Origin: Guillardia theta CCMP2712
Lineage: Eukaryota > Protista > Cryptophyta
Reading direction: 5' to 3'
DNA: 64,000 nt
Assembly (NCBI RefSeq): GCF_000315625.1
Contig: NW_005434624.1
Coordinates: forward strand, 389,100 to 453,099
Positions 1 to 64,000 of the stretch are shown one piece after another. The notes under the pieces are model-generated. The model was given only the letters and a program-made list of their open reading frames with translations, did no database searches and had not been told where the DNA came from. Made by a program: the position numbers and the translations under genes. How positions within the stretch are numbered: the stretch's first letter is position 1; every line of letters starts with the position of its first letter.

Positions 1-42
1 CCTCCCTCCCTCCCTCCCTCCCTCCCTCCCTCCCTCCCTCCT
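1..42. repeat. (CCTC)n microsatellite, truncated by window start
   Basis: Pure cctc repeat read directly. Confidence 0.95.
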
Positions 43-85
43 CTAAATTTTCTGTCTCCTCATCAGCATTCTCCCCTGCATATTT

Positions 86-1928
86 CTATTCCTCCCCATC
101 CTCACCGTTGGCTCGCAGGCCGTCGAACTCCCACAGAAGATACTCGATGCCTCGGAGCAGCAGAGCGATGTTCTCTGATCCAGCAAGTGAGGGCAGGAGA
201 AAATGGGGAGGAGAGTGAGGGGAGAGGAGGAGGAAAGTTGGGAGAGGAGGGAAGAGGGAAGAAGTAGGAGGTAGGAGGTAGTGGTGGCAATGGAAGGAGA
301 ACAGCTGTAGGGGCATTCGAACAAAGCAGCTGAGCACTCACGATGAATGGGTGATCTTGAACAAGTTTTGTCACGTGGGAATCTGGAAGCGACAACGATG
401 TCAGAACAAAACGACAAGAACGACAAGAAGACAAAACATCAACAGAACCAGAGAAACAAAATTCACCACAGCGATGGGAAGCAAGGAAACAAGGAAAAAT
501 GGGAAAAGACCAAGATCACAAGAACGAGGGTGCACAATAGCACGGCAGGTAAATAACCAGCATCGTCCAGACTTGGCAAGAAGTTGAGGAAGAGACTCAC
601 GCTTTGGCAGAGAGCGCAAAGATCTCGGCTGATCGGCTTCTGACGAGACTGTCGGGGCAGGCCAGGAGGGACGCAGTGGCTGTCTGGACGTGGGAGAAGT
701 GAGGACGCAGCATGGCGGGATGCTCCTGGAGGTTGTCCTCCAAGACGTCCAGGCACGCCAGCAGCACGTCCTTGTGGCCCTTGGACAGCTCGGTACTGTT
801 GGTTGCCTAGCAAGAAGTGAGCTGAGCGATCAATCGCGATCATGCAAATGAAGAAAGTTGGAAGAGGAAGTGGCAGGAGGAAGTTGGAGAAGGAGAAGAA
901 GGATGAGGAGGATGAGGAGAACGGAGGAGGAGGACAGAGAAGGAGGCAGAGAAGGATGGAGAAAAGAGGAGAGAGGAGAGAGGAGAGAGGAGAGAGGAAC
1001 ATGGAAGCAGAAAAAGGCACGGAAAGGGTCGAGAACACAACCATCACCATAGCAATCAGCGTCTTCATCATGTCCGGTATCAACCTTCCAAACAGCTGGA
1101 CACCCTCCGAGGTCCCTCCCTCCCCTCCTTTTAGCTCCCACAGCTTCCCATGCATGGCTGAAGTGTCTCCATCACCCTCATCTTGACAGTCAACACAACC
1201 CGCTCACCGTGCAGGCTCCTGATGCTCACAGCACACAGAGAAGTTTGTTGGAGGTCGCGGACGAAGGACAGCAGAACACCAACGACTGAGGACTAGGGAT
1301 CTTTGGGTCAGCTGAGGACTGACAAGAGCTCTAGAGTTCTTGCAAGAGCTCTAGAGTTCTTGCAGCTTCCACCTGATATTTCTTCACTTGCTGGGCCGAG
1401 CAGCATGATACAAGTTTCTCCAGCAGAACCTGCGCCAGAGGGTCATGCCAACGGACTTGCGGGGAGAGCCAATCTCTCACCACGGCAAGGACCTTGGCGC
1501 TGCCTTCTGACTTCTTCACCTGCTCACTGACATCCTTCACAATCTCTAGCACCTGGACGATGCGGGTCAGACTCGAGGAAGCAAGGGAAGACACGAGATA
1601 CCTGAGCGTCAAGGTCCAGCGAATCGCATTCAAAGATTGGTTGTTGCTCGCTGAGCAAGGACAGGACCTCTGCAAAATTCCTGTGACATGACGATACGGT
1701 GAGATTGTTTTGTCGATCGTCACAAACACATTCACATTCATCCCACAACGATCCCTTTGCAACATCCCTTTCCTCATGAAACCCTCTGCCTTCCCTCCTC
1801 CCATCCCCTGCCTTCTGTCTCTCTCCTAGCACTATCTTTCCCCCTCTCCCTCTCCCTCTCTTCCTCCTCTTACTGGCTCTTGACGAGAATCGACGCCGCC
1901 GCCACTGTCCTCGCTGCCATTTCAGCAC
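86..1928 (-). CDS. Intron-rich hypothetical protein, possibly helical-repeat (HEAT/ARM-like); boundaries uncertain and it may extend past the window start
   Basis: Exon pieces joined by GT-AG introns read as ...NFAEVLSLLSEQQPIFECDSLDLDAQ|VLEIVKDVSEQVKKSEGSAKVLAV|VLLEKLVSCC...; further coding-like pieces EGVQLFGRLIPDMMKTLIAM and GSENIALLLRGIEYLLWEFDG. Confidence 0.45.
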
Positions 1929-1959
1929 ATCTCACGTGCGGCCGCTTCTAGTACTGTTC

Positions 1960-2470
1960 AGTGACGGGGATGAGGCCCGGTATCATGGCGTGACCGTCCG
2001 ATCGGGCCCGGCGAGGCGGCCGGCCCGGGCGGCCCGGAGCCTGGCCTGCTGAGTCACTGCCAAGTCACTCGGAGCGGCACTGTACGGTAACTTTAGTGGG
2101 GAGGATGATCCATCATTGAAACTTGAAAGGCTCCGAGGCAGCGGCGCGGCCGCCGCGCTCATGCTCCAGTCCGATCACTGGGGCCGGGGGGACTCACACG
2201 GTCCGAGGCAGTGTCCAAGTCGAGTCCCGGCGAGTCCCGCTCCTGCCGCTGTGCTCCGGCCCCCGGCTCGCAGCCGCGAGGCTGTTCTTGCTGAAGACCA
2301 GCGGCTTGAGTAACGGTAAAACTACTTCAGTGTCGGACCGTGGACTGACCAACCTTTAGCGTCCGGCGGACCCGGGACTCAGTCTCCGTTCGGCCCGGGG
2401 ATGGCTGAGCCGCCGGGCCGCCGGGCCCGGGGCCCGGGCCGGCCGCCGCGGGCCGGGCGGTCGCAAGGTG
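1960..2470. promoter_or_regulatory. GC/CpG-rich intergenic island between divergent genes
   Basis: Dense ggcccgggcc, tgagtcactg, ccgatcgg, gtacggta and cgggactcag motifs; lies between a minus gene and a plus gene. Confidence 0.5.
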
Positions 2471-2557
2471 ATGGTCATCCCTCGTTCTCATCCCTCGTTC
2501 TCGTTACGGTTGCACCCCATATCGATGCTGGGCAGCGTCCGCTCTCCCCATGGCTCC

Positions 2558-2625
2558 TGCAGCACCACCACCACCACCAGCAGCAGCAGCACCACCACCA
2601 CCACCACCAGCAGCAGCAGCAGCAA
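2558..2625. repeat. (CAG)/(CAC) trinucleotide repeat
   Basis: cagcaccaccaccaccaccagcagcagcag... read directly. Confidence 0.9.
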
Positions 2626-2904
2626 TCTATCTTATACGCTCACGTCCCTTTATCCTCTTAGCTGCCTTCTGTCTTGCTTCTGCCTTCTTGCTTGCATGGA
2701 TCCTATCCCCTTACTCCTACGCCTCTTCATATGCAATGCTGTGTACCAGAGGGCATGTGAGAGTAAGATGGATGACTTTACCTCTACAAGATCATGTGTC
2801 CATGTTTGGAGTTGACTACTTCACATGTGTGATGAGATGTATGTCAGGTGCTTCAGTGGCTCAAGCGCCATGTCCCCATGGTCCTAGTCTGAAGGTCTGG
2901 TCCT

Positions 2905-3657
2905 TTGAAGATGATCTACAAGTCGTTCGGCTCACTTCCCGCATATGGCGAGTCGTCCATTGCCCTGCTGTCGAATGTTCATGCGATGAAGCTGCGAGGA
3001 GGAAACTCGACGAGCAGCTCGCTGAGGGCAGAGGCTATCACCTTCTTCACCTCCGAGAGGACTCCTGCTGCCCTCGTTGCCGGCATGGCGCTCTCCATGC
3101 TTTTCTCCATGCCCCTCAAGCAAGACGAGGGTCACCTGCGAAGCTTTGCGAAGCGCGTCTACGTGGCTCTGAGCTGCTCCTCCTTGTGCCACGAGATGGT
3201 CTCGGTCTTCGCTAGCTCGCTGGCTATCGTGCAGATTCTCAAGGAGAGGAGAGACTTCGCCGCTGATTGCCCCATGACGATGATGATGCAGGAGTACCCC
3301 CTCTACTTCCTCGCTGTCCGCACGCACTTCATCTCCGGGCTGCTCTGCTTTGTTGGGTCGATCGCCGTGAGGATGTGGATCGAGTACTCGACAGGGTGCA
3401 ACAAGTTTGCGAAGGCGATGACGTACCTGCTGGGATCAACCATGGTGTTCATGCTCAGCCTCTTCAACACCTCTCTCCTCTGCTCTGAGTCCCTCGGAAG
3501 CATGTGGGTCAAGTACGCGACGGCGATGGTGAGAGCCACCAAGCACAGAGTGGGTCCGAACATCTTCCTCGCGGTCCTGCTGGGCGTCATGTGTCTCAAG
3601 GAGATGGCCGCGTGCATGGGACTTGCAGGAAGGCAGATGTGGCAGGAGGGAACTTGA
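2905..3657 (+). CDS. Multi-pass membrane hypothetical protein (main exon; upstream exon(s) likely)
   Basis: 250-aa ORF with about 5 hydrophobic segments (PAALVAGMALSMLFS, FLAVRTHFISGLLCFVGSIAV, YLLGSTMVFMLSLF, IFLAVLLGVMCL) and an LRGG motif before the mature region. Confidence 0.7.
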   Translation: MKMIYKSFGSLPAYGESSIALLSNVHAMKLRGGNSTSSSLRAEAITFFTSERTPAALVAGMALSMLFSMPLKQDEGHLRSFAKRVYVALSCSSLCHEMVSVFASSLAIVQILKERRDFAADCPMTMMMQEYPLYFLAVRTHFISGLLCFVGSIAVRMWIEYSTGCNKFAKAMTYLLGSTMVFMLSLFNTSLLCSESLGSMWVKYATAMVRATKHRVGPNIFLAVLLGVMCLKEMAACMGLAGRQMWQEGT

Positions 3658-3659
3658 GC

Positions 3660-3743
3660 TGAGATACGCGAGGAGGAGGGAGAGGGATGAGATACGCGAG
3701 GAGGAGGGAGAGGGATGAGATACGCGAGGAGGAGGGAGAGGGA
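3660..3743. repeat. 28-bp tandem repeat x3 (tgagatacgcgaggaggagggagaggga) just after the stop codon
   Basis: Three copies read directly. Confidence 0.9.
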
Positions 3744-3910
3744 GGAGAGAAAGAGGAGAGATCTCTGCGTTTTTCTTGCTCCAAGAAGGAGGGGGAATTA
3801 TTGTTTGGACGTGAGATGAAAGGCCAATGATGGCGCGCACTCGACTTCAATGCAAGAATGGTACTTAATATCATCGACTCAACCACATCAGTGAGACAGT
3901 ACCTGGAAGA

Positions 3911-6900
3911 TTAAAATCCGAAGATTGTCAGGAAGGTCGCGTAATCGCATTCTTCCATGTTCTCCCCGAGTTTCTCTCTGAGGGAAGTCTCCAGCTCCTC
4001 CTCGCTCTTCGCTGCCCCCAATTGCCTCAGGATCTTCACCACCTTTCTCATGCTCACGCGCCCTTCAAAGTGATCAGCCGCAGACCAGCACGGCGAGCTT
4101 GAGCTCACCTGTGCCTTGCACGTCAGCCTTCCTGTAGATCTGAAGCAGATCAGCCCGAGACTTCTCGTTGGCGAGGATGCCAAGGGAGGAGCGGACAGGA
4201 AACTCGCGCTCGAGGATGACCTCGACGAACTCGGAGGACGTCGGCTGAGCTTTCTTCAGCACCAGCCTCACCTTGGAGCCCTGCCAAGCACCCGTCAGGT
4301 CCAGCAAGCCTCCAGCAGGACAAGCACGTTCGGTCCGGCGATGAGAGTGCGGATTTTCGAAGAGGAGAGCTTGGAAACATCTCTCTGGTCCACCGCTACC
4401 AGGATGTCTCCCGGCTCTATGCAGCCGCTCCTATCCGCGGGCCCCGAGGGCACTAGACTGATCACCCGATGCGGGGGGTCGTCCTGGATGCGCATGCCGA
4501 CTCCAGCGATGTCCTTCTTCGGTGGAGCACGAGCTATGTCAGCACCTGCTTGCTCGTCTTGCTGCGGCTCCTCCCTGAAAATTCTTGGAAGCATAGGATA
4601 CGGCATACTTGGACGAACATCTCTTGCTGCAGCTGGTTGACTTCGTCAGAGATGAGATGTGATGAGGCAGCAAGGTAACAACAAAGGAAGTGAGATGGTA
4701 TGGTCCTTCATGATATGATATGGTATGGCATGGCATGGCATGGCATGGCATGGCATGGCATGGCATGGCATGGCATGGTACAATATGATGATTTGACAGT
4801 GTCAAGATGAAATGAGGATGAGATGAGTAACGTGCAAGACGCAGAGAAAGCAGAGGGGTTTTTGTACCTGCATCTTCCCCAGTGTCGCTGAAGGTAGCAA
4901 CGGGAGCAACAGGAGCAACGGGAGCAAAGAGATCTTTTGGCATCTGCCGGAGCTCGCCAGCGTCCCCTCGGGTCAGGCGCTTCCACCGAGAGAAGGCGCT
5001 GCGAGGCGACAAGTGAGACAAGAAGGAGGAAGGGTCTCCCAGCCATGGGTCCTCTGAGACAATGCCGAGCCTGTCTGCGCTCCTGTCCTCCGGAGAGATG
5101 ATGGGAACATCCTTCCACATCAACCGATCTGCGCGGTTGAGAGGAGAGGTCCCAGCGGAGTTCGGGGACTGCGAGGCTGATGTCGATCTCATCGAGCTGT
5201 CGATCCCTATGGAGATCTGCGGGTGAGGAGGAAGGGTCAGTGACGGAAGTCAAGACGGATCGGGCTCACCTGCTTCTTCAAGTTGATCTCTCTCTCCCAC
5301 TGTTGCGCGATGGTGCTGGCCGACTCTCTCAGATCTCGTTGGCGCACTGACTTGACTCGCCACTCGTTCACGAAGCGACTGAGCAGCCACCGCTCAACGT
5401 CCTTGCATTGGAACCAGACCTTGTTCGTCGTGTCTTGATATTCCTCCACCCAGTTCCCGAAGGTGATCATTAGGAGAGCATTGGCGGCTCTGCGTTGCAG
5501 GACTCTGACGCCTAAGCTCCGGAACAAAGACTTCTTGAACAAGCAGTTGATGATGAGGAAGTCAAAGCAGAACGCCAGCATCTGCCTTGTCAATTTTGTT
5601 CTTGCGTCTAAACTCTGCAGCCGCCTACGCTGCCAGGTAAAAACTCTCCAGCCCATGAGAGCATTGTGGAGGGTCTTGCTCCTCAAGGTTTTTGCTAAGA
5701 TGACCAGAGATTGCCAGAGCAGCAGAGAGTTCTTGACGGTCTCACGGTCCCAGTGCCATTCAATCCTGCGAAACGAAACGTTGAGCATCTTCTCGATGCA
5801 CTCCACCCGGCGAGAGTGAAGTACGAAGACCCGCCAGGAGTGGACGTATCTGACCGCAAGGAACCTGTCCAGCCGTCCTAGGAATGCTGTTCCCATCTTG
5901 GTCATGAACGAGGCCTCGTCTTTGGCTCCCACCGCCATCTTCCAATGTAACACATTGTTCTTGAGAGATCTCCTGTAGTCCAACATCCTTGATTCTTGCT
6001 TTCTCCTCCTCCTCTTCACTGCATTGCACCATCCCGCCATTCCCATGCTGAGATCCAACAGCTTCCAACGGAGAACGACCTTCCTTCCTCTCCTCCGCAG
6101 CTCCTGCAAACGCTCCGCATGACATTGCCATCCCTCAAAGCTCCTCACTAGTCCGAGCTTCATCCATCTGCTGACGACTTTGACCCCGATGGCCGCGTGC
6201 GCCTTGCTCCTGGACCACAAGGACTGCCAACTTCGCCACGCAGAAGCGCAGAGCATGAGGTTCCAAGATCGCAGTGCACGGATGACTTTCTTTCGTCCGG
6301 CCCTGCGGGAGCCGAGGTAAAGCATCCACAGCTTGAAATACGATCTCGTGCTGAAGCTGCTCCAGCGAAGAAACACTTTCGCCCCCTGCAGGCCGTAGAA
6401 TTCCTCCGACCGGTACTTCCATACCCATAAGCCGAACATCCTCCGTAACGTGGAGGTAGATGCACGTCCAGTGAGCTTGCTCATGGCAGAACTGACGAGC
6501 TTCATGGTGCATGTGTGCAGATGAAGTTGATGATAGCATGTCCTCAACAGGTTCCTCTGAAAAGTCCTGTTTACCTTTGACAGAGATGAAACAAAACTTT
6601 TGGCATCGTTGCGAAAGATTACCCACGATTCCCAGGCAAGTAAAATGAGATCGTTCAACCAACGGAGAACGACCTTCCTTCCTCTCCTCCGCAGCTCCTG
6701 CAAACGCTCCGCATGACATTGCCATCCCTCAAAGCTCCTCACTAGTCCGAGCTTCATCCATCTGCTGACGACTTTGACCCCGATGGCCGCGTGCGCCTTG
6801 CTCCTGGACCACAAGGACTGCCAACCGCCATACGACAGCAACAACAATTGACGCTCCCGCTCATGCGCCTTCTTGCAAACTGAAAGACGGGATGACCGAT

Positions 6901-9900
6901 ACGAGGAAACAAAATAAGTCCAGCGAACAAACGAGCTCCTCATTGAAGAAAAGCATTGAACGATAGCTCGTCTGACCAAGACAAGCAGAAAGCGTTTGTG
7001 CCAAAAAAACGATTCGGAAAAAAGAGCGAACCAACCAGAAAGATCTAAGTACATCCATCGCCGTATGATCTTCTCCGACACCCCCCGTAGCCTCCGCTGT
7101 CTCGTTGCGTGCTCCCGCCAGCCCGCCAGCCCTCGACCCTGGTCCAGCTGCCGCCACCGCCGGACTATCTTCTCCCCGCTCGTCCGCATGTCGTGTAGCT
7201 CGATGGTCCGCTCCTTGAGCGCCGTGAAGGCCTCCCCGACCTTGAGATGCTGCCACCGTCCGATCACTGCCTGCCCTACTCGCCGCAGCCGCTCTGACTC
7301 CCTCGCGTGCTCGATCCACCGCGCCAGCGCCGCCCATGCCCCTGCCTGCTGCCATCGCCGTATGATCTTCTCCGACACCTCCCGTAGCCTCCGCTGCCTC
7401 GTTGCGTGCTCCCGCCAGCCCGCCAGCCCTCGACCCTGGTCCAGCTGCCGCCACCGCCGGACTATCTTCTCCCCGCTCGTCCGCATGTCGTGTAGCTCGA
7501 TGGTCCGCTCCTTGAGCGCCGTGAAGGCCTCCCCGAGTCTCAGGTTACTCCATCGCTGTATCGCCTTTCTCCCTCCCCGCCGCAGCCGCTTCGTCTCCTC
7601 GGTCCGCTCTCTCCACCCGGCAAAGCCCGCTGCTGTCTCCTTGTGCACCCACTGTAGCACGACCTTGGCTCCCATCGCCTTGAGCCTCCTCGACTCCCTT
7701 GTGTATGCCTCCCACCGCGCCAAGGCTCGTCCCGCCCTCCCGTACCGAAGCTTCCCTACTACCCGCTGCTTCCGTCCTCTCTCAGCGCTCTCCTTCTTTG
7801 CGCAATGCCTCCACTGGCTCATAGCCTTCCAAGCCACCCCTTCGCGCCAGCGCCCCATCGCCTTCCCTAGCTTCCCTCCCAAGCTGATCATCGCCCGTGT
7901 CCGCTCGTGCCAGTGTACCAGCGCCCGCTGCCCAAGCCTCCGCTCCCTCCCGTCCACAGCTCGGCTCACAGCCCGCCACTGTCTCTCCTTATCCACACAC
8001 GACTCAACCCTCTCCCTGGTCTCTGACGTCTTCCCCAGCCACGTCGAGAAAGACTCCCATGCTCCTAGACGCTGCATACGGCACACGATCGACGCTTGGA
8101 GCCGCGTATGTCGCTTCTGACCCTCTACCCACGACATCCACCGTGCCAGCGCCGCCCATGCCCCTGCCTGCTGCCATCGCCGTATGATCTTCTCCGACAC
8201 CTCCCGTAGCCTCCGCTGTCTCGTTGGGTGCTCCCGCCAGCCCGCCAGCCCTCGACCCTGGTCCAGCTGCCGCCACCGCCGGACTATCTTCTCCCCGCTC
8301 GTCCGCATGTCGTGTAGCTCGATGGTCCGCTCCTTGAGCGCCGTGAAGGCCTCCCCGAGTCTCAGGTTACTCCATCGCTGTATCGCCTTTCTCCCGCCCC
8401 GCCGCAGCCGCTTCGTCTCCTCGGTCCGCTCTCTCCACCCGGCAAAGCCCGCTGCTGTCTCCTTGTGCACCCACTGTAGCACGACCTTGGCTCCCATCGC
8501 CTTGAGCCTCCTCGACTCCCTTGTGTATGCCTCCCACCGCGCCAAGGCTCGTCCCGCCCTCCCGTACCGAAGCTTCCCTACTACCCGCTGCTTCCGTCCT
8601 CTCTCAGCGCTCTCCTTCTTTGCGCAATGCCTCCACTGGCTCATAGCCTTCCAAGCCACCCCTTCGCGCCAGCGCCCCATCGCCTTCCCTAGCTTCCCTC
8701 CCAAGCTGATCATCGCCCGTGTCCGCTCGTGCCAGTGTACCAGCGCCCGCTGCCCAAGCCTCCGCTCCCTCCCGTCCACAGCTCGGCTCACAGCCCGCCA
8801 CTGTCTCTCCTTATCCACACACGACTCAACCCTCTCCCTGGTCTCTGACGTCTTCCCCAGCCACGTCGAGAAAGACTCCCATGCTCCTAGACGCTGCATA
8901 CGGCACACGATCGACGCTTGGAGCCGCGTATGTCGCTTCTGACCCTCTACCCACGACATCCACCGCGCCAGCGCCGCCCATGCCCCTGCCTGCTGCCATC
9001 GCCGTATGATCTTCTCCGACACCTCCCGTAGCCTCCGCTGTCTCGTTGCGTGCTCCCGCCAGCCCGCCAGCCCTCGACCCTGGTCCAGCTGCCGCCACCG
9101 CCGGACTATCTTCTCCCCGCTCGTCCGCATGTCGTGTAGCTCGATGGTCCGCTCCTTGAGCGCCGTGAAGGCCTCCCCGACCTTGAGATGCTGCCACCGT
9201 CCGATCACTGCCTGCCCTACTCGCCGCAGCCGCTCTGACTCCCTTGCGTGCTCGATCCACCGCGCCAGCGCCGCCCATGCCCCTGCCTGCTGCCATCGCC
9301 GTATGATCTTCTCCGACACCTCCCGTAGCCTCCGCTGTCTCGTTGCGTGCTCCCGCCAGCCCGCCAGCGCAGGCCCCGTGACGTGACAGCTGCCGCCACC
9401 GCCGGACTATCTTCTCCCCGCTCGTCCGCATGTCGTGTAGCTCGATGGTCCGCTCCTTGAGCGCCGTGAAGGCCTCCCCGACCTTGAGATGCTGCCACCG
9501 TCCGATCACTGCCTGCCCTACTCGCCGCAGCCGCTCTGACTCCCTTGCGTGCTCGATCCACCGCGCCAGCGCCGCCCATGCCCCTGCCTGCTGCCATCGC
9601 CGTATGATCTTCTCCGACACCTCCCGTAGCCTCCGCTGTCTCGTTGCGTGCTCCCGCCAGCCCGCCAGCCCTCGACCCTGGTCCAGCTGCCGCCACCGCC
9701 GGACTATCTTCTCCCCGCTCGTCCGCATGTCGTGTAGCTCGATGGTCCGCTCCTTGAGCGCCGTGAAGGCCTCCCCGAGTCTCAGGTTACTCCATCGCTG
9801 TATCGCCTTTCTCCCTCCCCGCCGCAGCCGCTTCGTCTCCTCGGTCCGCTCTCTCCACCCGGCAAAGCCCGCTGCTGTCTCCTTGTGCACCCACTGTAGC

Positions 9901-12900
9901 ACGACCTTGGCTCCCATCGCCTTGAGCCTCCTCGACTCCCTTGTGTATGCCTCCCACCGCGCCAAGGCTCGTCCCGCCCTCCCGTACCGAAGCTTCCCTA
10001 CTACCCGCTGCTTCCGTCCTCTCTCAGCGCTCTCCTTCTTTGCGCAATGCCTCCACTGGCTCATAGCCTTCCAAGCCACCCCTTCGCGCCAGCGCCCCAT
10101 CGCCTTCCCTAGCTTCCCTCCCAAGCTGATCATCGCCCGTGTCCGCTCGTGCCAGTGTACCAGCGCCCGCTGCCCAAGCCTCCGCTCCCTCCCGTCCACA
10201 GCTCGGCTCACAGCCCGCCACTGTCTCTCCTTATCCACACACGACTCAACCCTCTCCCTGGTCTCTGACGTCTTCCCCAGCCACGTCGAGAAAGACTCCC
10301 ATGCTCCTAGACGCTGCATACGGCACACGATCGACGCTTGGAGCCGCGTATGTCGCTTCTGACCCTCTACCCACGACATCCACCATGCCAGCGCCGCCCA
10401 TGCCCCTGCCTGCTGCCATCGCCGTATGATCTTCTCCGACACCTCCCGTAGCCTCCGCTGTCTCGTTGCGTGCTCCCGCCAGCCCGCCAGCCCTCGACCC
10501 TGGTCCAGCTGCCGCCACCGCCGGACTATCTTCTCCCCGCTCGTCCGCATGTCGTGTAGCTCGATGGTCCGCTCCTTGAGCGCCGTGAAGGCCTCCCCGA
10601 CCTTGAGATGCTGCCACCGTCCGATCACTGCCTGCCCTACTCGCCGCAGCCGCTCTGACTCCCTCGCGTGCTCGATCCACCGCGCCAGCGCCGCCCATGC
10701 CCCTGCCTGCTGCCATCGCCGTATGATCTTCTCCGTCACCTCCCGTAGCCTCCGCTGTCTCGTTGCGTGCTCCCGCCAGCCCGCCAGCCCTCGACCCTGG
10801 TCCAGCTGCCGCCACCGCCGGACTATCTTCTCCCCGCTCGTCCGCATGTCGTGTAGCTCGATGGTCCGCTCCTTGAGCGCCGTGAAGGCCTCCCCGAGTC
10901 TCAGGTTACTCCATCGCTGTATCGCCTTTCTCCCTCCCCGCCGCAGCCGCTTCGTCTCCTCGGTCCGCTCTCTCCACCCGGCAAAGCCCGCTGCTGTCTC
11001 CTTGTGCACCCACTTTCGTAGAACGGTTTTTCTTGCAATCGTAATTGTTTTGAAATGATGCTGTTTTGCGTTAAAGTTGCAAATGCTAGACTTGTCTCCT
11101 GACGTTTCATTTTTTGAATCACTCTGACAATTATTCTTCGATTTTTCCTCATTGTTTCTGTGTATTCATTCCACAGAGCTATCAGTTTTCTTGCAAGATT
11201 CTTTCTGCCTTTGGTTTCATCATGTAGAACACATCTTGATTGCATTTTTTGCATTCGATTCTACCTCTCCAGGTTTGCATCAGGAATTGTAGCGAGCGCC
11301 TCTCTACTTGCACTGCTTGTTGATAAACACGTCTTGTCTTCAATTTTGTTTGTTCAACAGAATTCAGCCACTCTGTCCAGATATTGCAGATCAGATATTT
11401 CATGTCACGATGATTTCTGTTCAGAATTTGTGTGTATGCCCATCGTTTTTGCTTGTTGCATGTCGTCCAAATGCACCATACTGCCTTCAAGCATCGCTTG
11501 CCCCTGAGAGTGGAAAATCTCGTTTCTCTTCTTTGTTTGAACACATTCTGCAACCAATCACTCATAACTTTTTGCGAAAGTCTTTGATGGTGAAATAAAC
11601 TTGCTCTCCATTTCTTTCCATCTGACTTGGTACTTTCATTGGCGCGACTTTGCCAGGCTCTCAAGTATTGTGAAAGAAATCCCTTCTGCCACCTGTTTCT
11701 AATGTGAACAATCAATTTGTTCAGTCTTCTCATAGCCTCCAGGACAAACAGCCATTGATTGAATGAGCCAGCAATATATCTCAGAACAGATCGACTGTAA
11801 AATAAGTTTTCTTTTTTTCGAATGGACTTCTGACGGAGGCACATTGTTCTCATCATTTCAATTGATTGACTCAACCTTCTAGACTCTAATTTTCTATTGA
11901 TCTTGTTCATCCTGTGCTGGATTGCAGCCGGACACGGATTTGCTATTGACCAATTGAAAAAGACCTGTCGCAGGAAGGTAGTGGTCTTAAGTTTTAGGAG
12001 TTTTGTTTCGAAATATTTCTTTTGACATCCATTTCGGTGTAGTTCAACAAGTGTAAAGAAAGCATTGACCAGATATCTTGAACGCACCTTTGCTTGCAAG
12101 ATAAGACATTTTGAAACAGACACAGAATGTTTCATCGAATGTTGTCTGAGGAACCAAAATCTCAAACGCAAATGTTGCAACCTTTTCTTGTTCTTGAAGC
12201 ATTTCAAGAAACCAGCAGAAAATTTGTAATCACTCCAACTATACAGAACAGCAGCATATGTCAGAATCACAGTTCTCTTTGTCAATTTCATCTGAATCGT
12301 TGATATGCGGGCACGACTCGACTGCATACGGTACCATAGATCCCAAGTACGACATAGCGACAATTTCTCATTTTTACGTTGGATATGCCTTGCCTTGATA
12401 TTCAAGGAATGCAATCTTTGCAAAGCCACCTGCCAAATATTGAAAGAAAAGCGAACAGAAATATTTGCAATTTTCTTGGAGCCCAATGAAGCTGCACTTT
12501 GGATCCCGTTCTTGTAAAGACTTAGATGTCTCCATTGTGTAACAACATTTGACAGGAAAACAAATCTACATTTAGAATGGAAATTCTGCAGCTTCTTGAT
12601 CATTCGAAGGAAACAAATCCAATATGCCCAGGGCATTGCAAGTAGGATGCACTGAATTCTGGTATCCAATTCATCCGTGCGCCTCACCCTTCTGGCTTCA
12701 GGAGTCGCCAGTGCTTGGGTTTTTGGTGCAGCCTTCCGTGCCAGAATTGCAACGAATTTCTTACCAGAAATGGTTCTGCAGGCTTCATTAGCAAAGATTG
12801 CCTGCTGGTCCCACGACTTGACTAGATTGCAAAGCCGCTCTCCTAATTTAGACATCGTCTTGCAGCATTTCTTCCATTTCACAAAAAAACTTGCATGAGA

Positions 12901-14229
12901 TCGGACGTTTGAACTTCTTTGTAAGGACAATGACATCTCTTCTAGACCCTTCGAGAAATCCAACAACTGTTTCCATTTCAACATACTTGTCTTGAGGTAC
13001 CGTTTCTTCAGAAAAGCATCTACTTGAGCCGCTAGAGCCAGCCTCCAACGACTTTTCAATTCCCTGTGTTGATAGCAGTGCTGCAAAAATTGAATGACGG
13101 TGGAAATCAGCCCATGAATACTGTTCATCGTTGTCATGATTTCCTGGATCAAGAGAAACATCATGCTAGCATGGCTATCCAAACTGAGCCTCGCTGTACT
13201 GGATAAAGATCTGCTCTGTATAAGATCTTGTAACTGCAAAGTTATTTAGGTATCATCAGCTGAAATTGCAGGCAGATCTATCACCTGATAGAATTTGCCA
13301 CTCTGTTGTTCTATCTGTTCTTGCTCTTCTTGCAGTTCAACGATAGTCATTCGTATTTTCCTCTTGAATTGTGCGTGTAGGCTGGAGAGTTTGAACAAAT
13401 CTAGATTCGCAACATGTTTCTTTTCTGAGACCTTACCCTGATGGAACGATATGTCAGCAATCAATTTCGATGCCTAGCAACTTGACCTGTGACATAAAGA
13501 AAGCTTGTTGGGAGTAGATGATAAGTCTGCTAACCAACTCCTTCTTTTCGTCAATGATGGTTTCAGTCTCGTTCGCCCAATTGGACGAAGCTGCACTCCC
13601 ATCAGGCGCTGCATCTAAAGTCATAAATACCGATCAGAAGAATCGGAAAGCAATTTCACCAAGCGCAAAACGTGATGATTGAGCGATGTTCTTGGCAGTT
13701 GCCGCCTTTTCCTTGAGGACTTCGAGGTGCGACTGTAGCTCTAACGTGTGCTGAACTAAATCGAGTCTGCAAGACGTCAGAGATGGAGTAGCCCTGTGTG
13801 AAAGATAGTTGACCTCTCTGCTTCCAAGGCATTGCTGCGCTCCTTTAGCCATCTGGCACTTCCAGGAACGCCTCTGGAAGACGAGTCGGAATGTGACGGC
13901 GCGGAATATACTGGGGAGATCTCGCGGGTGGAAGTATTTGCACTATCATGGGATATTGGAGACAAAGGATTCCGGTCAACATATTCGTATCTGCATCAAA
14001 GAACAAGGAACGTTACATCAGAGGCGGACACCACACCCCAACCAACCTTCCCTCCCTCGCGGGTACAGGAATTGACCTTGCAGAGTTCACCTCCATCTGT
14101 TCCAGGGAGAGCCTGGGCGCTGGAAGGAATCAGTCTCGACGTGTCCCAACCGTGTGAGCAAGAAGAAACGTCTCAGAGAGCTCCCTCATGTTTCTTCCTT
14201 CTCCTTGTACCCTTGCCTGCATCCGCCAT
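3911..14229 (-). CDS. Giant Sfi1-like (33-aa Trp-repeat) protein with C-terminal PDZ domain and EF-hand pair; three apparent frameshifts in this sequence
   Basis: Repeats such as KIVRRWRQLDQGRGLAGWREHATRQRRLREVSE have 33-aa W periodicity. In-frame GT-AG splices join ORF 5237..9319 to 4539..5192, then to the PDZ (GVGMRIQDDPPHRVISLVPSGPADRSGCIEPGDILVAVD), then to LLQIYRKADVQGTG|RVSMRKVVKILRQLG...CDYATFLTIFGF*. The 5' exons give MADAGK|APRLSLEQMEVNSAR|YEYVDRNP. Confidence 0.75.
4726..4778. repeat. (TGGCA)n intronic pentanucleotide repeat
   Basis: Read directly; lies inside an intron of the Sfi1-like gene. Confidence 0.9.
7055..11012 (-). repeat. Near-identical coding tandem array built from 297-bp and 822-bp units
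   Basis: Identical shadow ORFs at 7782, 8604 and 10024; the first two are 822 bp apart. A 297-bp (3x33 aa) unit also recurs. Confidence 0.9.
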
Positions 14230-14889
14230 GCACCCTGCCGCGCATAATCCTCTTGCTCCTTCCTCGCCAACTTTTAGCAGGACTGGCGTTCGAATCCCAC
14301 AAAATTACTCTATGACCCACCAATACCCAATCTTCTTCGTAGAAAAAAAATTATTTGAGTTAAAAATCACTATCGAAGATGATCACATTCATACTCAAAT
14401 ATTTGTTACATAGTCGGATGACCACTGGCCCAAAATAGCCAGTATAGTGAGCCCTCATCCCCTGTAGCAAAGACAAACATCTTCTTTCACCCCACCCCTC
14501 TTTGCCGCTGCAAGGAAAACTCGTGGGTCATCTGGTGCGCCAAGATCCGTACTAGACGAGAATCGGCTATAGAGAGCATCGCACAGAGTAGGCAGCAGGG
14601 GAGAGGGGGAGAAATAGCCACCAGGGCATGGAGGCAGACATGAGGGATAAGATGTGTGGAGAAGGAGAAAGTTCTCCAGCAAGATCGTGGAAGGAGTGAG
14701 AGGGAAGCCGGGTAAAAAGCCAAAACAGAGCACGTATGGGAGATGTAGAGGATCAAGAAATGGGAGGAATGAAGAGCGTGGCTGAGGGGGATGGACAAAA
14801 CACTAACAAGTGGGTGGGGAGAAGGGGAAAGGAGGCAAGGATTGGTTCATTACATCACAGGGATTGGAGAGCGAACCTTGCTTTATTTG

Positions 14890-17332
14890 TACGTATATGA
14901 CACCAGGTTGTCCTATCGAGCTGTTGAACAAAAACAAAACTCATCTTATCTCATTTATCCCCGCTGCATGGACACTGAATTTGCGATAGTCTTGAGAGAA
15001 TTGTACCTCTATCTCTTCGAAATCGGCGACACCGCTGCCAAGTTCCGACCCCGGAATCTCAGTACGGTCCAGCTAGTTGGATCAACTGCTTTCCACAGAC
15101 AATAGCCTCAAAAAACTGAATATCGAGGTCTTCTGCCGTGAGATATTGATCTGAGCAGTTTGCAAGGAAGGGTATGCCACCAGAGAGGTTCTCGGACCGG
15201 TAGGAATGTATTTTTGTCCAATCATGCTGTAGTTTACTCGTTTCATATGAAACTTCTCCGCTGGCCGAAGAGGCCTCGACACACTCAACTTCACTTTGCC
15301 TGAAAAATCTGAGGATACTTGCCATGCATGCTATTCTTTTCGAGTGCGTTCTCCCCGTACTGCGTTGGAACCCTCCGAGCAAAAAGTCAGCGATCACTCC
15401 CTAAAATATAGGCAACTTACCTGTATGCAGGCACTCCCCAGTGTTTGCAGAGCACCTGTTCCGATGCTTCGATCATAGGTAGTTCAAGAAAACATCGCGA
15501 TATAGGACCGAAAAAATTGACTGGTCATGTCTATGAGATATAAACTGGCAGAATCTTGTAAGCGTTGCTCGGAGTCACTTGACAACAAAAAACTTACTTC
15601 TTCATGTTGTTGGGCCCCGTTTTCTTCGTCAGATATCAAGCTGAGTTGTGTAGTCAACAACCAGCTTGCAATCAAAGATTCTACCTGTAATTCTGAGACA
15701 GAGTTAGCCATTGACGCACAAATTCCTTTGAACTTTCGCACACGCGGAAAACGATGAAAGTAGCAGCCCTACTCAACTGTTGAGGTGTCGCGTCAGCTTT
15801 TTCTAATCAAATACCGTTGTCCCGAAAATCTGCATTCCTCCGTACAATTCAAAGCGAATAAAACCTAGCCGACCGTAAGGACATAGAAACGAAGCCGAGA
15901 GTCCCATCAAGACCTCCTCCTTGGTGTACACGTACTCCTTGTGTTGAGCCATGCCAAATGAAACAATACCCAACTCCTGCAACAGTGATATATTATGGGA
16001 TGTCACTCATGAATTTGCAACACCTCCGCCTCGGCAATGTCAAAAAGCGGCGTTGCACTAATTCAAGAAAGTGAGCTTCCCTGGCAAAGTCGAAGAAAAT
16101 CGTGAATACCTTGACACGAAGGTAAGCTGGGCATCTGCGTACATCAAGAGATCTCCCTCTGACAGTGTGTGCAAAGATTGATTGATAAGGTATGGCTTCC
16201 ACAGCCATAGCCCCGCCCCTTTTCTCTGGTTGAAAATCCTGGAATTTGCAGATGTGAAGTCTTGGTTGAGATGCTGAGGTCCAAACTGAAGGTGAAGTTG
16301 TCATTGCTTACGGAGATCCAATGATAGACATTACCATTTTTACGCCATCAACACCACCAATTGAGATTGCAGTTGCTGCCAATGTCTTCAAAGAATCTTG
16401 GAAAGCCTCGGTTCCATAGCTCACAAGGAGTTTGTAAGGTCGGGCGTTCTGATACACGGCATTGAAAGACTTGGACTCCGGCTCCAATCCGATAAAATTT
16501 TCCAATCAGACCTTGTTCCAATGTAAGATATCTTTGCCATAGGACCTCGAGGAGTTATACCAAGGTGCATGGTTGAGCTGTGAAATGAACGTAGTGCTCG
16601 ACATGATTCCTACCTCTCGATCATTCGAGTCCAGCAGCGAGATGTCAATTACTGACATGCCAGGTCTAATGCTACTCAATGTAACCTTTCGCAAGTATCC
16701 AGAGTCAGATCAAGAGACTGCCAAGGAGAAAAGTCACCTTTATTTCTGCTGCACAGCTCTTGTATCTATAATGTGTATTCAAAAAAATCGCTGCACATCC
16801 TGCGTCAAGTCCCATTTCATAGTTCTTCACAAGAATGTGTGCGTTAACCTACCATTAGATGAAATCACTATGTCACTACCACAAACGGTAGATTATATGA
16901 ATACCTCATCACTCTCTATTTTGGAGCCATGCCGAGGATGAAGTATCTCAATCACAGCCATCTCATGGTCAGTGAGGCAAGAGTCGGGAATTTTTTCCAA
17001 TTGATCCGACTGTGCAGTCATCTCAAGTTGGGGAGGCAGTTTTACATCGTTCATGCATATGCATTGTGTGAGCAACGAAAAAGCTGCAACTGATTGCCAA
17101 ATACAAGACGTTTTTCTTGCATTCTTCGTTCTCTGCCATGGAAAAATCGTGAATTCTGTCCCGCACTTCCATGAAGTTTCTTTAGACGGGTGCTCCTTTC
17201 CGAGCATGCTTTGACCTACTTGTATTCGCCTCATCATGTGGTGATCGTTGCATTGTATCCCTGGCCCTGCTCAGCGTATCTTGAGTCCACAACAGCTTCC
17301 TTGAACCCAACGAGCAGCATGTTCCGTACCAT
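14890..17332 (-). CDS. Intron-rich putative glycosyltransferase-like (GT-A-like) protein; ends uncertain
   Basis: Manual translation of about 16135-16250 on the minus strand gives NQRKGAGLWLWKPYLINQSLHTLSEGDLLMYADA, preceded by LLVSYGTEAFQDSLKTL and followed by QHKEYVYTKEEVL. A hydrophobic stretch lies near the N-terminus. Confidence 0.55.
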
Positions 17333-17349
17333 TTTCGCGAAACAAGTAC

Positions 17350-17830
17350 GTCGAGGATAAATCCAACAAACCCGCCTCAACAAAATACTAGGAAAAGGAG
17401 AAGGCAGCGAAAAAAAGTACATGCTTCCCGGAGTCCAGGCCCTTCCCCGGGCCGGGCCCTTGGCGAACAGTGAGGTCGGGCCGCAGGGCGGCGCGGCCCG
17501 CGGCGGAGCCTCGGATCCGGAGTGCGGGGGGGGGGGGGGGGGGGGGGCGGCCCCCCTTTGCGGCCCCACTCATGAAAGCAGTTGGCAGGATTAGGTTTGG
17601 TTCTCCGGTGTCTTTGCTCTTCAAGGCTCGCCCGTTTGGCAGCCTCCTCGCGGAGTCGACTCTCCCGATTGTCCTCGTACTGGTTTTATCTTCACTTTGA
17701 GTAAACTTCGGAGGCCCGGATCCGGCAGGTGACGGAAAGATCCGGGAGTCCGACGACACCTGAGTCCCGGATATGCGGCGCGGCGGCGGGGGCAGTGACG
17801 GCGGTAGGATGAGGATCAATGATGGCCGCC
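17350..17830. promoter_or_regulatory. Intergenic island with conserved dispersed modules, a poly-G run and GC palindromes
   Basis: Contains a 43-bp module shared with 43016-43058 and a roughly 130-bp module shared (inverted) with 28198-28335; sits between divergent genes. Confidence 0.6.
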
Positions 17831-18479
17831 TCATCCGTTGAACCGTTACTGGGACTACACGAATTTGGAGCCCTGACCCTTCGGGTGTCATCCTTTGTGA
17901 TATTTTTTGAATTTTGGATTTAATGTTGTGAACATGAATACTCAATCTTGTAATTAGGAGATAAAATTTAGGATATCTGAAATATATATCTGAATTTTGG
18001 TGACCCCGCATGGAATTGTTTTTGTTTTTCTGATTCGAATCCCACCAAGCCCAGCATGTCGTGGCAGCAAGTGGAGCCATGAAGGAGTGAGGTGAGATGA
18101 CATGACGACTCTTAATGTTCTACCTCATCCTCTGCCGCTCCTGATATGGTACCGCATGCCTTTTCCTCGCATGATACTGTGTTTCCCAATAACTCATCCA
18201 TCTTGATTTCATTTTTATGCTTTCAAATTTGTGACCAACTACCACCTCTCCGCTCTGGTGGTGGATTTTCCTTTATTCTGAAACTTCTACCATTACTACT
18301 GATTTATCTTGATTTCTTTGGCTGCTACGAAATCTCCTCTTGATGTTGCAAGCTCAAATCCCTATTTAAATGCTCTGACGGCTCGCTGACATTACAACAC
18401 ACTACTGATGTGATTCTTTTATGCAGTTGATGTATATCCGGGTTATTCCTGATTGAACCACAAGCCGTGTGACTTGGAA

Positions 18480-21400
18480 ATGGGTGCCGAGGAGGATAGA
18501 ATCCGAAAGATCGAAGCGGGAAGAAAGAGGCTGGAAAAATTCAGACAAGCCAAGTCGAACGGCCCGAATGAGGATCACAAGTCTAAGCCCCTTCCCTCTC
18601 CATTCGATGCTCCAAGGTCCAGTATCAATGGATCGATGAGGGTGTCAGCTCAAATCCCCTCCCGTCAACCAAAAGTATTGCCGGCATCAACAGGTTGACT
18701 CTCTGCTGCCATGGATGGTGATGTGTTAGCCTCACAGAATTTGATGCAGAATCTATCAATGTCGTTCCCTCCGTACGAGAACCTGAACCGAAAGCTGTAC
18801 TAGAAGAAAGTCCCAAACGGTGCCTTTATTGATAGTTTCCAATCTCTGTGATTTACGTAGGGCAGGCTTGAACTCTCAGAAGATCAAAGTAATGCAATCT
18901 CTCACGTGACGCACAGTCAAGGTTGTGCATTACTGTATCCTGTAGGGTTTTCATTGTTTGCACAGGGTCGACTAGTCTGAGTGACGTGTCTGGGCGAGGA
19001 AAGCATGCCCAGCTGCAGGTGGCTGTGATATTGTTCATGATTCCCCGCTGAAGTCAATGTCAGGTCGCTCGAGAAACGAATTCGATTCCGGAGCCTGAGG
19101 TAGGGGCAACCTGCAGTTGAAGCTCTATGGGCTCACCTATCTCTGTAGGATCGAATGGAAGCTCCTGCAGCACACGATGCCGTTCCTTATGTTGCAGATG
19201 GTGTAGTTTTTACGTCTTATCCGTCGACGGTAATTCGTGGAAATGTTTCTGTTGTCCTTGACATGAATCAGTCCTTGAGGACATCTCGCACGCAGTACAG
19301 CATCGTGCGGGAAGAGGGAATGCGTGTCGATGCGATGATGGGCGAGGTTCTGGTCTTTTGATCTCGTGCTTGCCTCATCACCTGTTTCCACACGGATAGG
19401 CGGATGGCGAAGATGAAAAAACGATCATGATCCAAAGCCTTCGCGCGATGGTGGATGGGCTGAAACGACAGATTGCATTCGATGTTGAGGTATCTGAATT
19501 CCGAAGGCCATGATCCTTGCTGATTGTGCTTGTATGACAGCTTCTCGATGCGGCGAATACTAAGCAGAAGGAGACTGAGGCGCAGCTTGCTAAAGCTCAG
19601 GCGAGAATTCTGTCGTAACCTTTCCCTATTTATGACCTTCGTTTAGGCCAACTACGATCGTGTAGTTTCGCAAGTTCAAGGCACGCTTGATATACAGCCG
19701 ACTCTTGAAATCTCAAATGTCCAAGCTCATATGCTTCAAAATTTAGGAGACCATAGGTCAATATTCTTGGAACAATCAAACGAAGCTCTTTTGATGGAAA
19801 AAAACGCGCTGATTGATGATTTGAATTCAAAACTATCACAGAACATGGAAAGAAATGCTGACCTCGAAAGGAGATTGGAAGAAATGCAGCGTCACATTGA
19901 TCAGAAGCATCAAGAGACCACTTTAATCAAGAAGCAGTTGAAGGCGTTGGAGTCCAGACCTGGAGAAGACCTTCAGAAACGGATTTTAGAATTACAAAAT
20001 GAAGTTCAATCGATGGTAGAACGAGACCAAGAGGCCTGCCATGCTATCGAGGATTTAGAAATTGCAAAGAGGGAGATCGAAAATCTGAGGAGGGCCCAGG
20101 AAGTTGCAAATACAGCAATTCACAGGATGCAAAGCGAACTCCTTCAGAGGAGCTTGAAATCTGATCTTAACACCGTGGAGCGTGGATCTGATGCGACAGA
20201 ACTCGAAGAGCTGCGTATCAAGTTGAGAGATTATGAATCGCTGAAGCTTTCTAAGGACTCTTTGGAAAGACGTCTTCAACATATTGTGACTCAGGAAGAC
20301 CTACTTTCCCAGCTCATTGCTCAGATCGATGCAGAATTGGCCAAGGTGCATGAGATTGTTTACCAGACTGATAGTGCAATGCTATCTAAACACGCTTCTT
20401 GGAACGGGGCAGTGGAAAACTTTCTGTTTTTAATTCGAAGCTGTCAAGAAGACCTGTCCTTCATTTTCAGTCACGACACGTTTTTCACATCTGGTGCCGC
20501 AGAGAAGCTTTTGAGTGGTCGAATTGAACCATACAAGTGCCTTACTGACTCAGCAAATATTGCAAGAATTATTCTGGACTGCAAGCAGTTCAATTCTTCA
20601 ATGACAAAACAATTTCTATGTGCCATTGAAGGGTTGGAGTCAGACATTGATGATATACGGTCTTGTGCCATCCTACCCAACAAATCGGGTCTGCAATGTT
20701 GGCCAGACGCAAACGACTTCAAAGCGGAATATAGCGAATTAAGGGAATGCTATTCTAAGGAACCTAAGGAATGTTTGTCACAGGTGAAGATTTGTTCTGG
20801 TTCTATTCCTTTGTTCCTTTTTTTTGATAAGTTTCTTGTTTACAGCAGGATATAGGCATGATCATGAGGCAACTTAAGGATGAGATGAAGGCTCAAATTT
20901 ATATGATACTGAAGCAAGTTTGTGAAATATCAAGATGCATTGACGTGTTAGCAGAAGAAAACTCGCTTCGAAATTTGCGCATTCTGGAGATGGGCACTTG
21001 TCACCTTGACTTTGCGACTAAATGCGCAGAAGTTGATGAGCAGATTGGAGACATTCACAAGAATATTGGACAGATTGAAAATTGTATCCATGTATTGAAA
21101 AGGCCGTTGGACCATGTTGCTGAAGGCACTGAAGATGCAAAGTTCCACATCGATTTTCTGAATTCAAACAATCGAGATCTTGTCACAAGCTGTGATTCCA
21201 CAAAGCGCCCTCAGCAATACTTTCTCAGTGCAACTATCATGGAACAATTCAAGTCCATTATATCTCACTGCAATGATGCGTTTGCGGATCTTAACCAAAA
21301 CGAGCTATGTTTCCGCGAGCTCATGGACGAGCGAGACAGGCTCCGGGAGGCAGCGCTCCAGCACGAGGAGAGCCTGAAGGAGTTTGAGCTGCTGCGTCAC

Positions 21401-24400
21401 GAGAGCGGCTTGCTCCAGGACCAAGTCAAGGAGCTTGAGAAGATGCTTGATGAGAAGCAAGGAGAGGCCAGCAAGCTGCAGGAAGCGTACGGGGCGATGA
21501 GAGAAGCACAAAGCCGTGCAGAGGAGGCCAAGAAGGAGGCAGAGGGGGCACGGGCAGAGCTGCAGGAGGCTCAGGCACAAGCGGAGGGAGCCAAGAAGGA
21601 GGCAGAGGGGGCACGGGCAGAGCTGCAGGAGGCTCAGGCACAAGCGGAGGGGGCCAAGAAGGAGGCAGAGGCCTTGTCGGCTGCTAGGACAGCATTGATC
21701 GAGCAGGCTCAGGCACTTGAGAGCAAGATCAAGGAGCTTGAGATCGAGAAGGATGTGGAACTTAGAAAGGTCGTGGACGAGCGAGACAGGCTCCGGGAGA
21801 CAGCGCTCCAGCACGAGGAGAGCCTGAAGGAGTTTGAGCTGCTGCGTCACGAGAGCGGCTTGCTCCAGGACCAAGTCAAGGAGCTTGAGAAGATGCTTGA
21901 TGAGAAGCAAGGAGAGGCCAGCAAGCTGCAGGAAGCGTACGGGGCGATGAGAGAAGCACAAAGCCGTGCAGAGGAGGCCAAGAAGGAGGCAGAGGGGGCA
22001 CGGGCAGAGCTACAGGAGGCTCAGGTACAAGCGGAGGGGGCCAAGAAGGAGGCAGAGGCCTTGTCGGCTGCTAGGACAGCATTGATCGAGCAGGCTCAGG
22101 CACTTGAGAGCAAGATCAAGGAGCTTGAGATCGAGAAGGATGTGGAACTTAGAAAGGTCGTGGACGAGCGAGACAGGCTCCGGGAGACAGCGCTCCAGCA
22201 CGAGGAGAGCCTGAAGGAGTTTGAGCTGCTGGGTCACGAGAGCGGCTTGCTCCAGGACCAAGTCAAGGAGCTTGAGAAGATGCTTGATGAGAAGCAAGGA
22301 GAGGCCAGCAAGCTGCAGGAAGCGTACGGGGCGATGAGAGAAGCACAAAGCCGTGCAGAGGAGGCCAAGAAGGAGGCAGAGGCCTTGTCGGCTGCTAGGA
22401 CAGCATTGATCGAGCAGGCTCAGGCACTTGAGAGCAAGATCAAGGAGCTTGAGATCGAGAAGGATGTGGAGCATGCTGTACAAGCCGAAAGGATGCGAGA
22501 GCTCATGGAGGTACTAGAAGAGGCCAAAGGAGCTTTAGGTGAGAGTGAGCTATGTCTCCGTGATCTCGTGGACGAGCGAGACAGGCTCCGGGAGACAGCG
22601 CTCCAGCACGAGGAGAGCCTGAAGGAGTTTGAGCTGCTGCGTCACGAGAGCGGCTTGCTCCAGGACCAAGTCAAGGAGCTTGAGAAGATGCTTGATGAGA
22701 AGCAAGGAGAGGCCAGCAAGCTGCAGGAAGCGTACGGGGCGATGAGAGAAGCACAAAGCCGTGCAGAGGAGGCCAAGAAGGAGGCAGAGGGGGCACGGGC
22801 AGAGCTGCAGGAGGCTCAGGTACAAGCGGAGGGGGCCAAGAAGGAGGCAGAGGGGGCACGGGCAGAGCTGCAGGAGGCTCAGGCACAAGCGAAGGAAGCC
22901 AGAAGGCAGGCAGAGGGGGCACGGGCAGAGCTACAAGAGGCTCAGGCACAAGCGGAGAAAGCGGCGCAAAGTCTTGATACCTTGCTTGAGGACTTTCAGC
23001 TACAACAAAGAAGAATGCAGAAAAAGTTGTTCGATGCTCAGTCAACCTCTATTGAGATATCTTCTCGTTTCTCTGATGCAAGGATAAAAGAATTGTTGCT
23101 ACATGTCACAGAGGCACAGGAACTTCTCGACTCAACAGTTTCAGATTGCCTGCTGGAATCCGACGAGAAGGTGTGTGAAATTCTCTCCCCTGGATCCTGC
23201 ACTATTCTATATTTCTTGACTTCAAAACCTGAACTGACCATGATCTTGCAGGCGAGGATCAAATTCTTGGAGGATGAAATCTTTGCTTTGAGATCTGCCT
23301 GCAAGTGCATGTTCACGCACAACGTTGAACAAGGCGCCCGGGCAGAAAGCCGCGCTCTTGACAACTCATTCTTGTCCAACCAGGAAACACCGTTGTCCGA
23401 CAAGTTGACCGCCCCACAGCACTGGTTGCGAGCTCACTTCGAGGAGATCTGTAAGGAGTTGGCTGAAGTGAATCACATGATTCGTGAAATTCATCTCAAA
23501 GATGATGAGACTGCGATGACCCCCGGCAAGATGCAGGGTCGCCAAGGTCTACCCATGGCAGGATATCGAAGCAGAACAGTCGAAATGAGATCAAAGACGG
23601 CAGAGACCAAGAAGGAGAGCGCTGCGGAAAATCCGCTCATCAATTTCTTCCCCAACGTCATCAATAAGGGCAAAGGCAATCTAGATTCAATGTTTGGGCA
23701 GATCAAGAAGATGGTGGAGATTCCATTGGAGCCGAACGAGCACAATCTGTTCGGTCTGCTGGCCCACGATCGTTCAAGCTCCCATCGCGACGTCAGACGG
23801 CTGAAGGCTGGAGCCAGCGCTCCTTCCAAAGACGTCGATTCAGGTTCTTCCCACGTGCTGAAACGTTGACGAGAGCTGAAGTGTTGTGTGCAGCAGTGTT
23901 CGTCTTCTCGAGGTCGGCACCTGCATGGCAAGCGACAGCTGACCCCGCAGCCTCCAGGTGTCAGTTCGTCGAGATCTTTGGCTGCATCAAGGAGGTGGAG
24001 GCGATCCAACTTGAGGTAGAGGGTGGAGGGAGGACGAAGGGAGGACGACGACTGCTGACGGAAGTGCAGCTTGTTAAGCTGATGGATCAGTTCAAGAAGC
24101 GAGAAGAAGTCATCGTCTCGCTCGAGGCTGCCCTAGAGGCTTCTTTGGGAAGAGAATCTGTGCTGGAAGAGCTGCAGGCCTCCACCCACCAGTCTCTCTC
24201 AGGGATGAATGACCAAGTGACAACCATCTTCAGCACCCTTGCAGGAGTGGAGTTGAAGAGCAAGCAGGTGGGCACTTGTCACGGCATGTTGTGTGTCGTC
24301 ATCGAAGTCGACAGGAGAGGTTGACGCGGGATGCCTCCCAAAGGAAGCAAGAACAAGATTCAAGCATCGGCATGCAGCTCGGCATGCAACCCCCAACTTT

Positions 24401-26312
24401 CAGAGGGTCGAAGTGACAGCACCACAGATGCGATGAAAAAGCTCGAAACAAGGGTCGCGGAGCTCTGCCGAGAGAATGAGGTCCCGTGCGATTGAAAAGG
24501 CCTTAGCTAACTCAGCTCCCAGCTGCTGTGTCAAACTGTGAAGTCCGAGCACTCTGATAAGGTCTCAATGTTCTCCGACGCCTCACGGTCGCTTGAAATG
24601 ACCTGATGACAGTGCAAGGCCCTGGACGACCTCACCAAGGAGCAGACGCGACACGAGCAGATCAGAGTCCAGCTGAATGCAACTCAAGCTGTGCGTGCTG
24701 GCACCACGAGAGGATCCGCGAGGTCTGACGCGACCGCAGGATCTGAGATTCTACGAGAGCACTCTTGAGGATGTGAAGCACAAACTGCTCAGTGGGCAGA
24801 CGAGAGAATCGGAGCTCATCCGAGAGCAGGTGAAAAGAGCATCGCCTTGCTGCCTGAGCTGATGAGAGTGAGGCTCCAGGCCTTGACGAGGAGGATCCTG
24901 AGCGGGAACGTGGAGGTGAGGACAAGTGAGTCAGCACCATCAGCTGACAGTGCCCAGCATGAGCTCTCAGTGAAGGAGCACGAGCTAAGAATCAGGTCCG
25001 TCCATCTCCTCAACCTCTCGCCTCCCCCCCCCCCAAGCTGAGGCCCTGACTTCAGGGAGTTCCTCCGGAAGCAGCGCACCAACATGGAGATCCTCTCACA
25101 GGCACTGCTGGAAACGTGCCGGGGCTGTCGGTGTAAGCTGATAGTGCAGCAGGAGAAGTCGCATCTGGAGCAATCGCTCGACTCGATGAGGAGGCAGAAC
25201 TCCATCCTTTACGACACTCTCAAAGCAGTGGAAGAAAGGTGCGCCTGCCGCTCCGATCGGCTCATCCCACTCGCCTTGTGCTTACGTCATGAGCAGGGAA
25301 CGATTTGCTGAGGCCGAGAAGAGGAGAGCAGGTAGTCAGCTGAGATGAAGGGGGGGAGGAGCACCTGAGGGTGTTGGCAGTGCAAGAAAAGTTGGACAGT
25401 CAGGCTTCTCTCAAGCGGACGACGGAACGACTGCACAAGCTGCAGAGCCAACTCGCGCAGCACGTAAGCTCGTCTTTGTCTTGCCTGTGCATCGGATGAC
25501 TGGCTGTCTTTTCTCTCTGTCGCCTCTTGGTTTCGCTCTTGTTGTCTTGCAGAGTTCGAGAGTGAAATGGTTAGTCTCTCCTCCTGGCCGTTCATGGCAG
25601 CGCTTGCCTGCCTTGCGGCAGCCCTGCCGTGACTGAGTGCCTCTCCCTCCCCCTCCCTCCTCTCTTTTTTCCCATCTGCTTGTTCCGACGAGACGCTGCC
25701 AATTTGACCTCGTGACCCTGATTATCTCTTGTCACAGGAGTCTCCAGCGGGTAGCCCAGCTGAAGATCCAGAGCGAGGACGGAGACGACCGTACAGCACT
25801 GGAGATCATGAGGGACTCGAACTGGAGGGGAGAGGCTCCTCCTCGGAGATGAAGCGGGCCCCTCCTGTACATAGAAGTCTTCACTTGCAATCTTCTCCCT
25901 TGGAGGGTCTGCCGCCCAAGCGCAGGGACCCAAGGATTGTTCGGGACGACGTTGAGGGTACCCCTGAGCAGCAGCACGTGGGTGTGCTTGGCCTTGGCTG
26001 GCTCAAGGGGGAGAGCAAAGTGTTCGAGGACAAGGTCCTTCCTCCTTCCCTTGTCCTCCCTCCCTTCGCCCTCTCATTCCCACAGCCACTCACTCCCCTT
26101 CTGCTTGACTCATGCTTGCACAGGTAAAGGAGTGCAGAGAACAGATCGCGTGGCTAACCTCAGGCAACTTCGACCTGTTCCATGACGCGCCTTCAGCCTC
26201 GAGTGCGTCTCCTGCTGTCGGGAAGGATCCCAGGAGGACGAGAGCATCCCCTGGCGGAGTCTCGATTTGGAGCAGAAAGTCACCGGCGAAACCATGGAAT
26301 TCCCCAGCTTGA
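18480..26312 (+). CDS. Large multi-exon coiled-coil protein with a golgin/pericentrin-AKAP9-like N-terminal motif
   Basis: N-terminus MGAEEDRIRKIEAGRKRLEKFRQAK; long heptad-rich exons 19731-20855 and 20858-23869; many short GT-AG introns through to ...KPWNSPA*. Confidence 0.7.
21323..22960 (+). repeat. Modular coding repeats (A x4, 63-bp B x6, C x3) in the coiled-coil exon
   Basis: A=DERDRLRETALQHEE...AEEAKKEAE, B=GARAELQEAQAQAEGAKKEAE, C=ALSAARTALIEQAQALESKIKELEIEKDVE; near-identical at the DNA level. Confidence 0.9.
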
Positions 26313-26409
26313 GAGGAAGATTCCAGGAAGAAGTTGAGCAAGAATTCTGTATGTATGTCATGTGAATGTCTCAAGTGTTGTTCTCGTCGTTGCTCCTGCT
26401 CTGGAGTCC

Positions 26410-27939
26410 TCATCTCTTCTCCCCGGCCACTTGCTCCTTCACCTTGCTTCTGTCCTGAGTCTTGCTGAGCTCTCGCGACACGTCGGTCAGACGGAAACCT
26501 CCGCCTACTCGTTTTGCATCCCCTACAGCACGTGCGGGCTTGCTGGTTCCAGCAACCTTTTCCTTGACGCTTGGCGTTCTGACCTTCAACTCGAAAGACG
26601 TCGACGTCACCGCGCTCGCTCCCTTCCTCGAGCTGGGATCGAAGGCTCTCGCATGGAGGACGAGCGGAGAGGAGCTCGCCAGGGAGCTCACTGGAATGGG
26701 GCCCGAGACCACGTGCGAGTCCTGCATGTCGGACAAGGAGATGGTCTTGGCTACCTGACTGTAGAGGATGGTGGCTCCTGGAGTAGAGCAGGTGATGGTC
26801 ACCTGTCCCGAGGGCAGCAGAGCTCCCCCAGCTGGCTGAAAGGAAGGAGGAGAGACCCGCACCTGACGCGAGAAACGTCTGCGCCCCCCGTGACCTCTCC
26901 AGACCTTCTGGATCCTGGTGGCACACAACTTCATCCTTGCCGACGATGCAGGAGGCCGTTTCATCGTCGGCACGGCAGCCTCCTCCTCCTCTCTCTTCAC
27001 CCCCCACGCATGCATCTTCCCCAGCGCGTCTCCTGCAATGAGCATCCCGTGGTGATTTGCGATGAGGGAGAAAATCTGCTCCTTGTCGGCAGTCTCGAAC
27101 TTCATCTTGACCTCCCCCGACACCACGTTGGTAATGCGGATGCCTCCATCAGCATGCGACGAGGTGACCCACCTCCTGGTCCCGTCGACTCTGTGATAGA
27201 CGTTGAAGGAAGCAAGACCGGTCTCCAGCACCGCCCTACCCTTGCCGTTCCTCACATCCGTCACCCTCACTGACCCGTCGAAGGAAGTTGAGAACAGCTC
27301 GAGGTTCGCGAGGTGCAGTGACGTGACGTATCCGGAGTGTCCCGTGAAAGTGTCGCGCTGCTTGCTCGAGCGCAGGTCAAGCGCTGCTATGCTGCAGTCA
27401 TGCAGCCCGCAGTAGACATCAGTTTGCTTTCCTACCACACACAGCGCGGCATCAGGGAGTTTCACCACCGACGAGAAGCCATGGTCTTGCAGTCTCGTTC
27501 TTAGATCCCACACGCGCACACAGCTGTCCCAAGAGGCAGAGAGCACGACGCCGCTCTCATGCAGGAAAAGATGATTGACGCAGTGAGCATGCGCCTTGAT
27601 CTGCTTTATGAGAGAGCGTCGCTCTATGCTCCAAAGACATATGGTCTGATCAAAGGAACCGGACAAGAGCATGTCATCCACTACAAGGAGCGAGCTGATG
27701 TATCCTTGATGCACATGCTGCAGCGTCTCTATCTTCTTTTGCTTCTTCGCATCCCAAATCGAGATTTTCTCGTCGCCACTTCCACATATCATCATCCTCA
27801 CCGACACCTCCCCCGATCCCTCCATCACCGTCTCTAACGCATTGATCGACGAATCATGAGCCTTCACTTGCCAATAATCGTCCGGCCTTGGCGTCCACGC
27901 TAAGCCTTCTGGATTCATTGCTGCTTGCTCCGTGCTCAT
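26410..27939 (-). CDS. WD40-repeat protein with IQ motif and Fn3-like (chitobiase/beta-hexosaminidase C-terminal-like) domain
   Basis: Repeats such as HQGYISSLLVVDDMLLSGSFDQTICLWS, AHAHCVNHL..LSASWDSCVRVWD and GHSGYVTSL; IQ motif CATRIQKVWRGHGGRR; PPSFQPAGGA..VTITCSTPGATILYS. Confidence 0.85.
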   Translation of the reverse strand: MSTEQAAMNPEGLAWTPRPDDYWQVKAHDSSINALETVMEGSGEVSVRMMICGSGDEKISIWDAKKQKKIETLQHVHQGYISSLLVVDDMLLSGSFDQTICLWSIERRSLIKQIKAHAHCVNHLFLHESGVVLSASWDSCVRVWDLRTRLQDHGFSSVVKLPDAALCVVGKQTDVYCGLHDCSIAALDLRSSKQRDTFTGHSGYVTSLHLANLELFSTSFDGSVRVTDVRNGKGRAVLETGLASFNVYHRVDGTRRWVTSSHADGGIRITNVVSGEVKMKFETADKEQIFSLIANHHGMLIAGDALGKMHAWGVKREEEEAAVPTMKRPPASSARMKLCATRIQKVWRGHGGRRRFSRQVRVSPPSFQPAGGALLPSGQVTITCSTPGATILYSQVAKTISLSDMQDSHVVSGPIPVSSLASSSPLVLHARAFDPSSRKGASAVTSTSFELKVRTPSVKEKVAGTSKPARAVGDAKRVGGGFRLTDVSRELSKTQDRSKVKEQVAGEKR

Positions 27940-27954
27940 CCTACTTCTGTTCTG

Positions 27955-27973
27955 CCTCCTCCTGCTGCTCCTG

Positions 27974-28062
<89 letters not shown>

Positions 28063-28112
28063 GCTCCTGTTTCTGCTCCTGCTGCTCCTGTTTCTGCTCC
28101 TCCTGCTCCTGT
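27955..28112. repeat. (CTCCTG)n hexanucleotide repeat upstream of the WD40 start
   Basis: Read directly. Confidence 0.9.
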
Positions 28113-28197
28113 TCTTGGCAACGAACCTTCAGCGGGCCCATCTCCGACGACCTGAGGCGGACTCGAAAAATTCTTCACATCTCCGTTTTCACCAGCG

Positions 28198-28335
28198 GTT
28201 TACTCAAAGTTAAGTTAAAAATCAGTACGAGGACAATCAGGAGAGTCGAGGAGGCTTGACCCTGACACTGTCGCACAGGCCCAACGGCGAGAAGAGAAAA
28301 GACAGCGAGAACCAAACCTAATCCTGCCGACTGCT
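28198..28335. repeat. Dispersed intergenic module, inverted homolog of 17577-17706
   Basis: The reverse complement shares agcagtYggcaggattaggtttggttctc, agcctcctcg, actctccYgattgtcctcgtactg and actttgagtaaac. Confidence 0.85.
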
Positions 28336-28471
28336 GTCCCCCAACCTATTTTAAATGTCTCAGCTCGTTCTACTCATGACATCTACTATCATGTATCGTA
28401 GGCTTCACTTCTAATGTATATATTGACTTTCATAACATCCTTCCTGACTTTGGATTGGTCAGGGGGACTTG

Positions 28472-31400
28472 TCACTCTCCTCGTGTATTGCGATATTCTA
28501 CGTATCGCCTGTGCCCATGGCTGTGTATGACCCAGGCCTTGTAGTCCTTGAGCGACAATTGAAGCTCGCACACGTGTGAGTTCACACCCAGTCGACGAGT
28601 CTCCTCGTTGTCAAGACGGACGTTGAGACACAGGTCACGGTACGCTCCTGATTGCTGCGACGTAAACTCGGGATCGAAACGATTCTTGACGCGCAGGATC
28701 ACGAGCTCCTCGTCCTCGCAGATCCCTCGGAAGCATCTCGTGATGTCCTCGATGCTCTCGAACACTATACATTGCCGCACCACGTCCAGCAGCCGCCAGA
28801 CTTCCCCCTTGTACGACCTGCTCAGCTTCTCGATTGCCCGATCGAATCCCTTGAGACTCGCCCAGCTGTGTCGATACTGCGCATTCCCTTCTTCGTATCG
28901 CACCCACTTGACCTCTCTTGGTCCCTCCTCCCCAGCCTCCACATCCTGCACGAGCCCACCCCACTTCTTGAGCAGCTCCTTCACCTTGCGTAGGTAGGCT
29001 AGCTCAAGCAGCATGGCCTGATTGTAGAGCTGATCCAGACATGCGATCTTCCCCGCGTTATGTCGTAAGAGTCGGTCGAACAATGAAGGGCTATGCTCTT
29101 GCTCTCCCGCCTTCACCTGACATATGGCCCCCTTCCGCCAGGCCTTGTGCCCAGCACCGACAGTCTCCTTCAACCTCGTCACTTGCGCCATCGACTCTTC
29201 GTTGGTCGTCAATGCCCGCCAAACCTCGTTGTAATGCTTCGAGTCGTCCTTGATCCCCTGCCATGCTCGAACGATTGCAATTCTGCGTGCAATGCGCGCA
29301 ATCAGCCAGCCCAGCAGCAGGATCGATCCGTTGACTGGAATCTGAAACTGTCTTTTCTCAAGTACAAGAAAGTAGTGGAAGTTGACAGCAAAGTAGTTCA
29401 TCAAGGCGTCGAACGGAAGAAAAGGGACAAACTTCTCTTCCCAGAACACCAGCAGCAATCCTGAGATCAAAGCCGCAAAGCCTTCAAAGAACAATCGGAC
29501 AAGGTCGGTCGCCCATCCGTCGACGGCCATGTGGATTATTCCACTAGTGATCTGAAAGAAACCAGGCCCGCAGAAGCTAAAGGAGAAGAGCACAATACCC
29601 GTGCGAGGCTTCCCAAGAACGCTCAACAAGGACCCGGTGAAGAGGCCGAAGATCACCGGGAAGATGTAGAAGATCGTGTCGAGAGCTTCATACAGAGGCG
29701 CGACAAGCGTCACCTCGTTCTCAGCTCCTCGCTCTAAGGTTGTGGGATAGGCCTCCTCCCAGAAGGGAATGCAGGCTGTGGTGTAAATATCCCACTTGCA
29801 TCGGGTGCCTGCTTTCAGCCTCCAGCTGGAGTCTTGCAGCTCCCACGGGTTCTTGGTTGAAGAAGTGGTGACCTCCAGCTGGAATCGAACGGGGTCAAGT
29901 CCCTCGGTGCCGAGGCGACTGTCAGTGATGAAGTAGAAGGCGTTGGCGGCTTCGAAACTCTTGAAGGAGAAGTAAAAGTTGTTCTCCTTCTCTACTCCCT
30001 CCACTGCAGAAGAGACCTTACAACCATTCAAGATCCAACCGAGCTTAAGTGAGTAGTTCCCACCGGCTGGTAGTCTGTCCTCCCGCTGTTGCAAAACTTT
30101 CATCCTTGCAGCTTGCACTTGGAACACTTGTTGGCCAGCGAAATCATACCATATCCCTCCGGGTCCGAACGTGTGCACCACATAGAAGATGCCAACAATC
30201 ACCATCGACACCTTGAAAGAGACCTTCTGTATCGCAAGCGTGCAAGGAATGGAAGTGAAGAGCACGCTGCTGCTTCCCGTCTTCCTGACTGCATGTCGCC
30301 GCTCCTTGAGCCTCGCCCCGAGGATGTTTCCAGCAATCAGGCATCTCTGTCTTAACAGGTCCTTATGCCTTTGTTCTTCAGACCAGCAGTGAGGGGCTGA
30401 TTGGTAGAGTGAGTTCAGAGACTCGGCCTCCTCGCCTGCACCGCCAAGATTCTCCACCGCAACCCTTGACAGTCTACGGATCTTATGATGCCTCACCCTC
30501 AGCAACCAAGTGAACGAGTCTAGCATCGCCAAGAACAAGGAGCATTGCGCAGGCAGGTCGATCTGGTGGATGCGCCGGTATGACTTCAAATCGTCCAACA
30601 TGTTCGAGGTTGCCGCAGCTTGCAGACGGGCCAGAACCAGTCGAAGTTCACAAACAAACGCGCATGTGCCGTAGAACCGCGATTGCTCTGTAAATAATCG
30701 AATTTTGAGACAAACATCCCTGACCTGTCCCAAATGTTTGTGCTCGTCCTTCACAGCGAGTCTGTTCGTGAGGCTCACAATCACCACCCCTCGGTCTTCA
30801 AACAGCACTCGCAAACACTCTGTGATGTCTTGTATCCGCTCGAAGACGATGCTCTGCCGCACCAGATCCGTATGTCTTGCAACGGCTCCATGGTACTTTC
30901 GTAAGATCTTTTCGTAGCTTGCTTCGAAGCTCTTCATGGGAGTCTCATGGAAACGAGCGATACACCCGTGCGAGGTCTGCAGTTTTTCAACGATGACCAC
31001 CAATTTGTCAACAAACACTTTCTGCATCACAACCCCCTGGGCGTACAGTTGGTCAAAACTAGTGATCTCGTTTGTTTCCGAAAGCTTTACACTTGAGCGG
31101 GAGGTAAAAGCTCCAAATGATTCGTGCGTAGAAGGTGAGCAAGATCTTTTCGATGAAGAGAATGCTTCCAAGGCTCGAATCCTTTCGACATCTAGGTTTG
31201 CATCTCCTTGGTTTGTCTGAATTGGTGCAAGACAAAATTGCCGCAAGTGCTTCCGAGCGCTTTTGCAACCAGTGTAAGCCACTTCATGCAGCTCTCTCAA
31301 GCTTGAGTCGCCTCCCTGGGATAGTATGTCTTCCCAAACCTTCTCCAGCTCGGCCTGGTGATTCATGGCAGACTTGCGGGAGGAAGCTCTGAGGTATTCA

Positions 31401-32675
31401 CGGATTGCCATCAAGACAAGAAAGAAAAGCAGCTGCACGATTCTCATGTATGCCCCGTTTGATCTCAGTGCAGCCTCCACCCCAAGGAGAATCGCTGATG
31501 ACGCTGCCCCCAGCTCCAACACCAGGCACTCGTGAACAACGAGAGGACAAGGAAAAAGCAGCAGGATCTGGAGGGAAGGGACTCAGAAGAGGGAGAGGAC
31601 GAGACGGGCAGTACCATGAGGCTCTCGATCAGCGCCGCATACTCCACCTCTAAGTTGCAGCTGCTCCACGTGACAATGAACTCGGACATGCCAACAGCTG
31701 CCGAGAGGAAATATCCCAAGCACAGCATCTACCATCTCCCCATCACTCGCATATGAGTATCGGGTTTACAAGCACACTTACCGGTACCGACGCGTGGAGC
31801 CTTTTTAGATGCGCGCATGCTACAGCAAGCAAGATTCCGAGCCCCTTGAACAATCGCTCCAAGACCCTCGCATATGCAGGCCACCGGCATTTGATCGCGT
31901 TCCAGCTGATCTTGATGAGCTGATTTCGTGGAAGCGAAGCCAACATCCTCGAGAAGTCTTGCTCGAGCACGTCTTGACCTACAGGGACGGGAACTACTCG
32001 ATCCAACGACTGCATGGACTGCATCACGTAGACTTTCCAGTGCTCGCCGTCGCTGGATGACTCAAGGGTGAATTCGACGGGGTTGAACTCATTGCTAGAG
32101 TTGGATGTGAGAAAGTACCAGCCATCGAAAGAGTGCGAGGCATCTAATCTCAAAGTCACGGAAGCTCCTTGCCTCTCTTCAACATACTCGTCTCCTAGCG
32201 GATACCTCGGAATCAAACAGTCCCCTCTCAGCACTCCGAAGGATTGTATCCCAGGAGATGTTATGGCAGGCCCTGACAGTCCATTCTGAAGCTTTCTAGC
32301 AGTGAATCGAAAGAAACGAGACGCTCCTTGGGGCTGACTAATGCTTGAAAGCGACCAAGTCGCTGAGTGAGACAGTGGCAAAAACAGGAAAAGGAAAGCA
32401 ATGACAGCCAAACCCGCTTGGAAGATCCTCACAGACAGAAACCAGGTGAAGGGATGTGAAGAACAGAGAATCTCAAAGCTCTTATTCGCAAAGATCTTGG
32501 TTCGAGCAGCTTCCAGAGAATTTTGTAGCCTGTCACCCTCTATCTTGGTGCTCTCCACAAGATAGTCGAGCCACACCTGAGGGAACTCTTCTGTGCAGTT
32601 TGGCTGAGAGGAGATTCTTCCAGGCCTCAAGCTTTTGCCTGCATCCTCTTCCACCATGACCGTCATCTCGGCCAT
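28472..32675 (-). CDS. Multi-pass membrane protein (about 1367 aa) with two RelA/SpoT-like nucleotidyltransferase/synthetase domains
   Basis: Exons 32675-31782, 31728-31615 and 31567-28472 join in frame through 53-nt and 47-nt GT-AG introns. Domain 2 reads LKGFDRAIEK, LLDVVRQCIVF, VKNRF, SGAYRDL, CELQL, HGHRRY. Domain 1 reads MKSFEASYEK, TDLVRQSIVF, LTNRL, GQVRDV, CELRL. Confidence 0.85.
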
Positions 32676-33035
32676 GCTCCCTGTTCACGCAACCGACATG
32701 TCCACATCTTGCAACTCGCAACCCCGCTCCCTGTTTCCGCGCAACCCCTGGCAGAGGGAAGACCACCCCTCATGTGAGGCTGAGCCATTGGGAACACATA
32801 CCCTAGCAGCCCGCCTGCAGGGGGTGAGGGTCAGCCGATCGCCGGAACGAGTACGTGCGCCGGTTAATTATTATGTTAAATCATTATTACTTCACTAGTT
32901 GAGTAATCAAGAAAAGACTTCACACTGCTGCATGTTGCGATCGATCACGCAGCTACTCATGGCCCATTGAGCGTAGCATCAAGAGGATTGCTCTCAAGTA
33001 AACATGATACCGCCCCTCGTGAAGCTCGTGATGGA

Positions 33036-34520
33036 ATGACGACGGCTGAAATTGCCGACGTGTATCGCTTCCAGTGGAGGCTAAGAGAGATTGAAAGAGC
33101 CTTCCGAGCCTTTCGAGAGAGCGAAGCGATGGAGGAAGTGCATCTGACTCTGTTCAGCGAGGACCCGAAGATCAGAGAGGACAGAGTCGAGATCAATGTC
33201 GAAGGGATCGACGTGGAGGAGGACCGAAGCACCAAGTCGTGGAACGGGTCCAAGATATGCATCTTCCTTGACTCTATGGAGGATGCTCGACGCATGACGA
33301 AGGAGCTGCCTTTCTCTTTAGAAAGCGCAGCAATCAAGCTCGAAGCAGTCGGCTTCAACATGAAGCCTGAGAGGAGGTAGCGGCGACGCTCAGCATGAGG
33401 AGAGCGCGGGAGAGTGGCTGGAGCTTACAGACCTGGAGAGGATCACAATGGAGGCAGCTTCTCCATCCAGCAAAGACGACATGCAGCTCGTGTGCGAGCT
33501 CTCAGCAGTCATCCAGGAGGCAACTTCTTTGAACGAGATGAGGACGAGCGAGCGGATCAAGCTGGTCTTGGACAAGGCCGTAGGAAACCTCCACGACACC
33601 TTCTACTCACCGGAAAGCCTGGAGTTCATGTCGCTGGGAGAGTGGGCGAAGACCCCAGAGGAGCAGGGAGTGGGACGCAATGTTCTCAAGGAGCAGCTGG
33701 CGGAGTGGCTGCACAGCAAGCGCTGGACTCGCGTGCAGGGAGACAGCAAGAAGGCCAGGAGGGGCAGCGCGTTCTCGCCACGGGCAACGGCAGCGGCTGA
33801 GCTTGAGCAGGAGGCGGAGAGCGACGACATAGAGCGTCGATCTCTTAGCTTCCTGTTCATAGCACTGAGTAAATTTGCAGAGATGCATGTGCTGGCCTGC
33901 TCACTGAAGGTGGACAAGAAAACCCGACTGCGGCTGAAGATGAGGGAAGATGATGAAGAGGAGGAGGACATGGAAGAAGAGCAAGGCGAGGGCGAGGAAG
34001 GCGACAGGGCGAGCCCGCACTGAGCTTGAGCTGAAAGCAAGACAGCACGGCGAAGAAGAGGTGGACAAGAAGGGGACTCGAGGACTCCGGCGACCAACGA
34101 GTCAGCGAGGTAAGCTAGGTAAGGAGAGGAGGTAGGGGGCAACTGAAGGCCAAGGTGAGGAGAGGCAACTCTTCTGACTAAGGCTGAGGAAGCCTTGATG
34201 CTTTTACTTGCAGGGATCGAACACAAACGTGATAGGTGGGTCCAACTACTGCAGGAGACAGCCGAGCTGGAGATCGAGCGTGTGAGTGTCGAGCTATTAC
34301 AGCTAGTGGAGAGGATCGCTGGGAGCACTAATGAGCAGGAACAGAAAGCCGAGCTCCGGGCTCAGGAGGTGGCCGGGCAAAGAAAGCCGAGCTCGAGATC
34401 GAGAGCAGGCTACGCGAACTACTGCAGCTAGAGGCGAGGATTGCCGCCAGCATTAATGAGCTGAAAAAAAGTCGAGCATGGAGGCAAGCAATCAAGAGAA
34501 TTGCTCTCATCGGGATGTGA
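33036..34520 (+). CDS. Hypothetical protein with acidic tract and C-terminal coiled coil (multi-exon)
   Basis: ORFs 32967..33380 and 33448..34023, then a last exon ending ...IALIGM*; coding-like GC3 bias and short introns. Confidence 0.6.
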
Positions 34521-34664
34521 AATGCTTCGTGTTCGGAAAGCATCGATGCGAAACAAGCTTTTGATACGGAAGTGCTATCGTGATATCAAGGATATTATTG
34601 CGATCTACTTTGGTTTGGACGGAAAAAGATGAAAACCAAGAAAAACAGAGGTTTTCATTTTCAA

Positions 34665-35420
34665 GTGCATGATGAAGCACAATCGTAATTTGGCCGCCAA
34701 AGTTGTCTTCGACGATGATGTTCTTGACAGCCATTCACAATGGCTTCTGTTTCATTTTCCATCGCACCTTATCCTCAGGAAAGAAGAGAAGGAGGTTGGG
34801 GGAAGGGCATGATGGAAGCGGTGTAGCTAAGATTGAAAAGCATCAGCCGAATTTGATTTGGTCCTCCCAGAAGCTTTGAAAAAGACTGCAAATTGGTAAC
34901 ATGCACAAACCTTGTGTATGGAGACAGAGCCGAGAAAACAACGAGGGGGTTTGGTAGACCTTGGGATTGAGTTCTTTCAAAGTGTGATGTTTCTGTCCGA
35001 CGGCGTGGAATTCTCGCTCGAGGAATAAGTCCAACCAGCTGATGCAAATCAAATAAACTTTTCTCAACTTATTTCCTTGTAGACCTTATCTTTTAACCAT
35101 TCGCAGGGTCCAATGAGTATAGATCAGTCGTGATCTTCTGATTCAGTAATCCTTGCGACCCGACAGCCCTGAACTTAACTGACAAGATTGAGGTTTTCAA
35201 AAGAGATACATCGTTATCGTTATATCTTTCACCTTTTTACCAAGATTGCTTCATTCAAGAATGCTGGAAACTTTGAAGCCTGCATTGAGCGTCTAGCATT
35301 ACTATCTAAAGTGAGTTACCTCGTGCGCCAGAAATGCGTTGTATTGCTTCCTGCACGGTCTGTCAATCAACCTCCTTGCTTGACAACTCGAGATCACATC
35401 AGCATCTCTGCTTACATGGT
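34665..35420 (-). CDS. Possible small intron-rich hypothetical gene
   Basis: Successive GT..AG-bounded segments on the minus strand, e.g. RKQYNAFLAHE|ASKFPAFLNEAIL and WLDLFLEREFHAVGQKHHTLKELNPK. Confidence 0.35.
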
Positions 35421-35515
35421 GTATGTGTCTTTGCCAGATCACCGTCTCCATCCAACTCACGACCATTTCCAATCATCCCGTCTCCAATCATCCAACTATT
35501 CAGACCAACAAACCA

Positions 35516-35842
35516 GGACTCACTCGATCAAAGGACTCACTCGATCAAAGGACTCACTCGATCAAAGGACTCACTCGATCGGATCAAAGGACTCACTCGA
35601 TCAAAGGACTCACTCGATCAAAGGACTCACTCGATCAAAGGACTCACTCGATCGGATCAAAGGACTCACTCGATCAAAGGACTCACTCGATCAAAGGACT
35701 CACTCGATCAAAGGACTCACTCGATCAAAGGACTCACTCGATCAAAGGACTCACTCGATCAAAGGACTCACTCGATCAAAGGACTCACTCGATCAAAGGA
35801 CTCACTCGATCAAAGGACTCACTCGATCGGATCAAAGGACTC
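35516..35842. repeat. 17-bp minisatellite (ggactcactcgatcaaa) x18; units 4, 8 and 18 carry an extra ggatc
   Basis: Units counted directly; no spacers between them. Confidence 0.95.
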
Positions 35843-36264
35843 TGCTCTGCTCTACGATGTCTGGGATCTGCCGCTCGAAGAACCCGATGTCCGGGCCTAC
35901 GGTGGGTCCGTTAGTACCAGGCTAGCGTTGACTGAAACGTGAGGATAAGATAATATGGCAGGTATGCCAGTCGCGCGCGGGCGTTGGTAGGACAGTATGT
36001 GGCGTGACCGATGTTGTGCTTGCAAGACAGCAATGGCAAGATTGAGAAGATGATGCTGGAGTTTAAGCTGGGATGATAATCAGAATCTCATGTTTCACTC
36101 TCCGCAAGTCTGGGATGACCTTGTCGTGAATATCGCCGTTAACTCTACTCTCCATTGCCTTGTGCGTGAGCAGCATGGGATGAGAAGGAAAGACCTGGGC
36201 TCCGTAGGAGAAGCTCTCACTTGGGGTTTTAGATAGCTCACTTGGTTGATTGACGTCAACAGCG

Positions 36265-39200
36265 ATGGTGCTTGACGCATCACATCTCCCGGGAAGTTTG
36301 AACGCCCAGGTATCGGGCAAGCATCTGTCCAAGTACCCGGACAAAGAGCTCGCCATCAGGATCTTCTCGACACTAGTCGACAGCAACGACACAATCTTCA
36401 GTCTTGGGCTGAGCAAGGACCAGGTCAAGTTGCTCGCTCTACTTGCTAAGGCTCGACATTACAGCAAGGGGCAGTTCTACTGCAGGGAAGGGGAAAACCG
36501 GTCGGAGTTTGCCGTAGTCATCGACGGAGAGTTCACGTTGCAAGACATCCCTCGGCATTCGTGCTCGCTGGGCCCGGGGTCGTTCATAGGAGAGGTTGGT
36601 CTGCTGGGGACCAAGTTTGTCAAGTGCGAGTTCTGCGTGCGGGCCACGATCGACTCTACCCTTGTGACGGTCCCATATCGCAAGTACCTGACGTTCATCG
36701 CCAACTACTCCGAGACTGAGGCTCGCACCCTTGAGTTCTTGAACTCTGCCGTATGCTCAAATCTGATGAAACTCTTGAAGTTGAAGAAGGAGAATGTTGC
36801 CGCAAGAATGCTCCAGTGTGCGCAGAGATCACACAGAGCAAGGAGTTTCTTCCACAGCTCCAAGAAAGACACAAAGAGACTTGCCTGCGTCGCCATACAG
36901 CGAATGTTCCGAAAGTACAGGTTCAAGATGAACCTCTGGCTGAAGAGGCAGATCCCAAGAGTTGAGATGATACAGTGTGCAGTAAGAAGTTGGATTGCCA
37001 GGAGGGTTGTCAGGGAAATACGAGCCGAAAGCAATCATGAGCAAGTGAGGAAAGCGGTTTCAGATGTCAATTTCTGTAAATACAAAGTAACCGAGTGGAA
37101 GAAGATGAAAATTGCTGGAACGTTAGCGAACTCGGTTTCCATTCACAGAGAGGTTGCTCTTTGGGATTTCTTGTCCTGCTTCGATCTCACGTTTGCTCTT
37201 TGCAAGGATTCTTCTTCTGCTGTCGTTCTTGGCCAACTGCCGACACAGAAGTCAGACAAGGTGCTCGGCAAGGTATCTGTATCCGAGACCCTGCTCCTTT
37301 ACGGCCTCGTCTGACTTTGTGCAGTCGACATTGTGGACAAAGGATGGGAAGCTAGAAGGGCAGCAGGATAGCGCACAAGCCACCAACGTCAAGAAGAACG
37401 ACATCCTCTATAAGTGGCTGCGGCGGACAATACACAAGTCCTTCAGAAGTTGGGCCCTGTACATCCAAACCTTGAAAGACAAGATTCAGAGGGGGAAGAA
37501 GAGCGTCAAACACTTCCTATACGGGCCCCTCTACTACTTCTTCGGGCTCTGGTCAAGTCAGAGGAACTCCAAGTACGTCTCCCCGTGGCGAGCAGCTCCC
37601 GGCAAGACGGTCATCCTGACTCACGAGGGCAAGGAGTACGAGTACACTAACGGACATCGAGTGGCCGGGGACAACGGGGTTGGAGTCTTGCTCGAGCCGC
37701 TCCTGTCAAGCAAAGCTCTCTGGAAGGTGCAGTGGGTGTCATCGGGGCTGATCTCGTCCTACTTCACCGGGTCCTGCGGCAGATATTTCCTGCAGTATGC
37801 TCAGAGACGATCAAAGTTCACCTGACTTGACTGGCAGGTGGTGGAAGGGAGCAGAGTCTGAGATGCAACTGCCGCGAGTACACTCCGACACTGAACCTCC
37901 GGCGTCCCTCGTCAAGATCATGGAGCAGCCGAACCAAGCTGAGAAGAACGTGGGACAGCAGCCGCAGACATACCTTGAATACCGACAGACCTCGTGCGAT
38001 ATCTCCTTCTCTGATTCCAAATTTACACCTGACCGGCAATGTGCAGGATTGAAATTATGAAAGTGGTCGGGAGCAGTCGGGACAGGCTGGAGATGACTCG
38101 GAGTGTCACAGTGCCGTTCGGAGCCAAGTACTTCCTCCCATGCCCTCCGGCCTCCGAGTGGGCTCTTGAGATGAACTTCGAGCCCAACACGCTCGAGCAC
38201 ACAGCGCGGGTGTCCCTACGAGCCTCGGAGGCGACGCTCAAGGACTGCGGCAAGGGGGAGCTTGGAATAATCGTCAGTCCGTTGGTGGAAGTCAGAGTGG
38301 ACGGGCATCAGCTGAAGACTATGAAGCCTTTTCAAGTCAAAATCCCGCACCGGTGCTCGTCGACTTCTCATCTGAACCTCTACCACTGGTCTGTCGGAAA
38401 GATGTTCCCTGAGAAGATCTTGTCTGCGGAGTTCTCAACCGACTACTGCACAGCTACAGTAGAGGCTTTCGGGGTGTTTGCTGTCCTCAATGGCCAGCCT
38501 TCGACCCCGGATGTCCTGTATGCGAAGCTCGACGTGGGGGACTTGTACAGAGACAACATAGGAAAGCTCGTCACCAAGGTTCACTTCGGAAAGACCTTCT
38601 CCGGGAGAGTCTTGCTGGTGCCACGAGGTTCAGCTTGCAGCACTGCAGTGCCCTGGTGAGTGAAGCCCTCTTTAGCTTTTGTGAGAGGGAAGTGATCTGG
38701 TTGCAGCATGTCTTTCCTCCCGAGGTTTCTGGTCCGGAATGGATCGACAGTGGACAAGATAGAGCTGGAACCGCTCAAGAAGCTCAAGGGCTACACCCTC
38801 AACAGCTGGTCCAACCGACAGGCCTACATCGGCCGCATGTTCATCATCAACTTCTCCTTCATCGTACAGGCAGTTGCTGGGATCCACGCGCCGACCCGTC
38901 TGCCCATGGTCGACTGCAAAGTGATTCTGTTCAGCTCCAGAGGACAGGAGCTCTTGACGTTTGAGAACGGGAACGAGATCCGCATCCAGGTGACGACGAC
39001 CGACCTGAAGATCTATGTCAGCTTCGAGGAGAGGCTAGCTCCCATGAGCTACACCTGCACCCTCCAGGGACGAGAGTCTCTGCGCGACATCCGCGTGTGG
39101 GTCGCCAAGTGCATTGGAGGGAACGAGATCGAGCCTCTCGCACTGTCCAGGTTCTCCAACTTGAGGTTCGTGTCAGCCGACCGCTCAGACTACTTGTCCC

Positions 39201-39768
39201 TGTCGGATGAATGCTTCGAGCACGCGTCCGCGCACCTCCCCGAGGTTCGCCTGCAGGCACTGACAAAGCTGGACGTGCGGTACGGGAGCGAAGGCGACGT
39301 GGTGGACATGCTGCAAGACGTGTTCATGAGGACTCGGCAGGCTCCTCTGCCTAAAGAGATCAGCCAGAGGAGTCTGCCGAGCCTGAAATCCAAGTCTGGG
39401 TTGTCGCAACAGTTAACGTTAGGGAGGAAGATGCCTCTTCTAGGATGTCCTACTAGTGACGACTGGACGCAACCTTCTGTTGACTCCCTGGCACGGTACA
39501 AGGAGTTGAGTAAGGAGTTGGATCGGCATGGGGGAGCACATCTGGATAAACGAGCAAGGAATCTAGAGGGGACGGTAGCGAACGAATCTAAATGGTTGAG
39601 AAGTGGTTTCCTTACTTCAAGAGAAGAGTCGTCGAGGAGAACCAGGTGATTGTGAAATGTTCTCACTGACTATCTTGACTTGATGGCAGACTACCAAGGC
39701 TTCCTTTAGACCAAGTGCATTCACTTCGCAATAGAAGCCGGTTAGATGGATTCTTTACGTCTCGTTGA
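36265..39768 (+). CDS. Cyclic-nucleotide-binding domain + 2 IQ motifs + ZU5-like domain protein (multi-exon)
   Basis: cNMP: YSKGQFYCREGE..FAVVIDGEF..LGPGSFIGEVGLL..VRATIDSTLVTV. IQ: IQRMFRKYR and IQCAVRSWIARR. ZU5: VSPLVEV..KPFQVKIPH. In-frame introns checked near 37795-37837, 37995-38047 and 39646-39689. Confidence 0.8.
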
Positions 39769-40360
39769 GAAGGTTTCAAACCAATAAACTTCATGCACAG
39801 TCTACGATCACCGATGCTGACGTCATAGATCTCTGAGTTGCTTCACCTACGCTTGATTGAGCTTTCTAGCTCCTTGTTCATGCAACCTTGTCTTGTCAAC
39901 TCGGAATCAACTCTGCATTTTTCGCCGGGTCAACCGTCGATCTTTTTTCCCCCGTAGTCTCAAAATTGAAGGGAACGGATTTGCGAGAGTTCTTTTTTAT
40001 TGCACACAAACTATCCATAGTACCGGTATTGCTCTGGGATTTGGTGAACCCAAAAATGATTTCTTTTTAAGACGTTATCACCAGCCTGAATGCGTTGAGA
40101 GCGGCGACGAAATTGAAGAGTGGAATGAAGGAAGGAATGGAGAAACAGAAATGGTTGACGAGACGATGAGATAAGATGAAAGAGAAGTCAGCAAGAACTT
40201 CGTGGTGAAACAGTTGTGAAGATGATGATCAATTGTAGGAACAAGGAGGAAGGGGGAGATGGGTAAGGCGGTGAGAAAGGAATCGGATATTGTTTTGATT
40301 TCGAGCCGGGCAAGCCGACAAGCTGATCATTCGTTCAAAGGGATCTCACAGACTTCCGTC

Positions 40361-42750
40361 ATGGCGAGCAACCAGGGAGTAGCAAACTTGAAGTCAAGGT
40401 TTGACTTGCCTCTCACACTCAACTCATTCGTAATAAATCACCGCAGGACGGTGCTGATGCCCGACAGTGAAGGGAAAATGAACGCAGATGCGGACACAGT
40501 CACCATGTTCATCACCCAAGTACGCTTCAGAAACACTCTTAAGGTCTCATGACCTTCTTGTAGAGAGCTCAAGTGTCCGGGCAGAAAGTTCAGAAACTGG
40601 TCAAGCTGCCTCGTATCGACAGGTTAGCGTTCTGACGCCGGAAGAAGGAATGTCTAATGACCACTCAGTGCAAAAGGAGCGGAGCCAGCGACAAACAGCG
40701 CACAGAGCTCCAATCTCATTCAAGCGAACAAAGAGGTTCTGTGTTGCAACGATGCTGTATCCCTCCTTGACTGAAAGCAACCATCACAGATGGCCGAAGT
40801 TCAGGCAAAGTTGGATGAGAAGAAGACAGAGTTCAACATCCGGTGACGAGACATTTCGACTTCAGGATTGAGAGCTGATGTTGTTGCAGAATGGCGAAAT
40901 GCAAAGAGAAAGAGGAACTGTTAGCTATGAAACAGGCAAAGTTAAAGCTGGAATCGGAGAACTACAAGCTGTACGTTTGATATTCTTGTCTTTCTGGCGT
41001 CGGATGATGGCATGTCCTGTCTAGTTTCCTCCAAGAATTCAATGCAAAACGAGTAGCTCAACTTCTTTCTTGGTATTCATGATTCTCATCGCCTCTCAGG
41101 AAAGAGCGGAAAAACGAGCGAAGGAGGAAGTTCAAATTAGAAAGGCGAAGGAGGAAGAGATAGAAATCGTCAGTCAAAGTTTCATGACTTCGAAGTTTTG
41201 TTGAAATTCTCTATCAGCTCAAGGCAGAAGTGAAGAATCTGCGAAAAAGGTTGGACGAGGCAAAGAACAAGCTTGAGGGCGGACTGATGTATCAGGTGGC
41301 GAATCTGGACGAGTTCCTTGACTTGTATGAAGTAACTGTGAGCTTAGAACTACTTAGAGAGTGTTGTGGACTTCAGCGAAGATTTCAGCGAAATAGAAGA
41401 CAGTGAGGGTTGGCATGCTCATGTTTCATGCTGTCTTACATGATCGTGAAAAGTCACGAAGAAGAGATATCCCACGTTGGTCTTCACATGCCAAGAGCTG
41501 AAAGTAGCCCTTGTTTTCGATCTCAATCTGTCTTGCTGAAGTCTGCTGTAGGAAGCTGTGTCTGCAAACATGGCGGAAGCGGAGGCGGCACAAGTATGCA
41601 GGAAGATCAATCGAGGGTTGTTCCCTGACACTTTGACCTTAGGAGAAACTCGCCCAACTCTCCAAAGAGATGCAGAACAAAGTCATTCGCTCCCTCCCAT
41701 GCAGCCGGTGCTGATGATGCGAACAGGTCCTGACGCAAAGTAGCGCCGTGGGGGAGCTGCAAAATCGCCTGGAAGTGGCGAAGTTGGACACGGTCGGTGA
41801 CCGCAGCCGCGTAGTCACATGCCTCTCTTCGCTCCCCTCCTCCCCCTTCCCTTCCTGAATGACCAGCGCCCTTCCTTCCCAGGTGATGTGCGAGTCGAAC
41901 CTGGAGATAAGGAATGACGACTCTTCCAACGACATCCGGATGCTCGGGGAGGTACAAGATCTTGCATCTAGACCTCTCCCCCCACTCACTCGTTTCTCAG
42001 ATTCGGCTCGCGGTGCTCAACTTGTACAACAGGTCTCTTCCTGTGGCAGTGGAGGAGCCCGCTGTTGCTGCTCACATCTGCTCAGGTGTCGCAACACGCA
42101 CCTGTCCGAATCCCGTCCCAAGCAAGACACCAAAGACGTGGACGTTGCTCTCCGTTACATCGAAGAGAGGATGCGCGAGCTCATGGTTGATTTCCTTCCT
42201 CTCCCCCCTCCCTCCTCTCTCTTTTCTCCTCTCCTCTCCTCTTCTACCTTCTCCTCTCCTCCCTCCTCTCCTCCTCATCCCTCTCATCTCGTCTTTCTCC
42301 CATCAACTCTTCCTCCTTCTGCCCCCGCTGACTTGCTCCTCCTGGCACTGACTTCTTGCCCCTCTCAGCTCATCGTCAAGGACGGGAAGGATCGCGGCGT
42401 CATTGGAGAGGTCAAGGTCAGGGAGGCGGACGTGAACGCAGCGGTACGTCCGGACTTGATAGTGTTTGAGCTCTGTGCCAGCAGTAACCGGGGAGGCAGA
42501 CCAAGTCGTCAACAGAGAGGAGAGAAGCAAGCCCAACAAGGAGGCTGTCGAGGAGCGCCAAGAACACTCCAAACACCAAGGGAGAGGAGGGAAAGACGCT
42601 GCTCGGCAGTTTCCGCACGCAGCCGCCAATCCACTGATAATCTCTCAGGACCTCCTCCCTTACCTCTTTCCCTCCTTCTCCTCTTGTACATGTATGCCGT
42701 TGCTATTCATTCTCAGGTCTTCTGCTCATGCCACGGATTGAAAGGTTTAT
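40361..42750 (+). CDS. CCDC42/CFAP73-like (DUF4200-type) flagellar coiled-coil protein; 3' end uncertain
   Basis: Spliced pieces MAEVQAKLDEKKTEFNIR|MAKCKEKEELLAMKQAKLK..FLQEFNAKR..LKAEVKNLRKRL..YLESVVDFSEDFSEIED, plus C-terminal IRLAVLNLYNR..DVALRYIEERMREL, resemble this family from memory. Confidence 0.65.
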
Positions 42751-42799
42751 GAATGAATTGAATTATTTGATCAATCCCTCTTTACTTGTGTCCACTGTG

Positions 42800-43060
42800 T
42801 CATTCAGTGGGCCCGTGTGTCCGATCGGATCCGATCCGATCCTTCAGTAGCGTGGTGACCGGGCCGCGGCGGCATACGGTAGTACAAACTTGAAAGTTAA
42901 GTTAAAGATCAGTACTCACTGCCGTTTGGCGGGCCCGCCGGGCCGCCAGTCAGTCTGCAGGTCGGTGGCATCGTGACCCTTGTCATAAAAAAATGCACTG
43001 GCTTATTTTATTGAGGTCGAGGATAAATTCGACAAACCCGCCTCAACAAAATACTAGGCC
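42800..43060. promoter_or_regulatory. Intergenic island with GC palindromes and two conserved modules
   Basis: aaagttaagttaaagatcagtac (42893-42915) and the 43-bp module (43016-43058) upstream of the RCC1 gene. Confidence 0.6.
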
Positions 43061-43325
43061 CGAATCGAATGAGGCAGCCATCAGTCAGGCCATCAGTGTG
43101 CCGAGTCTGGTCTGAGTGGTGATGAGGGCGATGGCCAAGGTTTGTGAAGGTTTCTTGGATAGGATCGGATCCATGGAAGGGAGGGCGTAGCAGCATGCAG
43201 GGATGCGATGAGATGAGGAGGAAGGAGGAAGGAGAGGAAGCAAGCATGGAGTTTCTTGAGCAGGAATGCAACAGCGTCACATTCTTTGGTTCATAGCACA
43301 GAGCCACTTGCTCTGAGGGGCAAGA

Positions 43326-46100
43326 ATGATTCATCAGCAAGCGTTTTGTTCTCTTGTTCTGTTGGTCAAGATCTGCTCAAGTGCAAGCCCGAAGCCATTC
43401 GTTGAGAACAGAGGTCCAGGTGGTGTGCTTACTTGGGGCAGAAACAACCATGGGCAGCTGCAGGCAGGCGGAGGTATAGTCAACATCACAACAGGTCCAT
43501 TTGAATGCCACGTTCATGGCTCACTGAGGATATGCAGACGTCCTCGCTCCCAATCCTCTGAGCAACCTGCCCCTGTCCCCCTATACCAACGTTCAGGTGC
43601 TATCGTGCTGCTCTCTTCTCCCCTCTCTACTGACTATCTTCATCAAGGTGGTTGTGACTAGCGTAGCCGCCGGCGACGGCCACACTCTGATAGCGACAGA
43701 CGAAGGGCTCGTGTATGCGGTAGGAGCGAATGATAGAGGGCAGCTGGGCCTTGGAGATCTGTTCGACAGGCCGAGGTTTATCCTCCTCAAGTCTCTCCAG
43801 AACGCCTCTGGTGCGCTGTACAACGGAGTGGACTTCATTGCGTCCATGGGCTTCCAGAGGGTGTTGGAAGTGTTTGCCGGAGCATCCACGTCAGGTGCTG
43901 TGACTGAGGAGGGGAAACTTTTCGTGTGGGGAGATGGGTCGAAAGGGCAGCTAGGAGCAGGCTGCGCTCCCTTCCCAGCCAAGACTTACTTCGCACCGTG
44001 GGACGACATAACTAACTTCATGGACCCCACCATGGATAGTGGAGCGAACCAGGTGCCCAACTCAAACCCGGAGTCTGCTCGCTATGTGGAGACGAATACG
44101 GTTTTTGACTGCTACCCATACAAGAGGCGGCTCGTCCCCCAGCTGGTGGAGGGGCTGGCGAACACCTACATCAGCAAGGCCGCGTTCTCCAAAACCTTCG
44201 CCGCTGCCCTCACGGGAATGTGCGGAGCTGACCGCTTCTCAGGGCCCTCCTGCTTGCCCACAACGAGCATCGGCAACTTCATCGCGCTGCCAGTGCTGGG
44301 CACGAGGTCCGGGAACGCGCAGGGTTCGGGGTTGGAGATGATGCTGTACGCGGCTGGCGTCCAGACATGCAGGTGCGGGGAGGTGTACATGTGGGGGGAC
44401 AACAAGTACGGGCAGCTGGGGACGGGGGATCAGACCTATAGGTACACGCCGACGTTGGTGACCTCCCTGTCCTCCCTGGGGATCCACATCTCCGACATCG
44501 CGCTCGGAGCCTTCCATGTGGTGGCGCTGAGCTCCAACGGCAACGTGTACACGTGGGGTTACAATGCTCAGGGGCAGCTAGGGAACGGGAACACGATCAG
44601 CCAGGCTTACCCGGTGAGGGTGAGGAAGAACAGTCCTGGCTTCCTCTTCGTTGACGCCATCGCTGCTGGTGCCTATCACTCGGTTTACGTCAACGACATC
44701 GGAGAGCTGTTCTCCTTCGGAAGCAACCGTGACGGGCAGGTGAACGTTTCCTACTTGCTGGCTGATGATCCCCTTGACTCGCTCGTCAGCTGGGGATCGG
44801 ATCAGCCGACATGCTCGCCCATCCTGAGGCTCAGCTAGTCTCCTCGCTTCCTCCTCTTCGAGGGCTGATGATCGACTGTGGCGCCTATCACTGCTTGGCT
44901 ATCACCACCACCTTGACGTTCTTCACCTGGGGCTGGAATCAGTTTGGACAGGTGAGGAGGAGGAAGGGAACTGCTTGTTCCAGTTGTGCTGACGTTAGTG
45001 GGGCTCTCAAGGTCGGCAATGGGAACACAAGCAGCGTCTTCGAGCCTCTCAACTTCACCTTGCCTTCGAGCCTTCCAGGGTTCCCGATCGCGATTGCCAC
45101 AGGGTGAGGAAAGAAGGCTGTAGATGGCACGAGATTGACGGCTGATGGCAGATACTCCCACAACGTGATCGCATTGCAAACGGGAGATCTGACTTACTGC
45201 GGGATCAACGAGTGGGGAAACACTGTTTGCAACCGCAAGTTCAATGTATGCTCGCGAGTTCTCTAGCCCAGCAGTAATGTTTTTTTTTGCTCTCTTCCTC
45301 CTCCAACTTCATCACTTCTTGCTCCTTCCAACCCTCCCTCTTTCTCCTTCTCCTTCTTCTTCTCCTTCTCCTTCTCCTCCTTCTCCTTCTCCTCCTTCTC
45401 CTGCTTCTGCTTCTGCTCCTGCTCCTCCTTCTACCCGCCCTCCATCCCCCCAACCCCGCCTCTTCACCTCTCGCCTATGGCAGTTCCCGACGCCTGTCAC
45501 AACCTCGACGGGAGGGATCTGGTTGGTGACGTCAGCGACGGCCTCGAGCATCGAAGTGATTGGGAGCGACTCGCAAGAATTTACCAGCACGGTCAGTAGC
45601 CTCGTAACTTGTCCGAGGACATAAGTTCCTAGACGTCTGATGTCAGTTGTTGCTCCCACCTAATCGTCATGATCCTTTCTTCTCCTTTGTTTGTCCTCCA
45701 TTTCTCTGTTTTCTAAATTCCTCGTTCCTGGAGTTGTTCCAAGTTTCTCTCTCTATCCCTCACCCCCCACCTTCTCTCTTCCTCGGTCTCTCTGTTGCTA
45801 TCTCTCATGTCTTGTGGTGAAACAACAGGGCTCCATCATCTTATACAGGAACGAAACTTACCTGGGCCTCTTCTCTTACAATGCCATCTCCCTCATAGTG
45901 AGCGACGACAACGACACCTCACATGTTCACCTTGACGCACGTTCGTTGACAGGACACGAATCACTTCGCTTTCCAGAACATGATGCAGAGTTTTCCAACT
46001 GGTGAGTTCACTCCAGATGCAGTATGGAAGACAGCGCTGGTTGTCTGAATGAAGGCTTCCTGGCTGTTTCTTGTAAAGTATATAAGTATTAGCGATGTAA
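43326..46100 (+). CDS. RCC1/BLIP-II repeat protein with predicted signal peptide (multi-exon; 3' end uncertain)
   Basis: MIHQQAFCSLVLLVKICSSA leader; repeats VLTWGRNNHGQL, VAAGDGHTL..VYAVGANDRGQLG, VYMWGDNKYGQLG, ALGAFHVVAL..VYTWGYNAQGQLG, IAAGAYHS and FTWGWNQFGQ. Confidence 0.85.
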
Positions 46101-46489
46101 GATGATGTTGAAGATGTTGTCACAATTTACCATAACAATGAGCTTTATTCTCACATACCAAAAACAAAAACACAAAAAGGAGGACCGATGATATCGAACT
46201 TAAGGGACTGACAGACTTTGTGAGTGCTTCTTTCTATGTACATGCTCGTCCTCGTCTTTCCTACCACAAGCTGCCGCTTCCTCGCAGTGCCTGATCCCTG
46301 CGAGCCCGGGCGGACTCCATTCCTCCTCCTCCTGCTGTTGTGTCAAAACTCGAACAACACTGAATGAGGAAAGGAGTAGAGAGAGAGCTGGGGGGTGCAG
46401 GGTCGGGGGGCGGGGGGCTGGGAAGAGAATCACCAGTCATGCAAGCAGTTGAAATTGCTGGCACATCTCTGGTCAAGGTGCGAGTCTTG

Positions 46490-47875
46490 GCGGCATCCTA
46501 ATCTTCAAGTCATCGCAGCTACACCCGGCCATCCTTCCTACCTCAGCGTAAGCTCCTCCGCTGAAGATGTTGTTTGACGATCTTCCGCCGCTGGTTGCCG
46601 GGCTGGCAGCTGCGTCAAAGATAAAAGGAGGAGACCAAGAAGAGCTAACCGGGAGAGAGGCTTCGAGTCTCCGTCGGAGGAGAAGATAGACGAGTTGTGC
46701 TGCTTCGTAGCGTTCATCCTCCTAGAGCCCCAGCATTTCATTCCACCACCCGCTTCTCGACCTCCTCTCTCACCTCTGATTCTCAGATCCCTGGCTCAGA
46801 GCATTCAGCTCCGCGTTGAGCTTGATCTCAGCTGCTGTCTGCTGCCTGCACCCGAAGGGTCAGTCGCTCTGCCAACCCATGGTAGACGCTCGCACTTTTG
46901 TGGGGCCTGCGGTTTTTCTGCCTTGATGTTCATCACCCGCAGGGGGCGATGCTCCATGGAATCGCCTCCTGAGGAGAAGACGGTAGAGGAGCTGCAGGAC
47001 GAGACAGTAAGATTCCCTCCTCTTGACCACAACTTCAACTCACTGGTCTCTCTGGGAAATTTTCTTCCTCTGCATATCCGACTGCTCATGCGTCTGGTTC
47101 AAGGCTGCTGTGTCCTTCACGCCGGCTCTCTTCGACTCTGAAACCCACATGGACTGCATCCTTTTCATCAGACTCCCTTTTCAACGTCCCTCCCCCTCCC
47201 TCCCTTCCTCTTTCCCTCTCTTTCCACTTTCCGGCCTACTCACCTTACGGCTCTGCTTCTTATCAAACAGGACGCCATCAGACTCACACTTCCCTGCCTT
47301 CTCCTGCAGACCTCTAGCGTCAGCGCAGCAAGAACAAGAGCTGCTCTGACTTGCCTTCGCCTGCTCGCGGACCTTGGAGGCTTCGAGGGTGGCGGCGTGC
47401 TGGATTACGTCATTCACCTTCTCGGACTCAGACCGATCTTAGCACACAAGTCACTACCCACACGAGCATGTCAAGGAGGTCAAGCGATGGTACCAGAGAT
47501 GATCTTCTTAGATGTGCTCCCTTCAATGGTCTTCTCGTGGATGAATTTGCCTCCCGTGGTGAGAACTTCAGAGTTCTTTCCGCGATTGGCAACTACAAAC
47601 ACAAGTCCGTCAGTTCATTGAGCAAGCAGGAGCTGGAGGGAGGAGGAGGAGATCAATATTTCTCTTCACCTTTCTTCCTTGTCTCTGCCGAGGCAGCAGT
47701 GCTCCTCATGCACACCGAGGGACGAGGCGGTTTCGGCTTGGAGTTGTCCGCCGGTCCCGAGCCATCCTTGAACTGAACCTGCATAGGGTTTAATATGTGT
47801 GCGCAGGCTTGACAAGTAGAGTCAGATCAGTCAATGAGATCAGACCTGGCTGTTGAGATTTCTTGAAGATGACAT
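46490..47875 (-). CDS. Low-complexity intron-containing hypothetical protein
   Basis: MSSSRNLNSQ|VQFKDGSGPADNSKPKPPRPS... followed by Ser/Pro/Lys-rich exons; no domain recognised. Confidence 0.35.
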
Positions 47876-48354
47876 GGTTGAAAGATTTCTCTTTGAAGAT
47901 TACTGATGATATATCGCGGTTCTTCGAATCTAGTTGTTGTTGATGATGATGTTCGCTCTTTCTTGTCTTTGTTGCTTCAAACAAGTGCTGTGGGCTTTGA
48001 GGTCTCTTTGCTGTTGTCGTGGATTGCGGCAAGCTCTTCTCTCACTTCACCTCACCCTCTTGAGGGGCACAAGGGGGGGGGGGAGGGTCTGGGGGAGGGC
48101 GCAAATTTACCGTTTACGGGATTTGCTTCTCTATAAATAATTTTATTCTGTGCCATCAACTGGCTCAAGAGGCGCTGGATCAATACAGATAACCAATAAA
48201 TGTTTTATAAATCCCTTTACAGTTGAGAGAGACACGTACTAAAACACCAAAAACACCTGCAAAGCATTATAAACTGATAGAAAAAAGGAGCCAGAAGGGC
48301 TTTTAAAAATATATTTGTACCCAACTGTAGTTTTTAAAAAGCATTTATTTTCTT

Positions 48355-48910
48355 GGTTCCGAAGTTCCGTACGGTACCTGTCAAGCTCTTCAAGCTACGG
48401 TGTCACAGCCTGGCAGTGGACTCGGACCGTCGGACCGACTCCCCAGGCAAGCCCGGGCCGGGCCGGCAAGGCCCGCCGCCGGGCTAATCATCGGATTCGG
48501 TCGCCAGATGGAAACGGATACTTCTTTATGTTCAAAGTTGAGTTAAAAATCAGTACGCCGGAGGGCCTCCGATCGGAGCCTCGGAGGAACTTTCGAGGAC
48601 TCAACACCGGGTATCAGCCAGCGCCGGCCGGGCTTACGGTACGGTCACCCGGATGTTGAGTCCCGGATCACCGTAGCCTCAGTGAACGGCAACTGCAAGT
48701 AGCAGTGTGCCGCGTGTGCGGCACCCAGTCCCGGAGTCCGGCGCACTGGAGTGACTGCCGGGCGGTTGCCACCATTTTCATGATGAGTCACTGAAGAGTC
48801 TCAGTCTCAGGTCACTGGGCCGGCTTAGCCGCTGTCCCAGGTCAGTGAATGGCTGTCACAAATCCGCCTGGACTTCGAGTCGCGAAGCGACATCATAGTA
48901 CTAGTAGTAT
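48355..48910. promoter_or_regulatory. GC-rich palindromic intergenic island containing the aaagttRagttaaaaatcagtac module
   Basis: Module at 48534-48557; also tgagtcccgga, tgagtcactg, gtacggtac, ccgatcgg and gcccgggccgggcc. Confidence 0.55.
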
Positions 48911-49118
48911 GACTGAATCAGCTGGTCTTACTAACCTGAAAACGGAGCTTGGAAGTTGGCTCGCCGATCGGCGATCTCTCATTAGTATCTTTTCAGACAC
49001 AGATTAAAAAATTCCTTGATTAAATTACTGAAAACAGATTCAAATGTTCATATTAAACATAGTGAGCCCCATATCTCATGTGCCTGACCTCAAAAAACAT
49101 CCCGACAGAGCATAGATA

Positions 49119-49814
49119 TCAGTCTTCTCGTTCAGGAATATGCACATCCGAAGTGAACGCTGAGGGGTCCAGGCAAGGAACCTGCGCGACAAACGAGGAT
49201 TCTTCCATCGGCTTTACGGTCATAAGCATGTCGCTGCCATTGCAAACCTTACATTGTGACTTCAATTGCCTGTGAATGCACATCGCAACGGCTCTGCATT
49301 CCCTGCATTGACTGCGAATGCGCCTGTGCTCACATATACTGTTTCCTCCACAATCCTTGCACTGGCTTTTGATCCTGCTATGAATACAGATCTCCGATCC
49401 TCCACATTCTTTACAGCGACTTTTCCTTCGCCCATGTTGGCATATCCCTTTCCCCCCACAATCCTTGCAGCGATTGCGGCGTTTCCCGTGCTCGCATATT
49501 CCTTTTCCACCACAATCTTTGCAGTGACTTCGAATCCTTTTGTGCACACAAATACCTGAGCCACCACATTCCTTACATTGCCTTCTGAGTCTCTTGTGCT
49601 CACATATCCCTGCACCACCACAATCCTTGCACTGCCTCCTCACTCGCTTGTGTTCACATATTCCCTTCCCCCCACAGTCTTTGCATCTTCCCCGTCTACG
49701 CCCATGCTCGCACAGCCTAGAAGGGTTAGGAGCAGCGATTTCACTAAGATCGGGTTGGAGTTGATGCTCATTCGGTGGGGGTGCCGGGTCAAGAGTCGTA
49801 GAGGACAGCGACAT
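49119..49814 (-). CDS. Intronless Cys/His-rich protein with nine 18-aa CxHx6CxxC repeats (putative Zn-binding, nucleic-acid-binding)
   Basis: CEHGRRRGRCKDCGGKGI-type unit x9; strongly basic. Confidence 0.85.
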   Translation of the reverse strand: MSLSSTTLDPAPPPNEHQLQPDLSEIAAPNPSRLCEHGRRRGRCKDCGGKGICEHKRVRRQCKDCGGAGICEHKRLRRQCKECGGSGICVHKRIRSHCKDCGGKGICEHGKRRNRCKDCGGKGICQHGRRKSRCKECGGSEICIHSRIKSQCKDCGGNSICEHRRIRSQCRECRAVAMCIHRQLKSQCKVCNGSDMLMTVKPMEESSFVAQVPCLDPSAFTSDVHIPERED

Positions 49815-50361
49815 GACAGAACAGCAGAACCAGCGAGCGATCGGTTGCAGCCTGGTATCCGAGCGCTTGTTGAAAGGCGGGAGGAGAAGAAGGAGAGGGT
49901 CGATCTTATGCTTCCTACAGCGATAGAGTGAGAGTATCTGGAATGATCGTATCTCTAGGAAAGCAAGCCATGCTCGCCCAGGTCACGTAGACGATACAGC
50001 AGCGGCAAATGACGACGACATTTTGAAGGGAAGTATATGTTTTTTCAAGGGGTGGGTACTTGCCAAGTAGTGGTACTGAAAGAAAACCTTACTACATGTA
50101 CCCTTGCAAAGTAATAAGTCAGATCATAAGTAAATATCTAGTACTATCTGGAGACATGGATCCACACAGACCGTCTTCACAATGGGGTGGGGTATAAATA
50201 TAGATAAGTTTGTCCATGTGGATCCTAGGGGGTAGGGTGGGCTGTGAAGACATCTAGCTGTATGCCCAGGCGTTGCTTCGAGAGTTTTCGTGATTTGTTC
50301 GGGCGAGAACCTAACGGATGTCGGGAAAACGCTGTCGGGGAGACGGTGAAATGGCAACAGC

Positions 50362-50438
50362 GATGGAGATGGAGATGGAGATGGAGATGGAGATGGAGAT
50401 GGAGATGGAGATGGAGATGGAGATGGAGATGGAGATGA
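50362..50438. repeat. (GATGGA)n hexanucleotide repeat
   Basis: Read directly. Confidence 0.9.
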
Positions 50439-50580
50439 TGGAAAACAGTCATTCGATGAACAAAACACATGTAAGCATATCTTATCTTTGCTCTAAGTAG
50501 AAGATCCTCTTTAAAGAACTTTTTCTTTCATACTGGACTTGTCTGGAGTGTGCACGGGTGTGTGCAAAGGAATAGGAGCA

Positions 50581-53500
50581 ATGATGGACAGAATGAGTGC
50601 GAAACGTCGCACTGGCGTCATGCGTGAAAGTGCTGCCGCCAAGACTCGTGGAGTGCATGACCCGAGACGACATGCTCTCTTGCTGGAGGAGAAGAAGGCT
50701 GAGAAGGATGCGAAGCTCAAGTCCAACCCTGTTGCTCTCTGTGACTTTCCCGAGGAGGCGGCAAGGGATAAGCGGTTTGATCCGCGCAACAAGATTTGCC
50801 CAGTATGCCGAGGAGTTGTGTTGGGACTGAACGCTGAAGGGACTCATCAGAAGAAGAGAACGAAAACGATCAAATGGCTGCATGCGCCAAAGGGAAGCTT
50901 CTGGAAAGACGTTGGGAATCACACTCTCAAGATGGACCCAAAAGGAGGCTCAGTGGAGCAGAGGAGGATGCAATGTACATGCGCACACGAGGAGACTTCG
51001 CAAGTCTCCATGCTCGAGCATGGGAAGGAGAAGGAGCGCCTGGCTGGGCTGCCTGGAATGTTGCAGCACGAGCGTGCGAAGCTCGAGACAGAAGCAGCAG
51101 ACTGGTATCGGGCAGCTGCCATACAGGGGCATGCTGAGGCTCAGTACCGGCTAGGAATGTACTACCTGGAGGGGCGAGGAGTGAGAAGAAGCACGCGAGA
51201 AGCTGTTCGGTTCCTTGAGAGGGCGGGAGAGACGGTTGCCGCTGCCGCGCTGCTCCTGGGACGGCTGTACGCAGATGGGAGTTTGGTGGAGAAGAACGTG
51301 GTGATGGCCATCGGATGGCTGAGGAAGGCACAAGATCTGGGGCATCCAGGAGCGGAGAAGGAGCTCAAGTCAAGATTCCAGCAGGAGGTTGCGGGCAGGA
51401 GGCTCAAGGTGGGGTTGCTGCAGCAGCAGGCGGCCAGCGGTGACGTTGATGCTAAGTGCAAGTTGGCGGCACTTCACTTCGAGGGGCAGGGGGTGCAGAA
51501 GGACGAGCCGAAAGCCTTCCAGCTGTACAAGGAGGCAGCAGTTGGCGGGCAGCTAGAGGCTATGTGCTGTGTGGGGCTGTGCTACCTGAGTGGGAGGGGA
51601 GTGAAAAGTAGCGTCGAAGAGGGGAAGCGGTGGGTCATGCGAGCCGCGTACCTGGGGCATGGTATCGCACAGCTGGAGTTGGCGGAGATGTATGAGAACA
51701 ACATGATGATCGAAGACGAGGAAGAGAGGAAGAGATGGAAGAGGAAATGCCTGCACCCTCAAGAAGCCATACTGGACTTGCGGTACATTCCCGAGAGTCA
51801 GATGTGTCCTGTGTGCAGTGGAAAGATCAGGAGAGGAGGGGATGATGATGATGAGGAGGAGGAGGAGATGTCTGCTGTTGAACGGGCTAGGCTGCTACGT
51901 CGGGAAGCCTCGAAGTGGCTGGAAGGTGAAGCCACCAAGTTCCTCCTTGAGGAAGCGAAGCCGCAGGGAGGAAAGATCAGAGTGAAGACTGCAGACATGA
52001 TACGAGCAATAGCGACTATGAGGTGAGGCTAGCTGCTAAGACATCAAATTCCTCTTGTCTTGTGCTATCATGCCAAGACCCTCCCTTCTCCCCGCCTCTT
52101 TCCCCTGTTAGCAAGGACGTGTCAGCGATTCCCTCCCCCCCCCCACCTTCCTTATGCTGAATCCATAGCGGATCAGCCTCTGTGACATGAGGGATATGTG
52201 ACATGTTCATCAGCGATCGAATAGCAGAGAGCATGAAGTTTGCCGCACAGAGGACGATCGCATCTCAGCTCGTCCGAAGATATTCCCAGAAAAGATATAT
52301 AAGGATGGTTACAAGACAAGAATTCATACCGGTAAAGCCCTTCTCGTCCTCTTCCTCGTCCTCTTTCTCGTCCTCCTTCTTCTCTTTCTCGTCCTCTTCC
52401 TCCTCGTCCTCTTTCTCCTCGTCCTCTTTTTATTCCTCCTCGTCCTCCTCGTCCTCCTCGTCCTCGTCCTCCTCTGTGCTAACTTCGCTGTCTCAGAATG
52501 CATTCTCCTCCGGGATCGGTCTCCTCCGACTTGAGAATGCGTGCAAGGCTGAGTTCGAAAAGCTGGGAAGGATGAGAGGAGGGGGAGAGACCAACTTCTC
52601 GTTGGCAGAGCTCCGGATGGTTGAGGAGGAGGCAAGAGGAATGGCCTCGACCCTTAACTCTTCCTCCTCCGCCTCCTCCGCTCCTGCCGCTTTCTCCGCC
52701 CTCCCCGACCTCCTTAGCCTTTGCGACCAGCGAGATAATTCATGGTCGGGGAGACAGAGGAAGGAGGAGGAGGACAAGCAGGAGCAGGGAGGGGAAGAGC
52801 CGTACCTGGATATCGAGTGGAAGAAGCATGCCATGGAAAAGGTACATGACAACCTATATGATCCTCCCGTCCCGTCTCGTCCACTCCTCTCCTCTCCTCT
52901 CCTCTCCTCTCCTCTCCTCCCCTCTTCCTCCCATTCTCCGCTCCTCCGCTCCTCCTTTCCTCCTCTCACGGGACTTCCTACCTCAGGAGTCAGAGATGCT
53001 GAGGACGGGAGATGCTGTTGAAATCCTGGTCCGGTTCGATCGCGGATCGCAGGCTCTGTTCGCCGACTCGATCACGAGACATCATCCGGGGATGGAAGAC
53101 GTACCCGTGTTCTCCTTGTCCAGGGTCAAGGAGTGGCAGGAGGTCGAGTTTACCTGAGACTCTCGTTTCCTCGCTGACATGAATTCGCTGACAGGACCTG
53201 TTCCGGACGGCGGAGACGATGGCGGCGCTGGAGGCTAAAGATGTCAAAAACCAGGATGAGCTGCTGGAGGAGAAGATAACGCAGGAGGAGTTTCTCAGCA
53301 GAAGGGAGCTAATCTTCAAAAGGATCGAGCTCAATCGTCGTCATAAGGCGATGTTGCAGTCCAAGGTGTCCTCTGTGAGTATCTGTTGCTGCTCTCCCCG
53401 GGTCTGGTCCTGACTCTGATGTCTTGCAAGGCTCTTTTCGAACAGCAAGCTCCTACCGCCTTTACCCAGTCAGATGTCAAGGCGGCGCGTGAGAGGTAAA

Positions 53501-56310
53501 CACGATCTTTGACATGTTCTGATGGACTTCTTGTTTCATGTTCCCACCACAATCTGAGCTCTTCTTGTCCTTGTCGTGACACGTTCTCTTCGCCCTCTCT
53601 GTGTCTTCAGCTTCATCGCTCGTCTGCTCATCATCTTTTCAGTCTCAACCGCATCAGAGGAGAAGTTGTCGAAGTTCTCCCCGGCGACGCTGACGCGCAA
53701 CTGGAGCTCGGGTGACTGCCTGACCTCCCCTCACCTCACCTCCCCTCACCTCACCTCACCTCACCTCACCTGCTTCTCTTCTTTCTCCTGCTTCTCCTGC
53801 TGCTCCTCAACTGCCTTCTTCATTGTCTTCGTCGGTGAAACAAGAGCAGGTTTAGATTTGCAGAGGGCAAGGGTGCGATGAGAGACAATTTCAAAGCTGT
53901 CAAGTGGATGAAGCAGGCTGTCGAACAGGTTCCTCTCATGCCTCGTTGCCCCTCCTCCAAACTTCAACTATCTCCATCTACTTTCTTCAACTATCTCCCT
54001 CTACTCTCTTCAACTATCTCCCTCTACTCTCTTCAACTATCTCCCTCTACTCTCTTCAACTATCTCCCTCTACTCTCTTCCCCTCAACTGTCCTTCTCGC
54101 ATCTCCTCCTCTCTCATCTATCTCCCCTCCCGCAACCCTTTCCACAGCCTCCCCTCTCCCTTTTCATCACCTCCTTTCCCTCCTCCGTCCCTCCGTCCTG
54201 CCCTCCCTCCGTCCCTCCCTCCCTTCTTCTTCTTCTTCCTTCCTTCCCTCCCTCCCTTCTACTTCTTCACTTGTTCATCTTCTCAGTCTACTTTCAGGAT
54301 CATCCCCTTGCTCACTGCGCGCTAGCCATCATGCTCGCAACAGGGCGCGGCGTCCCTTGCGTCGACAGGGAGGCAGCGATGAGGCACCTGCAGCGAGCCG
54401 CCGACGCCAACGTTGCCATAGCTGAAACTTTCTTGATGGATCTTGAGAGGTCAGAGGGAGGGAGCGGGAGGAGGGAGCGGGAGGAGGGAGGAGGACAATG
54501 AATAGAGAGAGAGGGCAGGGATAAAGGGGCAGGCGCATGGGTATGAAAGAGGAAGGAACGACGCTTCCGAGATTTGATCTTATGTTCTCGTTCACGTCGG
54601 CAGATCCAAGGAAGAGAGAGAATGGCGACAAATCCCGAGAGAAGTTGACAGGATAAGGAATGTTCTATGCAAGGAGGCGGACGAGAATCGCCGTACGAAG
54701 GTAGGACTTAATGATGATGATGATGACGACGACGACGATGGATATGATGATGATGGAGATGATGATGATAATGAGGAGGAGGAGGAGATCGTGGTGGTGG
54801 TCGTGGTGGTGATCATGATGACGATTGCTTTCATATTCTCGGATCTATCGTTTGTCATGTCTAATCATTTCTCAGGCTTTCCCAATCGCCACCCATAGGT
54901 CCCTTCTCCTTCTCCTTCTCGTTCTCGTTCTCCTTCTTCTCTCCCCTCTTCCCTCTCGCTCATCCCTCCTAAGGCTCCCCTTGCTCGTATCCCTCCCCTC
55001 TCCTTGCGCCCCTCTCTTCTCCTCTCCCCACCTGCCTCTTACCTCCTCCTCCTCCACTACAGGCTCGGCGAGCTCTTCTCTGCTGCTGGCGCTATCTTCC
55101 CTGGCGCCCTCGGCATTCGGCGCAAGTGGTGGCAGAGCATCGAGATGTTCCGGCAGGACGATGAGCGAGCACTTTCCCTCTTCCGGTCTGCTCAGAACGT
55201 TCCGCCCAAGGAGGTACCTCACACTCGCTCCTCCTCTCCCTCCCCCTATCCTCTTGTTTTCTCTCCTCTCCCTCTCCCTCTCCCTCTCCCTCNNNNNNNN
55301 NNNNNNNNNNNNNNNNNNNNNNNNNNNNNNNNNNNNNNNNNNNNNNNNNNNNNNNNNNNNNNNNNNNNNNNNNNNNNNNNNNNNNNNNNNNNACCTTTCC
55401 CTTTTCGTTCCGCCTTCCCCTCCCAAAATCTTTTGTTTTGCACTCTCCTTCCCCCTGTCCTTTTCCATACTGGTTTCCTTCTTTCCCCCCCCCCCCCCCC
55501 CCTCCCCTCGCTCTTCCCCTCCTCCTCCCCCTCCCCTCGCTCTTCCCCTCCGCCCTCTCAGCTCTTCTCCCTCTCCGCTCACAGATGACCGCAGGGAGTT
55601 TATCCTCCCAGTCTCATCAGCCTCGGCGAGATGTTCGAGTACAACAAGACAGCGCGAGGATGCGACAACAGGCGGGCACTGAAGGTAATGAGGCCCTGCC
55701 GCCGCCGCCGCCGCCGCTGCTCACCCTCCTCCCTCCTCCCTGCTGCTGCTCCTCCTCTTCCTCTTCCTCCCTCCTGCTCCCTGCTCCCTCCTCTGCTCAT
55801 TGTTTTTGTTTGCAGATGTACGGGAGCGCAATGAGTGCTGTAACATCAAACTACTCCGAGCAACGAGCGTTGACAAATATCAACGCTATCAGGACCAAAG
55901 AAAACATCGATCGAGGTGAACATCTAAGAACGTGAGTTTTGCAATGTTGACATCATACAAGATACATGGGACGCCAAGACGAATCACATGAAGAAAGGTG
56001 ATGTGTTCAATCATCGTCATCACTCTCCTTTCCTTACATGCTTTTCAGAACTCTCGCGGATCTTGAAGTTGACGGACTGATATCAGCACCTCGGGATGCA
56101 TCTCAACATGAGATCAGAGTGAGAAGGCTCGACCAGCTCGCTGATTTCCTCCTGAACACCATCATCGTGCTCATCATAATCAATGACGACGACAATGTCC
56201 AACATCAACACTATCATCACAAGAACCACAAACACAACCACAAACACAAATATCATCTCTATCATCAACAACATCACAAAAACTTGCAGACATATTTTTC
56301 ACACCTGTAG
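50581..56310 (+). CDS. Sel1-like repeat protein, multi-exon, spanning the assembly gap (could be more than one gene)
   Basis: AADWYRAAAIQGHAEAQYRLGMYYLEGRGV, AKCKLAALHFEGQGVQKDEPKAFQLYKEAA and HPLAHCALAIMLATGRGV; introns are enlarged by CT-rich microsatellites. Confidence 0.75.
53963..54078. repeat. Approximately 23-bp intronic tandem repeat x5 (cttcaactatctccctctactct)
   Basis: Read directly. Confidence 0.85.
55293..55392. other. Assembly gap (100 N)
   Basis: Run of N flanked by CT-rich sequence. Confidence 1.
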
Positions 56311-57355
56311 ATAGCAAGCATCCCTTCTGTTTCACGTTTGAGCACATTGTGCAAAAATAGTAAAAGAATCAAGACGCTTCGAAAGGCTGACAAGGGCAAG
56401 AACCTCGAACGAGACTGACAGGCATCAATGAACGCTGCGATCAGAGGAGACAGGGTGGTATGAATCTCTCCCGACGGTAAGTTGGCCGCCTGCCCCATCT
56501 CACAGCCTGCATGTCAAACAAACTTCTCACTCACCGCATGCTGGTGGAGGGTCTCCAAAGAACTGCGAGCTTCCGTGTAGTTCTGTCGATCAACCAAAGG
56601 GGCAGACTTGTCATACGTTGCAACCCCTCCACAACCTCCTGCCTCCTGCCTCCTGCCTCCTGCCCCGCCCCCGCCCCCGCCCCCCTGCTCCCTCTGATCG
56701 CTAACCCTCACCTCAAGAATGATCTGAATGATACAGTCTGACAACATGGCTTGAGCCACTCCAGCTTGATCCTCAATCACATCAGCTACAGCGCCTTGGG
56801 AAGAAGCTGCAGCCGCAAGTCACTTCCCTCCATCCTTCCCGCCACCCTCCTCACCCTCCTCACCCTCCTCACCCTCCTCACCCTCCCCTCCCTCCCCTCC
56901 CTCCACTCGCTCTCCCTCCTCACATCTCGCTGATCGCCGCTGCAGAATCGTCATCAACCAGTGCAACGAGTCGCTGGCAGCGCTGTAATCCCCAGCTTCA
57001 ATCCTGAGTCCATGTCACTTTCACGTCTCCTCCGTACCTTGACCTTGTCTCAACCTCCCTCCCCCCTTGACCACCTCAGCCTCCCTTCCCTGATAAGTCT
57101 CTACCTGCTCTTTGTACCTTGTTTCATCTTCCTCCTCCCTCCCTTCTCTCCCATCCTCCTCTTCCTCCCTCCCCTTCCCTTTCTCCTTTTCTTCGGCACG
57201 AGTTTTCTTGCTCACCGACTCTGGATTGATTTTCGGATCAAACTCTCAGACAGGAAGGGCGACTGAGTTTCGACGAGCTGAGCAGCTTTCTCCAGGTAGA
57301 TAGCAGCATCGCAAGTCTGCGAGCAAGTGGCATCAGTTCGGCAACCATGAAACGA

Positions 57356-57388
<33 letters not shown>

Positions 57389-58169
57389 AAGAAGAAGAGT
57401 TTTTCACAAAGTTCTCACCTCTCCGATATCGTACAGGTGCTGGCCCATCTCAGCATACAGCGAGCTCGCAAGTCCGAACTTCTCATGCTGCATGTAGACG
57501 CTGATAGCGCACAGGTAGCAGTTGATGGCTTCGGGCAGCAGCTAGCAACCGCCCGGTCACTTGATGCACCACCAGCCTCGTCCCAACAACCTCTCGGAAA
57601 GTCTTATCGTCCTCCGAGTTGATTTTCTTTGCCTCCTCTCTCCACAGCAGCTTCACTTCCTCATCAGCATCCCGACAACTCAGCCCGCGCTCCTTTGCTC
57701 ACCTCCCCTGCTTGCACCTCCAAGTTCGCAGCCTTCAACGGACTCTCCAGCGCTCGTTGGCAATGGGCCGCTGACATGCAGCATATTGCTGACGGCAGGA
57801 GGTGCTCAGATGGCAGCATGTTGCATCAGCATCGACAACACCTGCATGGGGAGCGTTTCCTTCCCTCCGCAGCGCCCCGGCAAGCTCCAAGAGCTCTTCC
57901 GTGGCTCCCTGTAAGGTGTTAAGGAGGCATGGTCGGAGCTGAGCGCATTCTCACATTGTAGTCTATCTTCTTGAAAAGTCTCTGTCAACAACAGATCTCG
58001 TCAATCCAAGTTATTCGATCATTACAACACGAAGTCACGCTCGATTGCGAGCGACAACACGAAGCTCAGCTTTGATCTTTTGATAAGGACACATGTTCCA
58101 CCAAGACCGTACAGATCAACTCACACCTGGCACAAGGAATCATCATCATCATCATCTCCATCATCATCA

Positions 58170-58202
<33 letters not shown>

Positions 58203-58357
58203 TCCATCTCCATATCCATCTCTATCTCTATCTCTATCTCCATCATCACTACAAGCGTCATATCTCTGCCAATCGCTTCTGCCATGTCGAATCGTCTGAC
58301 CTTATGGATGTTCTGTTGTATCTTATGCAGCTCCTCATCGAACTTCGCCACCTCCAT
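56274..58357 (-). CDS. HAP40/F8A1-like (huntingtin-associated protein 40; SNAP/TPR-like fold), intron-rich
   Basis: Manual splicing gives MEVAKFDEELHKIQQNIHK|RLFKKIDYN|GATEELLELAGALRREGNAPHA|AICCMSAAHCQRALESPLKAANLEVQAGE|LLWREEAKKINSEDDKTFRE|LLPEAINCYLCAISVYMQHEKFGLASSLYAEMGQHLYDIGE|TCDAAIYLEKAAQL. Confidence 0.65.
58139..58248. repeat. (CAT)n/(ATCTCT)n intronic microsatellite
   Basis: Read directly; within the first intron of the HAP40-like gene. Confidence 0.85.
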
Positions 58358-58904
58358 CGTCTCCCATTTCACTGCGGCATTCTTGATCCCACCCCCTCTA
58401 CCTCTACCCCGTCAAGAATGACCCCCACCCCTTCCATTCCCCTAGTTGACAAGGTAAAATCTCGACATTCTCCCTCTCTGATTACAGAGTACCCCCGCAT
58501 TTAACAATTGTATTCTTTGTGGGATCATACCCCTCTATTGCGCCATACTTGGAGGGGTATTGTTTTCGTACCCTTGATTTCTGGTACCCCTCAGTTAACA
58601 GTTATTGAACCGGGTGGTGTGTCCGACCTGAGCCACGTCCGCTATGCAGGGAGGCGCTTGATGCAGTCCTGAGCCCCCGCCTGCATCAACCGCTGGCGCT
58701 CGATCCTTCCCCTCCTTCCTGTCTCCTCCTCCTCCTCCTCCTCCTCCTTCTCCCTGCTACCTCCATTCCCTCCCCTACTCGTTGCCTCCTCGACTTCCTG
58801 GTACTGGCTCTTCAATCGCCTTGGTTGGTCTGACACCTTGCGGCCTTGTTGAAGTGCTGTTGTCGATCTTCCCTCACTCGCTTCTGCCTGTCTGAAGTAT
58901 TGAC

Positions 58905-61900
58905 ATGTCCTACTCCGTGCATGACGCTCGAGACGTCGTGAAGAACCTCCGAGCATGCCTCAGCGCCCTCAGCCTGAAGGCACCGAGCCCTGGGTCCTAC
59001 GAAGGCTCGGGCTCCTCCTCGAGCATCTGCACCATTGGGCTGATGCTGAATGGATGTGTCATAGACAACATGATGCCCGGAAGCTCCTCGTTCCTGATAG
59101 GAAAGATCAGGCCGGGAGACGTGATCGAGTCGGTGGACGGGAAGGAAGCTCGCCCCGAGAACGTGGTGGAGCTGATACGAGGAAGCGACGTCCCTGGAAG
59201 TAAGGTGGAGCTGAAGCTGAGGAGCTCCGACCGATCCTTCAAGGAGCTCCACGTCCCGCGCGAGATCAGGTCGAACGTCCTGAAGCAGCGCGACCTCTTC
59301 ATGACGCTGGGTGAGTTCTTGCCGTCGAGGGCTCGCAATGACTGACTTGGATGCAGATGAGATGAGGGGGGTGGCTTCCTCTCAGATCCTCGAGCAGCGG
59401 GGGAAGAAGAAGCCGGACGACAACCTGATCAAGGCGCTCAACCGCTTCGTCGACAGCAGCACCGGAGCCATCGAGGGCCTGACGTCAGTTGGCAACGCGC
59501 AGCTGCTGAGAGAGATGGAGCTCCGCGACCATATCGACAAGGTCAAGGCCGTGACCCGTCAGTACCTCGACCGCCTCGACTCGGCGCTCGCTAATCTGGC
59601 GTTCAGTGAGACTGAGGAGGGAGGAAACGAGGAGGGGAAGGAGGGAGGGAAGGAGGGAGGGGATGCAGGAGGAGCAACCCACCAGCAGAACGGCAGCAAG
59701 AGCGACAAAAGGTTCGAGTCCCTTCTTCACAGGTGCAACGAGCTCGAAGCTCGCCTGTCGGATCGAGACGCTGCCCTCCAGCTCCAGCAGCAGACGCACG
59801 CGACCGCCATGCTGCGATTGCAGGCAGAGATCCAGAGCTTGCAGGACCAGCTGGCCTTCGCACAGGCGCAGGGGAAGGAAGTGACGCCAGCGCAGCCCGA
59901 TGACGTCACCCTCTCAGGGCAGCTGAGCAGAGCGAAGACGAAGATGGCGAAGCTGGAGGCTGAGCTGACGGTCGCTAAGAGCACGATGCAGTCCAAGAAC
60001 GCAGCGATCACAGAGGCGCGCATGGAGGCGCAGGCGGCGCATGACGCCAGCAGGGCGGACAAGGAGGCGCTGAAAGTCTGCAGAGAGAACCTGGAGCGAG
60101 CAAATGCGGAGCTGAAGAGCCTGCAGAGGAACGTGAACCTCCTGTCGCAGAAGCAGGGGGTGACGGAGAGCGTCGCAGCGACAGCGGACGTCTCGACCCT
60201 CAAGGTTGAGATCGCTCGGCTGACGCAGGAGGTTGTAGCGCAGACGGCCAAAGCAGCGCAGGCGGAGAAAGCAGCAGAGCAGGCGAAAGAGGAGGCGAGA
60301 ATCCTCCTTCGCAAGAGGCAGGCCGATCAGAGCGCGATAGCCCAGGTGGAGGCGGACGTGATGGCGGCAACGAGGGCGTTGGCGATGCAGGAGCACGGAG
60401 ACGCTGCGAACCCTACGAGCGAGGAATTGGCCAAGGAAGAGGCGAACCTCGGAGATCAGCACGCTGAGGAGGATCCGAGCCAGAACCCGAACCCTGAGAG
60501 GCACAAGTATGAAGCAGCGATCATCAAGATCGGCAGCCTTCAGCAGAAGGTGCAATCTCAATCCCCGTCCTGCTCCCTCTCCTTCCCCTTCCGTCCTCCT
60601 CCGTCTCCTTCTCCTTCCGTCTCCCCCCCCACCCCCCTCCTTCTCCCTTCTCTGTCCCTCTTGTTTTTCTCTTCTTTGTTTGGCTCTTCCAATCCTTCTT
60701 CCCTGCGGTTCTTTCCCCCCAACCATCTCGCTGCTCCTGTAAGTCCTGGCTGACGGGGCGGGCAGGTGGCAGAGCTTCAGGGTGTCATCAAGAGCTACCA
60801 GAAGGACGGGAAGACTGGAATCCTTGAGATGCAGACGGCAGCGAGGTCGGCGACAGAGGCGAAGCAGGAGCTGGAGTCGGAGAAGAAGAGGAGGAACGAG
60901 GAGAGGACGCAGCTCACTGCCAAGATGCAGACGCAGCGAGAGGAGCTGGAGAACAAGGTGCTGATGACGGAGAAGGCGAGAGTGAAGCTGCAGGAGCTGC
61001 TCGCCAAGAAAGAGGCGCAGCTGGAGAGGGTGACGGAGGAGGCGCGCAAGGCAGCCACAACGATGAAGGAGGAGATGCAGAACATGCAGGCTCGGCATGA
61101 GCAGGCATGGCAGAGGACGGCAGATGCAGTCGACAGGCTGGAGAAGGACACGACCGAGGCTAAGGAGGAGAGAGACGCTGCAGTGAAAGCGAGGAAGGAT
61201 CAAGAGAATTATGTGAAGTCCATGGAGGAGGAGGTGAAGCAGATGAAGGAGCGACTCGAGCAGGAGACGAAGAGAGCGTCGGATGCTGTAGAAGGTGAGA
61301 TCATACTTGGAGGAGCAGGCAAAATTTCTGACGTCTCGTGCAGCTGCCAACAAGGAAGCGAAGCAGGAGATCGACAAGAAGGAGCAGGAGTGCAAAGACC
61401 GTATCCTCCACCTCGAGACCGACAACGCCCTCAAGCTCAAGGCCATGCAGGAGCAGTTGCGAGCGGCGCACGACAGCGTGACGGATTCGTACGCCATGGT
61501 AGCACAGGCGCAGGCGAAATGCTTGGAGGAGGTGGAGAAGGCGAGGGAGAGGGAGGGAGCTGCGAGGAAGGAGGCGAGGGAGGCGCAAGACGCTCAGCAG
61601 CAGGAGTTGAAGAAGCTGCAGCGGCACCTGGCAGGAGTGACGGGGGTGAAGGAGGCAGAAGTGGAGCGAATGAGCACGAGGATCGCGACTCTGGAGATGA
61701 CGATCAAGACGAGGAACGCGGAATCAGTTGCCATGCAGCTCGAGATCGAGCGGCTGAACCAGCAGACGGAGCAGGAGCGGCAGAGGAGGGAGGCGATGGA
61801 GCAGGACTACCAGCACGCCATGAAACGACTGTCAAAGAGCGACGAGGCGATCGCCCGGGCTGAGGCTCGAGCAAGGGAGGCGGTGGAGAGAGGGCAGGAG

Positions 61901-64000
61901 AGAGAGCGAGAGATTATCCGCTCGATGCAGGATGAGATCAAGGAGGATGGCCTCCTCGAGGTGCGTTAAGATGTTCCCATACACTCTCTTCCTCCTCCTT
62001 TCTCACCTTTTCTATTTTCTCTCCTCTCCTAGACCTGCCTTCTCCTCCCCTCCTCTTCTTGCTTCGTTTCTCCTCTCCCCTCTCTTACATCTACCAACCC
62101 CTTCCAGTCCTCCCCCACCATACTGGCCGTTGCATGATCGCTGCGCCAGGTTCGGCTGGACGAGACGTCGAGAGAGGTCGAGCGGCTCAAGAAGGTCAAC
62201 GCGGAGCTGCGGGAGAGGCTCGAGGAGGCGCCAGGAACGAAACTGGAGGCAGAGGCCGCGGCCCTCCGCGCGCAGGTGGAGACGCAGGAGAAAGACCTTG
62301 AGCAGACCCGCACGCAGCTGAAGGAGCTGAGGGAGGCGGAGAAGAAACGCTCTGAGAGGATGCTCTCGGCGCTTGGACAGGTTCCTTCCTCCTCCACTGA
62401 CATGAAGTTTCTCTCTTGCCCTTCCCTTACTGCCCTTACTGCCCCTCGTGCTCTTCCTGCTCCTCCCCCATCCTGCATATCACTTCCACTCTTACTACCT
62501 CTGCTCGCACTCTCCTCATCCTCCTCTTCCAGGGCTCTGAGAGCGGGCTCGCCAAGGACCTGAACGAGCTGCTGAGCATGAAGCTGGAGAAGAGCTCCTT
62601 CGACTCGGCGCTGAGGGAGGCGCAGGAGGACGCGGCAGCTGCTCGTCTTGCCCTAGAGGACGCGAACGTTCTGCACGAGCAGCACCTGGCGATGGTGCAC
62701 GCGGCAGCAGCAAAGCGGGAGGGAGAGCTGGAGGCGGAGAAGGGGGAGCTGCAAGGAGAAATCGACAGGCTGATGAAGAGCCTTGAGGAGAAGTCGGGCG
62801 AGCTTGCAGCTGCTGAGGAGAGAGCAAACAAGGTGTGTTCTGCATGCCGCATTGACAACATCCTCGCTTCTTCAAATGCTCACCGCTCTTTCCTCTCCCA
62901 ACTCCTTCCTCCTCTTCCTCCCCTCTTCTCTCCCTCCTTCTTTCCCTCCCTTGCGACGTCTTACAGTGCCTCAGGCTGAAAACCAGCTGTCACTCCTGCG
63001 GTCAAGGATCGCGAGCCTCGAGGAAGACCTCAAGAAGGAGCAGCAGAGGAGGAGGGACGAGATCGACGAGCTCCACCGGTCGAAGGAGCTCGCGGTCGAA
63101 GAGCTGGAGGCCCGTCAGCGGGAGCTTACCGACGCAGTGGAGGAGGTGAAGGAGCAAGGATGAGAGCGGTGCCGTCTGACAGGCAGCTGCAGTGGAAGGG
63201 GGTTGCGGAGAGAGGAGACTATGGGACTGTTAAGCAGCTTCGGGAGGACCTGGACCAGCTCCGAGAGGTCGGTTCCTCCTGTTGCTTGTTGTGACTATCC
63301 ATCCTTGTTGCTCCTTGCTCTCCCTCGATCTCCTTCCGTCCCCTCACATGCCTCCTTCTCTCCCTCTACTCCCCCCGTCCTTTTCTGCTTCCTCTCTTCT
63401 CGAGACCCTCGTTGCTCATGATTCTCTACAGACGGCGGAAGAGGAGGTGGCGAACTTGACCATCCGCCTTCAAGATCTTGAATCTGCCAGAAGGAAAGAG
63501 GTCTCCTCTTTCTCTCACTTCTGCTCCTTTTGCTTTTGTACCTACGCTCTCTAGATCTCACGATCGTCTCTCCTCTTGTCTTGATCTTTCAGCTGTCCTG
63601 ATCTCCATGTTGTAGGTCGGCAAGCTACAGGCTTCCCTCACAGCCAAGCAGAACGAGATGAGCGCTACAACGACGAAACGTCAGTCTCTATCCTTCTCTT
63701 GCCGCATTGTAACCCTCAGGCCCCAGTGAAGCAGCAGGTGGACAGTTTAGAGCAGCGGGCCAAGGAGAAGGAGGCAAGCAGCGCGAGAGGAGAGGAGGGG
63801 GAGTGACAAGCTGAGCAGAACGCGAATCGACAACTTCAGCGTCAGGTCGCGACCTACGAGTCAGCACTGACCGAAGCAAATTCAGAGATCGAGGCACTAA
63901 GGGATAAGGTGCCCCCAACACCCATCAGCGCCACCACCGTTCCCTCCTCCCCTCCCTTCCTTCCTCCTGCCTTTCCGCCCTCCTCACATTCCCGTCAGGT
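58905..64000 (+). CDS. N-terminal PDZ domain + very long coiled-coil protein, truncated by window end
   Basis: PDZ: TIGLMLNGCVIDNMMPGSSS..GKIRPGDVIESVDG..VVELIRGSDVPGSKVELKL; then multiple E/K/A/Q-rich heptad exons separated by CT-rich introns. Confidence 0.8.

Follow-up and report, generated by a model that had tools for sequence, protein, structure and literature searches.

GUITHDRAFT_111219 of the cryptophyte Guillardia theta encodes a RelA/SpoT-type synthetase domain (D2), probably on the cytosolic side of a membrane, in a protein that also carries a degenerate second copy of the domain (D1). The gene lies in a 64,000-nucleotide stretch of contig NW_005434624.1 (the window). We propose, with a probability of about 0.5, that its product is a receptor-type membrane enzyme in which D2 would act as a pyrophosphotransferase and D1 as a regulatory pseudo-enzyme, a reading that rests on sequence and modelled structure.

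Gene structure and membrane layout

GUITHDRAFT_111219 is a minus-strand gene of three exons that encodes 1,367 amino acids (Table 1), and the public 1,367-aa model P0001 contains each exon translation verbatim. Both intron joints are present in RNA-type contigs (two studies), the gene is represented in RNA-type contigs from several studies, and its ATG is preceded by an in-frame stop at 32687, with an RNA contig extending to 32722. GUITHDRAFT_111219 is a real, transcribed gene. A pseudogene is ruled out by the intact frame, the splicing and a dN/dS of about 0.2, which is alike in D1 and D2. An initial reading of the window from sequence only had treated the locus as one gene, and this holds: D1 and D2 share a single open frame spanned by overlapping RNA contigs, which rules out two separate genes. 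Neither a signal peptide nor a plastid-targeting peptide was seen at the N-terminus.

Table 1. Features of GUITHDRAFT_111219, with positions in the window.
Feature	Position	Strand	Basis
Exon 1 (aa 1-298): hydrophilic N-terminus, TM1, beta-sandwich 1, TM2	31782..32675	-	ORF, profile matches
TM1 (about aa 84-102), probable signal anchor	32370..32426	-	hydropathy 2.24
Beta-sandwich 1, predicted outside/lumenal, end approximate	31890..32330	-	family beta HMM E 1e-13; weak F5/8 type C match E 0.004
TM2-TM6 of half 1 (about aa 271-391, across both introns)	31403..31865	-	hydropathy peaks aa 271, 299, 329, 350, 373; TM2-6 HMM E 3e-4
Intron 1, 53 nt, GT-AG, phase 0	31729..31781	-	joint 31728/31782, RNA runs X1 and X4
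Exon 2 (aa 299-336): TM3 and TM4 start	31615..31728	-	ORF, hydropathy, RNA contigs
Intron 2, 47 nt, GT-AG, phase 0	31568..31614	-	joint 31567/31615, RNA runs X1 and X4
Exon 3 (aa 337-1367 and stop): TM4 remainder, TM5-6, D1, entire second half	28472..31567	-	single open frame
D1, degenerate synthetase fold; keeps K548, K556, D570, R573, E643	30563..31060	-	comparison with D2, profiles
TM7 (aa 785-805)	30161..30223	-	AlphaFold helices, coordinates
Beta-sandwich 2 (aa 815-959), three family-conserved Cys, sequon-enriched	29699..30133	-	weak likeness to CBM32/F5-8C and PLAT folds
TM8-TM12 (aa 961-1094)	29294..29695	-	AlphaFold helices, coordinates
D2, intact: K1242, R1246, K1250, R1253, D1264, R1267, K1297, Y1312, R1313, D1314, E1337, Q1339, H1355, Y1358	28475..29044	-	profiles, fold, alignments

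The protein is a tandem duplicate of a unit consisting of TM1, a beta-sandwich, TM2-6 and a synthetase domain, with 12 helices predicted. The duplication, proposed earlier, is borne out by the similarity of D1 to D2 (32% identity, E 3e-24) and by a profile of second halves, which matches exon 1 (TM1, beta domain, TM2) with an HHalign probability of 98.5% and the start of exon 3 with 99.7%; BLAST gave no match between the membrane parts of the two halves, but HHalign did match them. The expected order of one TM helix, a beta domain and five further TM helices was likewise recovered, as six hydrophobic peaks in the hydropathy plot of half 1 and as six long helices surrounding one beta domain in the AlphaFold model of half 2.

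Sequons occur in the beta domain about twice as often as expected (77 versus 38) and in the catalytic domain slightly less often (16 versus 19.5), and lysine and arginine are in excess after TM2 and after TM6. Because of this sequon and charge bias, both beta-sandwiches are predicted to be outside or lumenal and both synthetase domains cytosolic, which supports the side already envisaged for the catalytic domains. An inverted topology, with the synthetase domains lumenal or outside as in periplasmic RelV and secreted SaEAS, could be argued from the exported nature of the closest bacterial kin and from the weak hydrophobicity of TM9 and TM11. It is made highly improbable by the sequons and three conserved cysteines of the beta domain, the charge excess after TM6, the even number of helices per half and the failure to see a signal peptide.

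A fold search with the beta-sandwich returned no confident family (best Z 6.1). Its structure scores Z 4-5.4 against CBM32/F5-8C jelly rolls, below PLAT domains at Z 6, while profiles match the CBM32 modules of GH92 proteins at E 4e-4 and the best Pfam match has an E value of 9e-4.

The synthetase domains

D2 is modelled with good confidence (AlphaFold pLDDT 87) as a RelA/SpoT-type synthetase fold, a mixed beta-sheet with helices on its flanks, and has every expected catalytic residue. The seven top structural matches (VIA-align) are all RSH synthetases, with Z 9.4-11.7 and rmsd 2.7-3.5, among them RelP (11.7), RelQ (11.0), Tas1 (9.8), SaEAS (9.5) and CapRel (9.4), and Foldseek assigns a probability of 1.0 to RSH synthetase structures; the fold proposed from motif order is thereby confirmed for this domain. 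With catalytic roles taken from characterized RSH synthetases (PMC5794853) and from Vibrio RelV/VpEAS (PMC12691689), the Mg-binding Asp of Syn2 corresponds to D1264 and the Glu of Syn4 to E1337, and the ATP-binding Lys/Arg cluster, the G-loop Tyr and the late His are all present (K1242, R1246, K1250, R1253, R1267, Y1312, H1355). The DQLYxQ helix, previously read as a linker, aligns instead with helix 1 of the synthetase domain in RelV-like proteins and, via them, in Tas1. Profiles and folds were needed for this assignment: Pfam RelA_SpoT (PF04607) detected neither D1 nor D2 and weakly matches only two of 40 paralogue halves (best E 0.002), Pfam on the exons and a single-sequence PDB search gave nothing significant, and NCBIfam, PADLOC and PHROG scans gave weak matches only.

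The sequence-only reading had placed the full motif series in both halves and hence two complete synthetases in the protein. D2 has every motif listed, but D1 does not and is degenerate at the acceptor site: its motifs read KSFEASYEK, DLVRQSIVF, TNR, GQVRD and CELRL. A552 stands in place of the K+4 Arg, T603 of the KNR Lys, V618 of the G-loop Tyr and R645 of the Syn4 Gln, and H..Y is missing. The Mg-binding Asp (D570) and Glu (E643) are retained under purifying selection. Since the Mg/ATP-binding core is kept and the acceptor pocket lost, D1 is most likely a nucleotide-binding regulatory pseudo-enzyme that would restrain or tune D2. The Q to R change is found in 21 of 28 D1 domains of G. theta tandem genes. 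Asymmetry between D1 and D2 recurs in tandem homologues of other cryptophytes; among homologues outside the G. theta set the G-loop Tyr is present in 17 of 21 D2 domains (two truncated) versus 5 of 21 D1 domains. In 16 of 28 paralogues the cores of D1 and D2 have been homogenised, and no duplication order was drawn from a D1/D2 tree, which was quick, unrooted and confounded by conversion. D2 is a compact domain of 190 amino acids with clear inactivating mutations, for which D1 offers a natural control.

Mammalian transmembrane adenylyl cyclases have a 6TM-C1-6TM-C2 arrangement that arose by internal duplication, with unequal halves; they have the class III cyclase fold, their active site forms where C1 meets C2, and neither half bears a large beta ectodomain. 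The likeness drawn earlier between these enzymes and GUITHDRAFT_111219 stands for the duplicated layout of six helices plus a domain with unequal halves, but not for mechanism: the class III fold is unrelated to that of D1 and D2, and no cyclase is among the fold matches listed. The likeness is purely topological. An obligate D1/D2 pseudo-heterodimer with a composite active site would fit the conserved tandem layout in cryptophyte sequences, the asymmetric residue loss and the homogenised cores. We nevertheless consider it very unlikely, as a single RSH domain contains the whole active site (PMC5794853), D1 has no residue to offer that is missing from D2, and single-unit family members, which keep the full residue set, are common.

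Relationship to known synthetases and proposed product

D2 matches a RelV-like Photobacterium protein with an HHalign probability of 98.4% (E 1e-14) and a phage synthetase with 97.5%, versus 3.4% for RelA and 0.1% for SpoT. By these profiles, the nearest bacterial kin found are the Vibrio RelV/exported synthetases and Tas1-like toxins, not RelA/SpoT. RelV and VpEAS are exported, (p)ppGpp-specific alarmone synthetases of Vibrio (PMC12691689), and KNRF, GYRD and E.Q are common to D2 and the Vibrio sequences in the supplement of that paper; a D.LY..A helix, K-S-x-x-R-A-x-x-K, D-x-x-R and the late His are also shared. RelV is, however, a single soluble periplasmic domain with a Sec signal peptide, whereas the G. 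theta domain is eukaryotic, duplicated, predicted to be cytosolic and fused C-terminally to six helices and an ectodomain. The nearest bacterial Atlas cluster shares a misannotation with V. parahaemolyticus entries.

Tas1/Apk1 and the phage Apk2-type (p)ppApp toxins resemble D2 in their Syn1-Syn2 signature, with no Arg before the Lys, an Arg at K+4 and the same D-x-x-R spacing, but Tas1 is without KNRF and GYRD, is delivered as a toxin, is paired with an immunity protein and has no membrane receptor part. The best phage match sits in a locus that contains a portal gene, the synthetase, a small ORF and a hydrolase. RelP and RelQ give the best structural scores and a profile match of E 9e-4 over Syn1-Syn4, but are soluble homotetramers with R-x-K and D-x-x-G-x-R, both of which are missing in D2. 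The K-x-x-x-R-x-x-x-K motif, D-x-x-R spacing and N-terminal D.LY helix of the RelV/EAS/Apk type are all present in D2, while in place of the export signal or secretion-system domain of that type the protein has a hydrophilic N-terminus and is anchored in the membrane by multiple helices.

Two groups of eukaryotic proteins also carry an RSH synthetase domain. Plastid RSH1-4 are long proteins that combine HD and SYNTH and carry transit peptides, and the two such loci of G. theta are separate from the receptor-like family. Plastid RSH identity is ruled out for GUITHDRAFT_111219, in which no HD domain (no HD_4 match at the locus), regulatory C-terminus or targeting peptide was seen. The divRel proteins of fungi, Dictyostelium and diatoms are scattered and soluble (PMC3153485).

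Because its acceptor-site motifs most closely match those of RelV/VpEAS, D2 would most likely produce (p)ppGpp. Kinship does not fix the product, since the Apk/EAS group includes ppGpp and ppApp makers, and (p)ppApp or both are possible; ppApp, a candidate from the Tas1 match, was lowered because RelV-like proteins are closer at the acceptor site. Pyrophosphorylation of RNA, one of the activities first suggested, is less likely given that the nearest relatives found are nucleotide enzymes of the RelV/EAS/Apk type. The great divergence from characterized enzymes (14-19% structural identity), the presence of CapRel among the structural matches and the conservation of the remodelled D1 pocket could also reflect a retained fold whose acceptor is something other than a free purine nucleotide (the CCA end of tRNA, a cofactor or a protein), or domains that are nucleotide sensors gating the membrane part. 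This is quite unlikely, as Y-R-D of the G-loop, E-x-Q and H..Y of D2 are identical to those of the RelV-like protein and the helix bundle of half 2 has no clear channel or transporter among its structural matches.

Paralogue family and proposed function

The expected large paralogue family was found, with at least 29 tandem genes and 114 domain matches in the G. theta genome and further homologues in other cryptophytes. The Mg-binding Asp and Glu are near invariant across the family, and K, K, D, R and E are invariant in 119 single-domain homologues. Locus searches found no close relatives in viral contigs or bacterial genomes.

A receptor-type enzyme could operate as follows. The protein would reside in the plasma membrane or an endomembrane, where a ligand or stress would act on the beta domains or helix bundles; movement of the amphipathic helices after TM6 and TM12 would then release D2, which would transfer pyrophosphate from Mg-ATP onto the 3'-OH of a purine nucleotide, with D1 restraining or tuning it through its Mg/ATP-binding core. 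The many paralogues, which conserve the output domain and vary in the ectodomain, would constitute a receptor repertoire. We extend this only tentatively to the possibility that cryptophytes, and probably other protists, have dozens of RelV/Tas1-type membrane receptors that make a (p)ppGpp/(p)ppApp messenger in response to outside ligands, the tandem forms combining an active synthetase and a pseudo-synthetase that senses nucleotides.

A messenger needs an off-switch, and an HD_4 search of the G. theta genome found no stand-alone alarmone hydrolase; its only two matches both adjoin classical synthetase matches at the plastid-type RSH loci. The same enzyme might instead serve as an immune or suicide effector, with Tas1/EAS-like toxic depletion of ATP/GTP upon a virus, parasite or predator cue and no reversible messenger, as could be expected from kin that are toxins or exported enzymes toxic in the cytoplasm, from a lineage-specific family expansion and from the failure of that search to find a dedicated hydrolase. 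We regard such an effector as unlikely, although it deserves weight: several studies yielded RNA-type contigs of the gene, its neighbourhood shows no obvious linked antidote gene, and diversifying selection was not seen in the ectodomains.

Since divRel proteins are already known (PMC3153485), eukaryotic synthetases outside plastids have a precedent; the new element is the membrane-receptor architecture. The system had been thought undescribed, and the literature searched, which covered few subscription papers, contained no study of the family. All characterized (p)ppGpp synthesis in eukaryotes takes place in plastids, and according to reviews a cytosolic synthetase is not known, even in cases where ppGpp itself or Mesh1, a hydrolase, has been found (PMC8118318, PMC10107265). 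If correct, the receptor-type reading would make this family the first candidate system in which a ligand gates alarmone production in the eukaryotic cytosol, and would mean that a bacterial exported or toxin enzyme was recruited as a receptor output. Across the paralogues, ectodomain dN/dS is 0.15-0.34, and in most pairs the ectodomain diverges more than D2.

Results and Discussion

GUITHDRAFT_111219 had been taken, in a sequence-only reading, as one gene encoding an internally duplicated membrane protein with six transmembrane (TM) helices per half and RelA/SpoT-type synthetase domains, and each of these points held. A single minus-strand model matches the public 1,367-aa Guillardia theta protein (P0001), which contains all three exon translations verbatim and in the same order. 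Both introns are spliced out in contigs from two runs of different studies; the run type was guessed, and RNA is likely because the contigs carry spliced joints. Overlapping contigs from RNA-type runs cover the gene, and when 6% of a single raw RNA run was sampled, almost no reads for it were found. Searches with the spliced model were run exon by exon, and P0001 served for comparison, hydropathy and domain mapping.

Coordinates of the features discussed (window positions unless another sequence is named)
Feature	Position	Strand	Details
GUITHDRAFT_111219 exon	32675-31782	minus	298 aa
GUITHDRAFT_111219 exon	31728-31615	minus	38 aa
GUITHDRAFT_111219 exon	31567-28472	minus	1,031 aa
GUITHDRAFT_111219 introns		minus	53 nt and 47 nt; GT-AG, both phase 0
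Interspersed repeat	28199-28347		149 bp; 125 bp downstream of the GUITHDRAFT_111219 stop codon
CCTGCT microsatellite	27955-28111		precedes the WD40 gene
WD40 beta-propeller gene	26410-27939	minus	downstream neighbour of GUITHDRAFT_111219
Bordetella phage PHB04 synthetase locus	MF663786.1 (L064:1577-3842)		portal gene, unannotated Tas1-like synthetase, 69-aa ORF, HD_4 hydrolase
Tandem paralogues with near-identical D1/D2 cores	L024, L025, L027-L030, L032, L034-L041, L043		G. theta loci

Architecture and topology

The domains that close the two halves, D1 and D2, are 32% identical (E 3e-24). When a profile was built from 40 second halves, its match to exon 1 (98.5%) took in TM1, the beta domain and TM2, and its match to the beginning of exon 3 (99.7%) took in TM6 and D1. 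Together these matches indicate at the sequence level that the entire unit of TM1, beta domain, TM2-6 and synthetase domain has been duplicated. Six hydrophobic peaks occur in half 1, and the half 2 structure predicted by AlphaFold (pLDDT 86.6, pTM 0.79) runs from one helix through a 140-aa all-beta domain, five further long helices and amphipathic helices to an alpha/beta domain. Across 36 paralogue halves, which are not independent samples, N-glycosylation sequons number 77 versus 38 expected in the beta domain and 16 versus 19.5 in the catalytic domain; three Cys residues are conserved in the beta domain, and Lys/Arg residues are concentrated downstream of TM2 and TM6. This pattern favours a cytosolic N-terminus and cytosolic catalytic domains, with beta domains that would lie outside or in a lumen; the inverted topology is considered very unlikely. 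The ectodomain is confidently predicted as a beta-sandwich (pLDDT 89.9) with no clear structural match (PLAT domains, Z ~6; CBM32-type modules, Z 4-5.4). Sequence profiles lean toward CBM32/F5-8C, and a candidate glycan-binding sensor is a lead.

D2 as the predicted enzyme

Pfam detected no synthetase domain in GUITHDRAFT_111219. Foldseek and structural comparison agree on an RSH synthetase fold, with all top seven structural matches being RSH synthetases (RelP, Z 11.7 and 11.2; RelQ, 11.0; Rel, 10.0; Tas1, 9.8; SaEAS, 9.5; CapRel, 9.4), and the two best PDB sequences for a profile of 69 family domains were RelP (E 9e-4) and Tas1 (E 1e-3). Alignment to S. aureus RelP (PMC5794853) and SaEAS/Apk1 (PMC12691689) predicts that in D2 K1242, K1250 and R1253 bind phosphate, R1267 stacks on adenine, and D1264 and E1337 are Mg ligands; the G-loop Y1312, Q1339 and H1355 are also present.

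The motif set that had been read in each half is incomplete in D1. This domain retains K548, K556, D570, R573 and E643. Its K+4 Arg is replaced by Ala, the KNR Lys by Thr, the G-loop Tyr by Val and the Syn4 Gln by Arg, and the alignment shows no H..Y motif. Judged by these residues, D1 is no second complete enzyme, and its degeneracy is a trait of the family. The Syn4 change to Arg occurs in 21 of 28 G. theta D1 domains, and the His is kept in 13/28, versus 41/41 last domains. Among 21 tandem homologues from outside G. theta, the D1 Asp is conserved in 20, as is the Glu, and the Tyr in only five; a nearly full residue set is kept in D2 of the 21 tandem homologues and in 119 single-domain homologues. 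By a simple counting method, D1 dN/dS is 0.19-0.21 against the two closest paralogues, equal to that of D2. Because the Mg/ATP core is conserved and the acceptor pocket is gone, the data suggest that D1 is a regulatory pseudo-enzyme, or an enzyme for a different acceptor.

The most likely reading, with a probability of roughly 0.5, is that GUITHDRAFT_111219 would act as a membrane pyrophosphokinase gated by a ligand or by stress, in which D2 would be the enzyme and D1 the regulator. That the acceptor is not a nucleotide, or that the domains purely sense, seems quite improbable. The resemblance to mammalian adenylyl cyclase drawn in the sequence-only reading goes no further than layout: the fold differs, D2 is complete alone and single-unit members are common. 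The last two points also speak against a cyclase-like composite D1/D2 site, which we regard as highly improbable.

Nearest branch and predicted product

The family profile barely matches E. coli RelA (3.4%) and SpoT (0.1%); its match to a Bordetella phage synthetase reaches 97.5%. This phage protein scores above the Pfam RelA_SpoT cut-off, has Tas1 as its best PDB match, and together with the genes that follow it resembles the order Apk2, immunity, Aph1. A toxic defence output for GUITHDRAFT_111219 is considered unlikely. A better match to the family profile is a 262-aa Photobacterium protein (98.4%, E 1e-14) with a signal-peptide-like N-terminus, close by eye to Vibrio RelV/VpEAS sequences (PMC12691689 supplement), from which we infer that it is RelV. 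The nearest bacterial Atlas cluster carries a misannotation identical to that of V. parahaemolyticus entries.

VpEAS and RelV make (p)ppGpp, SaEAS both alarmones and Apk1/2 (p)ppApp (PMC12691689). The Syn1-Syn2 pattern is common to RelV/VpEAS, SaEAS, Apk/Tas1 and the family, whereas KNRF and GYRD are shared with RelV and absent from Tas1. For this reason (p)ppGpp is ranked first as the predicted product, in our judgement at slightly less than even odds; (p)ppApp or both alarmones is ranked second and is doubtful, and something else or nothing is possible.

Family distribution and probable gene conversion

A profile search of the G. theta genome returned 114 domain matches, with at least 29 two-domain genes. 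Relatives extend to other cryptophytes (one- and two-unit architectures in Hanusia, Rhodomonas and Hemiselmis sequences) and to a dinoflagellate transcript in which a hydrophobic helix precedes the domain. A cluster library gave 5,911 family matches (507 with E <1e-30), the best 150 of which were inspected, and 97 of the 107 proteins whose upstream sequence was long enough have at least two hydrophobic peaks before the domain. Two ESM Atlas clusters with TPR or ankyrin repeats match the model, one over the catalytic region, which suggests that the domain is also fused to repeat sensors. On a metagenome contig (L061:340-2823), the gene directly upstream of a tandem member matches DUF8234, and its end resembles TM1 and the ectodomain in having a helix and a beta segment, possibly a fusion or split gene.

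Within 16 of 28 tandem G. theta paralogues, the core of D1 is 96-100% identical to that of D2. The matching DNA tracts span 230-490 nt, with exact runs of at most 131-391 nt, and they stop at the Syn4 Glu and leave the D1-specific Arg untouched. The probable cause is sharply bounded gene conversion inside each gene, and the GUITHDRAFT_111219 clade has been spared. Two classical HD+SYNTH loci are present in the genome; no further HD_4 match was found in it, although introns could hide one, and no off-switch (hydrolase) was thus found for the family. Weak genomic matches (C4:1071681, C71:208817, C100:16384, C524:2808 and ~15 more; E 1e-10 to 1e-5) cover no more than the Syn1-Syn2 part, lie for the most part in long open frames, and form a second, more divergent synthetase-like set.

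For eukaryotes, the parts of the RSH surveys considered here name plastid RSH1-4, Mesh1 and soluble divRel proteins of scattered occurrence, and include no membrane forms. Guillardia is absent from the supplement of the bacterial EAS survey (PMC12691689), and a literature search found no paper on the family. By its predicted domains, GUITHDRAFT_111219 belongs to a known enzyme family and has an architecture new to that family, and there is a real possibility that it represents a putative new kind of eukaryotic signalling system.

Flanking DNA

No connection to these findings was seen for the WD40 neighbour or its microsatellite. For the interspersed repeat, neither an inverted repeat nor an Rfam match was found. 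At least 39 other copies share 95-99% identity with it, and ~1,300 candidates occur across the genome. Its depth in RNA-type runs is high, and it is SINE- or MITE-like.
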